From: Hydrolagus affinis
Taxonomy: Eukaryota
NCBI GenBank assembly: GCA_012026655.1
Contig: JAAILG010000679.1
Coordinates: 1-64,000 of the forward strand
DNA length: 64,000 bases
Reading direction: 5' to 3'
Shown here: positions 1-64,000 of the stretch, one piece after another
Position numbering within the stretch: the stretch's first letter is position 1
Layout of the letters: each line of letters begins with the position of its first letter
Translations under genes and position numbers: made by a program
Notes under the pieces: generated by a model
Told to the model about the DNA's origin: nothing
The model's input: the letters and a program-made list of their open reading frames with translations, nothing else
The model's database searches: none

Positions 1-334
1 ATAATAATCCTTGCATTTGATATAGCGCTTTCCACATCTTATCAACGTCTCAAAGCGCTTCACAGAATATACTGTAAGGTGAATTGACTGTATATATTTG
101 TGGGCGAATTGCGGCAGCCAATTGCACACAGCAGTGTCCCACACACAGTCGTGGATTGAAATGACCAATTTAATTATTGTGGTTTTTTTTGGAGGGATTA
201 TTATTAGGCGTGTGGAGTAAGGAAACTTGCCCAAGGTTTCGCCCTGACCTGCCTGGATTCGAACACAGGTCTCCCCAGCTTGGTCTCCCCAGCTTGCAAG
301 ACAAGTGCTCTAACCACTGAGCCACAGGAGCTCC
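1..334 (-). mobile_element. tRNA-derived SINE, young family, essentially full length: tRNA head, Deu-like core, L2-type tail
   Basis: Minus strand reads TGGCTCAGTGGTTAGAGC (A box), GTTCGAATCC (B box), core GTGGGACACTGCTGTGTGCAATTGGCTGCC, then tail AAGCGCTATATCAAATGCAAGGATTATTAT. Has an internal 14-bp tandem duplication at 268-295. Confidence 0.92.
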
Positions 335-756
335 ACAAAGTTGAATTCTTATAAGGCAGACGAGATTTAATAACTTGTAGATGCTACATATGCACTTACG
401 CAAATATGAGCTGTAAGCAATTAAAGTATTAACAATAATGATAAATTGCATATATACAGCGCCTTTCCTATGATGTCGGATAGTTCAGGGTTTGCATCCG
501 AGTTGGGGGCGAGGGGGAAGTTGCGCAATCAAAAAGGATTTGGGATGGGCCTTGATGGAGGCAGGGAAGGGGCAAGAGGCAAATGGACTTCCAGAGATTG
601 GGGACAGAAAGCCGCAATAAAAAAAGTAATAAAGGAAATTCAAACAGACATCTAACCCGTGGAATGTTTAAGCAATAACAACAAAATTACAATCAGCAAT
701 ATACATTTCTTGACATTCTGTTTTAGAAAAAGTACATTCAGATATGATTTGCTTAC

Positions 757-904
757 CTCAGAAGATAATTGACCCAGATGACAATCTTCTCATTAGCATT
801 TTTTCCATTGATGGCAATAGTAGCACAGGACTGAATCCAAATATAACCTCCACTTTTCTGTAGCCAGCGATAGTACTTAGTTACACATTGGCCCTTATTT
901 ATTA
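757..904 (-). CDS. NPAS3: NPAS3 internal coding exon, 148 bp (PAS-B/PAC): (L)[48 protein letters not shown](S)
   Basis: Acceptor gtttag|TA ATA AAT, donor CTG AG|gtaagc. Contains the [23 protein letters not shown] PAC motif. Phase 1 to 2. Confidence 0.97.
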
Positions 905-1189
905 CTAAACAAAAGAGATCAATTTCTATTAACAAGAGTAGTGATGTATAGGGACATTTATAGTTATCTATATTATACCAACCATGTTATTTCCTGGCCC
1001 CTGGACCTGTTCATGTCTGAGACAGTGAACTGATAATCTACATGTCTGCTAGGTTCACGCAAACTATTATGACATGCACAGGATCAGTGCTCAGTGACTT
1101 GCCATTTGATATGTCCCCATTCTCTGTAAGAAAGAGCGAACCCTGAACTCAGCAGTTCTTTGATAGCAGGTCTGAGGTAAGCAAGTTGC

Positions 1190-1330
1190 CAAACTATTAC
1201 CCTCAGATATGGCAACAGGACAAGATGGCATTGGTTCTAGGATACGAAGAGTAAAATTAAGGACAAACACTAGGAAGTGCTTTTTTTTACAAAATGGGTT
1301 TCAGGAAAGGCAGTGGAAGCCAGATCTCTG
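1190..1330 (+). mobile_element. Degraded CR1 LINE ORF2 3' fragment
   Basis: Resembles the KLFP...TRGH...RK.FFTQRV coding region seen in the better-preserved copy at 5860-6270. Confidence 0.45.
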
Positions 1331-3116
1331 AATTTCACATAACCTAATGTAGTAATGAAAATTTAGTAGGGTGGGTATTGGGGAAGAGCCTTTTTCATCA
1401 CATATCTTGAGTGATCTTGTGATATAATCAGAGACTGAGTCTCATCCTACCACTCCACACTATAATGTGTCACAGCATTCACCGAAGAACACTGAGCATC
1501 TTAACCATACAGGAAGTTTACTATTTCTAATCCTATAGCTACATGTTGTACGAATACAGTTGATAAATGTTTAATCATTAGGCTTTCATCTGTAATCTGT
1601 AGTGCGTTTAATGGTAACCAGATGTAGTATGGGACTGTTTTACAAGGAACATTGGTAGAGAAATTGACCTTAAATGCACTTTTTGATGGCTTCTGTCATG
1701 TTGCTAAATGTACTTAAGCAGCATTTAATGTGAGAAGTCTTCCTAGAAGAAAGCTACAATCCATTTAAAGCACTCATTGCAGATTTCCACAAAGGTTCTC
1801 CTTACAAACCTTGACCACAAGAGGGGGTGCATTTATCTCCCTTGCCTATCACTCCAGGAGCTCGGTGCAATGTACGTATAACTACATTACTGGCAAAAAT
1901 GAAAAAAATCTAATTACAGTAATAAATCTGGATATTTTAGCTGTAAAATGGTTTTGTCAACTGATAGATATTTCCATTAATCATTTGCATCCATAAACTA
2001 GAACAAGATGGAGTGTTTTAGAACAGCATATTTCATTTGTCAGTACGTTCAATCTGTCTGTTTAATTGCAGCTAATAAGTGTTAAATGTATAACTACTGC
2101 AGAGACTTTTAAACTCATCTTTCGTAATGATTTTCAAGAAAACAATTTGGTTAATCCTCTGTGTTGCGAGCCAATGAAATAATGTATTAGCTACACACAG
2201 CTATAGCAATAACTGAGCGTTATACGTTACTGGTTTACAGCAAGCAAACATGCCTTAGAAATAAATTATTTTCCACATTCTCAGTAAATTAAGGGTACAT
2301 TCATACTTACTGCTCTATGTGCAGTTTCATGTCCCAATGGCTAATTTTTAACATGTTAGCAAAATGTCTTGTAGCTTGCAGTTTTCAGCACAACCAATCA
2401 AAAGAGGATGCTAACAGCTTTAGCTCACATCGAGCCTCTGCACCACTTTGTATTTCATGTGAACACTGCGAATGCAATCTTGCTTTTGGTGTAGGGCTAC
2501 AAAAAATACACCTACAGTAATTGCTTAAAGGACTAATCCAGGCTCACAACTCAGATAACTACATTCCTTAACATAATGAAAGGCACCTAGCCTTCCATTC
2601 AACTCCAAACTTTGCTAAATTTAAACATTTTTGTTTCTATGCATTAAACCTTCCATTGGTGTAGACATTTCAAAGAATTACCATGCTTTCTTCTGTGGAT
2701 TCACTGAAGGTCTGCTACAATATTACTTACAACTTCAAAACAATAGAGCACTTATATAACCTTCAGGTGTTACATAAGGAATGTCTCGAGGAGCTTTACA
2801 AAGACTGAGTGGGTGGCCAAATGGGTAAAGAGATAAATCTTTAGATAGGTTTTGAAAGCATCTTCAAAAATGCTATCACCTCATCTTTCAAAAGAGTTTG
2901 TACAAGAGTGAATAAAAAGGACTATATGGAGAACGAGTGGAAAGTAGGATTGAGAGGACAAATGATCTCTTGCTGTGATGTGCAGAGATATGATTTATAT
3001 AATTCCCTGAAACACTGATGTTACCTCCAGTGTGGGCTTCCTATATGTTCTAAAAAATGCAGCAAGTGATGACATACTGACCTGGCAATCTGGAAGTTAA
3101 TATTGGTAATTATATA

Positions 3117-3308
3117 ATAATGCTTGCATTTTACATAGTGCCTGATGACATCTTCAAGACATCTTAAAAGTGCTTCACGGAAGCACTTTTATAAAATGAA
3201 TTAACTGTATATTTTGTGGGCAAAATGCGGCAGCCAATTGCGTACAGCAGTGTCCCACAAATCATCATGGTTTGAGTGACCTATTTATTTATTGAAGGGA
3301 TTATTACC
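3117..3308 (-). mobile_element. SINE, headless (core plus tail)
   Basis: Reverse complement of the core and tail of the SINE family at 1-334 and 3327-3634. Confidence 0.85.
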
Positions 3309-3326
3309 CCCCCTGAAAAGCCATCT

Positions 3327-3634
3327 GGAGTCCTATAACTCAAGTGGTTAGAGCACTTGTCTTACAAGCGAGAAACCTGGTTCAATTTCAGGCTGGTTCA
3401 AACCTTGGGCAAGTTTCCTTACTCCACACACCTGATAATAATCCCTCGAAAAAAAACAATAATAAATTGGTCATTTCAACCACGACTGTTTGTGGGACAC
3501 TGCTGTGCGCAATTGGCTGCCGCGTTTCGCCCAAATATATATAGTCAATTCACTTTACAGTACTGTGTATTCTGTGACGCACTTTGAGATGTCTAGAAGA
3601 TGTGAAAAGCGCTATAGCAATTGCAAGAATTATT
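3327..3634 (+). mobile_element. tRNA-derived SINE, full length
   Basis: GTGGTTAGAGCACTTGTCTTACAAG head, CCTTGGGCAAGTTTCCTTACTCCAC segment, Deu-like core and AAGCGCTATAGCAATTGCAAG tail. Confidence 0.92.
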
Positions 3635-3664
3635 CTTGTTTTTATTCTTATCTGTCAATGGACT

Positions 3665-3797
3665 AATAACCAGGTTCCTACTTACTGCACTTCTAAGTAA
3701 ACAGGGGTGTATGGAGTAAGGAAACTTGCCCAATGCTTCGCCCTGCTGAGAATCGAACCTGGGTCCTCTCGTTTGTGCGGCGAGCTCCAACCTCTAG
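3665..3797 (-). mobile_element. tRNA-headed SINE 5' part with a different body
   Basis: Minus strand: GGTTCGATTC B box, then TTGGGCAAGTTTCCTTACTCCATACAC, then CCCTGTTTACTTAGAAGTGCAGTAAGTAGGAACCTGG instead of the Deu core. Confidence 0.75.
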
Positions 3798-5262
3798 TAA
3801 CCTGTTAAATTAACCAGTGCATAGGCAGCTGGCCAGCCTACACGCGTAAACTAACATAGGGCTTTAGAAGCAAGCCTGCTTTACAAGTTTGATCTTTATT
3901 TCAGGGTTCTACTGTAGGTACATTGGTTATCTCTACATCATGACACATTGTAATACTAATCTATAATTGCATTGCTGAATGTGCGCCCACATGTTAGTAA
4001 ACACCAGATGCGCAGGGACTGTGATCTATCTGTCTAAATTTATGTTTGTATCCCTTCAGAATTCATTTCCCTGCAATGTGTGCAGAATGAAAATGATGAT
4101 TAAAAGCTTTGTGCATGTGCTTGACACCATACCTGTGGGTAGCATTAATTATAACCCAAATTCAAGCAATCATTGGAACTACAGAGCAAAAACTATTTTC
4201 CAGTCATAGAACAAGTCAAAAAGGTTTGTAAATGGAAGAACACTGTTTGCCAGGTTACTGCTCACTGAAGCTTGTTAATATTTTCTGTGGCCATTTGTTA
4301 TTCGAGTTAACAAGAACCACACAGTACTGTGCATGGCATTTCTTTAACCTTTAAAATACTGTTGAACCATGTCTTTCATCTGAGAGGTGCAACACTTAGT
4401 TGCAGGCTCTTCCCACAAATGCTGAGAGTTATTTTCTCTTCTTCAGCCACTGGTCCGGAGTGCCAGGCAAGGGTGACCTTCTTTCCAGACACTATTAAAC
4501 CTGCTCTGCAGCCAATAGCTATGATCTACATGAGGATAGTGAAGCTCATCTGCCCTTCCTGTCTGCGGTAACTCTGTCTTCTGCTTGGCTCTTCTCTCCC
4601 CACCCTCACCCCCACCTTCAGAAAAACCTGGCACGTGTTCAATTAGTGTATACGCTACGTACAAATACTCAGCCACACTCAATGCACCAAAATGCTGCTG
4701 CACTGAGCTGCCTCCCTCAATTACATATTTTTTCACAACCATTCATATTACCGGTGTGTGTGAGATTAAGTTTGTGAGCATCTTTCACAAGTCATTAGTA
4801 AACTTTGGGAATTATTTGAAAAACTATATTCAGGTTTGCTTCTCCGTGCTTTAGGGTCACTGAGTCTTGTGGTCCCTTCACCATTTAAAGAAGGTAACCC
4901 GAAAGCTTTTATCCAGTTCACCCTCTTTTCCTTTAATACTGCAAGCCCCTAACTCTGCTTGGTGCATTCTCCAGGGCAAGGGAAGATTTGGATTTACAGT
5001 GCTGGGACCAAACACACATCATACAATTCCTTGGCACAACATGTTGGTGCACTAATGTTAAATGCAGCGGTGTTATTGTTGCTCTTTCAATAAAAGCCAA
5101 TGCTAATATGTTGCATCTTTTCGAATGGTTGTTGGCTCTGAATTTAGACAAATAGAAATGTCTATTTTCAACCAACTATCTTTGTTATATATTTGTACAC
5201 AAAGGTACGTGCCCTTTGAAAGCTTAGCTTGATGGCGTTCCAGTAGTTACTCATATACTCAC

Positions 5263-5369
5263 AATCCAAGTGGCAATGCCTGATCGCTTCTACATCTTCA
5301 GCATGAATGAACTGATAACATCTTTTACCCACAATATCGACAGGAGTTAGGTCCATGTAGTCACTTATC
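5263..5369 (-). CDS. NPAS3: NPAS3 internal coding exon, 107 bp (PAS-B): (R)[35 protein letters not shown](L)
   Basis: Acceptor ctgtag|G ATA AGT, donor GAT T|gtgagt. Phase 2 to 1. Confidence 0.97.
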
Positions 5370-5859
5370 CTACAGGTGGCAGAAGTATAAAATGATAAAT
5401 TAATCAACAGTAAGACATAAAAAAAATCCTTATGTGTAATACATTAAAATTGTTTGGAAATACAGTGACTTAAAATAAAATGTTTGCACTAAAACTCCAA
5501 ACTTTACAAATGGAAATGTTTAAATGTCTAATTAGTTTTGATAGTGTAGGAATATTTCTACTGCTGGTGGATCAATAACAAGTGGTATAAACTGAAAACT
5601 ATTGTTGAAGCATAAAGGGAACCACAATAATAACAATTTGCATTTATGTAGCATCTTTGACACCGTGAGACGTCTCAAAGCACTTCACATAACTGAGATC
5701 CTGAGCATAGGTGTTGAGGTGGGTGGGTTTTGAAGGAGAAAAGGGAGCGTTTTGAAGGTGGGAAAGGAGAGAGCAAGGCTACAGAATTATGGATCACCTG
5801 AAATTTATGCTGGAAGAAGCTCAGGAGGTCAGTCAGCAGGGCATTTCAGTAAAAGGGAA

Positions 5860-6270
5860 TGTTTAGAAGAAACTAGACCATTTACACAGTGGATTACTTT
5901 GTGATCTGATTGAGGTTTTCAAAGAAATAAAGTGATTTGATAGGGTAGATCCAGAGAAACTATTTCCTCTGGTGGGGGCATCCAGAACAGTAGAGCATAA
6001 TATTAAAATTAGAGCTTGGGCATTTAGCAGTGAAGCTAGTAGGCAATTGTTCACCAAAGTGTACTGGAAATCAGGAACTCTCTGATTGTGAATGCTGGAT
6101 CCATTCATATCTTCAAGACTGAGGAGGATAGATATATGTTAGGTTCGGGTATCAAGGGGTACGGGGCTACAGCAGGTAATTGGAACCAAGGTACAGATCA
6201 GCCATGAGCTAATAGAATGGCGGAACAGGCTTGAGATGCTGAATGCCTATTCCTACTCCTATGTTTGTAT
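5860..6270 (+). mobile_element. CR1 LINE 3' end (ORF2 C-terminus plus 3'UTR)
   Basis: Degenerate DLIEVFK...FDRVDPEKLFPLVG coding remnant, followed by the typical shark CR1 3'UTR GATCAGCCATGA..GAATGGCGGAACAGGCTTGAG..CCTACTCCTATGT. Confidence 0.88.
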
Positions 6271-6314
6271 TATCATAAAGGACATGTTTATACAAGAATG
6301 TAAAGTCCACTTAC

Positions 6315-6508
6315 CGGTTTTCACAGTAAACAATATTGAGGTCCAAATTCACTTTGGTGACAAACATTTGGCAGTCAATCCTGACTTCATTAATAGTTGG
6401 AGGAGGCAGAGCCTGAGCCATAACTACGAGACCCATGATCTGTGTAGGCAGCACACGTCCATGAGAGAGAGAAACTCTCAAGCGCATCCGTGCAGTTATA
6501 TGAATGAC
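6315..6508 (-). CDS. NPAS3: NPAS3 internal coding exon, 194 bp: [64 protein letters not shown](R)
   Basis: Acceptor tttcag|GTC ATT, donor AAC CG|gtaagt. Encodes the end of PAS-A, the linker and the start of PAS-B. Phase 0 to 2. Confidence 0.97.
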
Positions 6509-7266
6509 CTGAAATAGAATGACAAAGCCAGGGACGTACATTTTAGTGATCTACCAGCTCACCACTGTTCACCAGTGTAGTAATTTTAGATGCATTACTC
6601 GAAGGAAAAGAGCAAAATAAATTTATTTTCTCGTAATGAATAAACAATATGAAAACTATTCCTATAGCCAAGAGTAAATGGTTAGGGATTTGTTGTCAAT
6701 AATTCTAGATACAGTTCTAGACGATGTGAAAGGCGCTATACAAATGTAATTTTGTTCTTGTTTTTGAGGTAAGAATGAAAACATACTTTTCAGTCAACTA
6801 TTTCATTCCATTTTGTAGGTGCACATGTAGGGCCTGTATTCATCACTTATATCATGAACAATAAGCCCTTATTCCACTCCTCTTTGTTGAATTAGGATGC
6901 TGTTTGTTTTCATTTTGAATGCTTTAACTGTCTGCATTGACTGAACTTGTGTTCTTTAGATGCTGAGAGTGCAACACATGCTCAGCTCAAAATGAAATAA
7001 AAGGATTTATGTCTGCAAATCCAATTAAAACTAACAACTACTGTACTTAAAATATACTGTGTGTAATACATTTCTTAGTCAATCTACTTCTCAACAAATT
7101 CCTAGTAATACGATCGATCGTGTGATGTAGGGGATGAGAGTAGCAATGGTGGCAACCAATCTTAATCTGCCATATTGTCGTATCACTGTCACGTTATTAC
7201 CATTTTAACTCAGGCAGTCCTCTGTAATACGATAATGAGTAACAGATCTCTGGCAGTGAATTAAAG

Positions 7267-7823
7267 TCATTAATTCTGTGAATTCAATGGCTGAATCACT
7301 AAGCTTTGATCTCCTCAATGCACCTTCAATGGATCAATTATACACTTATTTTATCCAATTCCTCAACGATACAGTTGCTTCATGTTTCTCACAAGTCTGA
7401 CTAACACCTACGACTTCTTACCTTTGAAGGCTCCATTCTTAATCCCTCTTCACCTATCAATAATGGGCCTCACTATCTGATCTCCAGATTTCCTCCATGT
7501 AGCTTGGTTTCATCTTTTTTGCTGAACATTTCTTTCCCCTCAATAACTCTTAACTCACTTTGCAACCCAAGTTTTCTACTGCTCCCATATCTGTGGAGGC
7601 TCTGCTAGCATTTTCCTGGTCATCTTGGGACATCAATACAGAGAAGGCTTGTCGTCTGATACCTGATGTTTTCCTCATTGCTGACCTTTATTTTCTGTTA
7701 TTGAATTCTTCCCTATATTTCTCTACTTTCATTAATTCTGTGAATTCAATGGCTGAATCACTAAGCTTTGATCTCCTCAATGCACCTTCAATAGATCAAT
7801 TATACATTTATTTTATCCAATTC
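7267..7823. repeat. 95-bp direct repeat pair (7267-7361 and 7729-7823, 2 mismatches) separated by 367 bp
   Basis: TCATTAATTCTGTGAATTCAATGGCTGAATCACTAAGCTTTGATCTCCTCAATGCACCTTCAAT(G/A)GATCAATTATACA(C/T)TTATTTTATCCAATTC occurs twice. Confidence 0.95.
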
Positions 7824-9483
7824 TTTTTTGATACTACTTTTAAAAAGCTAGCAAATACACAATGAGCCGAATAGACCTTCTTCTGTGCTGCAAGTTTCTA
7901 TGATTCGACTATTGTCAGTGCTTTCCTTGTTTGTTATCTTCCATGTTGTTCATCCTCACTGTGTTATAATTCCAATTTATCACATTGTTGCCTATTTTAA
8001 CTATACGGAATCTCAACTCCTTCCCTCAGACATTCCTTCCTCCTAGTTCATAGGCATTTCACACCCAAGAATAATGTAACCTATCCACTTGTTTTTTTCA
8101 ACTCAACTGTAGTTCAAAATACTTCATTGTGGGACCTAGCACTTGACATGAATCATATTTATAATGAAACGTAATTCTGTTGTTTTATTGTCATAAACCA
8201 TTATTTTGCAGTTTAAAACATCAGCAACCCTGCACAATTGAATTACTGTCTTGAGATTCACTGGCAGTCATCTATTATCCTGTATTTATTTTCTGTTACT
8301 TATGCAAAGACAATAAGCTCTTTGCAATAAATATTTATTATTTGTTCAACAAAAAATGTCATTTCTTTATTACAATATATGGTTTAAAACATTTCTGGTT
8401 CACTTTTTATTTAAATAAAAACTGGTTAAGTATTCTTTCCTTAGTTGTTATTTTCTTGTTCTTCCTTATCATTTTCTCCTCTCCAGTCTTAAAGATGCTA
8501 ACTCTGGCAGAAGTTCAATTCCACAAGCGAACTAAATATGTTTGTGTCTATGCAATTGTGTGAGTGAGAGGGAGTTTGCCAGAGGTGAGTGTTACCTGGC
8601 CGGGGTTGAATTTGTGTGGATGGCATGAAATGCAGTATTAGCAAAACTAGCTGTAACATTTCAGAATCAAATTGCATTTGTATTTTAGAATACTCCATTT
8701 TCAAAAATCAACATTTAAAAAAATTATTTGAAATTTAAAAAAATTGTAAGACTGTTGTTTGAAGTAATTCAGTGCAAAGATGAGCCTTATATATGCATTG
8801 CTTCAAGACTGCTCTTGGCAAAAACATCACAAGTAGCAGAAAAACTTGAATATGCCCGAACAGACTGATATCAGAAACCCACGTGAGGCAAAGAACAAAA
8901 AAGAATATCTCAATTTAATAGAAGCCTACATATGAAGGGATCAATTTTTATAATTCATGGTTCAGCAAACAATATAGTTCTCCTCAGAGTGAATATTGAG
9001 TAGACATACATAAGAAATAAGAATTATCAATTCTTAGGGAATCTCCAGAGTGCTTTTGATATGTGATACAGCCAACATAATGACTGAAAACTTACATCAG
9101 TGCATTAAACAAGATCAAATTGAGATCCGGTTACAAAGGCAGGCTTAAGCTAGTAAAAGAATCTCTTTGATATGAACCCCAGAGTAAAATGCTTGTGTAA
9201 TCACTTACCCAGGATAATCTGTTTTCATCTTGCATGTGTGCAAGTGTGTGCCTCAGTGTCACTTTTGTAAATGTCAAACCCACAATGCATTTTTCTCTCA
9301 GGGTTGGTCAATGTTAGAAGTATGATAGAAACTTGCCTGGGTGCGCAAAGCTTCACCTGAGACCTGGACCAACCTTTGCTTGGAAAGAAGGACACCCTTT
9401 ACTGTCTTTCATTGTCTCACAATACTATTGGCTTATCAGGGGTAAAAATACAATCGTAGAAGTCCCATAAATAAAATAAATGA

Positions 9484-9790
9484 GGCATCTTTCGGATGAG
9501 ACATTAAAACCAGGGTCCTGTCTGTCTGTTCAGGTAGATGTTAAAGATCCCATGGCATTATTCGAAAAGAGAAGAGAGTATTTCCGGTGTCCTGGCCAAC
9601 AATCCTCCCAATAAAATTGGTCATTTGTTTCATAGCTTTTGTGAGACATTACTATGTATAATTGTGCTGCTGCAATCCATCTACAATACACAATCATTCC
9701 ATTTCACAATAAATCCTGCGAAGTGCTTTGAGACATCCTTCTTACGTTATAAGACGCTATACCAAATGCAAAGATTATTCTTTAATATTA
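9484..9790 (+). mobile_element. DeuSINE (long Deu domain, AmnSINE1/SacSINE1-like), headless
   Basis: TCTTTCGGATGAGACATTAAAACC..GTTAAAGATCCCATGGCATTATTCGAA..GGTGTCCTGGCCAA Deu-domain signature plus L2-type tail. Confidence 0.85.
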
Positions 9791-10239
9791 TTTTCGTGCG
9801 TTGGTTTTGAGGCAAAGAAACAAGTTACAGGTGCCAAATACTGTACCATTCTATTTTTAATTATCTCCTGCCTAAGATGTGAACAAGTCATTACCATCTT
9901 TCCAGGTACCCTCATATATCAGTACTGCACTGTTAATTAACTCCAGTCACAAAACAATATAAAGAAATGCCTGACATAGAATATGTCACACCCGAAAACA
10001 CATCAAAAATGTCTCCCATTGTAACGTGACAGCTATTTGTGAGTTAATGCAAGTTGTGGTTAGTAAATTGATCTTATCTTTTAGTTTGCGGTATTGCATC
10101 AAGATTGCATTCAAATAAATTAAGCAACCAGATGTTTAAAGAGGTGCAGGATATAATCAACTGTTCAATATTCAATGTATATTGCTGTTCATTAAGGAAT
10201 GCTGGGTTATTTTAATTGCATAACATTGGTTTTGCTGCT

Positions 10240-10510
10240 CTCCTTCCCCCTACCCTGACCCCTCCCCTTGCCATCTTTACCCCCTAACCCCACTTCCACG
10301 GCTGTTTGTGGGACACTGCTGTGCGCAATTTGGCTGCCGCGTTTCGCTCACTAATATCCAGTCAATTCTCCTACTCTCCTTCATCCTGCCCCGACCCCTC
10401 CCACCCGTTCTTATCCCTACCTGACTGTACAGCACCTTGGGACGTTCTCTCGAAGTGAAAGGCGCTATATAAATGTAAGTTTGGATTGACTGTTTGATTG
10501 ATTGATTGGG
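10240..10510 (+). mobile_element. L2-like 3'UTR / SINE chimera with Deu core between C-rich tracts
   Basis: C-rich tract, GGCTGTTTGTGGGACACTGCTGTGCGCAATTTGGCTGCC, second C-rich tract, tail CAGCACCTTGGGACGTT..AAAGGCGCTATATAAATGTAAG, then (GATT)n. Confidence 0.75.
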
Positions 10511-13500
10511 ATGGTAACAATTTCATGCAGACAGGCGGCAGGGATCTCACATAAATGAAAGAGAAACATTTGGCCACCCAAGTGGTCGGGTTAGTGTTGA
10601 CTTCTCTCCATGGTCACATTCCCAATCTCAGAAATAATAATAATCCTTGCATTGGATAAACAGCCTGATCATGTCATTCAGATGTCTCAAAGCACTCACA
10701 GACATAGTGTAAAATGCATCAGTATTACATTGTGAATTAACTCTAGTCATAAAACAATATAAAGCAATGCCAATATGAAGAAATACTCCAGAAAAACTTT
10801 AATGTATTCAAGCTAAGGGGTGAAATACCAATGGGGGATGCTTTTAATGAGTGGAATCTACCATTAAAGTTGGTAACTTTACCAAGTGTGGGATGGGGAG
10901 GAGAAATAACTAATATAAAGATAAATGCAAAATAATAAAACTGAAACACTTTTTGACAGTTCTTCCCAAACATTACAACTAAGTCCTTGTGGGAGAGCTA
11001 ATGACATTAGTTATTAGAACGTCATGCATGTACAACAAAGATGGCCTTTACATAACCCTATTTTCAATAGCATCTGTCAAGATCAAGGTTGATTATGTCA
11101 ATTTATTCATGATGAAAATGATCAGGAAAGAGATGCTGGTGAATATCTTGGATCCCAATGAATAAACTAGGTGAGACACTACTGTATAGCAGGGAATCTA
11201 TCCCAAAATGGGAATGTCTGGGAAATGCCACGTGAGTTTTGACTAAAACATTTCAAGGCACACCACCTCCTAGGAATGTTACCTTATTTCTATTGCTTAT
11301 TGGTGTTAAGGAAGGAAACCTTCGCAATTCTCATTAAAAAAAAATTGAGTTATATGATATAAATGATATTTAAAGATTTTCAAGTCTTTATGGCAGGTAT
11401 CATTGGTCATAAAGCTATTATCCCAAACCTGCTTTTAATGACAGAAAGCCTATTGATGAATGCTAACATCATTGTGTGTACACATTCCTGCCTACACAGA
11501 ATAGGGTATATACCGACAAATTTACACAGAATAATTTATTTTCCTCCAGAATCCCAGATGTAATGCAACTTTTCCAATTGCGTGTTTATCTTTCGTAAGC
11601 TTGGCAATGAAATAGTGATTAGCTTCCGTGCAATTTGTAATTGTCAATTAACTCTGCACTTGCACCAGATTGCAAGGTTAGTGTATTGAAGCGTGGTAGA
11701 CGTGGTGTGATTGATCTGTGATTAAAAAAGTACATAATCTGTCCTTATACAAGCTCCAGCCTTGAATGCAAGTTGGACGACTATGTCTATGGAAAATATA
11801 AAGGCGATCACAGTTAGTCATCTGAGAAATTAAATATAGGGGCGCCATAAAGTAGTGAGGATAGATGTACTTATTTAAACACCACAGTGAAATAGCAAGA
11901 AGTTGCACACAGTTTAATACATCTGTGCTACAAAGATTAAATGGCAGAACTTAAGTTTTTTTCTGCTATATATTATTCAACTAGGTAACTCTGCATTGGG
12001 TTCTCAGAGACTGTTTATTCCTGGTCAGATTATTACATTCAAGCCTGCAAACTGAATCGTCTCTTGCTGATCTAACTGATCAAAGGTTGATGGATCTGAT
12101 CCAAACCTGATCGATCTGTAGCCAACCTAATGTTGTATTTCACTTAAAATGTAACTGCAAACAGCTGCACTGTATGGAGAATACTGCTGCCTCCAGAGGC
12201 ACTGAGATGCATCTAAAGAAGCCTGTTCTGATAGCACCTCTGAAAACCGCAGTAATCCTAGGGGATTTAAAGGGTGACATTGTGTGGGTGAAACACAGGT
12301 TACCATTCGGTTGGAGGAATTTCATCAATGACCTGGTCTTTTATTTGAGCAGCTAGAGATCTTTCCTTCCATTGTGAAAGGTGCTACACAAGTGTAACTT
12401 TGTGGTAGTTGTTTACATGGATCACGATTTCCAAACAGTGGTGTATGCCATTGGATGCTCGCCATAATATACACGGAGAGCATTCCGACCAAGGGATGTC
12501 TTGGGATACGTAAATGAACCAGTTCTTTAAGCAGTTTTTAGTAAGGTAAAAGCAGCATAAAACATAACCTTAAATGGCACATGAGTACTTGCTTTGCTGC
12601 ACTGTACGCAGATTTCTCTGAAAGTCACTTCATATTTTAGTAATTAAACACACTTTATTACATGTAGGGTTTAAATCCTGGATACCATAGCTATTGAGAG
12701 AAATTCCTTCAAAAGAATGGGTTTTACGACACAGAAAAAATGGTTTGAAGGTTGATCACTTGATATAAAACATCAGATTGGGATTTACTATGATAAAAAT
12801 CTATCAGCTTGTTCAGAATATTTCCAAAGTGAAGTTAATCACACCCTACATTGATTCGGTGTATACCTGCCTGTCTGTATTGGGACTCCGATACGAATGT
12901 GAAGTTAGGCAGAAATATAAGGAACAGGCTTAGTTCTGTGCAAACACACACAAGGCTACCAAGTTTGAATTTATTCCCAACTTTAAAGCAGGAGGTGGGG
13001 ATCAGATACAGGTAAGTACATGTGCAATCAAACATATAATGCCTGGACTGAATCTAAACATAGGCTGGTGCATTTCTTCCATTTCACACTTGACTCATCC
13101 ATTGCGCCTTTGCATCTTTATTTCTTGGCCCTTCCAGATGTATTATCTGGTCAGTATTTCAGGTAGGGAAAGCACAAGAGATAATTGCGCTCTACCGTTC
13201 ATTGGAAGTGATTGCTGTTGTCAGTGATTGCTAGGACCTTGTGGGGTATGTGCAATAACTCAAGCGTTGTCACTTTGTAGATTTGTTTTAGCAGATAGAG
13301 ATCTTTCCTGCCATTTTTGCAAAATATATAAGGTTTAACATGTATCATAGGGAAAGTATGTTTTTGTCTAATTGACAAATGAACAAGTGATAAGTGGGGG
13401 ACTTGAACCAATCTTTGAAAAGATGGCTCAGAGATTACCACACATGAATTAAGGATTACAGAGTTTTAGCAAAAACAAAAAACTCAGTAACAATTTCCAG

Positions 13501-13844
13501 GAAAATGTTTAACTCTTTCAGAACAACTATTTTCAAGGAAGATTTTCTGTAAACCTCCATTTTGTCATCTGAAACAGAGGCAAGCAACTGTACTCATCCA
13601 TTAAAATGTATTAGCATGGCACTGCAATGCAATGTATTAATCTGCAAATGTACTGTACCAGATGATTTCACAACCGCAATTTCACCCAACAGCTAGTTAC
13701 ACTGATGTTAAGTCATCTAAATTACTTAAATAAAATCACTTTGTTATTTTAACCCATTTCCCATCTCAATAAGTAACTTTGTGTGGTGACTGTGCACTTG
13801 TGTACACAGTTCTTCCAACAAACTGTGGACCGTGTAAGTGAACA

Positions 13845-14148
13845 CGTAGGTAATTTGCGCACAGCAATGTACCACAACAGCTTGAATTGAATGACCAAAT
13901 TTATCTGGGAACAAGCACACTAGGAGAAACACACTTCTTTAACATCCACCTGAATAGGCTGACATCAATACCTTTGTTTAGTGTCTCAGTTGAAGGCTGA
14001 CAGTGTGACGCAACCCCATCAATGTATTGCAGTATCAGCCAAAACTACGAGTTCAAAGTTTAATGTGGGGCTGGAATCTACAGCCTTCTGACCCAAAAGT
14101 CAGAGCAATGGCAATTGGGAGTGTGACCAACTGAGCCAGGTTGACACT
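13845..14148 (-). mobile_element. Old DeuSINE with tRNA head
   Basis: Minus strand starts GTCAACCTGGCTCAGTTGG, followed by a degraded Deu domain (plus strand TTTAACATCCACCTGA, GCGCACAGCAATG). Confidence 0.75.
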
Positions 14149-17033
14149 GTGTAATGTAATGGGAATATGCTGTAGCAATTTTATAATTAAGGCATCATTG
14201 CACGTAACACCCCAAAAAAATCACAGACCCACACTTCCACAGTATGTCTCTGCACTGCATATATTCAACACGTGCATACCATCACCAGAATGTGCTGCTT
14301 CTGAGCCAGGCAAATTGTAGGCTATTATGAGGTGTGCAGCATAGCAAGAGCTTCATTAGGATGTCGATGGGATTTGTGCTAACATCATTACTTTGCATAG
14401 TGAAGTACTGAGCTGGGGTTAGTTCCTGAGACTTTTTATTTCCAACAGTTTTAAAGAAAAAACTAATCTCTTTATTTTGCATTCCTATAATATTGGAGAA
14501 GTGGGACAAAAGTTAAAAGAAAAAGTTAAAATAGGTAACAGATTTTGTTTTGTGGTTTGAAATAAACAATAATAAGAATGTTAAATTGTTAGCTCTGTGG
14601 GAACGATTCTCTGATTATCAATACATTTATTATCTTGTTTTTTTCCCCCCAAACATTGGAGAATAATATTTTCTCACCTGTCAGGATTGACAACTTCACT
14701 GCTGATTCAATGCTGATGTTAAATACGAGAACAAGCTCGTTTAACTCTTCATTTTTGCAGCTTTGCAATAGTGAAATCAATAGGGGCACCATAGGAGATC
14801 TTTCCAAAGGTGTAATTGGGATTTAACAATTAAACACTGTGTTTGAATTTGTGCTTCTCAAACCAAGCATTGCATTTTGAGCCACATATTGGGTGATCTG
14901 TTGCTTGACTTCTTGGTGTTTGACAGAGATAGTGGGAATTTTCTAATGGGATTCCTTAATAAGTAATCCAAGCCACACAGATGGGACTCCTTCCAATAAA
15001 CTGAAGTATATCATGCTGACTTAAGGGGACTCCAATGCGATCTATTCCTGGAGCCAAGTTTCCTTAGTTGCCAGGAATTCAAATGGAATGCCTTATTAAC
15101 AAACCCCATTAAGAATTAGTGTAAAGTACAAATAACTCATTATTAGCACACGTTTGGTGACACTGCCAATATCATTATTAGCAAGCAATTTTGTGGTCAT
15201 TCACTGATCTCAGATTGGCAAACACTGTGAAACTATAAATAGTTTCAATAAACTTCCATGAATCTGCCTCTTATACAAATCTTTCCAGTTTCATAATGAA
15301 GATACCAATTCAACAGGGATTAATAATATCTCTGGTGTTGGTTTGCAGTATTCCTCCTTCATAGACAGATATTGAAGGGTACAGGCTCAGTAGGATATTA
15401 CATATAAAATTAAAAGTTAACAATTTAATTATGTACCTTCAGATGCTGTAAATATTGATTAGATATAACTCATCCTAGTTCCACAAAGGTGAAGAGCAAA
15501 GGTCAACACTGATCAGAGTAAGAGGTTCACTGTGCCAACAGTATTTTCCCTTGTTTCTCACTTCCATGGGTCAGAGTAGGGCCTCCTTAAACAGATTACT
15601 CTTTTATCTCAGGCTTCCGGGAGACACAAATGATTCCCTGGTCAAACGCAAACTTTCTTAAATGCAACAAGCCAAATCAGTAATAGCTTGTGATGGTATT
15701 GTCATTATGACAAACAGTAATTTCAATGTTCCTGTTAAAACAATATTTTCCTTCATCCCTATATCCATTAAACTTGGGAAAGAACAACATGATCTGATGA
15801 TTAGAATCACGAATAAGGGTTTAATTATAAGAACAAAATTGCAACAAGAAACCTTGGAAGATGTCTCCTATTTGCATTACCTGAATGGAAACCCAGGAGA
15901 TAGGGACTGCCATAATTGGTCTAAGCTATAAAAATAAAATATCTCCCTAAACAAAACCAGCTTGTTTCACGGAACTGGTTACACTCAGTGCTTTTTATCT
16001 TTCAATGTGCTAATGAACAATACCACAATGAATATCAAACGTTTCATCTAGTGTTATTTAAAGTTAATTACTGCAGCTATAATTTGGTTGCAAAATACAG
16101 TCTGACCAGATTGTGCATGACTTCTTGGGAATATCTCAGCTGAGCTAATCAATGACTTTACCACCTTTCTGAGGTCAGGTTTATGGGTTGAATGACCTGT
16201 GAAAATGGGTGACTATGATCTTTGGCAAGAGAAATGTGTATATACCCACAAATAGTTATATGAAAAGATGATGATTAAGTCATTAATTAACTGTTATGCT
16301 TCAGAAGCATTCTACTTATGGTGTATGTTATATCAGTGTAGCTGGGTAAATAGGGAAAGAAAATGCTGAATTTTTAAGCGATGTGATAAACAGAACCTTC
16401 CACTTTCTATATTCATCGGGGATGCTACAACAGACAGAAAATGAAGCTCCAAATGTTTTTCAAAAAGGTTATGCAGCACTTGCATATTGCTCTGAGTGCT
16501 GTGGAATCCACTTTGCTGTGTAAATTGAATGAATTCCACAATGCCAGGGCTCAGGATAGCCCAGAACTACTTGTACTTGAAGCAGTGCTGGAATATAACA
16601 CAGCATTAAGTCGGATTGAAAACAGTCATTGGATTTTTTTCATCATCATTCGTGATAGATCTTATTTTTCTGAGCAATCTCGACAATGCATCTTTCATAT
16701 TGCGAATTGTTACCTTTCTTATTATCCTAGTATTACCAGCTATCTAAACTGTTATGTTTACACAGAGAGCTGTTGGAAACACAGATAATGATCATTAAGA
16801 ACAAAAAAGGAAGGAAGCAAATGGTTCAAACTGGCAGCTAATTTATAAGATTTGGTGTGTTACGACCAAAGTACATTTCAACCCAAACTGATAGAAGAGG
16901 TCAACGGGTATGATTTACAGACTCAAGAAAATTCTGTCCTTTATAACCAACAACAAAAATAGTTTACATGCCAGTTCATATTTATTTCATTTTATTAATA
17001 CACAATTATTAGATTACTTAAATATCGGTTTAC

Positions 17034-17152
17034 CTTAAAGCCCGATGACTTGATGTGAATTCCCCGTTTGGTCAGTGTTGACTTCATTCTGATAAAAAAT
17101 GATCGTTCCAAGGTATTGTCATTACTCAGTAAACTTGGGCTTGTAGATTCCA
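17034..17152 (-). CDS. NPAS3: NPAS3 internal coding exon, 119 bp: (V)[39 protein letters not shown]
   Basis: Not in the ORF track; found by reading the minus strand. Acceptor cccacag|TG GAA, donor TTT AAG|gtaaac. Contains the [16 protein letters not shown] motif of the SIM/NPAS/trh class. Phase 1 to 0. Confidence 0.97.
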
Positions 17153-17483
17153 CTGTGGGAGAACAAAAGGACATTTATTACTGGTGTACTTTTTGTAACA
17201 CAATATGTCATTTTGGAAACATGCTTGTCAGCAATCTTTCTTTGTACTGAATCTGGGAAGAATTTACATCACATTGTTGCTACATCTCCCCATCAACAAC
17301 CAAATTCAAGCACACCCCTGGGTTTCCTCCTAATTAACTGTAGTCCACTGATAGGAAACAGGTGGACCACAGTCTCTCAACCCTTTCACCCCACCATCCA
17401 ACTGCTAGGAACTACTCTAGAAAAGGTTCAGGTGAGAGAGAATCTTGTATTCAATAACAACTTATAATGCGTTGTTACTAATA

Positions 17484-17635
17484 ATTTGGTCGCTTAGTCC
17501 ACGGCTGTTTGTGAGACACTGCCACGTTTCGCCCACTGGTACACAGTCAATTCATTTAGCAGTATAACCTGTGATGCGTTTTGAGACGTCCAGAAGACGT
17601 GGTAAGGCATTATATCAAATGCAAGGATCATAATA
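17484..17635 (+). mobile_element. SINE core plus tail fragment
   Basis: CCACGGCTGTTTGTGAGACACTGC..TTTGAGACGTCCAGAAGACGTGG..TATCAAATGCAAGGAT. Confidence 0.85.
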
Positions 17636-20039
17636 TAGCGCCTTTCACAAAGGGTAGCGTCCCAGGGAGCTTGTATCTTGAATAACCCTGAATCTGAAGA
17701 AATTCTCTGATATCTGCCAGCGTGTGGTTGGCATTCTGGCCACAATCACTCACATAGCTCAAGCATCACCTGACAATCAGTACCACCCACCTTCCATGTT
17801 ATGCCATCTTGCCACAGCAATGCAGCTAAATCTGACAGAAATCAGTGAAATAGGGCAGCAATAGCTCAACAAAACACACTCTATGCACTGTATTAAACAT
17901 ACAGGTGCATATCAAGGCACACCTTAAGCATAATGCACAATTATTCAACATACTATATTGCAGTTGAAGGCCTGAAAAAAAAAGGCACCTAATGACAGCA
18001 GCTTCAGCTTGTACAAGAACTGATGACTTACCCAAATGGCTTTCTGTATATAGAGTATATCATGTTTTAACTGTTAAATGTTTAGGGGCGAAATGCTCCC
18101 ATGGAAATCATTAACTTTCAAAAGTGTATTGAAAGAGGCTGAAAGAATGTTTTTAGACATGGATTAAAACACATTCAGCTTGCATAATGCGTTCTTCACA
18201 GGATTAGTGCTTCGAAGACGGTCTGCTTTTCTGATAGAAAGCTCAATTTCACAGCTGTAATCTTTTTCTCTCACGACAAAATATTGTAGCAGTATCAGAA
18301 AAAGGGAAGTGTATGATGTTTAATATACAGTATATCCAAAGTTTAGAAGGCAGTTTCCTGGAAAAGCAGAAATATATACACAGCATAAAATTGAACAACA
18401 TTGCACAGAAAAGCAGTATTCTATGATGGCTAATACCCTCTACTGGCAATTGTATTTGTTCCAAATAATTAAATGCAAAAGGAGAACCAACTCTATTTGT
18501 AAAGCAGGATACTTTAATATAAATATGAAATTCATATTGTAACATTTTAGTAGAATGACAGTCTCAATTCAAGTAATGATGGCTTTACTTTTGAAATGTC
18601 ACCTCATGTTAAATTATTTTCGAACTTTTTTTAAAGAAAACTAGATAATTCTTGTATTTGATATAGCGCCTTTCACGTTAATCTCAGAGCCATTCACAAG
18701 GTATACAGTGAAGTATAGTGAGTGTATTATGTAGGTGAACGCAGCAACCAATTTGTTAACAGCAGCATCCCAAAACAGAAAAGATTCTAGTTTTAGAAGG
18801 AACTTCTTAAAAAATAAAAATCGTTGCATTTTGGTACAGCATCTATGAAAACACCTCAAACAACTTCAAAATGTTTTGTTAAAGTGTACTGACTATGCCT
18901 TTACAGGCAAACTTATTTTGTCTTCTTAAGTTCTAACTATTTTGCTTTCTCTCTCAAGGAGAGAGTGATATAGTGCCACAGGTATATTAGTGCTTTCATT
19001 CCTACTGATTAAAAAAAGAATCACTATAAAATTCTTCTCATCATATAACACACTATAATATGCCAACAGCTTTTTAAATTATTTCATGGAGGCTATAATG
19101 CACCATCTAGGCAGAAACTTCAACTGTAAGAGTTTAATTCATCCCTCTAATCCAATCACATCAACCTGATTTTTCTTATCAGAGATTCCCATTTTGAATT
19201 AAATGAGCTCATTAGTTTTAATCAAAGCAAGAAAGATCAAAACTTACACTTAAATGCTTTAGATCAGAACTGTCACTCAGCCATGTAGTTCTTTCTTGCA
19301 AATGCATAAGATCAGAGGCCCTTGGAGCTGTTTTTTTTACACACACACATAAGGAATGCTGATATTATGAGAATCGTAGATATCTCTGGAATTAAATCAG
19401 TTCTTCCCAGTCTGGTGTGTGAAGATCAGTAACCTATCTTGTGCATTTGCAGCTTTGGCGAGAATTGAGTGTAAATGGATTCTATTTGTGAGACAGGAGT
19501 CATTGTCATTCGTGCACCTAATGACTGCCCAAAGTATTACCGCCCAAAGTATTACCGCACAGTCTGGCTCCACTGTGGAAATGTTTTTGACAATGATCAC
19601 ACTTAAAATAAGTAATATTTTCTTCTTGAAGCCCAGATTCTATTTGCTGTAATTCAAAACATAACGGAAACTGAGAAAGTGAGAGCAAGTAAGAAAATAT
19701 AGAGAGGACAGATTGTATGGGAAAATTAACCAATGCTAATTTGTAAGTCAAAGTTAGACAGTGTCAAAACAACAACAACAAATTACATTAATAAACTAAC
19801 TTTCACATTGGAAGAACGTTCCAAGGTGCCAAAAACAAGGTTCTCTTTCCTATCTGTGAACTCTTGTGTTAAAAAGCTTTTTGGGGGTTAATTTTCTGAA
19901 TAAACACAAAAGATTTCATTGAAATCCTATTAAAACTATGACTTTTTGAATAGTTTAATGCATAGTTCCACTTTATACAAAGTCACATAAACTCAAGTTG
20001 GCTCCAGGATCAGTCTTTGATTTGAAGATTCTCACCTAA

Positions 20040-20440
20040 AATAATGATAAATTGGTCACGACTTGGTCATTCAATCCATGATTGTTTGTTGGACACTGTT
20101 GTGTGCCACGTTTTGCCCACAAAATATACAATCAATTCACTTTATAGTAACTTCACTTGAAAACGTGATAAGGTGTTATATCAAATGCAAGGATTATTAT
20201 TATTATTACAGTACTCCAAATTCAATGCTCTGGGGAACGATGCATTGTTGGACATGCTGTCCTTTGAATTAGTGGATAAACCAAGGCCCCGTCTGGCTGT
20301 TAAACATCTTATGGTACTATGTATGAGGTGAAGAGAATTTATCCTGACCATTAATGGCCTTCAATCATGGCTGTTTGTGGGACATTGCTGAGCTGCCATG
20401 TTCACCTCTAAAATGCACAGTCACTACACTGTACAGTAAA
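20040..20440 (+). mobile_element. Two adjacent SINE fragments (young core plus tail 20040-20207; degraded DeuSINE 20230-20440)
   Basis: Family core and tail motifs, and GATAAACCAAGGCCCCGTCTG Deu signature. Confidence 0.75.
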
Positions 20441-22143
20441 TCCAGTTTAATGGATACAAAATGATAAAATTATATCCTGTAGCATATTTCAAATTTGATG
20501 TTTAAATGTGGTTGAACAATGACACTACCAATGACATCAATTAACAATATTTCAGTATGAGTGAATAGTCCCTTTAGCCATAGTGGTGATATAATGATCT
20601 AAAATGTGTAAAGCTACCCTAAATAAATTAAAATAACTAGTTAGATTAATACAAGATAGATGTTTAAACAGCTTTAAAACATAATTCAACAGTTTAAGCA
20701 TTCTATTTACATAAATGTGATTATTCCTAAAAGTTGAAAATAAAGTGGAACACATCTCAGTGTAAAATATACTAGAAACCGTAGATTAGCAATTAAGAAC
20801 CATTTATAATGTGCTTAATTTGGAACAATTGCTTTCAAACATTATGATTTTAAATAAGATCTATCTGCTAGATTAGAATGATTGACCAAAACAAATTTTG
20901 CAATTAATGAAAAAGCATGTTCTTGATTATTAGAAGGCAATTGGAACTCTTAATGATTTGCTTATCTTTATTAAGTCAACATCTAAAAAAAAGTCTGTCA
21001 ATAAAGTTCACAGTGCAACTCCAATATGGGCAAATATCACCAGTATGAATTCAAAAAACCATATAAGGTTGAAAAAAATAATGCTTTACTTCCAGCAAGT
21101 AATAATTTTAAAAATCCTTGCATTTAATATAGTGCCTTACCACGTCTTTGAGACTTCTCAAAGGGTGTCACAGAATATATTGTACAGTGGATTGACTGCA
21201 TTTTGTGGGTGAAACATGGCACCAATTGTAAAATTAAAATAAAATAGGCAATTATAAAATAAAAGTAACACAAAAAGACAGCATCAAATGCATTGTGATG
21301 AGGCATTAGTTGGCTGAAGATACTGCTCTTTGAAGCAGAAAGAAAGCAGTAGCAGTGATGTCCACCCACAATGTGGTTGTCCAATACAGTTAAGAAGATC
21401 TCTACTGGGAGTCGGAAAATGTTCTAAAGGGGCTTAAGATCAATGGTTATTGCAGCTTTAGATGTAACTTTCTGGAGATACTTGAATCCAGTCCAAAAGG
21501 ACCAAACTAGGTCTGATCAATAATAATAAAAAAAACAATTAGGAATGGAGAGTCTGCTCTGACAAGTGGGAGTTGGAGACATTGAAATTAAATGCTGGGT
21601 CATTTACCATTCCAAATAAAGTAGGAAATTTGTTAGTTGAATTACTTGAAGGTGGTTGGGAGTCATTGATGTGAACTTGAGAACCTGATGTGGAAAAGCT
21701 GGGGAGAATATTTCAGTTTGATAATGCTTACTTTCGCCAGCATAATAAAGAAGCGTGAGGTTACCAGGCTGTATCCTACTAAACAATGTGTTTGAACGGT
21801 TAGCTTCTTACCAGAGCAGCTGCCTATGAGTGAGCTGCTTGAAGACGGAGACAATTCAGTTGGAAGTACTGTAGTTTAAAGCAGTTTTTTTTAATGTGTA
21901 CATTGGTTTAATTCAAAAGGGCTTCATACTGCAGTATTTGAATGAAACCCAATAGCAGATCAAGGAATCAAAGATGCCAGAGAGCTGCCTTCATAAAATT
22001 AATCATCTTCTTTCTGCACTAGAATATTATAGATGGTCTAGTTGGTACCTAGACAAGTGGCAGATAATAATATAGTGCTAATGGGTAAACACAAATTTAA
22101 TTTAGTTGTTAAGTGTTAGTTGGCTACCAATAGCACAAGATTT

Positions 22144-22447
22144 GAAGTCCTGTAGCTCAGTGGTTAGAGCACTCGCCTTACAAGCGTGAGACTTGTGTTC
22201 AAATCCAGGCAGGTCAGGGCGAAACCTTGGGCAAGTTTCCTTATTCCACATGCCTAAAAACAATCCCTCAAAAAAGAACAATAAAATGGGTCATTTCAAT
22301 CCACGACTGTTTGTGGGACACTGCTGTGCGCAATTGGCTGCCGTGCTTCGCCCAAAGTATACAGTCAATTCACTTTACAGTATATTCTGTGAAGTGCTTT
22401 GAGACGTCTAGAAGACGCTATATCAAATGCAAGGATTATTATTATTA
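22144..22447 (+). mobile_element. tRNA-derived SINE, full length
   Basis: TAGCTCAGTGGTTAGAGC A box, GTTCAAATCC B box, core, tail ending (TTA)n. Confidence 0.93.
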
Positions 22448-23114
22448 AAATTATTAACTAAAATTAAGGGCAGTCGTACCATTAGGTTTCACGTCTGATA
22501 CTGCAGGTCACAACACAATAGTTACATTTTAGTTGTGTCAATAAATGTGCTCTTATTAATGAAGTGAAAATAACGTTGATTTTACACTTCCTACAAGCAG
22601 AAAAAGGTGATAAAACAGTTACCTGAATAATTAAGATTGAATTGTTCTTTCCTGGGAGACCGCAGGCATTTCTGTATGTAAAACCAATTATGTTTGCCTC
22701 AGGGAGGAATCACACAATGTAACTTCATGTGCATATTCAGTTGAGAACATTCAAGCATAGTAGAGGAATGAATATTACATAGTGAGGCATGCCATGTGCT
22801 GAAAGGACTTTCTGTAATGGTGTGAACTGAACATTTTAGGTTTTTGTAGGTTGTTTAATGAATAACAATAAATTCCCTGTCGTGGCGTGTTCTTCGTCAA
22901 TGACCAAACCTAAAATACTGTGCTTCGAGTTCTCATGTGACTCATTTTCTAATTCAGTGCTTTAATATTGAGTGATTATTACAACATAGTAAATTAACCT
23001 GCTTAGGTGTAGTCTACCTTTACTTGTAGCTCTTACTACAAGTACAAGTAGTACTCTTCTATTACTCTCTTCATGCTCTTCATTTCACTGCATTTGTTTG
23101 TCATATCATTATTT

Positions 23115-23425
23115 ATAATAACCCTTGCATTTTGATATAGCGCTTATCACGTCTTCTGGATGTCTCAAAGCGCTTCACAGAATGTACTGTAAAGTGAATT
23201 GACTGTATACTTGTGGGCGAAACACGGCAGCTAATTGAGCACAGCAGTGTCCCACAAACATTCGTGGATTGAAATGAACAATTTTTTATTATTGTTTTTT
23301 GGAATTATTATTATTATTAGGCATGTGAAGGAAGGAAACTTCGCCCTGTCCTGCCTGGTTTCAAACACAGGTCTCACTTACTCACTTATAAGGCGAGTGC
23401 TCTAACCACTGAGCTACAGGACTCC
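23115..23425 (-). mobile_element. tRNA-derived SINE, full length
   Basis: Reverse complement of the same family; lies tail-to-tail with 22144-22447. Confidence 0.93.
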
Positions 23426-24639
23426 ACAATTTGTGTCTTGATTGAATGTAGATAGTTGCTAAAGAGTTTGAATGTTATTGCTGCACCATGATCAGGGTTT
23501 TTCCCAAAGCTGATATGACAATCATTAAGTTGATGGCCTTTTATATTACAACAACAGAAAAAGTTGTGGCACACGTTTACAGCATTGGCTGAGTGTGCTG
23601 AGGTGGAAGTAAACCAACAGCGTGTGAGCGTAGGTAGGATGCAGTTAAATCAGTAATCACTGACAGCGTTAACACTGTAAGAGTGTGATCGGTCTAGAAA
23701 GGCCACAAATGAAGGGAGTAACAGTTAAGCCAGCTAGTTTCATTCCAATCTAGGTGATGGAAACCGCTGACAGCTTCCTTAGAGCTATAAGAGCCATTCA
23801 AAAGGTAATCAACTGGGGCAATAATTCCCCAAACAGGGAATATGTTGGACATTACATGTAAAGGAATTCGTAGTTTGCTGAATATGAATTATCTGGAGAA
23901 AATATAGGCTGGTTTAGGCTAACACCCTGTGTACCAGAAGCTACAGGGGGCTGCAGACTGGGGAAGCTCAGTCTGAAATAACTTCTATTAAATGGAGAGA
24001 TTAGAAAAGAGCTGGGGAGTTTGCCCATTAAATAGTTTTTCTTTCTATGACTAGGGAGTTGAGTATTGTGCACATCCTGAAAATTCTCGGATGTTTCTGG
24101 TGCTACCTTTCGAAAGACTCCTGTCTTTATTCTATGTCTCTGAATATGATTATTTTAAATTTTACTCAAATGATGTCACTCCCCTCTGCAGGACAGGTTG
24201 AATCTTACAGTTTGGATTAGCCTCTGAGAGAGTGATGCTTTTCCTTACCTACCTGTGTATCAGCTGGGTGACACACATTGCAGCTGGTGGCAGTGCTTGA
24301 TAAAATCACTGAGCTTGCCTGCTCACAAAACTGTTCAGCTTAAGCTGGAGTACTTTTTTTTAAAAAAAGCAAATGGTTTTCCACAGGAAAGCTACGAGCA
24401 TTGAAAATTCACATTTTTAAAACAATTCTGCCCAGAATAATCAGCTTGATCATTTTGAACCAAAAAGATTTGAAAGTCTGTATATGTCATGCATATATCA
24501 AGTTAAAAGAGTACAGTGCAGTTGTTATAGATTCCTAGAGGAATCATGGTCTAGATACTATTTACAGTATCCGAAGCCCATTCGCAGGATAATCTGCTAT
24601 ATGAAGACGATTTTCCTATGGTTGATAAAGTTATGCATG

Positions 24640-25065
24640 AGCAGCAACAGGAGGAAAATTGCAGTTCCAATGATAGGGACATTCTGTCTGGACAGATGTT
24701 GCTTTGAGATTCTTTTATGGAAACAGCACAGTATAAATACATGGATTGACGTCAGTTTCTACTCAGCCTGGAAGTGTCAAATGGCGGTTACTGAAACACA
24801 GTTGAAAATAAAGTCGCTGAAAAACAAAGTTGTTGTTGTTGAAAACAGCAATCAAGGCACTGAATTGATGCTAGAAGTCAATTGTGCTGAGAAATCTATA
24901 CGTTTCCTCTGTCTCCGAGGCTGTACGTGAGCGCAATTAATCACAGTCTGAGTGTGCAATAAATCTGAGATTTGTTTGTAAAATGCTGCAGGTGAGCGTG
25001 TACAGAAGTCTCTAATAGGAAACGCCATGTGTTGCAATAGTTACCTGTGATTTTATTATCAGAGA
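24640..25065. promoter_or_regulatory. Candidate intronic enhancer / conserved non-coding element
   Basis: Repeat-free, CpG-retaining block with TGACGTCA (24747-24754), AAATGGCGG (about 24779-24787), GTACGTG (24923-24929) and CAATTAAT. Conservation cannot be tested here. Confidence 0.4.
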
Positions 25066-25094
25066 AAGAGAGGGATGGAAAGAGGTGCTCCACA

Positions 25095-25350
25095 CCATCT
25101 TTCCCTCCCTCTCCCCCCTTGCCCTCTTTTCCCCCTTTCTCCCCTGGCCCCATTTCTGCGACTGTTTGTGGGACACTGTTGTGTGCAATTTGGCTGCCGC
25201 GTTTCCCCCACAAATATACTTTCCTGCTCTCCTTCTCCCTAACCCGACCACTCCCCCGCTGCTCTGGTCCCTACCTTTGGGATGTTGTTGTATTCTGTGA
25301 AGCTCTTTGAGACGTCGATAAGATGTGGAAAGAGCTATATAAAGGTAAGT
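25095..25350 (+). mobile_element. L2-like 3'UTR / SINE chimera, same architecture as 10240-10510
   Basis: C-rich tract, Deu core, C-rich tract, then tail TGTGAAGCTCTTTGAGACGTCGATAAGATGTGGAAAGAGCTATATAAAG. Confidence 0.75.
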
Positions 25351-25417
25351 TTTTTTAATATAGTTACAGAGTCACAAGTGCACTCGCCACATGAGACAAC
25401 ACAGCAACTTATATTTG

Positions 25418-25971
25418 CAACAAAAACAAAAGTTGCTGGGGAAACTCAGCAGGTCAAACAGCATCCATGGAGAAAGGAAAAAGAGTCAACGTTTCGGTAC
25501 TACAACCCTTCGTCATGACTGGGGCTTGTTTGGAGGGAGAAGTTTCTTAAAGACGTTAAAGGGGGAGTGGCAGGACATGGAAGGCAAAGGAGACAAAGAA
25601 GACAAAGGAAAAGGAAAAAAAAGTGTGTTAACTGATGGGTTGAATATGTGTTAAAGGCTTCAGGGGGAGAAACAGGGGTGGTGGTGGGGGGGGGGGGGTT
25701 TCAAAGAAACTGGGGAGAAGAGGTGTTTAGTGGTGATAGAATAAACAGAACATCAGAGCGGTAAGGGTGTCTGGGGTTGTGATTGTGACGGGGGGCGGGG
25801 GGAGAAACTCCTATGGCATGAAATGGCTGAAATCAATGTTGAGGCCAGACGGCTGTAGTGTTCCCAGTAAAAAGATGAGGTGCTGTTCCTCAAGCTTTCG
25901 CTGTGAGTCACTGGAACAGTGCAGGAGACCATGGATCGAAAGATCAGCCTCTGAATGTGAGCCCAAGTTGA
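25418..25971 (-). mobile_element. 5'-truncated Penelope-like retroelement (GIY-YIG endonuclease C-terminus plus 3' region with hammerhead-like motif), with 12-bp TSD
   Basis: Minus frame 25972-25811 reads FNLGSHSEADLSIHGLLHCSSDSQRKLEEQHLIFLLGTLQPSGLNIDFSHFMP*, matching the R..EE..I..L.T..P.GLN motif of PLE GIY-YIG domains. Flanked by AACTTATATTTG at 25406-25417 and 25972-25983. Confidence 0.9.
25484..25520 (-). ncRNA. Degenerate minimal type-I hammerhead ribozyme motif within the Penelope element
   Basis: Minus strand AGTC-ATGACGA-AGGGTTGTAGTACC-GAAACGTT-GACT: helix I AGTC/GACT, core (C>A)UGACGA, helix II GGT/ACC, GAAA, palindromic AACGTT helix III and a GUU cleavage triplet. Confidence 0.6.
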
Positions 25972-26250
25972 AACTTATATTTGTATACCTAAAGGTTGAG
26001 GGTCAAATTGTCCTATCTCACCTTCAACAATCCTCACAAACCTCATCCCAACAGTGCACCACAGGATTTTGACTGTATTGTGTAGGTGCCAATTTGAACA
26101 TTAGCAAGCAAGCTCCCACATACAGTCATAAAGCAAATAACCAATATTGATGTGGAGGACTGTTGGCCAGGACACTGAATAGTCTTTTTGAAAAAGTGCG
26201 ATGGGCTCTTTTAAGGTCCAACAAAGCAGGTAGACGGATCCTTATTATTT
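25972..26250 (-). mobile_element. Old DeuSINE whose tail is interrupted by the Penelope insertion
   Basis: Plus strand TGTTGGCCAGGACAC..TTTGAAAAAGTGCGATGGGCTCTTTTA is the reverse complement of the Deu domain. The tail continues on the far side of the Penelope insert (about 25395-25417). Confidence 0.7.
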
Positions 26251-27889
26251 TGTATCAACTCACTATCCTCTGCTCAATGCCTCTTTTGACAATTCAATTG
26301 TAATTAGGGACTCAACGAGTGAGAGATTGTGAACAATAACCTCTGTCGAACTGAACTGTACAATGGAGTAGCTTTCAATTGAAGAATAGCATTTAAATTC
26401 AAGTTTCAAGCCAGACAATAATGTTGAGTTTGTGTCTAAGTTTATAGTGATAGTGCACCAATTCTGATTATTGACCTTTTGCATCAGTGCATCTATACAC
26501 ATTGAATATAGCAGAAAGGAGTTCAGAGGCTATATAATTCAACTTGGATTTGCAATGTTAGCTCAGTGACATTTATAGTGTAATAGTGCTTACTGTTGGT
26601 ATTCTTTATAACAAAAACATAAAATACATTAAAAAACAAACATAAAATAAGGAAAATAAGGTCAGCTTCACTGAAATATGCCTGGCAGCCATTTTCACAT
26701 TCTATTTTTCATTCATTGGTCTGTTGCAAGGAATGTTTCCTTCTCAGTTCTAACATATTTTGTCCTGTCTGGTCTATTTCCCAGCACTTGTGTCCTATCT
26801 GGGCCCCTTGTGTTTATTATGTGACCTAATAACCTAACTGAGCATTGTATCATTACATGCCTTAAGTTGCCTTTTGCTCATTGGTTCCTAAAAGTTTACA
26901 AACTGCAAGTTACTCAGAGAAAATGCAATGTTCTGTGTTCAGATATTGGTTTGGTGAATGGTTGCGAATGGGTGCAATTCATACAAAGGTTTAATTTTCT
27001 ACACCCCCTATATGTGCTGCAGTGTGCCTGATCTCTAACTATTCTGGTGACCTGAGAAAATTACATCAGTACAGGTACAAGTATAAAAGCGTCTCAAATT
27101 TCATTGGAATCTCATTTTAAACTGCATTAATTAAGTAATTAAAGCAGCTAAGTTGCATGACTATTAGATTTGTTGAGAAAAAAATGTTTCCCCTCACAGG
27201 GGCACAGTATAATAAATAAAATGGCATTTAATCGCTTTTTCTTGGTAATTTTCATAGTGGGGAATTTTATCCTGTGTTATATACAGAAGCATAATCGAGG
27301 TTGCAATGCATTCTGCAACCTTTGTGGACCTGAATAGGAGAGGCTACATGAAATACCACTCCCAGGTGCTGATGCATAAAGTGTGGTAATTAGGATTTCC
27401 AGCAGTACATTGCATGTAGAGTATTCATTAAATTTAAATCATTTATTCATTGTACCAACTGCCAAAATAGTTCATAATTGGATGAAATACTGCATAACTG
27501 ATATGACAATGTCACGCTTTACTCCCACATTTTTTGAAGCGCCATCAGGATCGTTAAATAATATCAATATTTAGAGCTGTTCCCCCCAAAAAAAATGTCA
27601 ATTTCATTAATTCCCTGAATATATTGCAGACAACTTTATTATTCAAATAAATTGAAAGTACAAGCTTGTAGCTGTTTCAATCTTAAATATTTGCAGTGAT
27701 ATAAACAGAATACTGATGTACCACAATATAGTTTCACCACCACAAATGGCTCGATATATGGCTTCCATATTATATCTTAAATAGATGTTTGATAAAACGC
27801 ATTTCCATCATCCAAATCTATTATCTGAAGGCACAGTCCACTTTTATCGTACTGCAAATGTGATCCTAAGGCATTCCATGAGTACACTT

Positions 27890-29100
27890 ACTGCTGCCAC
27901 ACAAAACCAAGAAACTCAATTCACAAGGTTTACAATACATATCAAGCTACCTGAAGAACTCATGTTAGAATGGTTTACAATTTACTGTTGCCATACTTTA
28001 GAACTCATTGGTAGCCAATGTTCAATATTTTACCACTGCAATATGATAAAACCCATTATAAGAAGCTCTGTGCAATATTTAACTACTGTCATACAATATA
28101 GAACCCACTAGAGAGAGCTAAGTGAAATCATTTCCTTAGTGCTAGAGAGAACTCAAAGGGAACAATTTATTGTTTGTCGTACATCAATATTCTGTTTACA
28201 CGTTTTGTTTTGCCCACAAAATATACAGTCAATTCACTTTACAGTATATTCTGTGAAGCACTTTGAGATATCTCGAACATGTGATAAAGTGCTATATCAA
28301 ATTAAAAGATTATTATTATTATTACTACTAGTACTAAGGAGTGTTTCTCTCGGTATATTTCAAGATAAAATTGGACATTCATCTCATGGCTATTTATTAG
28401 ATATTGATGTGTGCAAATGGGATGACGTGTTTGCCTACTAAGTACATAGTCACTACATTTTACATTAAATCCTGTGAAGCACTTTGCGATGTTTGACAAT
28501 TTATTTTTACAGAAAAAAACATCCCTTCATAGAACAAACTGTATGAATCAAACAGCCCTGTCTCCATTTAGTCCTATTAATAATATTACTTTAAAGGATT
28601 AATTTATTTGTATTTATATTATTAATAGTACCAATATTTTCATTCACATTTCATTTCAAACAGAACTCTGTCTAAGAACCTCAATGGTGCATTTTACTAT
28701 AATAGCACCAACAACCATAAAAAAGCTGAGTGCTATTACCTACTACTGTACTGATATTTTATTTAGAAATAATCATGAGGAGCAATTTACTCCATCTACC
28801 CAATAGAACCCAATGTAAAAAGCTTAATGTGTTTTTTTTTGCTACTTTTACTATTACCATACAATAGAAGCATCACATGAAGCTCTGTGGGGGTAACATA
28901 AATTGCTGTACAACACAATCCTCATATAGAGCTCAGGAGGCAATTTGCTATATCCACACAGTGGAACCTATCAAAAGGAGCTCAGTGGGTCAGTTTGGTA
29001 TTGTAATATTATATTGTAGAATCCATCATAAGGAACTCACTGAGATAAAATATTACTGCCGTATAATAAAACCCTTCAGGAGCTCAATGGGTGCAGATTA
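27890..29100. repeat. Degenerate tandem array with roughly 50-bp units, interrupted by SINE fragments at about 28205-28500
   Basis: Recurrent unit approximating TTACTACTGCCATACAATAGAACCCATCAAAGGAGCTCAATGGGTGCAATT, e.g. 28031-28080, 28081-28130, 28848-28900, 28947-28995 and 29051-29100. Confidence 0.7.
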
Positions 29101-32100
29101 CGCCCAAAGGTTAGTTCTATGTCCCTCTTACTGATTGATGGAAACCCTCTGCTGCAGTACAGACATTCTAATGACTTTTGTTCTTGCTCACTTTTAGGAC
29201 GCGTTACCACTTTATAAGTTAAGGCGCTTTTAATTATCTTTGCCTAATAGGAGTGATTAGAGAAAGGGGCTGGTTGGTTCTTACAGTTTGTTCCATTAAC
29301 AAATGGTTTTTTTTCTGTACATAATCTGAAACATCTTTATGCTGCACTGCACAAGAAGTACTTATAGGCAGATCTAGAATCGTCTCTCTTTTCATCTGCC
29401 ATACTTTGTTCATTTGAATTCTAAGCGCTTCCTGAACACTCAATAATATAACAAAATAATTGAAAAAAAATTCAATTTGGTGCTTCACCAAAGTAATACA
29501 ATAATTTTTTTTCAACTTTCAAATTCTCAACAAATTAAAGACCAGAGAGCAAGATCTGGGTTCTGGCAAGAATTAACAGAAACAGCTGCAATTTATTTTA
29601 TATCCTGTTCACTGGAGCACTAATCTAATGTGAATACATCATGTAGAAACGTATGATCTTCTGACCCATACTACAATCAAACAACTGCCGTAGCATATTC
29701 TGTCTTTGCAACTCCAACCATTACCTTAATTATATGTTACCATGTGACAAACCATTTATAATGAGCAACAGTTCTGTCAAATGTGTGCCATTCTGACCTT
29801 TTGTGTCCTTGAAATAAGCTATGAGGTAATCTCAATTATAATTTTCACGTTTGTTTATATACACACAGAGTTCCTCTAAACTGACGAATAGCGTATACAA
29901 CGCTCTATATTTGCCCGTTATAAAGTATCATGGTATCATAACTAGGCAATTAAAAAGAAAAATGATTAAATTAACAAAAATATAATCATTAAAGCCCATT
30001 TTTGGTCACTAACATATACATGCCTATTACTGCAATTCCTATACTTTACAAATAAAGCATATGAAGTGCTTTGAGGTGTTTCAATGTGACAAGACACTAT
30101 ATAAAATAGGATATTATTATTATGATTATTATTTTCCTTGATATTTTAATGTGCCTGAAAGGGATAATAACAAAACGGGTCTAAGAATATGCATTGGGTT
30201 GTGGTAAACCTACAAAGTGGAAAACTGAAAATAATAAGCAGTGTGGGGTACTCCAAGATTTAGGAAACCGATTTAGAGACTTAACTGCAGATGTAGATGT
30301 AGGAACGGTTCAGTTTGTAAATCTTCTGAGAAGCTGGAGGGGGGTGGGGTAGAATAAAAGGGTATTTCAACACTGCCTCATTTACTTGCCTGGCACAGTA
30401 ACTATAGCACTCATTCCTTTGGGGAGCGATTTTTTTTTGTAGTAAACAACAAGAACTGTAGCAAATACTGCATCTTGTGGGATAGAACTGCACCTATGGG
30501 GATTGAAAGAATACAATGTATAGTGAAACATAACGTGTAGACAGACAGCTAGACTCAGAGACAATACTGTGAGTGAGGTGTATCTATGCAGCCACATCTT
30601 CACTTATTTACTTCACTTCAAGTATGAGAAGAATTTTCAGTTTCCAATAAAACAAATTGTCATCCCCTATGATTGACAGCCAATATCCAATCCTGAGCAT
30701 TTAATGTAGAAGTGGCCTCCATAACACAATCACATCTTGCTATGGAATATGAGGCTGGATTGGAGACAAAGTTTTTATTTATTTGTTTAGGCAGGTGTTC
30801 CCACTACATTTTTTCCTATTTTCATCTCCGTTCCTTGCCTAGGCAGAAGCTTATGGTCAAGCAAAAAAGCAAACAATTTGTTCACATTGCAAAGTCCTAA
30901 TAGAGTAGCCCTAGCTGAATAAGCTGCAGTGAAGCTTGCCAGCCAGTCCTATGCAAGCTATGCAGTTGTAGCTGGTTAGACTCCAGCAGTACACCAAGGC
31001 ACACTCTGGTGCTCCTCGCTTGAAAGGTGCTATACAAGTGTAATTTTTTGTTGTTGTTCCCAAGCCTGGGTTCTTCCCAACCTGCGTCTAACAATCTCTG
31101 GAATTAGGTAGGATGTGCATTCCAAATATCTCTGGAATTATATAGATGGGATGCAGTGAACTCTGTAGGTTTGGATACTCTTAAGATTGGTGCTGGGTTT
31201 CCACGGGTGTCAGACACCCAGCTGACCAAAAAACAGTGACACAAATAGTAAATTGGGACATTTTTAAATATACGTACTAAGAAGATGTTATCAAGTATGA
31301 AGACGTGACTGCTTGAAGTAAATAAATATTTACTTGTTAATATCAATCCTAGTGCACAATTAACACATCTGAAAATCTTGGTGTGGAAAGGAGGAGGTGA
31401 AATAGAATTCAGTGGGATCTGCTATAAACAGGATGCAGTGCTTTGTGTTTGGGATCGTAATCTACTGTGCAATACTCATTGCTCATACTTCGATTATGCT
31501 CAGTCCCAGAGGCAGCCTTGAGAGGTACCACTTCTTATTCATGAAGCTGCTCTGCTCATTCGTGTGAGGTACTTTCACAGACCAGAAGGAACAAAATATG
31601 GAATTTTAAAAAATGGTACAACTACCCATTCTGTACTTTGCTTTTTCTTTTGTTTGGAATCTAATTTGTTAAAAGAGAAGCCTAGATCATGGGAAACACT
31701 ACCAAATCTGCAAAGAGTGCGTGGCCAGTTCCAAAGGCTTGAGCCATGCATGTTGTTTGCAGCCATTTTTGTTTTGCCATCGGAAGTTTGCTATTTGGAG
31801 ATGAAAAGACCTCGGAGCTGCATATTTAATTTAATCCATAGGTTCGTTTCTTATTGATGGACGCAAAGTGAAGCGGAGATTAAGTACTCTGCTGCTGAAC
31901 TGCACTCCATACCAACTAAAGAAAAGGCAGAATAATCAGGGGAAGCCTCATTGGAGTTGCTTAAGTGGGATAACTGGAAAGAAACAAAAATGCACATAGC
32001 TGTGTGGTGATGGCTGGGAATTCAGAATTAAAGGCAATCACCCACAACTGAATTTGAGATCAAACTATTCCCAAACACATTTATCTTTGGTTGGTCCTCA

Positions 32101-32351
32101 GCATTAGCTATTCCTGCAGGGATGAGACCATGATGGCTCTATAATGTCAGCAGCAGTAGGTGCAAAACATTATCATTTAGCTTGAAACTGCCGGTTGGAA
32201 TTATATACAGTATTCCAATTAGTCGATGTACATTTCATCATCCTGTATTGTGGGAAATTTTGAGTAGAAATTTCCATGCATTAAATAATCTGTTTGTGTA
32301 CTTGTGTACAAATTTGTGCACAAATGTGTAAACAGTTGCGTGAATTAAATT

Positions 32352-32842
32352 GTCAGCAAGGCTTGGCAGGTAGCATTCTTGCCTCTGAATCAGAAAATTC
32401 TGGGTTCAAACTCCATGTCAGGACTTTGAACTCATATAATCTAGGTTGACACTCCAATTCAGTGCTGGGGGATGTGCTGCATTGCAGGAGGTTGCGTTTT
32501 TCAAATGGGATGTTATCAAATGTCCCGTTCTCCTGCTGAGGTGGACATGGCACTATTCAAAAGAAAAGTGAGTTTCTCCCGGTGTCCTGGCCATCAATCC
32601 TTTAGATAAAATTGGTCATTAATTTCATGTCTGTTGGTAGAACATTGCTGTATGCAAACTGCCATGTTTGCCTCCAAAAAATAAGAACATAAGAACATAA
32701 GAATTAGGAACAGGAGTAGGCCATTTGGCCCCTTGAGCCTGCCCTGCCATTCAATAAGATCATAGCTGATCTTCTAATTGAAATACACAGTCACTACACT
32801 TTGCCATCTCAAAGTGCTATGAAAGGCAGCATATCAAATAAT
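32352..32842 (+). mobile_element. Full-length old DeuSINE (tRNA head plus Deu domain) with a nested CR1 tail
   Basis: GGTAGCATTCTTGCCTCTGAATCAG..GGTTCAAACTCC head, and ATGGCACTATTCAAAAG..CCGGTGTCCTGGCCA Deu domain. Confidence 0.85.
32681..32780 (-). mobile_element. CR1 3'-terminal fragment inserted in the DeuSINE
   Basis: ATAAGAACATAAGAACATAAGAATTAGGAACAGGAGTAGGCCATT..CCATTCAATAAGATCATAGCTGATC is the reverse complement of a CR1 tail with the 8-nt terminal repeat. Confidence 0.88.
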
Positions 32843-32847
32843 TATAT

Positions 32848-33188
32848 AATAATAATTCTTGCATTTGATATAGCACTTTTCATGTCTTCTAGAGGTCTTA
32901 AATTGTTTCATAGAATAAGTGAATGGACTGTATCAGCGCTTTGGGACATCCTGCTGAAGTGAAAGACACTATACAAGTGTAATTTTGTTGTTATTGCATA
33001 TATGTGGCAGTCAATTGTGCACAGCAGTGTCCCACAAACAGTTGTGGATTGAAATGACCAATTTTTTAGAGGGAATATTAACAGGCATGTGGAGTAAGGA
33101 AACTTCCCCAAGGTTTCACTCTGCCGGGAATCGAACCCGGGTCTCTTGCTTGCAGGCGACTGCTCTAACCACTGAGCTACAGGCCTCC
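32848..33188 (-). mobile_element. tRNA-derived SINE, full length, with an opposite-strand L2 tail inserted at about 32934-32995
   Basis: Head TAGCTCAGTGGTTAGAGC / GGTTCGATTCC on the minus strand, with core and tail present. Confidence 0.9.
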
Positions 33189-34301
33189 ACTGGAGTAGGG
33201 TATGGAGTATTTGTATGCCTGCTTGCATATGGAATTACTGTTTATTGTATGTATGTGGTTTATGTATGTGGTGTATGTATGTGTGCGCGTGTCCTTGTGC
33301 ACTTGCAGACATTTATAACTCACTAAATTTATAATGGATTCATGTGTAGCTCTAGTCCAACACCTATTGGTAATGAATTGTGATAATGTTGTATACATAA
33401 ACAATCTAAGTTCCCCTTTAGCATTGGGTTGAAATTTCTCCCAGCAGCAAAGTAGTTAATGAAATAGATTAATTATTCTTGATGTATTTCTCTTGGTATC
33501 AGCTATAGAAATACAAGCCTGCCAGGGTCTTAAAGTAAAAGCTGCATCTTGAAAATTGTGTTGTGATCCTTCAGCAGGACTGAATTTATCCAAATTAATC
33601 AGCTGAGAGTGGACACACTTTTATTCCTTTTATAAATACGTTTCCATGCTGCTGTAACTTTTTGGATTTAGGTTTAAATAAAACATAGGTTTCATACAAA
33701 TCAATTCTTTTTTTTTGAAAGTTTGCTCTTATTAAAATTCTCTTTGCTGTCCTTCTTCCTGCAGAAGGGAAACAAATCATACTGTGGTGCCTGTAATTAG
33801 GTTGTGATGAACTGGGCGATATTGTTTAAAGCTTAGTTAATAAATATAGATTTGCAGGATTGCAATTATTGATTTGGAGGACTGTTACTATTGCACAAAA
33901 TTAATTTTTTGATAACTCAAACAGCGGATTATATTACAGTTTACCTTTTAAATAACTACTCTTCCAAAATGTTTTAGTCTTAACTCTACACAATTTCTGA
34001 AAAATCTATATTGTGCAGGAGTGTGAGAGAAAATAATAATAATGCTTGTATTTGATATAGTGCCTTATAACGTTGTTGAGACGTCTCAAAGCGCTTCACA
34101 GAATATATTGTAAATTGACTGTGTATTTTGTGGGTGAAACATTTCATTTCAATAAAGGACATGTGTGATGTATAAATGAATAGAATGTCACAGATCATTT
34201 TAATTCTTTCTCACCCCCTCTAATACACTTCCTTTCTCAAATCAGGCTGCATTAGTGCTATCAAACCACACGAGGGGTTTGGGTTGCAGGTGGCTGCTTT
34301 G

Positions 34302-34464
34302 NNNNNNNNNNNNNNNNNNNNNNNNNNNNNNNNNNNNNNNNNNNNNNNNNNNNNNNNNNNNNNNNNNNNNNNNNNNNNNNNNNNNNNNNNNNNNNNNNNN
34401 NNNNNNNNNNNNNNNNNNNNNNNNNNNNNNNNNNNNNNNNNNNNNNNNNNNNNNNNNNNNNNNN
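34302..34464. other. Assembly gap (163 N)
   Basis: Run of N. Confidence 1.
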
Positions 34465-35448
34465 GACCCCTGAGGAATTCTGTGAATTATCCCAGCCCAG
34501 TTCTCTTACTTAGTCTGAGACAGGATGGTCCACTAGGAAATCATTTGGGTTCATACTTAGAAATAATTATGTCGAAGAACAAAACAGAAGCAAGTTGAAT
34601 AAATTTACTGAGTAGGAGGAAATAAATATCTTGATACCGTAATATTCATTCCGGCTTAATGGGATTAACTATTTTCAGAACTAAAACACCAATTTAATTT
34701 CACCTGAAGTGAGCGACTTAGGGTTTATATCCAGTCGCCGATGAAATAAATATGTTCTTTGCTGAGAAGTGGCAGAGTATTGAGGTATAATATACAGTAC
34801 AGTGGAACCTCACCTTGCAGACACCTCTGTGATTCTTTGTACTGCTATTTGGAGATTAGATTGAGTTTTCCCTCCCTCCTGTGTGAGCTGAGAAGTTGTC
34901 AGTTCATCCAAGTATGGGCATCTTAGCTAGGCCAAGCCTGTTCTCGCTCAACATTTCTACACTTACAGTTCTGGTAGGTGCATGGGATAGTGATCAAGCG
35001 CAGATATATTGAAAAAAAATGTGGTTACTCAATCCAAGACTGTTTATGCGCAATTGGCTGCCATGTTTCGCCCACAATCAATGTACAGTGCTTCTGTGTA
35101 ACAATTTGAGATGTCTCTAAAACATGATAATGCTATATCAAATGCCAAGATTATTTATTTATTGTTGGTATTTTTTCTTTTGTTTTGTTTCCTTTGCAAA
35201 GTTTGAGAAGCCGAGGCTTGCTGTATGGTTACACATGGCCCATAACAAAGCATTGAAAAGTGCTCAGCTCGACATTGCTCCTTCAATTTCCCACTCATTC
35301 ACAATGCCTCAGCAAGATTGAGAACTAGGTGGAGAATCACAGCCATATGCCCTTATATCTCCAGGTAGCTCAATCAATTGAGGACAACACTTGAGAAAAG
35401 AAGACCGTGGGTCCATTCAGCACACCACCCTTTTGAGATGAGTAACAT

Positions 35449-35754
35449 ACTCCTGTAGCTCAGTGGTTAGAGCACTGTATTCGAATCCAGGCAAGTTAGG
35501 GCGAAACCTTAGACAAGTTTCTTTACTCCATATGCCTAATAATAATCCCTCCAAAAAAACAAACAATAATAAAATTGGTCATTTCAATCCACGACTGTAT
35601 TGTGGGACACTGCTGTGCGCAATTGGCTGCAGCGTTTTGCCCACAAATATACAGTCAATTCACTTTACAGTACAGGATACTGTATTCTGTGAAGTGCTTT
35701 GAGTGGTCGATAAGATGTGAAAAGCACTATATCAAAATGCAAGGATTATTATTA
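35449..35754 (+). mobile_element. tRNA-derived SINE, near full length (deletion between the A and B boxes)
   Basis: CTCCTGTAGCTCAGTGGTTAGAGCAC-TGTATTCGAATCC, followed by core and tail. Confidence 0.92.
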
Positions 35755-37029
35755 TAACATGCAAACTACATTCAAACACCTTTGGAAGCACATAACGAGA
35801 CTTTGAGCAGATACCACTTGGCAAAGCCACTTGATATTATGCCCCTTGTGTCTGGAGGATGTCTTAAAGAGCTTTACTGTTGTACTGTAAAAATGTAATG
35901 ACCACGAACATGGCAGCCAATGAAGTGAATGACCAATGTTATTTGGGGGATTGTTGACCATGGTAACGGGAGAAACTCTCTTCTACTTTCGAATATTACC
36001 ATAGGATTTTAAACATCCACCCGAACAAAATAATCCAAAATCAGCAGGAGAAGAAGTCAGTGTTAAGGTTATGAAGAACAAATTAAGGCCAGGTACCAAA
36101 AAATTAACAACTGGAATTGGTTATCGCAGAGTTCTTGAGATCAAACCACTGGAATCATAGAGGAACAGCTTGGTCGTGTAAAGATGACATTGTTGGAATT
36201 TTAGAAGACCGAGATCAAGCACTTTGTAAAATATACTGAATGTCTTTCCTCAACTGAATTTCTCTTGTGAGCACATATATAATAAATAACCCTGCCAACC
36301 TCCATTACTCTAACTCGGCCCATTTAAAGTTGTTATTTTCTGCAAGATGTAGATATTAAATTCTCTTTTGATGTTAAATGCTGTTTTATTAGTTTAACAC
36401 ACTCGATGATTTAAATGAAAATTAAATTTTGCATGCAACACAAATGTATTAGAATTGTATTGGCAAATCAATATTATTGGGGGAAACATTTTTCTTCAAT
36501 TGATATATATTTTAATGTTCAATAGCAGAATTGAAACTCATTGTCTACTCTTTTTTATTTAATTTAAAATATCTCCAAATTTGAACATTCCTATAAAATA
36601 GATGCTCTTTCAATGACACATCAGGAACAGCTTAAAAAAAGGAATGGTTAACATGCTGTATAATAGCGTATTCTGCAGTAGTTCACTCCAGGCAATTCTT
36701 GAAAGATCTGTGAAGTTGTATAATAATGAAAAATGTGCAATACTTGCGGGGCATTGCTTGTACACATAAACCTACACCCACACATTCATCATTTTACATG
36801 TATTGTCACTGAAGGTTTAATTGCATAAACACTCTGTAACTGTCCTGTCATATTTTTTGTCAGAATGGAGTCCCTTTCTGGGCTTACTATCTCAGAAAAC
36901 CATAATTGAATTGCTATTGAATCACACAGAGATGAAAAATCAAATCTGTATGAATAGAATTTGTTTCCTATCAGAAGATATGACAAATTGTGGCCCAAGA
37001 AAGGCCTTGGTGATATTTTCTCAGTTTAT

Positions 37030-37700
37030 TCCAGACTGAATTATTTGCCATTTGCAGTTATCTCTTTGCCAGAATTACGAGACCAACAAAACTGAATGCA
37101 TTGAAATGCTGGGATGGCAACAAACGGCAGTAATTATATAAATCCTCAAGGGGGCAGTGGCAAGATTAAATCTCAACCTTGCTCAGCTCTGATTCTTAAA
37201 TAAATGGAATTCAGCAGCATTTAAATGAATTTATCATTAAAATTTAAATCGCTCAACATTTTATTACAGAGGAAACACAGAACATCAACCATCTATGGAA
37301 TTATTCACCTGTGCTTTCTGAAATGTTGGAGCAACAAAAGATAGAATATAATAAAAAATCATGCTCAGAATTGTAGTGTATTTGATAAGCATGACAGAGA
37401 CACAATCTGAAGCACAATTGGAAACACTGACTGAACATTTGCTCTTTGTAAGAAATCAAGTCAGATCTGCAGCGCTTATTCTCCATATTAATGCAGTGGA
37501 AATGTGAAGCCAGGTAAAGCTAACCTTTCTTGCTCCGTTAATGTATTTTACACTTTGATCCCCAGGCATTAAGCCTCTGTTTACTGCACTTTTAGCTGTA
37601 CAGCAAATGTCAGACAGGAAGCAGAAAGGTTTTACTATTTGTGTTGTGCAAAGTATTTAGGCAGCTGTTAATAATGTCACTTGGCCAAAAGCCTACAGAA
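37030..37700. promoter_or_regulatory. Candidate conserved non-coding element with a CTCF-like site
   Basis: Repeat-free block rich in TAAT/ATTA, with CCTCAAGGGGGCAG at 37144-37157 resembling the CTCF core. Confidence 0.3.
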
Positions 37701-38499
37701 AGCAGAATGAGATGACGGATATCCGGCTGCTGAAACAGACACATTGCGGCTGCATTATGTTGAATATATAGTTACTAAAATCAGCTTTCCCCTTACCAAA
37801 TATTATCAGATTTCTTTCACAATTTTTTTCAGGGAATGAAATCAGGTTGGGATTGCATGTCTGTCGTCTGTCACTCCACAATCTGCCCGAGGTCACAAAG
37901 CTGCTGAAAAATATTGTTGTGTTAAGATGATCACTGTGTAAAATGGTCATTTAACAAAACATTTCTCCTCGATCCACCAGGAGGATGAGTGAATTGTTTT
38001 CTTTGTGTATATGCTGCATGATGCCCTTCCTGTTCAGGCAAAGAAGCAGTTTTACTATCCTCTACTATTCAATGGTTTGTCAATGGTAGTAATCTAGATC
38101 TAGATTCCGAGTTCAAAAAATTGCTTAACTAATGTAGCGATATAAATTGCATTCAAAAGTGCAAAAAGCACTTTCTAACTCTTCACCCAACTGGTTTCTG
38201 CTCAAATAGTTCCTCTGGCAGAAAGCTTTAAAAACACATATCAATTGCTTTTCAATTAATGACCAGGAGGTCACTTGCTCCTGTCAGTGGATGTGTGAAG
38301 TTGTTCTGTCACGCAATACTTTTACATCCATTTAAAAAGCTGTGTAAATGTCAATTGGCACTGTAGCTGGATTCACAGGATTTAGTCGAAACTAAACTAA
38401 CAGCAGTTAAAGTCAAAGAAAATGTAGTTCCCCTTGTCTGAAATTGTTTAACTGCTTTCTGAGTTCCAACTGACTCAATGTTGATCCTCCACCTCCTTT

Positions 38500-39590
38500 A
38501 CAACAACAACAAAATTTCATTTGTACAGCACCTTTCACGTCAGGAGGACGTAAGGCACTAGACAGTCAATGTTTCGGACTCGAGCTAGGGTCGAGATCAG
38601 GGAGGGAGAAGGGAGGGGAGAGGGGAAGTGAAGTGATCAATGGCACGGTTGAAGAGGAAGGTGCTGAGGCAGGACTTGAAGGAAGCTACGGAGGGGGTGC
38701 AGTGGAGGGATTATGGGATGGAATTTCAAAGGTTGGGGGCAGAGTGGCTGAAGGATTACCCACTGATGGTGGGGCGGGGGACATGGAGCAGGCCAGAGCC
38801 CACTGAGTGGATGGAGCAGACAGGTTGGTAGAGGGCTAGGAGATCGCAGAGGTAGGGTGGGGCAAAGCTATGGAGGGCTTTAAAGGTGAGAACCAGGATC
38901 TTGAATTGAATCCTCTGAGTAATTGGAAGCCAGTGGAGTCAGGCGAGAATGGGGATGATAAGTGTTATAGAGCTTGGTGCGGGAGAGGACACAAGCTGCA
39001 AAGTTCTGGATGATCTGCAGCCTATGGAGGGAGGAGTTGCAGAGTCCGACAAGCAGTGCATTGGCATAGTCAAGTCTGGATGTGATAAAAGCTTGAAAAA
39101 GAGTTTCAGCGGCCTGAAGGGTGAGGTAGTGGCAGAGTCGGGCAATGTTGCAGAGGTGAGGGAAGGCAGAGCGAGTCATGGCTTGGATGTGTGGGAGGAA
39201 AGACAGTTGATGATTGAACAGACACCTAGGTTCCTGACTGGCTTGGTGAGGTTGAGTGTGCGACCATGGAAGTTGATGCTGCCAGTGCCTGAGGTGTGGA
39301 GGCATTGGTGCGTGCCAATCAGGAGGGCCTCTGTCTTGTTGATATTGAACGGTAGAAAGTTAGCTCTCATCCAGGATTGATGTCCGACAGTCAGTCTGTC
39401 AGGACAGCAGTGATCCTGAAATCGAGGGTGGAGGCAGAAAGATAGTTGGGCGTCATCCACATACATGTAGAAGTTGACCCCATGCCTGAGGATGATTTCA
39501 TCAAGAGGGAGCAGACAGATGTTGAAAAGGAGAGGACCAAGGACAGAGCCCTGGGGGCCACATACTGGACATGGATTCTTGAGAAGCTCA
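38500..39590 (-). mobile_element. LINE2 (L2) 3' 1.1 kb, 5'-truncated, with a frameshifted reverse transcriptase C-terminus
   Basis: Minus frames give [19 protein letters not shown] (YxDD), [39 protein letters not shown] and LHWLP, then the tail GTGAAAGGTGCTGTACAAATG..(TTG)n. Confidence 0.95.
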
Positions 39591-40365
39591 GAATAAAATG
39601 ATTTTGCCCCAAAAATACACAGTCAATCTACTTTACAACATATTCTGTGAAACGCTTTGAGAAGTCTCAACAACATGACAAGGCGTTACATCAAATGTAA
39701 AAACAGTCTGGTTAGAAAACAAATTAAAATAAAATAAGTGCAGTACGTCAATTGCTTTAGGCAGAAAAGCCCAATTTCACTAGTTCAGTACTCAATATCA
39801 CCATCGGAAGGTGCTAAGAGAGCCCACTTCACCGTGCAAAGTTTGCCAGATATTCAACAACAACAACAAATTCGATATGTACAGCACCTTTCACATCAGG
39901 AGGAATTCACTTCTGATAAGTCACAACTCAGGTAAAGAAAAATAGCTGAATAAAACCATCCAGGAAGCCAATCGGGAATGCAGAAACCCATGTGGCTTGA
40001 CTTTACACTTGCGTAAACAGAATATCTAAACACCCAAGATACCTGTGTTTTTCCCTAGTTACTTTGAAGTAGTCTACATGTAGCAGTGAAAATGAATGTG
40101 ATCCACAGTGCAATACCACAGGGTTATAGCTGTCCCATGACAATGTGGGGTTGTGGCGATGAATGCTCAGGAGTTTTGTTCTGTGTTCACACTGTCAGGT
40201 GGTGGTTTGGCAGTAAGCCAAGATGCACAGCTGCAGTATAAATGCAATGGGTTTAAATCAATTTGGGCTTTGCTCAGCAATGGAGCCTAAAACATTCTTG
40301 GACACTACTGAATGCACTGTATCATAATGTTATTAATGAGCTGGTTGCGGTACTTGGCTTTTTCT

Positions 40366-40805
40366 AACAACAACAACAAAAATTACATTTGTATAGTGCC
40401 TTTAATGTTGAGAGGATGTCCCAAGGCACTGGACAATCAATGTACAGACCCGAAGATTAAAAACAAAAACCAATAACAACAAATTAGCCTTTCACGTCGG
40501 GAGGACGTCCCAAGGCGCTGCACAGGAGGCGTGTGACCCGAGCTGGGAGGGGAGTGTTCGGGAGAGGGTAAAAAACGTGGGGGAGGTCGAAAAATTAGGT
40601 GGGGAACAAAAGGCACGGTCGAAAAGGAAAGTCTTCAAACCAGCCTTGAAAGAGGAAAGGGATGAAACAAGATGGAGGAATTGGGGGATGGAATTCCATA
40701 GGGTGGGAGCGGAGAAGCTGAAGGCCCGACCTCCGATGGTGGGGCGGTTCGGGCGGGGGGCTTGGAGCAAACCAAGTCCTGCTGAACGGATAGAGTTCTG
40801 CACAG
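40366..40805 (-). mobile_element. LINE2 3' end (40470-40805) plus a second L2 tail (40366-40450)
   Basis: ORF track: GGRAFSFSAPTLWNSIP..SLSSFKAGLKTFLF, the L2 ORF2 C-terminus. Confidence 0.93.
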
Positions 40806-43800
40806 TCAGTTAGTTGTGGAGCTGCTCTCAATCCCACTCAGTGTAATGATTATAACTCAGGTATCCTGCTCCATGTTACTTTATTGATGGAAGCAATATT
40901 TATTCAGGTCCAGAGTGAAAACAGCGTGTTTGTTTGTTAGAGGCCAGCTGTGATGTTGCAATACAGGAACCATTTCATGAGAAAGAGTAGAACATAAATC
41001 AAATGGAAGGTTCTATTGTATAAATTGTGCCAATCGTTTCTTTTAGCTAAACAAGCTCTATGATTACTGTACAATATTCTAAATAACTGTACTGTATTAA
41101 GCTGGTTTTATTTTAAACACATTTTGCAAAATGTTATACGACACGAGTTTCACTGTTTATGTTTTTTGCAATTCGCTAATGCATCCTGGCTATTGAAAAT
41201 ATCACTTCCACCCACAGAAGTTGTAGATATTAATTGTGGAAATTTATCCTATTTAGACATCCCATACAAATTACTCAATAGATTAACGCTTCAGAAAGGT
41301 ACCTTATTGAGAGGTTCAGATGACATGATATAATGCAAGAGTGGAGCGTGACAGGATTTATAACTACAGTGATTTGAAAATGGCTCATGCATCGGTCAAA
41401 GTTTTTAATATACAGTATATGGAATTAAAACATGGAGATTTCAATTGGGGTCCTTAAATGAGACTGAAAAAGAGGAAGCTAAAGAGGGTGTAAGACAGCG
41501 TACTGTTTCAATCTGTGCAGGGTGAGGTGGAATGTCCAAACAGTATCCAGGATCTCTGCATATCTACCAGTAGTAAAGCAGTAATAAACTATGACTTCAC
41601 TATTATAAGCATAGGTTGGTAAGATCAATAACTGTACTTGCTGCATGGCATAGAAGAGACTATGAAAATAGGGTTGAGTCTAACTGTTTTGATTTTTGGG
41701 CTGTAGTTACACTGCACCAAAATTATGCTGAAGAGATGGAAATGTCAATTCAGTGAGATTGGGTATAAACAGTTAAAAGTCTTGAATTAAAATGGGAAGA
41801 GATAAACTCTTAAGACATACTGAATCAGAGTAGCGGAGTTCGTGACAGACATCCTAAAACCCCACAAGATATTCGAAGTTTTCTTTCTACTAAATATTAC
41901 ATATTGTGAATGGAGCTGCAGTTTGAGTACAAGACTCTCCTTAAGGCCATCTGCAGGAGTCATACACATACCACTTATATCAAGAGGCATATCGAATATC
42001 TCTATCAGAAAGGGAAGCATTAACAATGCTGGATGAGGGGTCATAGACCATTTAAGATCATTGGAATGGTAAATCTGGTGTATCACAAATGCTTTATTTA
42101 CAAAACAATATTTGTATATCTGTAGCAATAGATTTTATTGCATTAAATAAGTTTTAATATTTAGAACACTGTAATTTTTGCATATGTTTAGTTCTTCATG
42201 TGTCAATCAAAGAACTACTCATGGTGGTAATCAAAGATGATTTATCTTAAATTTAACTGAAAGGCTATTAATATGCAGATTTCACAAGTGGCTGATTGCC
42301 TGTAAGGGTCATTAAACAAATTCTTATTTTATCAATTATACTATCTGTCACTGGATATTTGAGAAACTTTTTACTTTATGTTTATGATCTAAACGTCATT
42401 GTGCCTATCATTTATTTGGTTACTTTGCTGAGATATTCTCATACAAAAAATGTTTTCAAAACATTACAATACTTTTTGAACACAGACACAACATTAAGAA
42501 CATGCTTGCAAAAAGCGTATAAAACTTTAGAGTATTTTTAATGTGGGATCTTGAAGCTAACGGAATCAATATTTCTTGAATTCAAATCAACCAGAGCTTG
42601 CAATGTGAATAAAACCTGTTTGCTTCATTCCAGATGTATTCTATTCTATTAACCTATTCAATAGGCTTTCAGATTACCATAAATAATTACCTTATGTGCA
42701 CTGCAAGATGAATTATTTTTAATAATCTAATGCATTCATACATCTTTAAACTTTAAATTAAATCTGAACTAAATGCTGTTGTAACATAAGATGACCTGTA
42801 AAGGGCCATCAATTCAACCCGAGTGTCATATAAAAAAAAGGACAGATTCATGACTATAGTCTGAGACAACTAGCAGGTAAACCACGATTCTGATGAATTC
42901 ATCAAATCTAATCAAATAGTGTCATTAATTATTTATCACAGAAATTACAGGCTTTTATGGAATTCATAAAAAGAAATTGACAGCCAAATTAATTTTTTCT
43001 CCACTTTAGTCTGTTAACATATACTTTTTAAAAAAAACTATTTTCTTAACATTGAAAAGTTGACAAATTCCAGTTATTTTTCTCATTCATTTCCCATAAT
43101 TTAAATATTCAAACACCTCACTAAATATTTCAAATCTTTAGATTTGATGCATCGAATTGCATTAAAAAAAATTATCAGCTAACTAGTAAAGTGAATGTAA
43201 ATGGCATGCAGAACTATTGTAGAACTATTCACAAATGTAGAAATCTATGCTACTTTCAGCGGGAAATAATTGCTCAGTTTGGAAATGATTTGTAGGGAAA
43301 GGGGTTGTAGTGCAACTTTTATGGAGTAAAATGCCTTTTGTGAACATTGCATACATTAGCAGGTAACTATCCTTTATTTGGGAAAAATCTTAATATAAGT
43401 ATCAATTTAAAGAATTGCATACTTTAAGAAGTCCATAGTTCTGATGACAAAATATAATACAATCCCTCTGCTCTGGCAGAAAGGCACTTTTAATTTGTAT
43501 AACCTTCAATTTTATTAAATAAGACCTCATTACATTAGTAAATTTGGTTTTTATGATCTCAGCAGGAAATTTATGGAAACAAGTTGGAGCAGTTACTTGA
43601 TCACATTTACATTCCAAAAACACAAGGCCTAATTTAATCATGATCCTTTACAAATATTATAGGGTTGTAAGCACTCCAGGCACATTGCTTCTTGATGCAA
43701 GTACAGTATTGTATATGTTTATCTGGTGTCGGGAGGATGGCAGATCTATATACGGGGGAGAGTACAGTATATAGCTACAGTATATAGCTCCTGTGCAGAG

Positions 43801-44752
43801 GATCAGCAGTTGTTTTGCGTCTACAATATGGCTACAATATCTAACTGTTTAAGATGTTTTCTTAAATTTGAATTTCTAGGTGTAGATTTCTCTGAAGAAA
43901 ATTTCAAGATACTGTAAGTTATGCAAACATTTTCAAAATGTGATCATCTTTAGGTTCTCATGTATGACCATGGATTGAAAAAGTTTGCATGTTTACAAAA
44001 CACACAGTCAATTCACTTCACAAATATATTCAGTGACGCGCTTTGAGATGTCTTGAAGAAGTGATAAGTCGCTGTATCAAATGCGAGAATAAGTATTATA
44101 TTTTAAAAGTATCAAAATACCCAAGTAACATGTGTTTCTCACCTGCCAGATGTTTTATCCCTTTCCTTTTCAGTTTACATCTTTCTGTGTATATTTGTGC
44201 TCAGCAAGGTGAGATAAGTCAGTGAGGGGAGTGGAACCTATTTCAGCTTTTGTTACTCCAATGTTACTATTAAGCCTTCTCAGGTCAGGTGTGACACAGC
44301 CAGATGCAGAGCAAAGCACCATTTACCCTGTCCCAAAAACAAACTTAACCCCAATCTCACAGAAGTACCTCCTTCTGCACCACTGGGAATTTTACCACTT
44401 ATGGCTTATCAGAGTGAAATTGCCAATTTAGTGCTAAATTGTGAGGAATTTTGTGTCCAGTCCTATGTCACAGAGGATTGTTAACAGTCAGCAGACAGAG
44501 AAGACTGATCCCATCACGCCTGAATTAGATTTAAATCTGGGTCCCAAAGTGAAACAGACTGAATGGTAAATGTGAAAAAGCTGGATGAGGTTTATTTTGA
44601 GGAGAAGCCGTGGCCTATAACAAACAAAGTAATCCTTAGCAGTGTGTAACTGTATGATCAACAATGGCTGAAAAGCAGCACAGAGTATTATGCAAAAGAT
44701 GCAATGGAAACAACATCATGTAAAAGCACTAAGGGTGAGGACTCCACATTAT

Positions 44753-45000
44753 ACAGAATCATAGAATATTATAATACAGAAGCAGGCCATTCAGCTCATC
44801 GTGTCTGTGCCAACTCTTTAGAAGAGCTACTCAATCAGTCCCACTTCCCCGCTCTTTTCCCATATCTTTATAAATTTTCCTCTTCAAGTACCTGTCCAAT
44901 TCCCTTATGAAAGTTGTTATTGAATCTGTTTCGAACAGCCTTTCAGGCAATGCATTTGAAAACACTTTGAAGTCTCCCCTCTGGTTCTTTTGCCAATTAC
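44753..45000 (-). mobile_element. CR1 LINE 3' end
   Basis: AGAATCATAGAA..CAGAAGCAGGCCATTCAGCTCATCGTGTCTGTGCC..TCAAGTACCTGTCCAATTCCC is the reverse complement of a CR1 3'UTR. Confidence 0.85.
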
Positions 45001-45239
45001 ATTACCTTGAAGTAATATAGGACAATGTTTATTGAGAAAAAATTGTAAACTGCAGTCAAAGTGAAATTTTACAAATCACAATGAAAGGAATGTAACATGT
45101 GATAATAGCAATTACTCAAATTCTGAGCTTGGAAAGCAAATCGATGGATTTATCATGGTCTAAAACACAATCAACATAATTCAACAAAGCCAAAAGATTG
45201 CCTGCCATTCAGAATATACTTTGAATGTTTGGGATGGTG

Positions 45240-45545
45240 TGTCAGCCTAACTAATTGGTAGCACTCTCCCCTCTGAGTTAGAAGGTGTGCGCTCCAATCC
45301 CATATTGGGATTTGAATTCACATAGTCTAAGATGATGCTCCTAATGCAGTGCTGGGGATATATCACATAAGGTCCCATCTGCCTGGTCAGGTGGATGTTA
45401 ATGATCCCAATGTCCAGGCCAAAATTGGTCATTCATGGCTGTTTGTGGGACATTGCTGTGCCCAAGTGGGGTTGTCACTTTTGCCTACAAATTGAGACGT
45501 CCTTTTGAAATGATAAGGCACTATACCAAATCCGTGGATTACTAT
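45240..45545 (+). mobile_element. Old DeuSINE with tRNA head, internally deleted
   Basis: GGTAGCACTCTCCCCTCTGAGTTAGAAGG head, CAGGTGGATGTTAATGATCCCA and GGCTGTTTGTGGGACATTGCTGTG. Confidence 0.8.
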
Positions 45546-48500
45546 TGTTATTGTACGACAACAACAACAAAACTGCACTTGCATACACTTCACATCGTGA
45601 GAACGTCCCTGAAAAATAGGAACACATCAGAGATGTGCAGCCCAGTAATCTAGAAAAGAGACGGCTACTTGTGCTAAATTAGCAGTATGGGGATACAAAC
45701 CTTAATGTGCTTTGCTTTGAAATGGAGGGCTGTGTTGCAGAGACACTTCCCATTTAAAAATCATTGGAAGGCTATATGGATAAGATGGCTCAACAACACT
45801 CATAGGCTGCACCATCTTCTATGTGACTATTAATAATAATAATCTTGCATTTGATATAGCACCTTAACATGACTTTGAAATATCTCAAGAGTGCTTACAT
45901 AATACTCTATAAAGTGAACTGACTGTATATTTTGTGGGCGAAACGTGAAGTAGAGATGAGCACGAGTTGTGTGCATTGCAGCTACTGTTGAGTACATGGT
46001 AACACCAGTAGAATTTCAGTGTATAGACCGAGTAGGAACATTTCTCGTCAATGTTGTCATTACCACATGGAAGTGTTGGGTTAAATTTCCTCTATTGCTT
46101 GTTGCATCCATGCAGTTTGTTCAGAAAGTTCCTCTGCACTTTCTACTTCTCTCACTGCTGTGTGATACTTTCAAATCTTCTGTTGTAAGTTCAATAAACT
46201 ATTCACCTTTTGATGAGTTTCTCTCAGGTGTGACATTCATTCTTCAGTGACCTTTAGAAAGATTTCACAAGTGTCCTAGGTTCTGCCTCTTACTTATGGA
46301 TATTTTAGCAATTTCATTTTGTATCATCTATCATTGGTTAAACATCAGTTGAAAATGATCTACATGTGGTGATGTACAGTTACCAAGTCTTTAAAATGTG
46401 GCTGCTTGTATCACTAAGAGATGATTTATGTGTAGAAATGAATGGATCCTATAGCATAGGATGTCATGAACATTTTTATAAATTATGTAAATATAAATGC
46501 TTTTAGAAAAGCGATGCAGCCAAAATAACACATGGAAATATATCACAATTGCGGCCCTGAACTTCAACTTTAAAAAGGCAGAGATTAATTGAACAAAAAT
46601 TATATAACAAATGCTGAACAAAACCCAAATAATCCAACTCAATGGAATATGTAGGCAAGAGAGGATCAAACAGAAAAATGAAACAGACTGGGAATACACA
46701 ACAAGGTTAAATACATCTGTTTTACACTTCAAGAATGGGAGTTAGAGGGTCAGAGAATCATACACAGAAACAAAATAAATATTTTCTATTTGCTAAAATA
46801 TATAAATTAGTAGCTGCAAACCTGATGGAATTTGAGCATCCATAACTGAACAAAAATAATTTGTATCAGTTTTAGCTTCTGAACGATATAAAAATGGTAG
46901 TTACAGATCACGCTTTTCAATACAAAACAATGCTGTTTTTTTCAAATGTGCATTGAATAGTAACAACTTGAAAGATTTCAAGCCTTGATTTATTTGTATG
47001 TTTAAATACTTTGTTTTTTATTTGAACTCAACTATGTTTTAGTAATATGTTTTGCAGGTGGTGAGTGGTGCACCTTGCATCAATAAATCATTAGACAAAC
47101 CCATCCCGTTTCTGCTGTCAGATGATTATATGGATATGGATGCAGGGAAGTCCACTATTTTGGCCTACAGGCTGAAGAAAGCTAGCAAGAAACAGGGATG
47201 ATCCAGTGTTAAATGTTCATAGGAAGGAAAAACAAATAAACATGGTACTGTACTTAGAGAAACAGTCTGCAATTTTTTTTAAAAAAAGTAAAGTTTCATA
47301 CATAAATATATAATGGATATTACAAACCTATAAAAGTTGTGTGTTACCTGCAGTTGGTGTGAACTTTAATAAAATGGCATGAAACTTTGGTAGAAGGTTA
47401 TTTTCACCACTAATGCAATACATTTTAATGCAATACACTTTTGCATCTGATTAAAAATAATCTTGTGACAAATGCTTTTCTGCTATACTTTAGAACTTGA
47501 TGTTACTGAAGAGTAGAACGCTAATTTTTAAACTTTCGGTCTGCAGTCATTTCAAATTTGCCTAAATGCATCAATTGAGCTGAGACATTGCGTGATTCTA
47601 ACAATTTGGGCAACTCCAAACGCAAAATACAGGAAATTTGTAAAGTCTAGAAAATTGGGATTGATCAGAGTGATGTGACATTGAAAAATGGTGTCTTCAC
47701 GAATTGTGGGTTGTGAGTGTAAGAGAAATAATCTTAATCATGGTTCAGAAAAACTGGCATCCACATCAGCTTTGAACGTAAAGGAGTAGAACGTTATATT
47801 TTTAAAAAGGGATTGAAGCAAGGCACAGAACACAACAATATGAAGAAAATATTAATGTTAGGGTTAAGTCTGCAAAATACTAATCATAAAAATGCTTCCT
47901 CCAATAGACTACTGTGACAACATTAAGCCATTAAAAATGTGTTTTTTTTCTCTCTTTTTCGCCAGCCTGTCCATTCTACAGTATATGAATACAGAACGAT
48001 ACTAAATGTCATACATATTCACAGTAAAGTTTATCATAGTTTACATCCAAGGGCTTTTAGCAAGTTATATTACTGCCGAAGTCTAGAGGAAGGGCATTTT
48101 CGTTTTGAATAATGATTCTACAACAATAGTCTTCCACACGTCACACCCCAAGGGAAACCTACCAAATTCTGCATTCATTTCTCTAATGTGATCACAATTC
48201 CTACTGGACTAATTGGAAGGTCCTATAAACCAAACAATATGCTGATAACAAACCTAGCATTTTATTATTAAACTAATTTAATGTTATCTGCAATCCCACT
48301 GTAGTTTATTGTCACTGCCCTCTTGTTCCCTACAATATCAGTCTTTGTTGTGTGCCTTACCAGTTCAAATTTAGCTGGGGGGTGGGGGGGTGGGGGTTGG
48401 GAAAGAAATGGAGAAAGAAACATTCAGCTGAAACCTTAAACCCCGAATGTGAAATAGTCCCTGAGGATTGTTTGAAAACATTTCGGTTCAAAATTCAATT

Positions 48501-51500
48501 AACAAATCGAATAATAATTTTTTTTTCCTTCAGAACCTCCCCAACCGCCTCCCCGGATTTTCACTAGCAAGTTTATTTGAATACCCTTTGTGCAGAAAGG
48601 CATTAAACAATTTATATTTCCTTTCTTGTGAGTCAACAGCATGGACCACAATAGATATTTACTTGAAATGAGTAAGGTCTAAGAAATAGTGTTGACTGAA
48701 GGTGAAGGTACATAAGGCGATCCAAATATTAACTTTTTTGATTTGTACATATAAGAACAGACGCAAATTGCTAGTGCAAGACGCCTATGAACATGTAGAG
48801 AACGACTACAGTAAATCAACCCTTTTCCACCATGTGGAATCTCCCATGTCCCCAAATAGATTTCAGTTCATCCAAGAGGAAAATGAGATGGAGGTCACCA
48901 ATGACTGATTTCAGGGAAATGGGAAAAATACTCAAATCAGAAAAGGGTTGGAGAAGGAACACTAAGCTTTGGCCAAAGCTCTTAAACATTTTTATAGCAA
49001 ACAAAAGATCAAATTGTGTAAATATAGGGTCAGTACAAACAAGAACAGTGGTAGAGAGCCAGGGGGCTCTGCATTCCTCATCACCATTGTGACAAGCTTC
49101 TTCCAGGATAGTAAAGATCTCAGCTATTCTTTGCCAATGTTCTCTGCAAAAAAAGTGTGACCTTGACATTTGAAATAATTGTTTTAGCATTTTTATTTAG
49201 AAGAATCTTGCCAGAATAATGTGAATTGGTGCTTAAGGCAGATCTATACACAGTGCACCCTATGGGAGAGTTAACGCTATGGCAAATAAAGTGCAACATT
49301 GGGATTGACTTTCTACCCTAAGGAACACAGAGGTCACATATTGGTGCTATTCTGAAACCAACAAGTAGAAGGTGCATAAGATCTGTACAGTTCGATTTGT
49401 TCTCTAAGATTTCATTCTGAAGTGTGCTTCATCTATATCAACACTCGCCCCCCCGAATAAAGATCCAGGAAACTTGAAAAGTGCAAGGGTATTGCAGGCT
49501 CATGGTGATAAAATCATGAAACACAGATACGCATTTAGAGAGGATGTGCACTGATGCATAAAGCTACTTCACATTCCACCGAGGTTGCAACTTTCTTGTG
49601 TTAATTGAAGACTGACCTACCTGTAACTAATGACATGAAGAACACAGAAGTGTGAAGATTCTGCAAAGTGAGAAGCATTATACACATAAGATCAAGCCAG
49701 TCTTTCTATGTTTGTGTGTCATTGCCAAATAGACAATATTATTCTAATGTCTATGTTTATTCCTAGTGTCAAACATTATTTAGGTTGCAGTCATTTTAAA
49801 AGGCAACACTGAGCACATCAAAGCACTGAGCTTGTATCAGTCCTGGTAAGCAAGTTGACTAAACATTTTAATTCTGATTCTATGCAAGTGTTTACGAGCA
49901 ACTAACTGGACTGAAATGACAATGTTCTTTTTCCTACAAAGATGAAATAATACCTATACCGGCTCATTTGAGCAAACTTATTAGGCAAAAAAGTGTCGAC
50001 TTCTTCCAGGTTTGCATACTTTAAAGAAAAATGGAATACACTACAAATCCATCAAAGAAATCTATATCACTGTGTTTTTCAGAGGTTCTCGGCTTTTGGA
50101 ATGATTCAAGAATGTTGCTCCTTCATGTTAAACATTTAGATTTGGCCTTCCGAAAGCATGCACAAATGCATTAAAATGTACTGTACAGTGAAACTGCTTT
50201 AATTTTACAAAATAGATCTGAATTCGTTATTCATAACTACAAAAACTACTTGATTTAAGAATGCCATTAGCTAGTAAAATAGTGGGAGCATTGCCTTTAG
50301 GAATCACAAGGATACAGTCTGTGCACTTTGATTTTTCAGTGTTGCATTCAAAGACTTTATAAAAATCATTAACCTAAAAATGTTCACGGGTGCTGATTCC
50401 AATGGATGGTTCATTTGATGCATGCAAAAATATTTAATTGTATGCAATTATCCATGAGTAAACATTCACAACAACATTGGCTATATTATACAATTCCTCT
50501 CTCCCACCTTCCATTCACTATTTAGTCTGATGTGAGGAGATACTGCAAAATTTCACAACTGTACTTTCATTTTCTGTGATGAAATATTAATATGACATGG
50601 AACAGAATTAAGCAATGAAATAGCTCCTTGAAAATGTGAGCAATTTGATTGACTTTATTTGGAACATGTATTTGTTAACGTAGTGGTTGTTCAAGCAACA
50701 GTGAATGCCTGTGTACTCTACCTTGGAATTAAAGATAGGCTGATGGATTGAACACTGATGCGGATACATGTGAAGTCCTTTAATACTGCAGCCTATCTTC
50801 AATTCCACAGTACAGTACACATGAAGGTTTGCTGTTTCTATTTGATCATTACTCTATGAATATTGAAGAAACTCACTGCATCAAGGTGAAAAAAATATTA
50901 TTACTAAACAGCTTATTACTGAGCCACAACAGTAAGAGTAACGGGGACACTTTAAAATCTGAGCAGTTTTCATGCCTTGCTGCATTCCTTCACTTCAGAC
51001 ATATCCAAGACAATGCTTTTGTAAACACAGAAGCAAATAGCTTAAATATTTGCTGTACATTTTTCATTGGATGATTTTGCCTCCATAGAACAAGTTTAGA
51101 TTCTGAACGGTTGAAGAGGATATCTATTTTCTGTGGTAGGTACATTATACTGAGCTGTTTTAATAGAAATCTTCTTGAGGGCATCCTTAATTGTTCAGAT
51201 GTACCCAAAATGGAGACTTTAATTAACTGCTTTGGATCAATGGGAACAATGCATTCAAGAAAGCATCACTGATTTCAATGCATTTCACTCAAGAGTTTGT
51301 AGCAGAGAAATAAAATGTTCATACTGCGACACACACACCATCATTCTTGAAAACATATAGGTGAAGAATATCTAATAAATTCTGTCTAATGTACAGTATG
51401 CTGTAAGTTATTAATGGGCATGCCTAACTGACTGGCTTTGTGTTAGATATGCAGTACAAGAAAATGAATGCTGTATTAAATTTTCATTCCTTCTTTAGTA

Positions 51501-52504
51501 CAATCATGATTTCCCAAGTAAGCAAACAGAACTTAGACTCTTAATCAGACCTCTCATTAAATTCTTCATCTCCTCCAGAGAAAATTCACATTTTAAACCA
51601 CTCCTGCTCTTGCTCATCCACTCTGGCCGGTAAGATTATAAAACATCTCCTCTAAAATATAGTACAAAAAGGACAATGCCACAAATGTGGGACTTCAATT
51701 AATTTAAAGCCCCAATCAGTGAAGAATAAATCCTTAGCAGATCTAATTACTAGAGCTCTCGGAAGACCCGAGCCGACCAGCCAATCTTCCTACTGTTTGA
51801 ACAGCTTGATGAACTAGGGGACTGATGGATATCAAATCATTTTGTTTAATTTATAAATGGATTTTCCCCTAATACTAAAATTATCATCAGTACAACACCA
51901 TCAAAATGGGAACATCCTGAATGCAAAGTCTGTGAGGAGTCTGGAAGGCATCCCAATGAGGAATGTTGCTTCTGTTCAATCCCCCAAGATTCATCTAATT
52001 AAAGCGTGGAGGGGGCGGGTGAGCCTCTACAAAATGACTGCATTGTTTTCCCCTCACATTCAAAATTTCATTCAGCAGCAAACTGTTCATACGCTTCAGG
52101 TATCGAAAATAAAAGTCTCGAAAAACCCAAACAAAAAGAGACATCTAGCACCATCTTAGATAAATCTATTCACAGAAATTCAGTATTAAATAAGTGCTGT
52201 AAATTGGAGGCCTCATATCAAGTGTATCCTAGAGAAATTTATGACTGATAAATTAAACACAATTCCCTAAAAATGTTTGTTATAATCGCACTGTTTTAAT
52301 TAGAACCAACCTATTTGTGACATTTTCTTGGGTTAAATTAACATACTTGCCTGATGCATTCTGAACATTTCAGCAGTAAAATTATACGGAATCGTAACTA
52401 TCACTAGACCTATTTTCCCTCTGGTCTTCGCATCAGTGAATAGAGCTCAATCATTTTATAAAGGTCCTGCCCCAACTCTGCCCTTTTCTGCTCCAAATTC
52501 CCAC

Positions 52505-52679
52505 CTGGCTCAGGGGTCTCCGACTGTGAGGACGAAGATGCTGAGCTGGCTCCATCCTCTGCGGTACCCTGTGAGAGAATGCCTCGCCCTGGGGGAAGTT
52601 TCATGCCCAGCTGCTCTGCCATCTCCACATGGTCTCCAGGGTGGACATAATCAAACACACTGCTGCCTGTCAGTTCCAC
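52505..52679 (-). CDS. NPAS3: NPAS3 internal coding exon, 175 bp (end of PAS-A plus Ser-rich insert): [58 protein letters not shown]
   Basis: Acceptor cctcag|GTG GAA CTG and donor GAG CCA G|gtggga on the minus strand. The peptide is near-identical to vertebrate NPAS3 as I recall it. Ends in phase 1, matching the next exon. Confidence 0.97.
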
Positions 52680-53864
52680 CTGAGGGGGCAGAAGTTAAAG
52701 TCTAACATCAGATTCACTTTTCAATCAAATCAACAATACCTAGAAAATAATGACGTTAGTTGTGCAAGCTTAGATTTGCCGCAATTTTATCAAGTACAAC
52801 ACTGCTGAATATTATTAAACCCCAATCATATTTCATCCTTGCATTTTGAAAACATTTTTATTAAGCTAATAATACCCCATATTCAGAGTTCAAAAAGCAT
52901 GGATTAACAACCAATTATTTTATGTTCCCTTCACAATTCCACAAAAATAATCTTCAAAATTTCTATTGAAACAAAAAGTGCACAGATGTACAACATATGC
53001 ATACCCTCACACTTAGTACATTCTACAGAGAGTGATTTAGAAGTTTAAATGAAAGTAGTTTGGCAAGAAGCATCATTCATCAGCACAAATTAGTGGTGAG
53101 ATTTCTTATGTAGAAGCACTGTATTCATTAGTTTAAGCAGATAAGATCGACAAGTTCTGGTTGAAAGGTTTATGTCTCTATCTCAAGCAACAACTTGTAA
53201 ATTGTAATACTGAAGCAATTTGCAGATCAAATGTATATACATTAATTTAGTGCTAACTTCATTTTTTAAAAGCAAGCATTTTGCTGCAGTTTTATAGGCC
53301 TCGTAGTATGACGTGTTATAAACCTCCAATTTGATGACAGAGACATACATCAAGTGGACAATATGTTTGTAGACCTGATTTCTTAATATGAAAACAATTT
53401 AAGAAACAGTTCTATAGTTCATTCTGGTTTCCCCACATTCTGCTTTTCTACATCATAATGGTAGATACACTGTAAAGATGATACCAGTCATAAAACATTT
53501 TTAATATAGAAACAATAAAACAAGAGGTGAAAAATGCATAGGTCATACAACGTGATATCAACACAGTCATCAAGTCTGTTGTCAAGCATTTTACAAACAT
53601 TAAAGCAAAGGGCTATATGTTCACCGAAATAACCTTGACTTAAAACATTGCCCTGTTGAATTAACATGAATTATATGCAGTTAGCACAACACACAGAAAC
53701 TGTGATGCTTTGAACGTGAGAAATCCCACTAATTATTGTCACCTCTTAGCTACTATGCAAAGTCACTCCAAGCAATGATTTTACTGTTGATGCTTTTATA
53801 TTTTCAAATCCCTTTACCCCTCCTCTCCTAAAGGAACTGACTTGCTGAAATACATTTTCATTGG

Positions 53865-54190
53865 TGCTGTCATCTCTCCAATACCTGGCCCAAATGTCTA
53901 GATTAGATAGTGATATTGCTGTCTAGCTATGCAGTCGCAGGGGTTAGGGGTGGTAGAGGAATGGCACAGGCAATATCATTTTTGTCCTTATTTAACATCC
54001 AATAAATTAACTTCCAGACAGCAATTAGAAGCAGGAACCCAGGCTAAGTCTTGCCTTTACCTCAGCCTGGGGATACAAAAAAGGCCAATTTAGCACGGTG
54101 CGCACCCTCAAGATCATTGTGATCAGCTAACAGCGAAGACTGAGTATCAAAAATTATACCTTCCTCGTCTGTGGGCTCGGCACTATGCCT
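53865..54190 (-). mobile_element. Ancient interspersed repeat, probably a SINE, related to 62795-63135 and 34820-35005
   Basis: Shared ordered motifs CCCAA(G)TG, TCCT..ACATCCA..CTTCCAG, GGAACCCAGGCT, GGCCAATT and GATCAGCTAAC. Strand is inferred from a B-box-like end. Confidence 0.5.
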
Positions 54191-57100
54191 CTTTTTTCAT
54201 ATGTGCACTTACAGATGTAAAAACACAATGATTTGAATGGAATGTACCAAGCAGATCTCTGATACAAAAGGAACGTAGCTTTACAGTGAAGAAAGTAAAT
54301 TTTTATGGCCTTAAGGAAGATGTGCACTTCATTGTGTTTTGATAAGGCATTGAGCTGAAAAGTTTTCTTTAGTCTTATTTCGATAGACCCTAATTTCTGG
54401 AAACCGATTTCAGCTGTTTATTGTCTCAGGTAAATGTTTTTAAGGCTGAGCATCGTCAAATGTCATGTCCCACTGTCCTCAAGGTCTGCTTGCGTGACAG
54501 ACCCAGCAGTAAACCTATCATATCTGTCTTTGCTGCATTCCATGGTACAGAAACAGTCAGTGAGGCAGGATCAATCAGATCCAAATTGAGAGGCCCAGCT
54601 GAGAATCAGGAGTGCTCCCTACTCATTCTCATGAATTTTCTTTCTTCTGCCGTTCTGCAGTAACAACTTGCCCAAGGCAAGATAGCTCCTTTAATTCAAT
54701 CTTTTTGCATATCATTTTAACTGCAAAACCAGAACTTTACATATAAAATTAGACACAAGGTGTGTGGAAATTAAAAAGAGATGTGGTTATTAGAGAACGA
54801 CCAGTTTAATAGTAATTAGCTGTATCAGAATGTGATTAAATTTGATGCCCAGTTTGATATTTACAGTAAAATCACACTGCACATTTATGCATCGAGGAAC
54901 ATAGCTCAGTTGGAGATTTTGAACTTGTTTTCCGGCCAATGTATGGACATGTACACTGATTGCTCAAGTCCAAAAGGAGCTCGTGACCAGCCCCATTGAA
55001 AAATAGCAGCTTTATGTCTGTAAAATCAGACTTTTCAGGATGAAGCTGGTCAGGAAGAATGCCTTGAAAAGTGACTCTTTCTCAGAGCATGGATGATTCC
55101 ACAAGAACAACCTTGGTTACAATAAGACAATATTTAGGAAGTCTTTTCTGACCATTTAAATGTACTTTATTTTTTATTTTAAGCGTCGAAAATTTATTTG
55201 TGTTTTGGACTCCAAATTCTAACTGGGCAGAAATAAGTTAAAACAATAAAAAAAACTACCACTTTTATTAAAAAGTATTCTGAATTCAGGCACGTTGGCC
55301 ACTTATAACATGGTGCCAGGCCTTTCGTAGATCACACAAGCGACACCTTACATGTAACTTTTTACTGACTAATGCACACTTTATTTTTATGTAAATAAAC
55401 ATCTTTGTGATAAGATGCAAGTTGGATGCAACAAAACTCTCCTCACTGTGCATGAATCCAGAAGTCAAGCAGTTCTTTTAAGAGGACAATATATTATATT
55501 TTTGTTTGTTTGCTTTTGGTGACTGTTATTGAATATTCTCTAACTGTTGCTGTGCTTTTCCTGGAAAAATGATGTATCGCTATTTCCCCAAAGCCTCATA
55601 TATGTTATCAAACTTGAAATAGTGAGTAATAAAATGTATAATTCCAGTGATTGTTTCTGAACCCCTTTAACTTACAGCGCAAGTTGAATTACACTTCACG
55701 TTAACATTACCTCCTTTCCTACCTCCCCACGTGTGGGCAGCCCAATTCTACCCAGCATTGTTCCACAAACAGCCAGGAGTATAAATCTACATCCCGCCAA
55801 TCTGTGCCACAGTGCCTTGGTTAATCACGTGTGCACATTTTTGTTTGTTCATGCACAGATCTCTTTGGTCTAATCTTGCTAACTGATGCAGAGTCATGTC
55901 TACCAAACAAAGAGAGTTCATGCACTACAGTTCTTAAAACACTTAAAACTACTGACCTTTTTGGAAGTTGAATGAGTTGGCTAGGGGAGTCTAACGGTTT
56001 ATTCCAGGCTGAAATTCTTACTAATGTGACTCAAGTATTGAATAAGTATCCTTTAAGACGATGGTAATTCATATTTATTCGATTTCGATTGCCTGCAATA
56101 ACAGAAGATATGGCCTCTAATTTGTGGGGGTTTATATTGGTAAAAATGTCCTAGAAAACAAACTCTACAGCTTGATGAATTCAAGGCTTCTGAACAATAT
56201 TAACTTTCATGATTAATCTACCGGCCCTTTCACAGATTGAGGATCTCTACATATAGGAATTAAGTACAACCAAGATATTACGTGGTGGCTGCAGAGAAAT
56301 TGGGGAATGTAGTATTTGTTGCCTGTTTCAAATACTGTAGGCAAATATTCATTCCATTTGAGTGCTCAGTGGCAATTCTTGTAGTTATCAGGTGTACAGA
56401 AGGTTACTGGCAGTTCTCAGTAAGTCTTTAATTGCTATGCCACCTCACTAATTTAATGGAAAATACCAATAAGTTAGATGTTGGGAGCTTTAATGTTACC
56501 ATAACAAAAAACAAATTTCAATTAAACATCCATTTGTGTGTCTTTTATTCAAAGAGTGTCTGAGAGATCATTTACTATCTACAATTCTTTGCATTGTTAA
56601 GCTATCCGGTGCAGGGCTATTCATTAGAAACAATCGTGGTTACCAATTTTAGAACTGCTATGTTATCCTAGCCTCACAAACCTAACTTGTATGTACATGC
56701 CAACTACAGAATCAAGAAGACATCTTGCAGCTTGATCCTTTATGGATTATCCAATTCTTTTTCAAGTCTTCCCAGCTTTGCAGACTATAGTTTGCCCTAG
56801 ATACTGCAATCCACCAGAGTTTAATAGTGGTGCCCCAAAAGCACAATTCTGCTGTCTGAAAGCACAGAAAACTATAATTTTCGCTTTCATACAACCAAGA
56901 TAAGGTTCTTGATTTTAGCACCATCGTGTAAACCTATAACAAACAATCTGAGTTTAGACACTAGTTTTGAATGACCACAAGATCCCTTCACTGGTTTTGG
57001 TTGACTTCAATTATCAATGACATGAACAAAACAGAATAGTGTAAGACGCTAAGCAATAAGCAAAGAAACGTGCTACAGTTTCTAAAGAAAATCATTCATT

Positions 57101-58349
57101 CAATTGCAATTTTCTATGTCTCGACATTATAATGTTTCCTCACTGTTAAAATATTGTTCAAATTTTCATTCCTCATTGAAGCTAGGGAAATACACAAGTA
57201 TTTGTGTATTCTTGTAGGGTAATTAATTAAAATGGTAATTTGCTTCTTAACCTTATTCTGCTTTTAATTTATGTTCTATATCAGATAGCGAACTTATAGT
57301 AAATTATATTACTTACATAATTTGCCATTTAAAGTGACGTTATTTTAGCTGATCATATCTGTTACATACATACATTAAATGAAGCACAGATAGGTTAGCA
57401 ATGAAATTCTGACTGTTTAATATGTGAAAAAGGGCTTAGATAATTTGTTTCTATCTATGGTTTTCAAGTTTTTTTTACAAAAAGATTAGGTTAATAGTCA
57501 ACTGTGAATTATGCTTCGTACATTCCCGTTTTCCTGCTCACATTGGCTGTTTTATGGTATAATTGATGGAAATAGATAACAAGATCACTCAGGCCTTCAT
57601 GGATAAACTACATTATCTCCGTTGGCAGATGTGGAGATTTTATTTCAGCAAATTTCATTTACAAATACGACTGTGCTTCCTGTGAAAAAGCCACCCCTTT
57701 TGAAAAATGTCAATAAACACTCCATAACTTTTAAAATGTAAAACATATCTATGCATTACCAATTCCATGAATATTAGATCTAAATGTACTGTGAAATCCT
57801 GACAGATAATGTTGAAAATACCAAGCATTACCCTCTTTGAATCACAATACTGGTAAATTTAGTGGGGACACTTTAATGCATGAACAGTACAGAACACCAT
57901 CAGAACAGAATAAAAAAATAACTGACAAGCATCTTGGACTACAGAGTATTCTTTCACACATATAATCCAAAGCAACCTTTCAAAATTCAGCTATGCAGCA
58001 CACATAGCACATGCGGCTGCCTGCACTCTTCATTCTTCAATCAATTTAAACCATGTAGTGATTTCCCTTGTATTTCAAACGGCAGGAGCACTGCAATATT
58101 CATTTCTGAACACCAGTGAGAGGTTTACACAATTTTAATTCTGGACATTAGAAAAGAGCCAAGGATTATGCTCTGTTATTGCTTAAAAATACTCAGCTAT
58201 CTGGCTGGAATTCAGCATTGAAAATGAGTTTCATCAATCTGAATAGGGCAAGGTTAAAGCCCTTAGCAACATGCTTATTTTGTAGAAGGTCACACAATAA
58301 TAACTTATTTTGCCCTCCAAGCTTATTAAGACTGACTGGCATATATTAA

Positions 58350-58690
58350 TAAAAGCACCTGATTTTCAGACTATAAAAGTCAGACGCCGACTTATTTTAA
58401 TTTTTATATTAAGGAAGAAACCCTTAATTAGCGGGGTTTCAAAAATGTCAGCTTCTTCTATTAGCTGTTCTGGTCCATCAAAGCCATAATCCGTACTGTC
58501 AAATTTCATCACATGATGGACAGTTTTCTGGCTGTGCATTTTTTTATGGATCAGACTGACTGAAGCCATGTGATTCCGTAATCACATGCCTTAACATCTC
58601 AACACCAAAAATGTCTCTTTTAACCAGTCCATTGCTGAAATTCATTGTCCTTGTCGCAAAGCGGTATTGTTTTTATGCTACACTATAAAC
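58350..58690. promoter_or_regulatory. Candidate conserved non-coding element with two short hairpins
   Basis: GAAACCC-TTAATTAGCG-GGGTTTC (58417-58440), CATGTGATT-CCGT-AATCACATG (58567-58588), TCF-like CATCAAAG and Sox-like CATTGTC/TATTGTT. Confidence 0.35.
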
Positions 58691-59473
58691 AGATAGCTTC
58701 AAATGGAAACTTAGTTCTGTCCTAAACCTCCTGCAACCAACTTGATAGTTATTACTAATGATCATTATTTAAACCCGACGACATGTCTAATGATGCTATT
58801 TCTCTCATCTCTGGTTTTCAGCCTGATTTTAAAAGAGAGTGATTTTGATGAGTGCACTTGGTATCAAGCTTTTCTTGCTCATTTATAGCTGCTACATTCT
58901 TCTGCTCCTCCTCTGCTTTAAAGATTCCAAGCTGCTGTCTCATTTATAACAGCAGCTGGTAATAAAATGGATTGTTGGCGCATTTGATCTCAACTTAAAG
59001 AAGCACTTACTCAGTCTTACAGACCATGATAAATCTGATACAGGTACATATGGATCATACAGTATGTAATGTATCATTGGATATGTGCTGAATTAAAGAT
59101 ACTGTCAATTTCCATTAAGAAATCAATTAACATATCTGTTTCCAAAAAAAATTCAAATGTTTCATGTTCAGTTATTTGAGCGAGTCTTTTTAGATATGTA
59201 AGATGAAGAGGATTTTAAGATTTGGGCTCAGAAAATGCCAAAGCGAAAGCAAGAAAGGCAGCCTTCCACTGGTTACATTCAAGTCAGGTCTGATCTTGAT
59301 GTTGCACTACTCCCGATTTATAAAGTTGAGAACGTAGAAAAGTCAGAAATCAGACACTACAACATTTGCAATTATAGTTCTTCTAACATTGCAACAGAAA
59401 GACTCAAGATTTTTAACCTTGTATCTTAAGGAGCCAGTCTGTGCCATCAATAGAGAGTCTCACAACTATCTAT

Positions 59474-59680
59474 GATAATAATTATCCTTGCATTTAATAT
59501 AGTGCTCTATCAAATCTTCGGAATGTTTGAATCGCTTCATAGAATACCCTGCAAAGTGAATTGACCGTGTTTGTCATTGGTGGAATGCTACAGCCAATTG
59601 AGCACAGCAGCGTCCCACAAACAGCGTGGATTGAGTGACCAAATATGTATTTTTAAAAATTGTTTTTTGAGGGGATTTTT
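59474..59680 (-). mobile_element. SINE core plus tail, headless
   Basis: TCCTTGCATTTAATATAGTGC..CAGCCAATTGAGCACAGCAGCGTCCCACAAACAG. Confidence 0.85.
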
Positions 59681-59964
59681 AGGATATATTTTATAGGATG
59701 TATTTTGTTTCAGAGAAACAGTTGGATTTTCCAGTATCTGTTGCATTTTATTCTATATTACACATTTAAGTGGAGGGGATTGCACTGAACGAGTCGTGAC
59801 ATTTTTCTCACAAAGGAAATAAACCAAAGCAATTTAAGCAATTCGATATATCTGTGCAAAAGTTTAAAAAGTCTTAATATTTTTTCACATTTTCTATTTT
59901 ATTGCAAAAATGTATTGACCCTTTTTGATCAACAATGGTTGTCCTACCGATGTGATTTCACTAG

Positions 59965-60340
59965 TTTCACTTGCTCCACTCTACCTCTGTGACCTCCTAA
60001 CCCCCCCTACCAATCTGCCCGCTATACTCCGCTCAGCGTGCTCTAGCCTGCTCCATGTCCACCAACCCACCACCCACCCACCATCGATGGGCGAGCCTTC
60101 AGCTACTCTGTCTCTAACCTCTGGAATTCTATCCCTCCACCTCGCCTCCTCCCTTACCTGTTTTAAGGCCCATCTAAAGACCCTCCGTTTTGACAGTCCC
60201 ATTGGTCACCTCAAAATCCCCTCCTTTCCCTCCACCCTCCCCGATTCTGACCCCACCTCGGGTCTGAAACATTGACTGTCCAGTGCCTTGGGACATCCTC
60301 CTGATGTGAAAGGCACTATGCAAATGTAATTTTGTTGTTC
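59965..60340 (+). mobile_element. LINE2 3' end
   Basis: LAPLYLCDLL..LRS..FKAHLKT coding remnant, C-rich UTR, then tail GTGCCTTGGGACATCC..GTGAAAGGCACTATGCAAATGTAATTTTGTTGTT. Confidence 0.92.
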
Positions 60341-62327
60341 CTTTTGTAGGTTATTAATTTTGTAGGATGTTTCTTTATTCTCTGATGTTTTTGCTCAGCC
60401 GAGTGTCTGACACAAGCGGAAACACATCGCTATGCTTAACAATATACAAACCAAGCTGAAATTTTCATGCTTCCCACCTACAAAAGGAGATCCCAGAGAT
60501 CCAGTGCTGTAATGGAATGCGTGTTCTCTCCCTGGAGGGATGCAACCTGATTCCTTAATTCCAGAAAGTATTAGGCACAGGATGGCAAGAGTCAAGGCAT
60601 GGGGACCAAGAGTGGGCTTTGGGGCACTGTTGGGGCCTAACCCGCTAAAATTGCAGTGACTAATCTGGCCTTCCAGGTCCTGCTGATGAGCCAGGCAAGC
60701 AGTGCTATAATCAGCAAAGACTTGAAATACTGTGGTTCCGGCTAATCAGGAACTGGACTACTGAGGGCGCCACAAAGGGCTGTCTCGATTCCGACATTCC
60801 ATTACCATTCACGTTACCTTGAAGGCGGTTCAACTCCATGGAGACCCCGCTTACCTCCTTCTCACTGAGGATTTCTATGATGTCATTCCTCAGAGTGCTG
60901 CTGAGTACTGGGAATGTGGTAACTGAGTGGATGTTCGATTTTTGCAGAAAAATTTGTGCTAAAGCCCAAATATTATTTTTACAATACTTTCATTCATCCG
61001 AAAGAACTGTGAAAATAACCTACACAGGCATGCAACAACACTCAGTGTTTCAATACATACTCAAAACGATTCATACTATGGTTGAATATGGTACGAATCC
61101 CCTATAGTCCTTGAATCCCTTGTTGCAACATGTCACAATACACGCAAAAAATGAACCATCAATATTTTCCTTATACACATAAATGTGAAGGCTAAAAATA
61201 CAGTTTAATCTTAAATTATAAAAAATAAAGCACAGTGTAAATACTAAACTGCCAGCCCTTACACACTGCCAAATATTCCAAACCATGTCTTTCTTGATAT
61301 TTTCCAATGCTATTTTGACATCATGCTGGCAAAACCTAGTTTATATGGGTTTTTTTCCGCAGCTGTGTTTCCCTCTGAATATGACCTCTCTGGATAAAAT
61401 AAAGGCAGGACTGAGTTTATACAAAGCAATCTGGCGTGTTTTACTTAAGGAAAGGGACACATAAAAGTCAGCGTATGCATCAAATTATGCACACCCTGAG
61501 CATAAATAGCAACCAATTTTACTATAATTTCAAGTATAAGTAGTGATACAATTATATGACGATTTTACTTTGAAAATGATACTCAAGGTTATGAGAGTTT
61601 AAGATAATAGTTTGCATTTAGATTGCAGGTATACTCAGGGTCAACTTAATTTTGAAGCAGCATCTAAGCATATAAGCCCTATGAATGGTGAATGATGTTG
61701 GATTCATTTTAAATCAATAATAAAACAGTATTATAAAGCAGGGGAGATGTTACTTTGCTGCCTATCACATCAAAATAAACTGCTGCTCCACAGTTGAACT
61801 AGCAGAGAGCACAACTGAATTTTCATCACATTAAAATAATTTTAAATATTCCAATTTTTGTGGAACAATTCTGGGACTAAAACAAGAATAACAAATGAAA
61901 GGAAAATAAATTGAAGTTTTTTAAAAAAAAACATTTTGCGCATTCTTACCTGTGAAAAAAACCATCCAATTTTTATTGAGTTGATGTGAGGCCAGTTGCT
62001 TAGCACAAACAGTCACTGATAAAATCTCTGCATATTCATTGCATTTTAAGCCATCTGTGCTTTCCTCGCAAAAAAAGCAGATGCCATTTCTTGATTTGTT
62101 ATTTTTTTAACTATAGAAATGTAAGCTGGTTCTGTTTTTTTTTACATTCATTTGAGAAGGATCATGCTGTCATATGGGTACCCACAGTGAAGAATACCTG
62201 CTACCTATAAAACCCTGTAAGACTGTGAGTCCTTGTCAGTGTCAATGACCCTTTGAACTGAATTGAAACCTAATCGCTAACAAAAAAGAAACAGAAATCA
62301 TGCAAATCATATTAATTTCAGCATTTC

Positions 62328-62499
62328 NNNNNNNNNNNNNNNNNNNNNNNNNNNNNNNNNNNNNNNNNNNNNNNNNNNNNNNNNNNNNNNNNNNNNNNNN
62401 NNNNNNNNNNNNNNNNNNNNNNNNNNNNNNNNNNNNNNNNNNNNNNNNNNNNNNNNNNNNNNNNNNNNNNNNNNNNNNNNNNNNNNNNNNNNNNNNNNN
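62328..62499. other. Assembly gap (172 N)
   Basis: Run of N. Confidence 1.
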
Positions 62500-62794
62500 A
62501 GAATGAAAATGAAGTCCGTAAGGCTTAGTCTATTTGCCTAATAACCAAGTGTACACAGAACAAAAGGCTAAAAGAGTTTGGAAATTTTCCATTACATTGT
62601 ACCCTGCTCTTTTGCCTGTTAGTACACATCAAATAAAGTGTTTCCAAATTAGAAACATTGTAGATTTTATAAATGTACTTCTAAAGTAGATATATTTAAA
62701 CACCTGAATATTGTTTTTCTCCTCTCAATTTCCTCATTCTTTTGTCATATCTTTCTAAAGCCAGATAAACATGTTGGAGTTTGTTCACATGTTT

Positions 62795-63135
62795 GCTGGC
62801 AATCCTCCAGCGTCTGACCCAAGTGGCCATTATTCATGTGTGAGTTTGGACAATTAGTGCCGGCAGGCCTTTTGACCACAGAGGGCACAACAGCTCAGCC
62901 CTATCCTCCCCTCATTCATTATCTATTCACATGCACTTTCCAGGAAAGAGGGGAGCAGGAGGAGAGGAATGTGTCCCTGGATTGATACTCCTGATGACTT
63001 TATCCTCTGCTCATTTCAGAGCAACTAAGATCAACTGCATATCTCCACCAATCCCCTGGCTAAGATAAATTCTCTAGGTATTGACCAGGAACCAAACCTT
63101 GTATTGTTGGTGTTTGAAAGGTTCAGTGCCTCATC
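62795..63135 (-). mobile_element. Ancient interspersed repeat, probably a SINE; best-preserved copy of the family also at 53865-54190
   Basis: CCCAAGTGGCCATTATTCATGTGTGAG..GGCAGGC..TTGACCAC..CACATGCACTTTCCAG..CCCTGGCTAAGAT, a repeat I recognise from chondrichthyan genomes. Confidence 0.55.
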
Positions 63136-64000
63136 ATAAAGCTGTTGGTATTTCAGATGGTCACAGTAAAAGATTCAACACTCGGTGCCAATTTTCAAAC
63201 ATCATGTGCCAGATTTCTTCTGTACAAACCTATATTTTTCACTTGGGTGCTATTGCAACACTTGTATGAGTTCCATGTGCTGGGGCAGTAGCAAAGCATT
63301 TTGGAAGCAATATGAAAATTGCAATCCATTACAGTAATTTGCACAGGCACAAAAACATATATGTCAATCTTGTACTGTATTGGTATTGGCACAAACCTGC
63401 AAGTAAAATAAAATAATAATAATACAGTATGTGAAAAATACATTGTAAAAAACTTTCATGATGTTACCAGTCCAAAGCACAGATAGAAAACAGTTTTCTA
63501 AGGTTACAATTTCAGATTTCAGTTCAGATTTCCAGCATCTGTAGTATTTTGCCTTAAGTTTTCTAAAGTTCTCCAATTTTCTTGGAGGGGATGTCGTAGG
63601 GATTACTCAACATGAAGGTCCAACAGTAGAATCCAGTTAATTTTTTTGCTACAAGAACCTTGAGATCAGAATGGCACATTTTGTGTCTGACAGCCTCAAA
63701 TGCAACCAAAATAAGTGCAGCTGATTGAGTCCTGCTTAACAAACCCGATGTTGTCATAATATGCACAAAAGGTGTGAGTGTGGCTGGGGAGTTGGAAGAG
63801 TTTTAAACAGTGCTATATATTTCCAGCTATATCTCAGTAAAGTCCTAGTGCAGTACCGTTCGTCGTCAGTAGACAGTTCAGCAAATTTTGAAAATTCAAC
63901 GTAGTACTAGAGTCTGTTAGTCAACAGCTGCTAGCTGCAGAGAGGTGCAGTATACATGGATTCTTTAATTTTACACAAAAAATCCTTCAGGAAATCCATT

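Follow-up and report, generated by a model that had tools for sequence, protein, structure and literature searches.

The stretch of Hydrolagus affinis DNA analysed here (the window; 64,000 nucleotides of contig JAAILG010000679.1) contains part of NPAS3, identified by two minus-strand exons that match PDB 5sy7_B (E 3.6e-31 and 4.8e-33). Of the NPAS3 exons, the one next upstream of the insert described here, from the PAS-A region, lies at 52505–52679 and the one next downstream at 17034–17152. The minus-strand intron between them (17153–52504; 35,352 bp) is presumably transcribed, given the structure of the gene, and carries a 554-bp insert at 25418–25971, 8.3 kb upstream of the 3' splice site. 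Both NPAS3 and the insert are on the minus strand, and the insert therefore lies in sense orientation within the intron, as the first-pass annotation of this DNA had reported.

Re-reading of the window confirms the boundaries of the insert and an exact 12-bp duplication, AACTTATATTTG, on either side of it. One copy (25406–25417) adjoins the element 3' end and the other (25972–25983) the truncated 5' end; neither has a strand, and both are placed by the exact repeat together with the ends of the family alignment. At the 5' junction, 2 bases (TT) could belong to either the element or the duplication. For a given pair of junctions, the computed chance of sharing an exact 12-mer is about 3e-7. In the family alignment, homology of sister copies to the insert ends at both junctions, with other sequence beyond, which identifies the 12-bp repeat as host DNA; the possibility that it is element sequence is ruled out, since it is not matched by sister copies at either end. 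The 5' junction is spanned by a contig of public DNA run X8 (organism B), which extends 38 bases into the element, and both junctions are spanned by contigs of runs X2 and X5 (organism A), whose 25–28 bases inside the element fall under the 31-base rule of the run search. The insertion is thus no assembly artefact and is present beyond this sample. The search of public runs listed no RNA run with this sequence, a result that says nothing about expression.

Other features lie in the same region. A purine/pyrimidine hairpin with 16-base arms (25068–25113) gives only sub-threshold microRNA matches, and is likely to be a low-complexity chance structure or part of another repeat. The depth of the public runs reveals a second, very high-copy repeat (25095–25340) adjoining the insertion. 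Elsewhere in the same NPAS3 intron, a broken LINE-type reverse-transcriptase fragment is present on the minus strand (38759–39627), with a Pfam RVT_1 match at 39179–39622 (E 4.4e-09).

The insert (25418–25971, minus strand) is a 5'-truncated copy of a Penelope-like, Neptune-type retrotransposon, privately diverged at 20 of 553 scored positions (3.6%). It begins with the final 53 codons of the element ORF, stop codon included (25811–25972, minus strand; codons from 25972 to 25814, stop at 25811–25813). The assignment of this open stretch to the C-terminus of a GIY-YIG endonuclease holds: it aligns to the C-terminus of longer family copies with 74–94% identity, and lies downstream of the GIY-YIG motif itself, which the longer copies carry upstream as VVY...YIG. 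A Pfam search of the 53-codon peptide gives no match, and one of four longer-copy peptides gives a weak GIY-YIG match (E 0.026), below the curated cut-off. The endonuclease is preceded by a linker of the form C-x4-C-x2-C, seen as a CQRRRCNTC-type motif in three of the four longer copies, with the last C altered in the fourth. Copies L026 and L016 also encode motifs, picked out by eye, that resemble those of a reverse transcriptase; a peptide from this region matches nothing in Pfam or the PDB. A CX2-5CxxC linker between reverse transcriptase and endonuclease is a mark of Neptune and Nematis elements (PMC8557442). The linker motif and the type of host suggest Neptune rather than Nematis. The literature search turned up nothing on Neptune elements in cartilaginous fish.

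Downstream of the ORF, the copy has a pyrimidine-rich non-coding 3' region (25521–25810, minus strand), with a run of Cs at about 25683–25697, then a hammerhead motif, and then the element 3' end (25418–25483, minus strand), which terminates at the first of the family's two end points and so lacks an optional tail of about 35 bases. The family is abundant, with 2486 first-look candidates for the element 3' end genome-wide, and 546 and 4255 genomic matches to two exact 25-base anchors. A sample of 92 copies in 80 stretches was drawn from the first 100 listed of the 546 subfamily copies, omitting the copy in the window itself and the final seven listed; the anchor used lies downstream of the hammerhead motif and outside it. 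The 92 copies are not fully independent: 12 stretches contain two arms of one insertion, and L064 and L065 (G000:C283) are near-identical, share a flank and lie in opposite orientation 7.6 kb apart, as would result from inverted duplication of the locus or from an assembly effect. The 3' ends of 52 of the 92 copies fall at +43 to +66 from the anchor and those of the other 40 at +80 to +100, with the NPAS3 copy at +52. An inverted piece of the element is joined at the 5' end in 50/92, and the inverted arms are often head-to-head pairs about 100–130 bases apart inside one duplication. Truncation at the 5' end, inverted 5' pieces, an optional tail of 30–40 bases and target-site duplications are all traits of Penelope-type elements.

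The hammerhead motif, AGTC-ATGACGA-AGGGTTGTAGTACC-GAAACGTT-GACT, is present on the minus strand from 25520 to 25484, as first described. It has a helix I of AGUC/GACU, a core and a helix II, in the layout reported by PMC4209133, and an ACGU palindrome at 25489–25492 (minus strand). The sequence pattern, the family comparison and the published layout all agree with a minimal type-I hammerhead. The first-pass annotation had proposed a check with covariance models, and this lends no help: Rfam returns no hammerhead among 22 matches to the window up to E 10. The call therefore rests on the pattern, the family comparison and the literature. In an intact copy, cleavage on the minus strand is predicted between 25488 and 25487. 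The base before the cut, position 17 (25488), is U in 86 of 87 copies, and GUU is a slower cleavage triplet than GUC. No second hammerhead motif occurs in the window, on either strand, with up to 4 substitutions allowed. A non-LTR retrozyme, in which tandem units each carry a hammerhead, does not fit the single motif in the window.

The motif of the NPAS3 copy is damaged in two places. Comparison of copies reveals a private C-to-A change at core position 3 (25516, minus strand), so that A3 faces G8; the C3–G8 pair is broken, as first noted, and this likely kills the motif. In addition, two private changes in helix II (25498–25499, minus strand) give TACC for ACCC, damage that is absent from the first-pass annotation. 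Folding predictions put the in-register helix II pairs at 0.04 or less and a slipped 3-bp helix at 0.93–0.96, compared with 0.93–1.0 for the helices of the bare family 37-mer. Helix I is predicted to form in the bare NPAS3-copy 37-mer; with 20–60 bases of downstream flank, its predicted probability is 0.03–0.06, versus a mean of 0.38–0.62 for eight intact copies, and adding 60 bases to each side gives 0.01, versus 0.15. The A3 change strengthens a competing hairpin in the folding model. A pairing predicted between GAAGGG of the core and helix II and CCUUUC just downstream (25464–25512) would compete with the hammerhead fold, in intact copies too, and might be what the element protein has to undo.

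The same pattern with position 3 left free has 869 matches genome-wide, with C in 854, T in 7, G in 5 and A in 3. This refutes the suggestion that the family as a whole has a non-canonical core. At family level, the CUGANGA and GAAA boxes, helices I and II and the 15–16 palindrome are all present: the layout consists of a 4-pair helix I, an A left unpaired just beyond A9, a short helix II and GAAACGUU with the ACGU palindrome. Variation in helix I is limited to C or U opposite G, which keeps the pair and affects one side only. For helix II, the survey pattern fixes GGG/CCC and leaves loop II variable; among the 100 listed of 109 variants at the fourth helix II position, about four restore the pair, and no two-sided covariation was seen. 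In a related subfamily (L128–L145) with loop II variants of CCGUGG type, this fourth pair is mostly lost, while both core boxes are kept, these being fixed by the search pattern.

A family or subfamily that still cleaves with an A3 core is a reading to which almost no credence can be given. Natural core variants do exist, for example U3–A8 in Schistosoma Penelope elements (PMC4209133) and others (PMC3088659), and variant cores listed in the supplements of both papers may bear on A3. However, the three A3 matches are at unrelated loci, show no compensation at position 8 of the pattern, and align over the element only, without common flanks; they are therefore three separate events. About 99% of the read depth at 25516 in four public DNA runs is the C3 base, a depth swamped by sister copies. 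In the anole Penelope element, moreover, a single C3G or G8C change abolishes cleavage (PMC11167929), C3A not being among the changes assayed there.

The 5' ends of the family are clustered at the hammerhead. Truncation within 110 bases of the anchor is seen in 83 copies. In 49 of them the start falls in an 8-base interval at the first hammerhead bases (equivalent to window positions 25514–25521), and an inverted piece lies upstream in 32 of these 49. The binomial p against an even spread is about 1e-32, a value overstated by the non-independence of the copies. Only 2/83 start at the hammerhead cut site. As starts fall at the first hammerhead bases and not at the cut, the template is mostly uncut RNA. 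The start site, CCAGTYC, fits the consensus forms of an initiator and of a splice acceptor; the cluster could also be read as a stop of reverse transcription or as the place where the inverted arm was primed. A mostly uncut template is in line with the anole element, for which PMC11167929 reports that RNA reads do not stop at the cut site. The literature search found no paper stating such a cluster of 5' ends at the start of a hammerhead. This family-level cluster is the more useful lead, for it touches on the role of the hammerhead in Penelope elements, a question still open.

The first-pass annotation had also offered, as one of two alternatives, that the NPAS3 motif was inactivated, as expected if self-cleavage harmed the host transcript. 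Spelled out as host selection, an intact motif would have cut the NPAS3 pre-mRNA and lowered NPAS3, and inactivating changes would then have been fixed. Decay of the core across copies does not support this. One position polymorphic between subfamilies was omitted from the change counts. In the 92 copies, 13 of 589 non-CpG core sites are changed (2.2%) versus 111 of 4400 non-core sites (2.5%), an odds ratio of 0.87 (95% CI 0.45–1.57), and decay is concentrated at CpG sites (68/453; 15%). Genome-wide, 15 matches have an altered core G5 and 35 are altered at a loop G that likewise sits in a TG context, with the 854 intact matches as the reference for both (odds ratio 0.43; CI 0.22–0.81; p 0.006). 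If anything, therefore, the hammerhead core is better kept than other bases, as would fit a need of active source elements for it. Genome-wide rates of this kind could miss selection at a few loci, NPAS3 included. Two further comparisons were dropped: a flank-C control (55 changed versus 854), which is inflated because many copies are truncated exactly there, and strand skew as a proxy for orientation relative to host genes, which is weak and changes sign inside NPAS3.

Damage of the kind seen in NPAS3 is common. Among 32 copies with the whole motif, 13 have a core defect and 19 a defect of some kind, and a perfect 37-mer is found in 8/92. The chance of at least one change in the 11 core bases of the NPAS3 copy is about 0.33. 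Its motif has three changes in 37 letters, versus 17 in the other 516 (Fisher p 0.14); 1.2 would be expected, with a probability of 0.125 for three, or 0.34 if the adjacent pair is counted as one event. This mild excess is the sole evidence here that leans toward selection, and the damage is within chance.

The sense orientation of the insert in a conserved gene also speaks for selection, as do three published observations: protein-assisted cleavage in a related element (PMC11167929); the knockdown of genes by intronic ribozymes in fish, where mRNA drops by as much as 20-fold when a zebrafish intron carries a fast engineered hammerhead, and by less than 3-fold with three others (PMC11856399); and the finding of fewer retrozymes than expected in Xenopus introns, strand disregarded (bioRxiv 10.64898/2026.07.22.740005). 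Harm to the host from an intronic ribozyme is thus possible for fast ribozymes, but does not suit a lone minimal motif. Single minimal motifs show no cleavage in vitro, and dimers little (PMC4209133), and the anole hammerhead is reported to cleave only with the element protein, its cleavage not being needed for insertion (PMC11167929). Since the published minimal Penelope motifs are inactive as single RNAs unless a partner or the element protein is present, there would be little to select against. Dimeric Penelope hammerhead variants are also reportedly the subject of work by Lunse et al. A harmful insertion, moreover, would more simply be lost than kept and mended by a second mutation. Inactivation by host selection is accordingly very improbable; were it real, it would have no natural precedent, within the literature searched, as a case in which a host knocks out a transposon ribozyme and thereby spares its own transcript.

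Help in trans for the cutting of NPAS3 could come from the element protein, or from one of the thousands of sister RNAs through the ACGU palindrome. In a bolder reading, sense-intronic copies of the family would be dormant cut sites in pre-mRNAs, woken by the protein or by a sister RNA, from which NPAS3 escaped through three selected changes. This must be counted a long shot, although if true it would place host–transposon conflict at the level of ribozyme chemistry.

It is also very unlikely that the changes arose during retrotransposition, through reverse-transcriptase error or a defective source, leaving the motif dead on arrival. The adjacent change to TA can be read as a single slip event, which would suit such an origin. 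Against it, A is found at 25516 in none of 41 other alignments covering the site, and hence no source lineage carried A3; the 17 further private changes point instead to long residence. The outcome would be the same in one respect, as an origin during retrotransposition likewise gives host selection no role.

The reading that we hold with considerable confidence is that this is a truncated Penelope-like copy, in sense in an NPAS3 intron, whose hammerhead most likely owes its damage to neutral mutation since insertion and is predicted to be inert. What is known of Penelope elements suggests the following course: the endonuclease would have nicked an AT-rich site, reverse transcription would have begun inside the element RNA at the first of the two family start points and halted after 554 bases, and repair would have left the 12-bp duplication. 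Neutral mutation in place would then have damaged the motif. Even before this, the motif probably never cut NPAS3 pre-mRNA appreciably, as a minimal hammerhead depends on the element protein or on another copy, and the window has no second motif.

Read in this way, the NPAS3 insert is a real but ordinary relic of a known kind. Decayed Penelope ends of this sort were described in 2014, and a further one in a fish intron matters little in itself. Of wider use is the negative result that the core decays no faster than neighbouring bases in this genome, which argues against hosts generally having to silence such motifs.

Comparison with known systems places the motif closest to the minimal hammerheads of metazoan Penelope-like pseudo-LTRs (Cervera and de la Pena, 2014; PMC4209133). 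Shared features are the type-I layout with CUGANGA and GAAA boxes, the unpaired base between A9 and helix II, G10.1–C11.1, the palindromic 15.2–16.2 without a loop III, and thousands of dispersed, highly variable single copies. Helix II is 3–4 bp in the present family and 7–8 bp in the Schistosoma motifs of the same paper. Unlike those minimal hammerheads, the NPAS3 copy has A3 and a damaged helix II, and the family has its predominant U at position 17. With the Neptune clade (PMC8557442) the family shares a C-terminal GIY-YIG domain, the C-x4-C-x2-C linker, 5' truncation, inverted 5' pieces, the optional tail of 30–40 bases and short duplications. The same Penelope layout, with duplications of 8–10 bp, is described in PMC3846280.

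The Poseidon element PAc of Anolis carolinensis (Frangieh et al., 2024; PMC11167929) likewise has two internal reverse-transcription starts that make the tail, AT-rich targets, and genomic copies that do not begin at the hammerhead cut site. It belongs to another clade, however, and its ORF starts inside the hammerhead, where the present family mostly has ACG. The amniote intronic hammerheads of C10orf118 and RECK (PMC3088659) resemble the NPAS3 motif in lying in sense within an intron. Those are active and conserved across species, whereas the NPAS3 motif is a repeat copy with a broken core.
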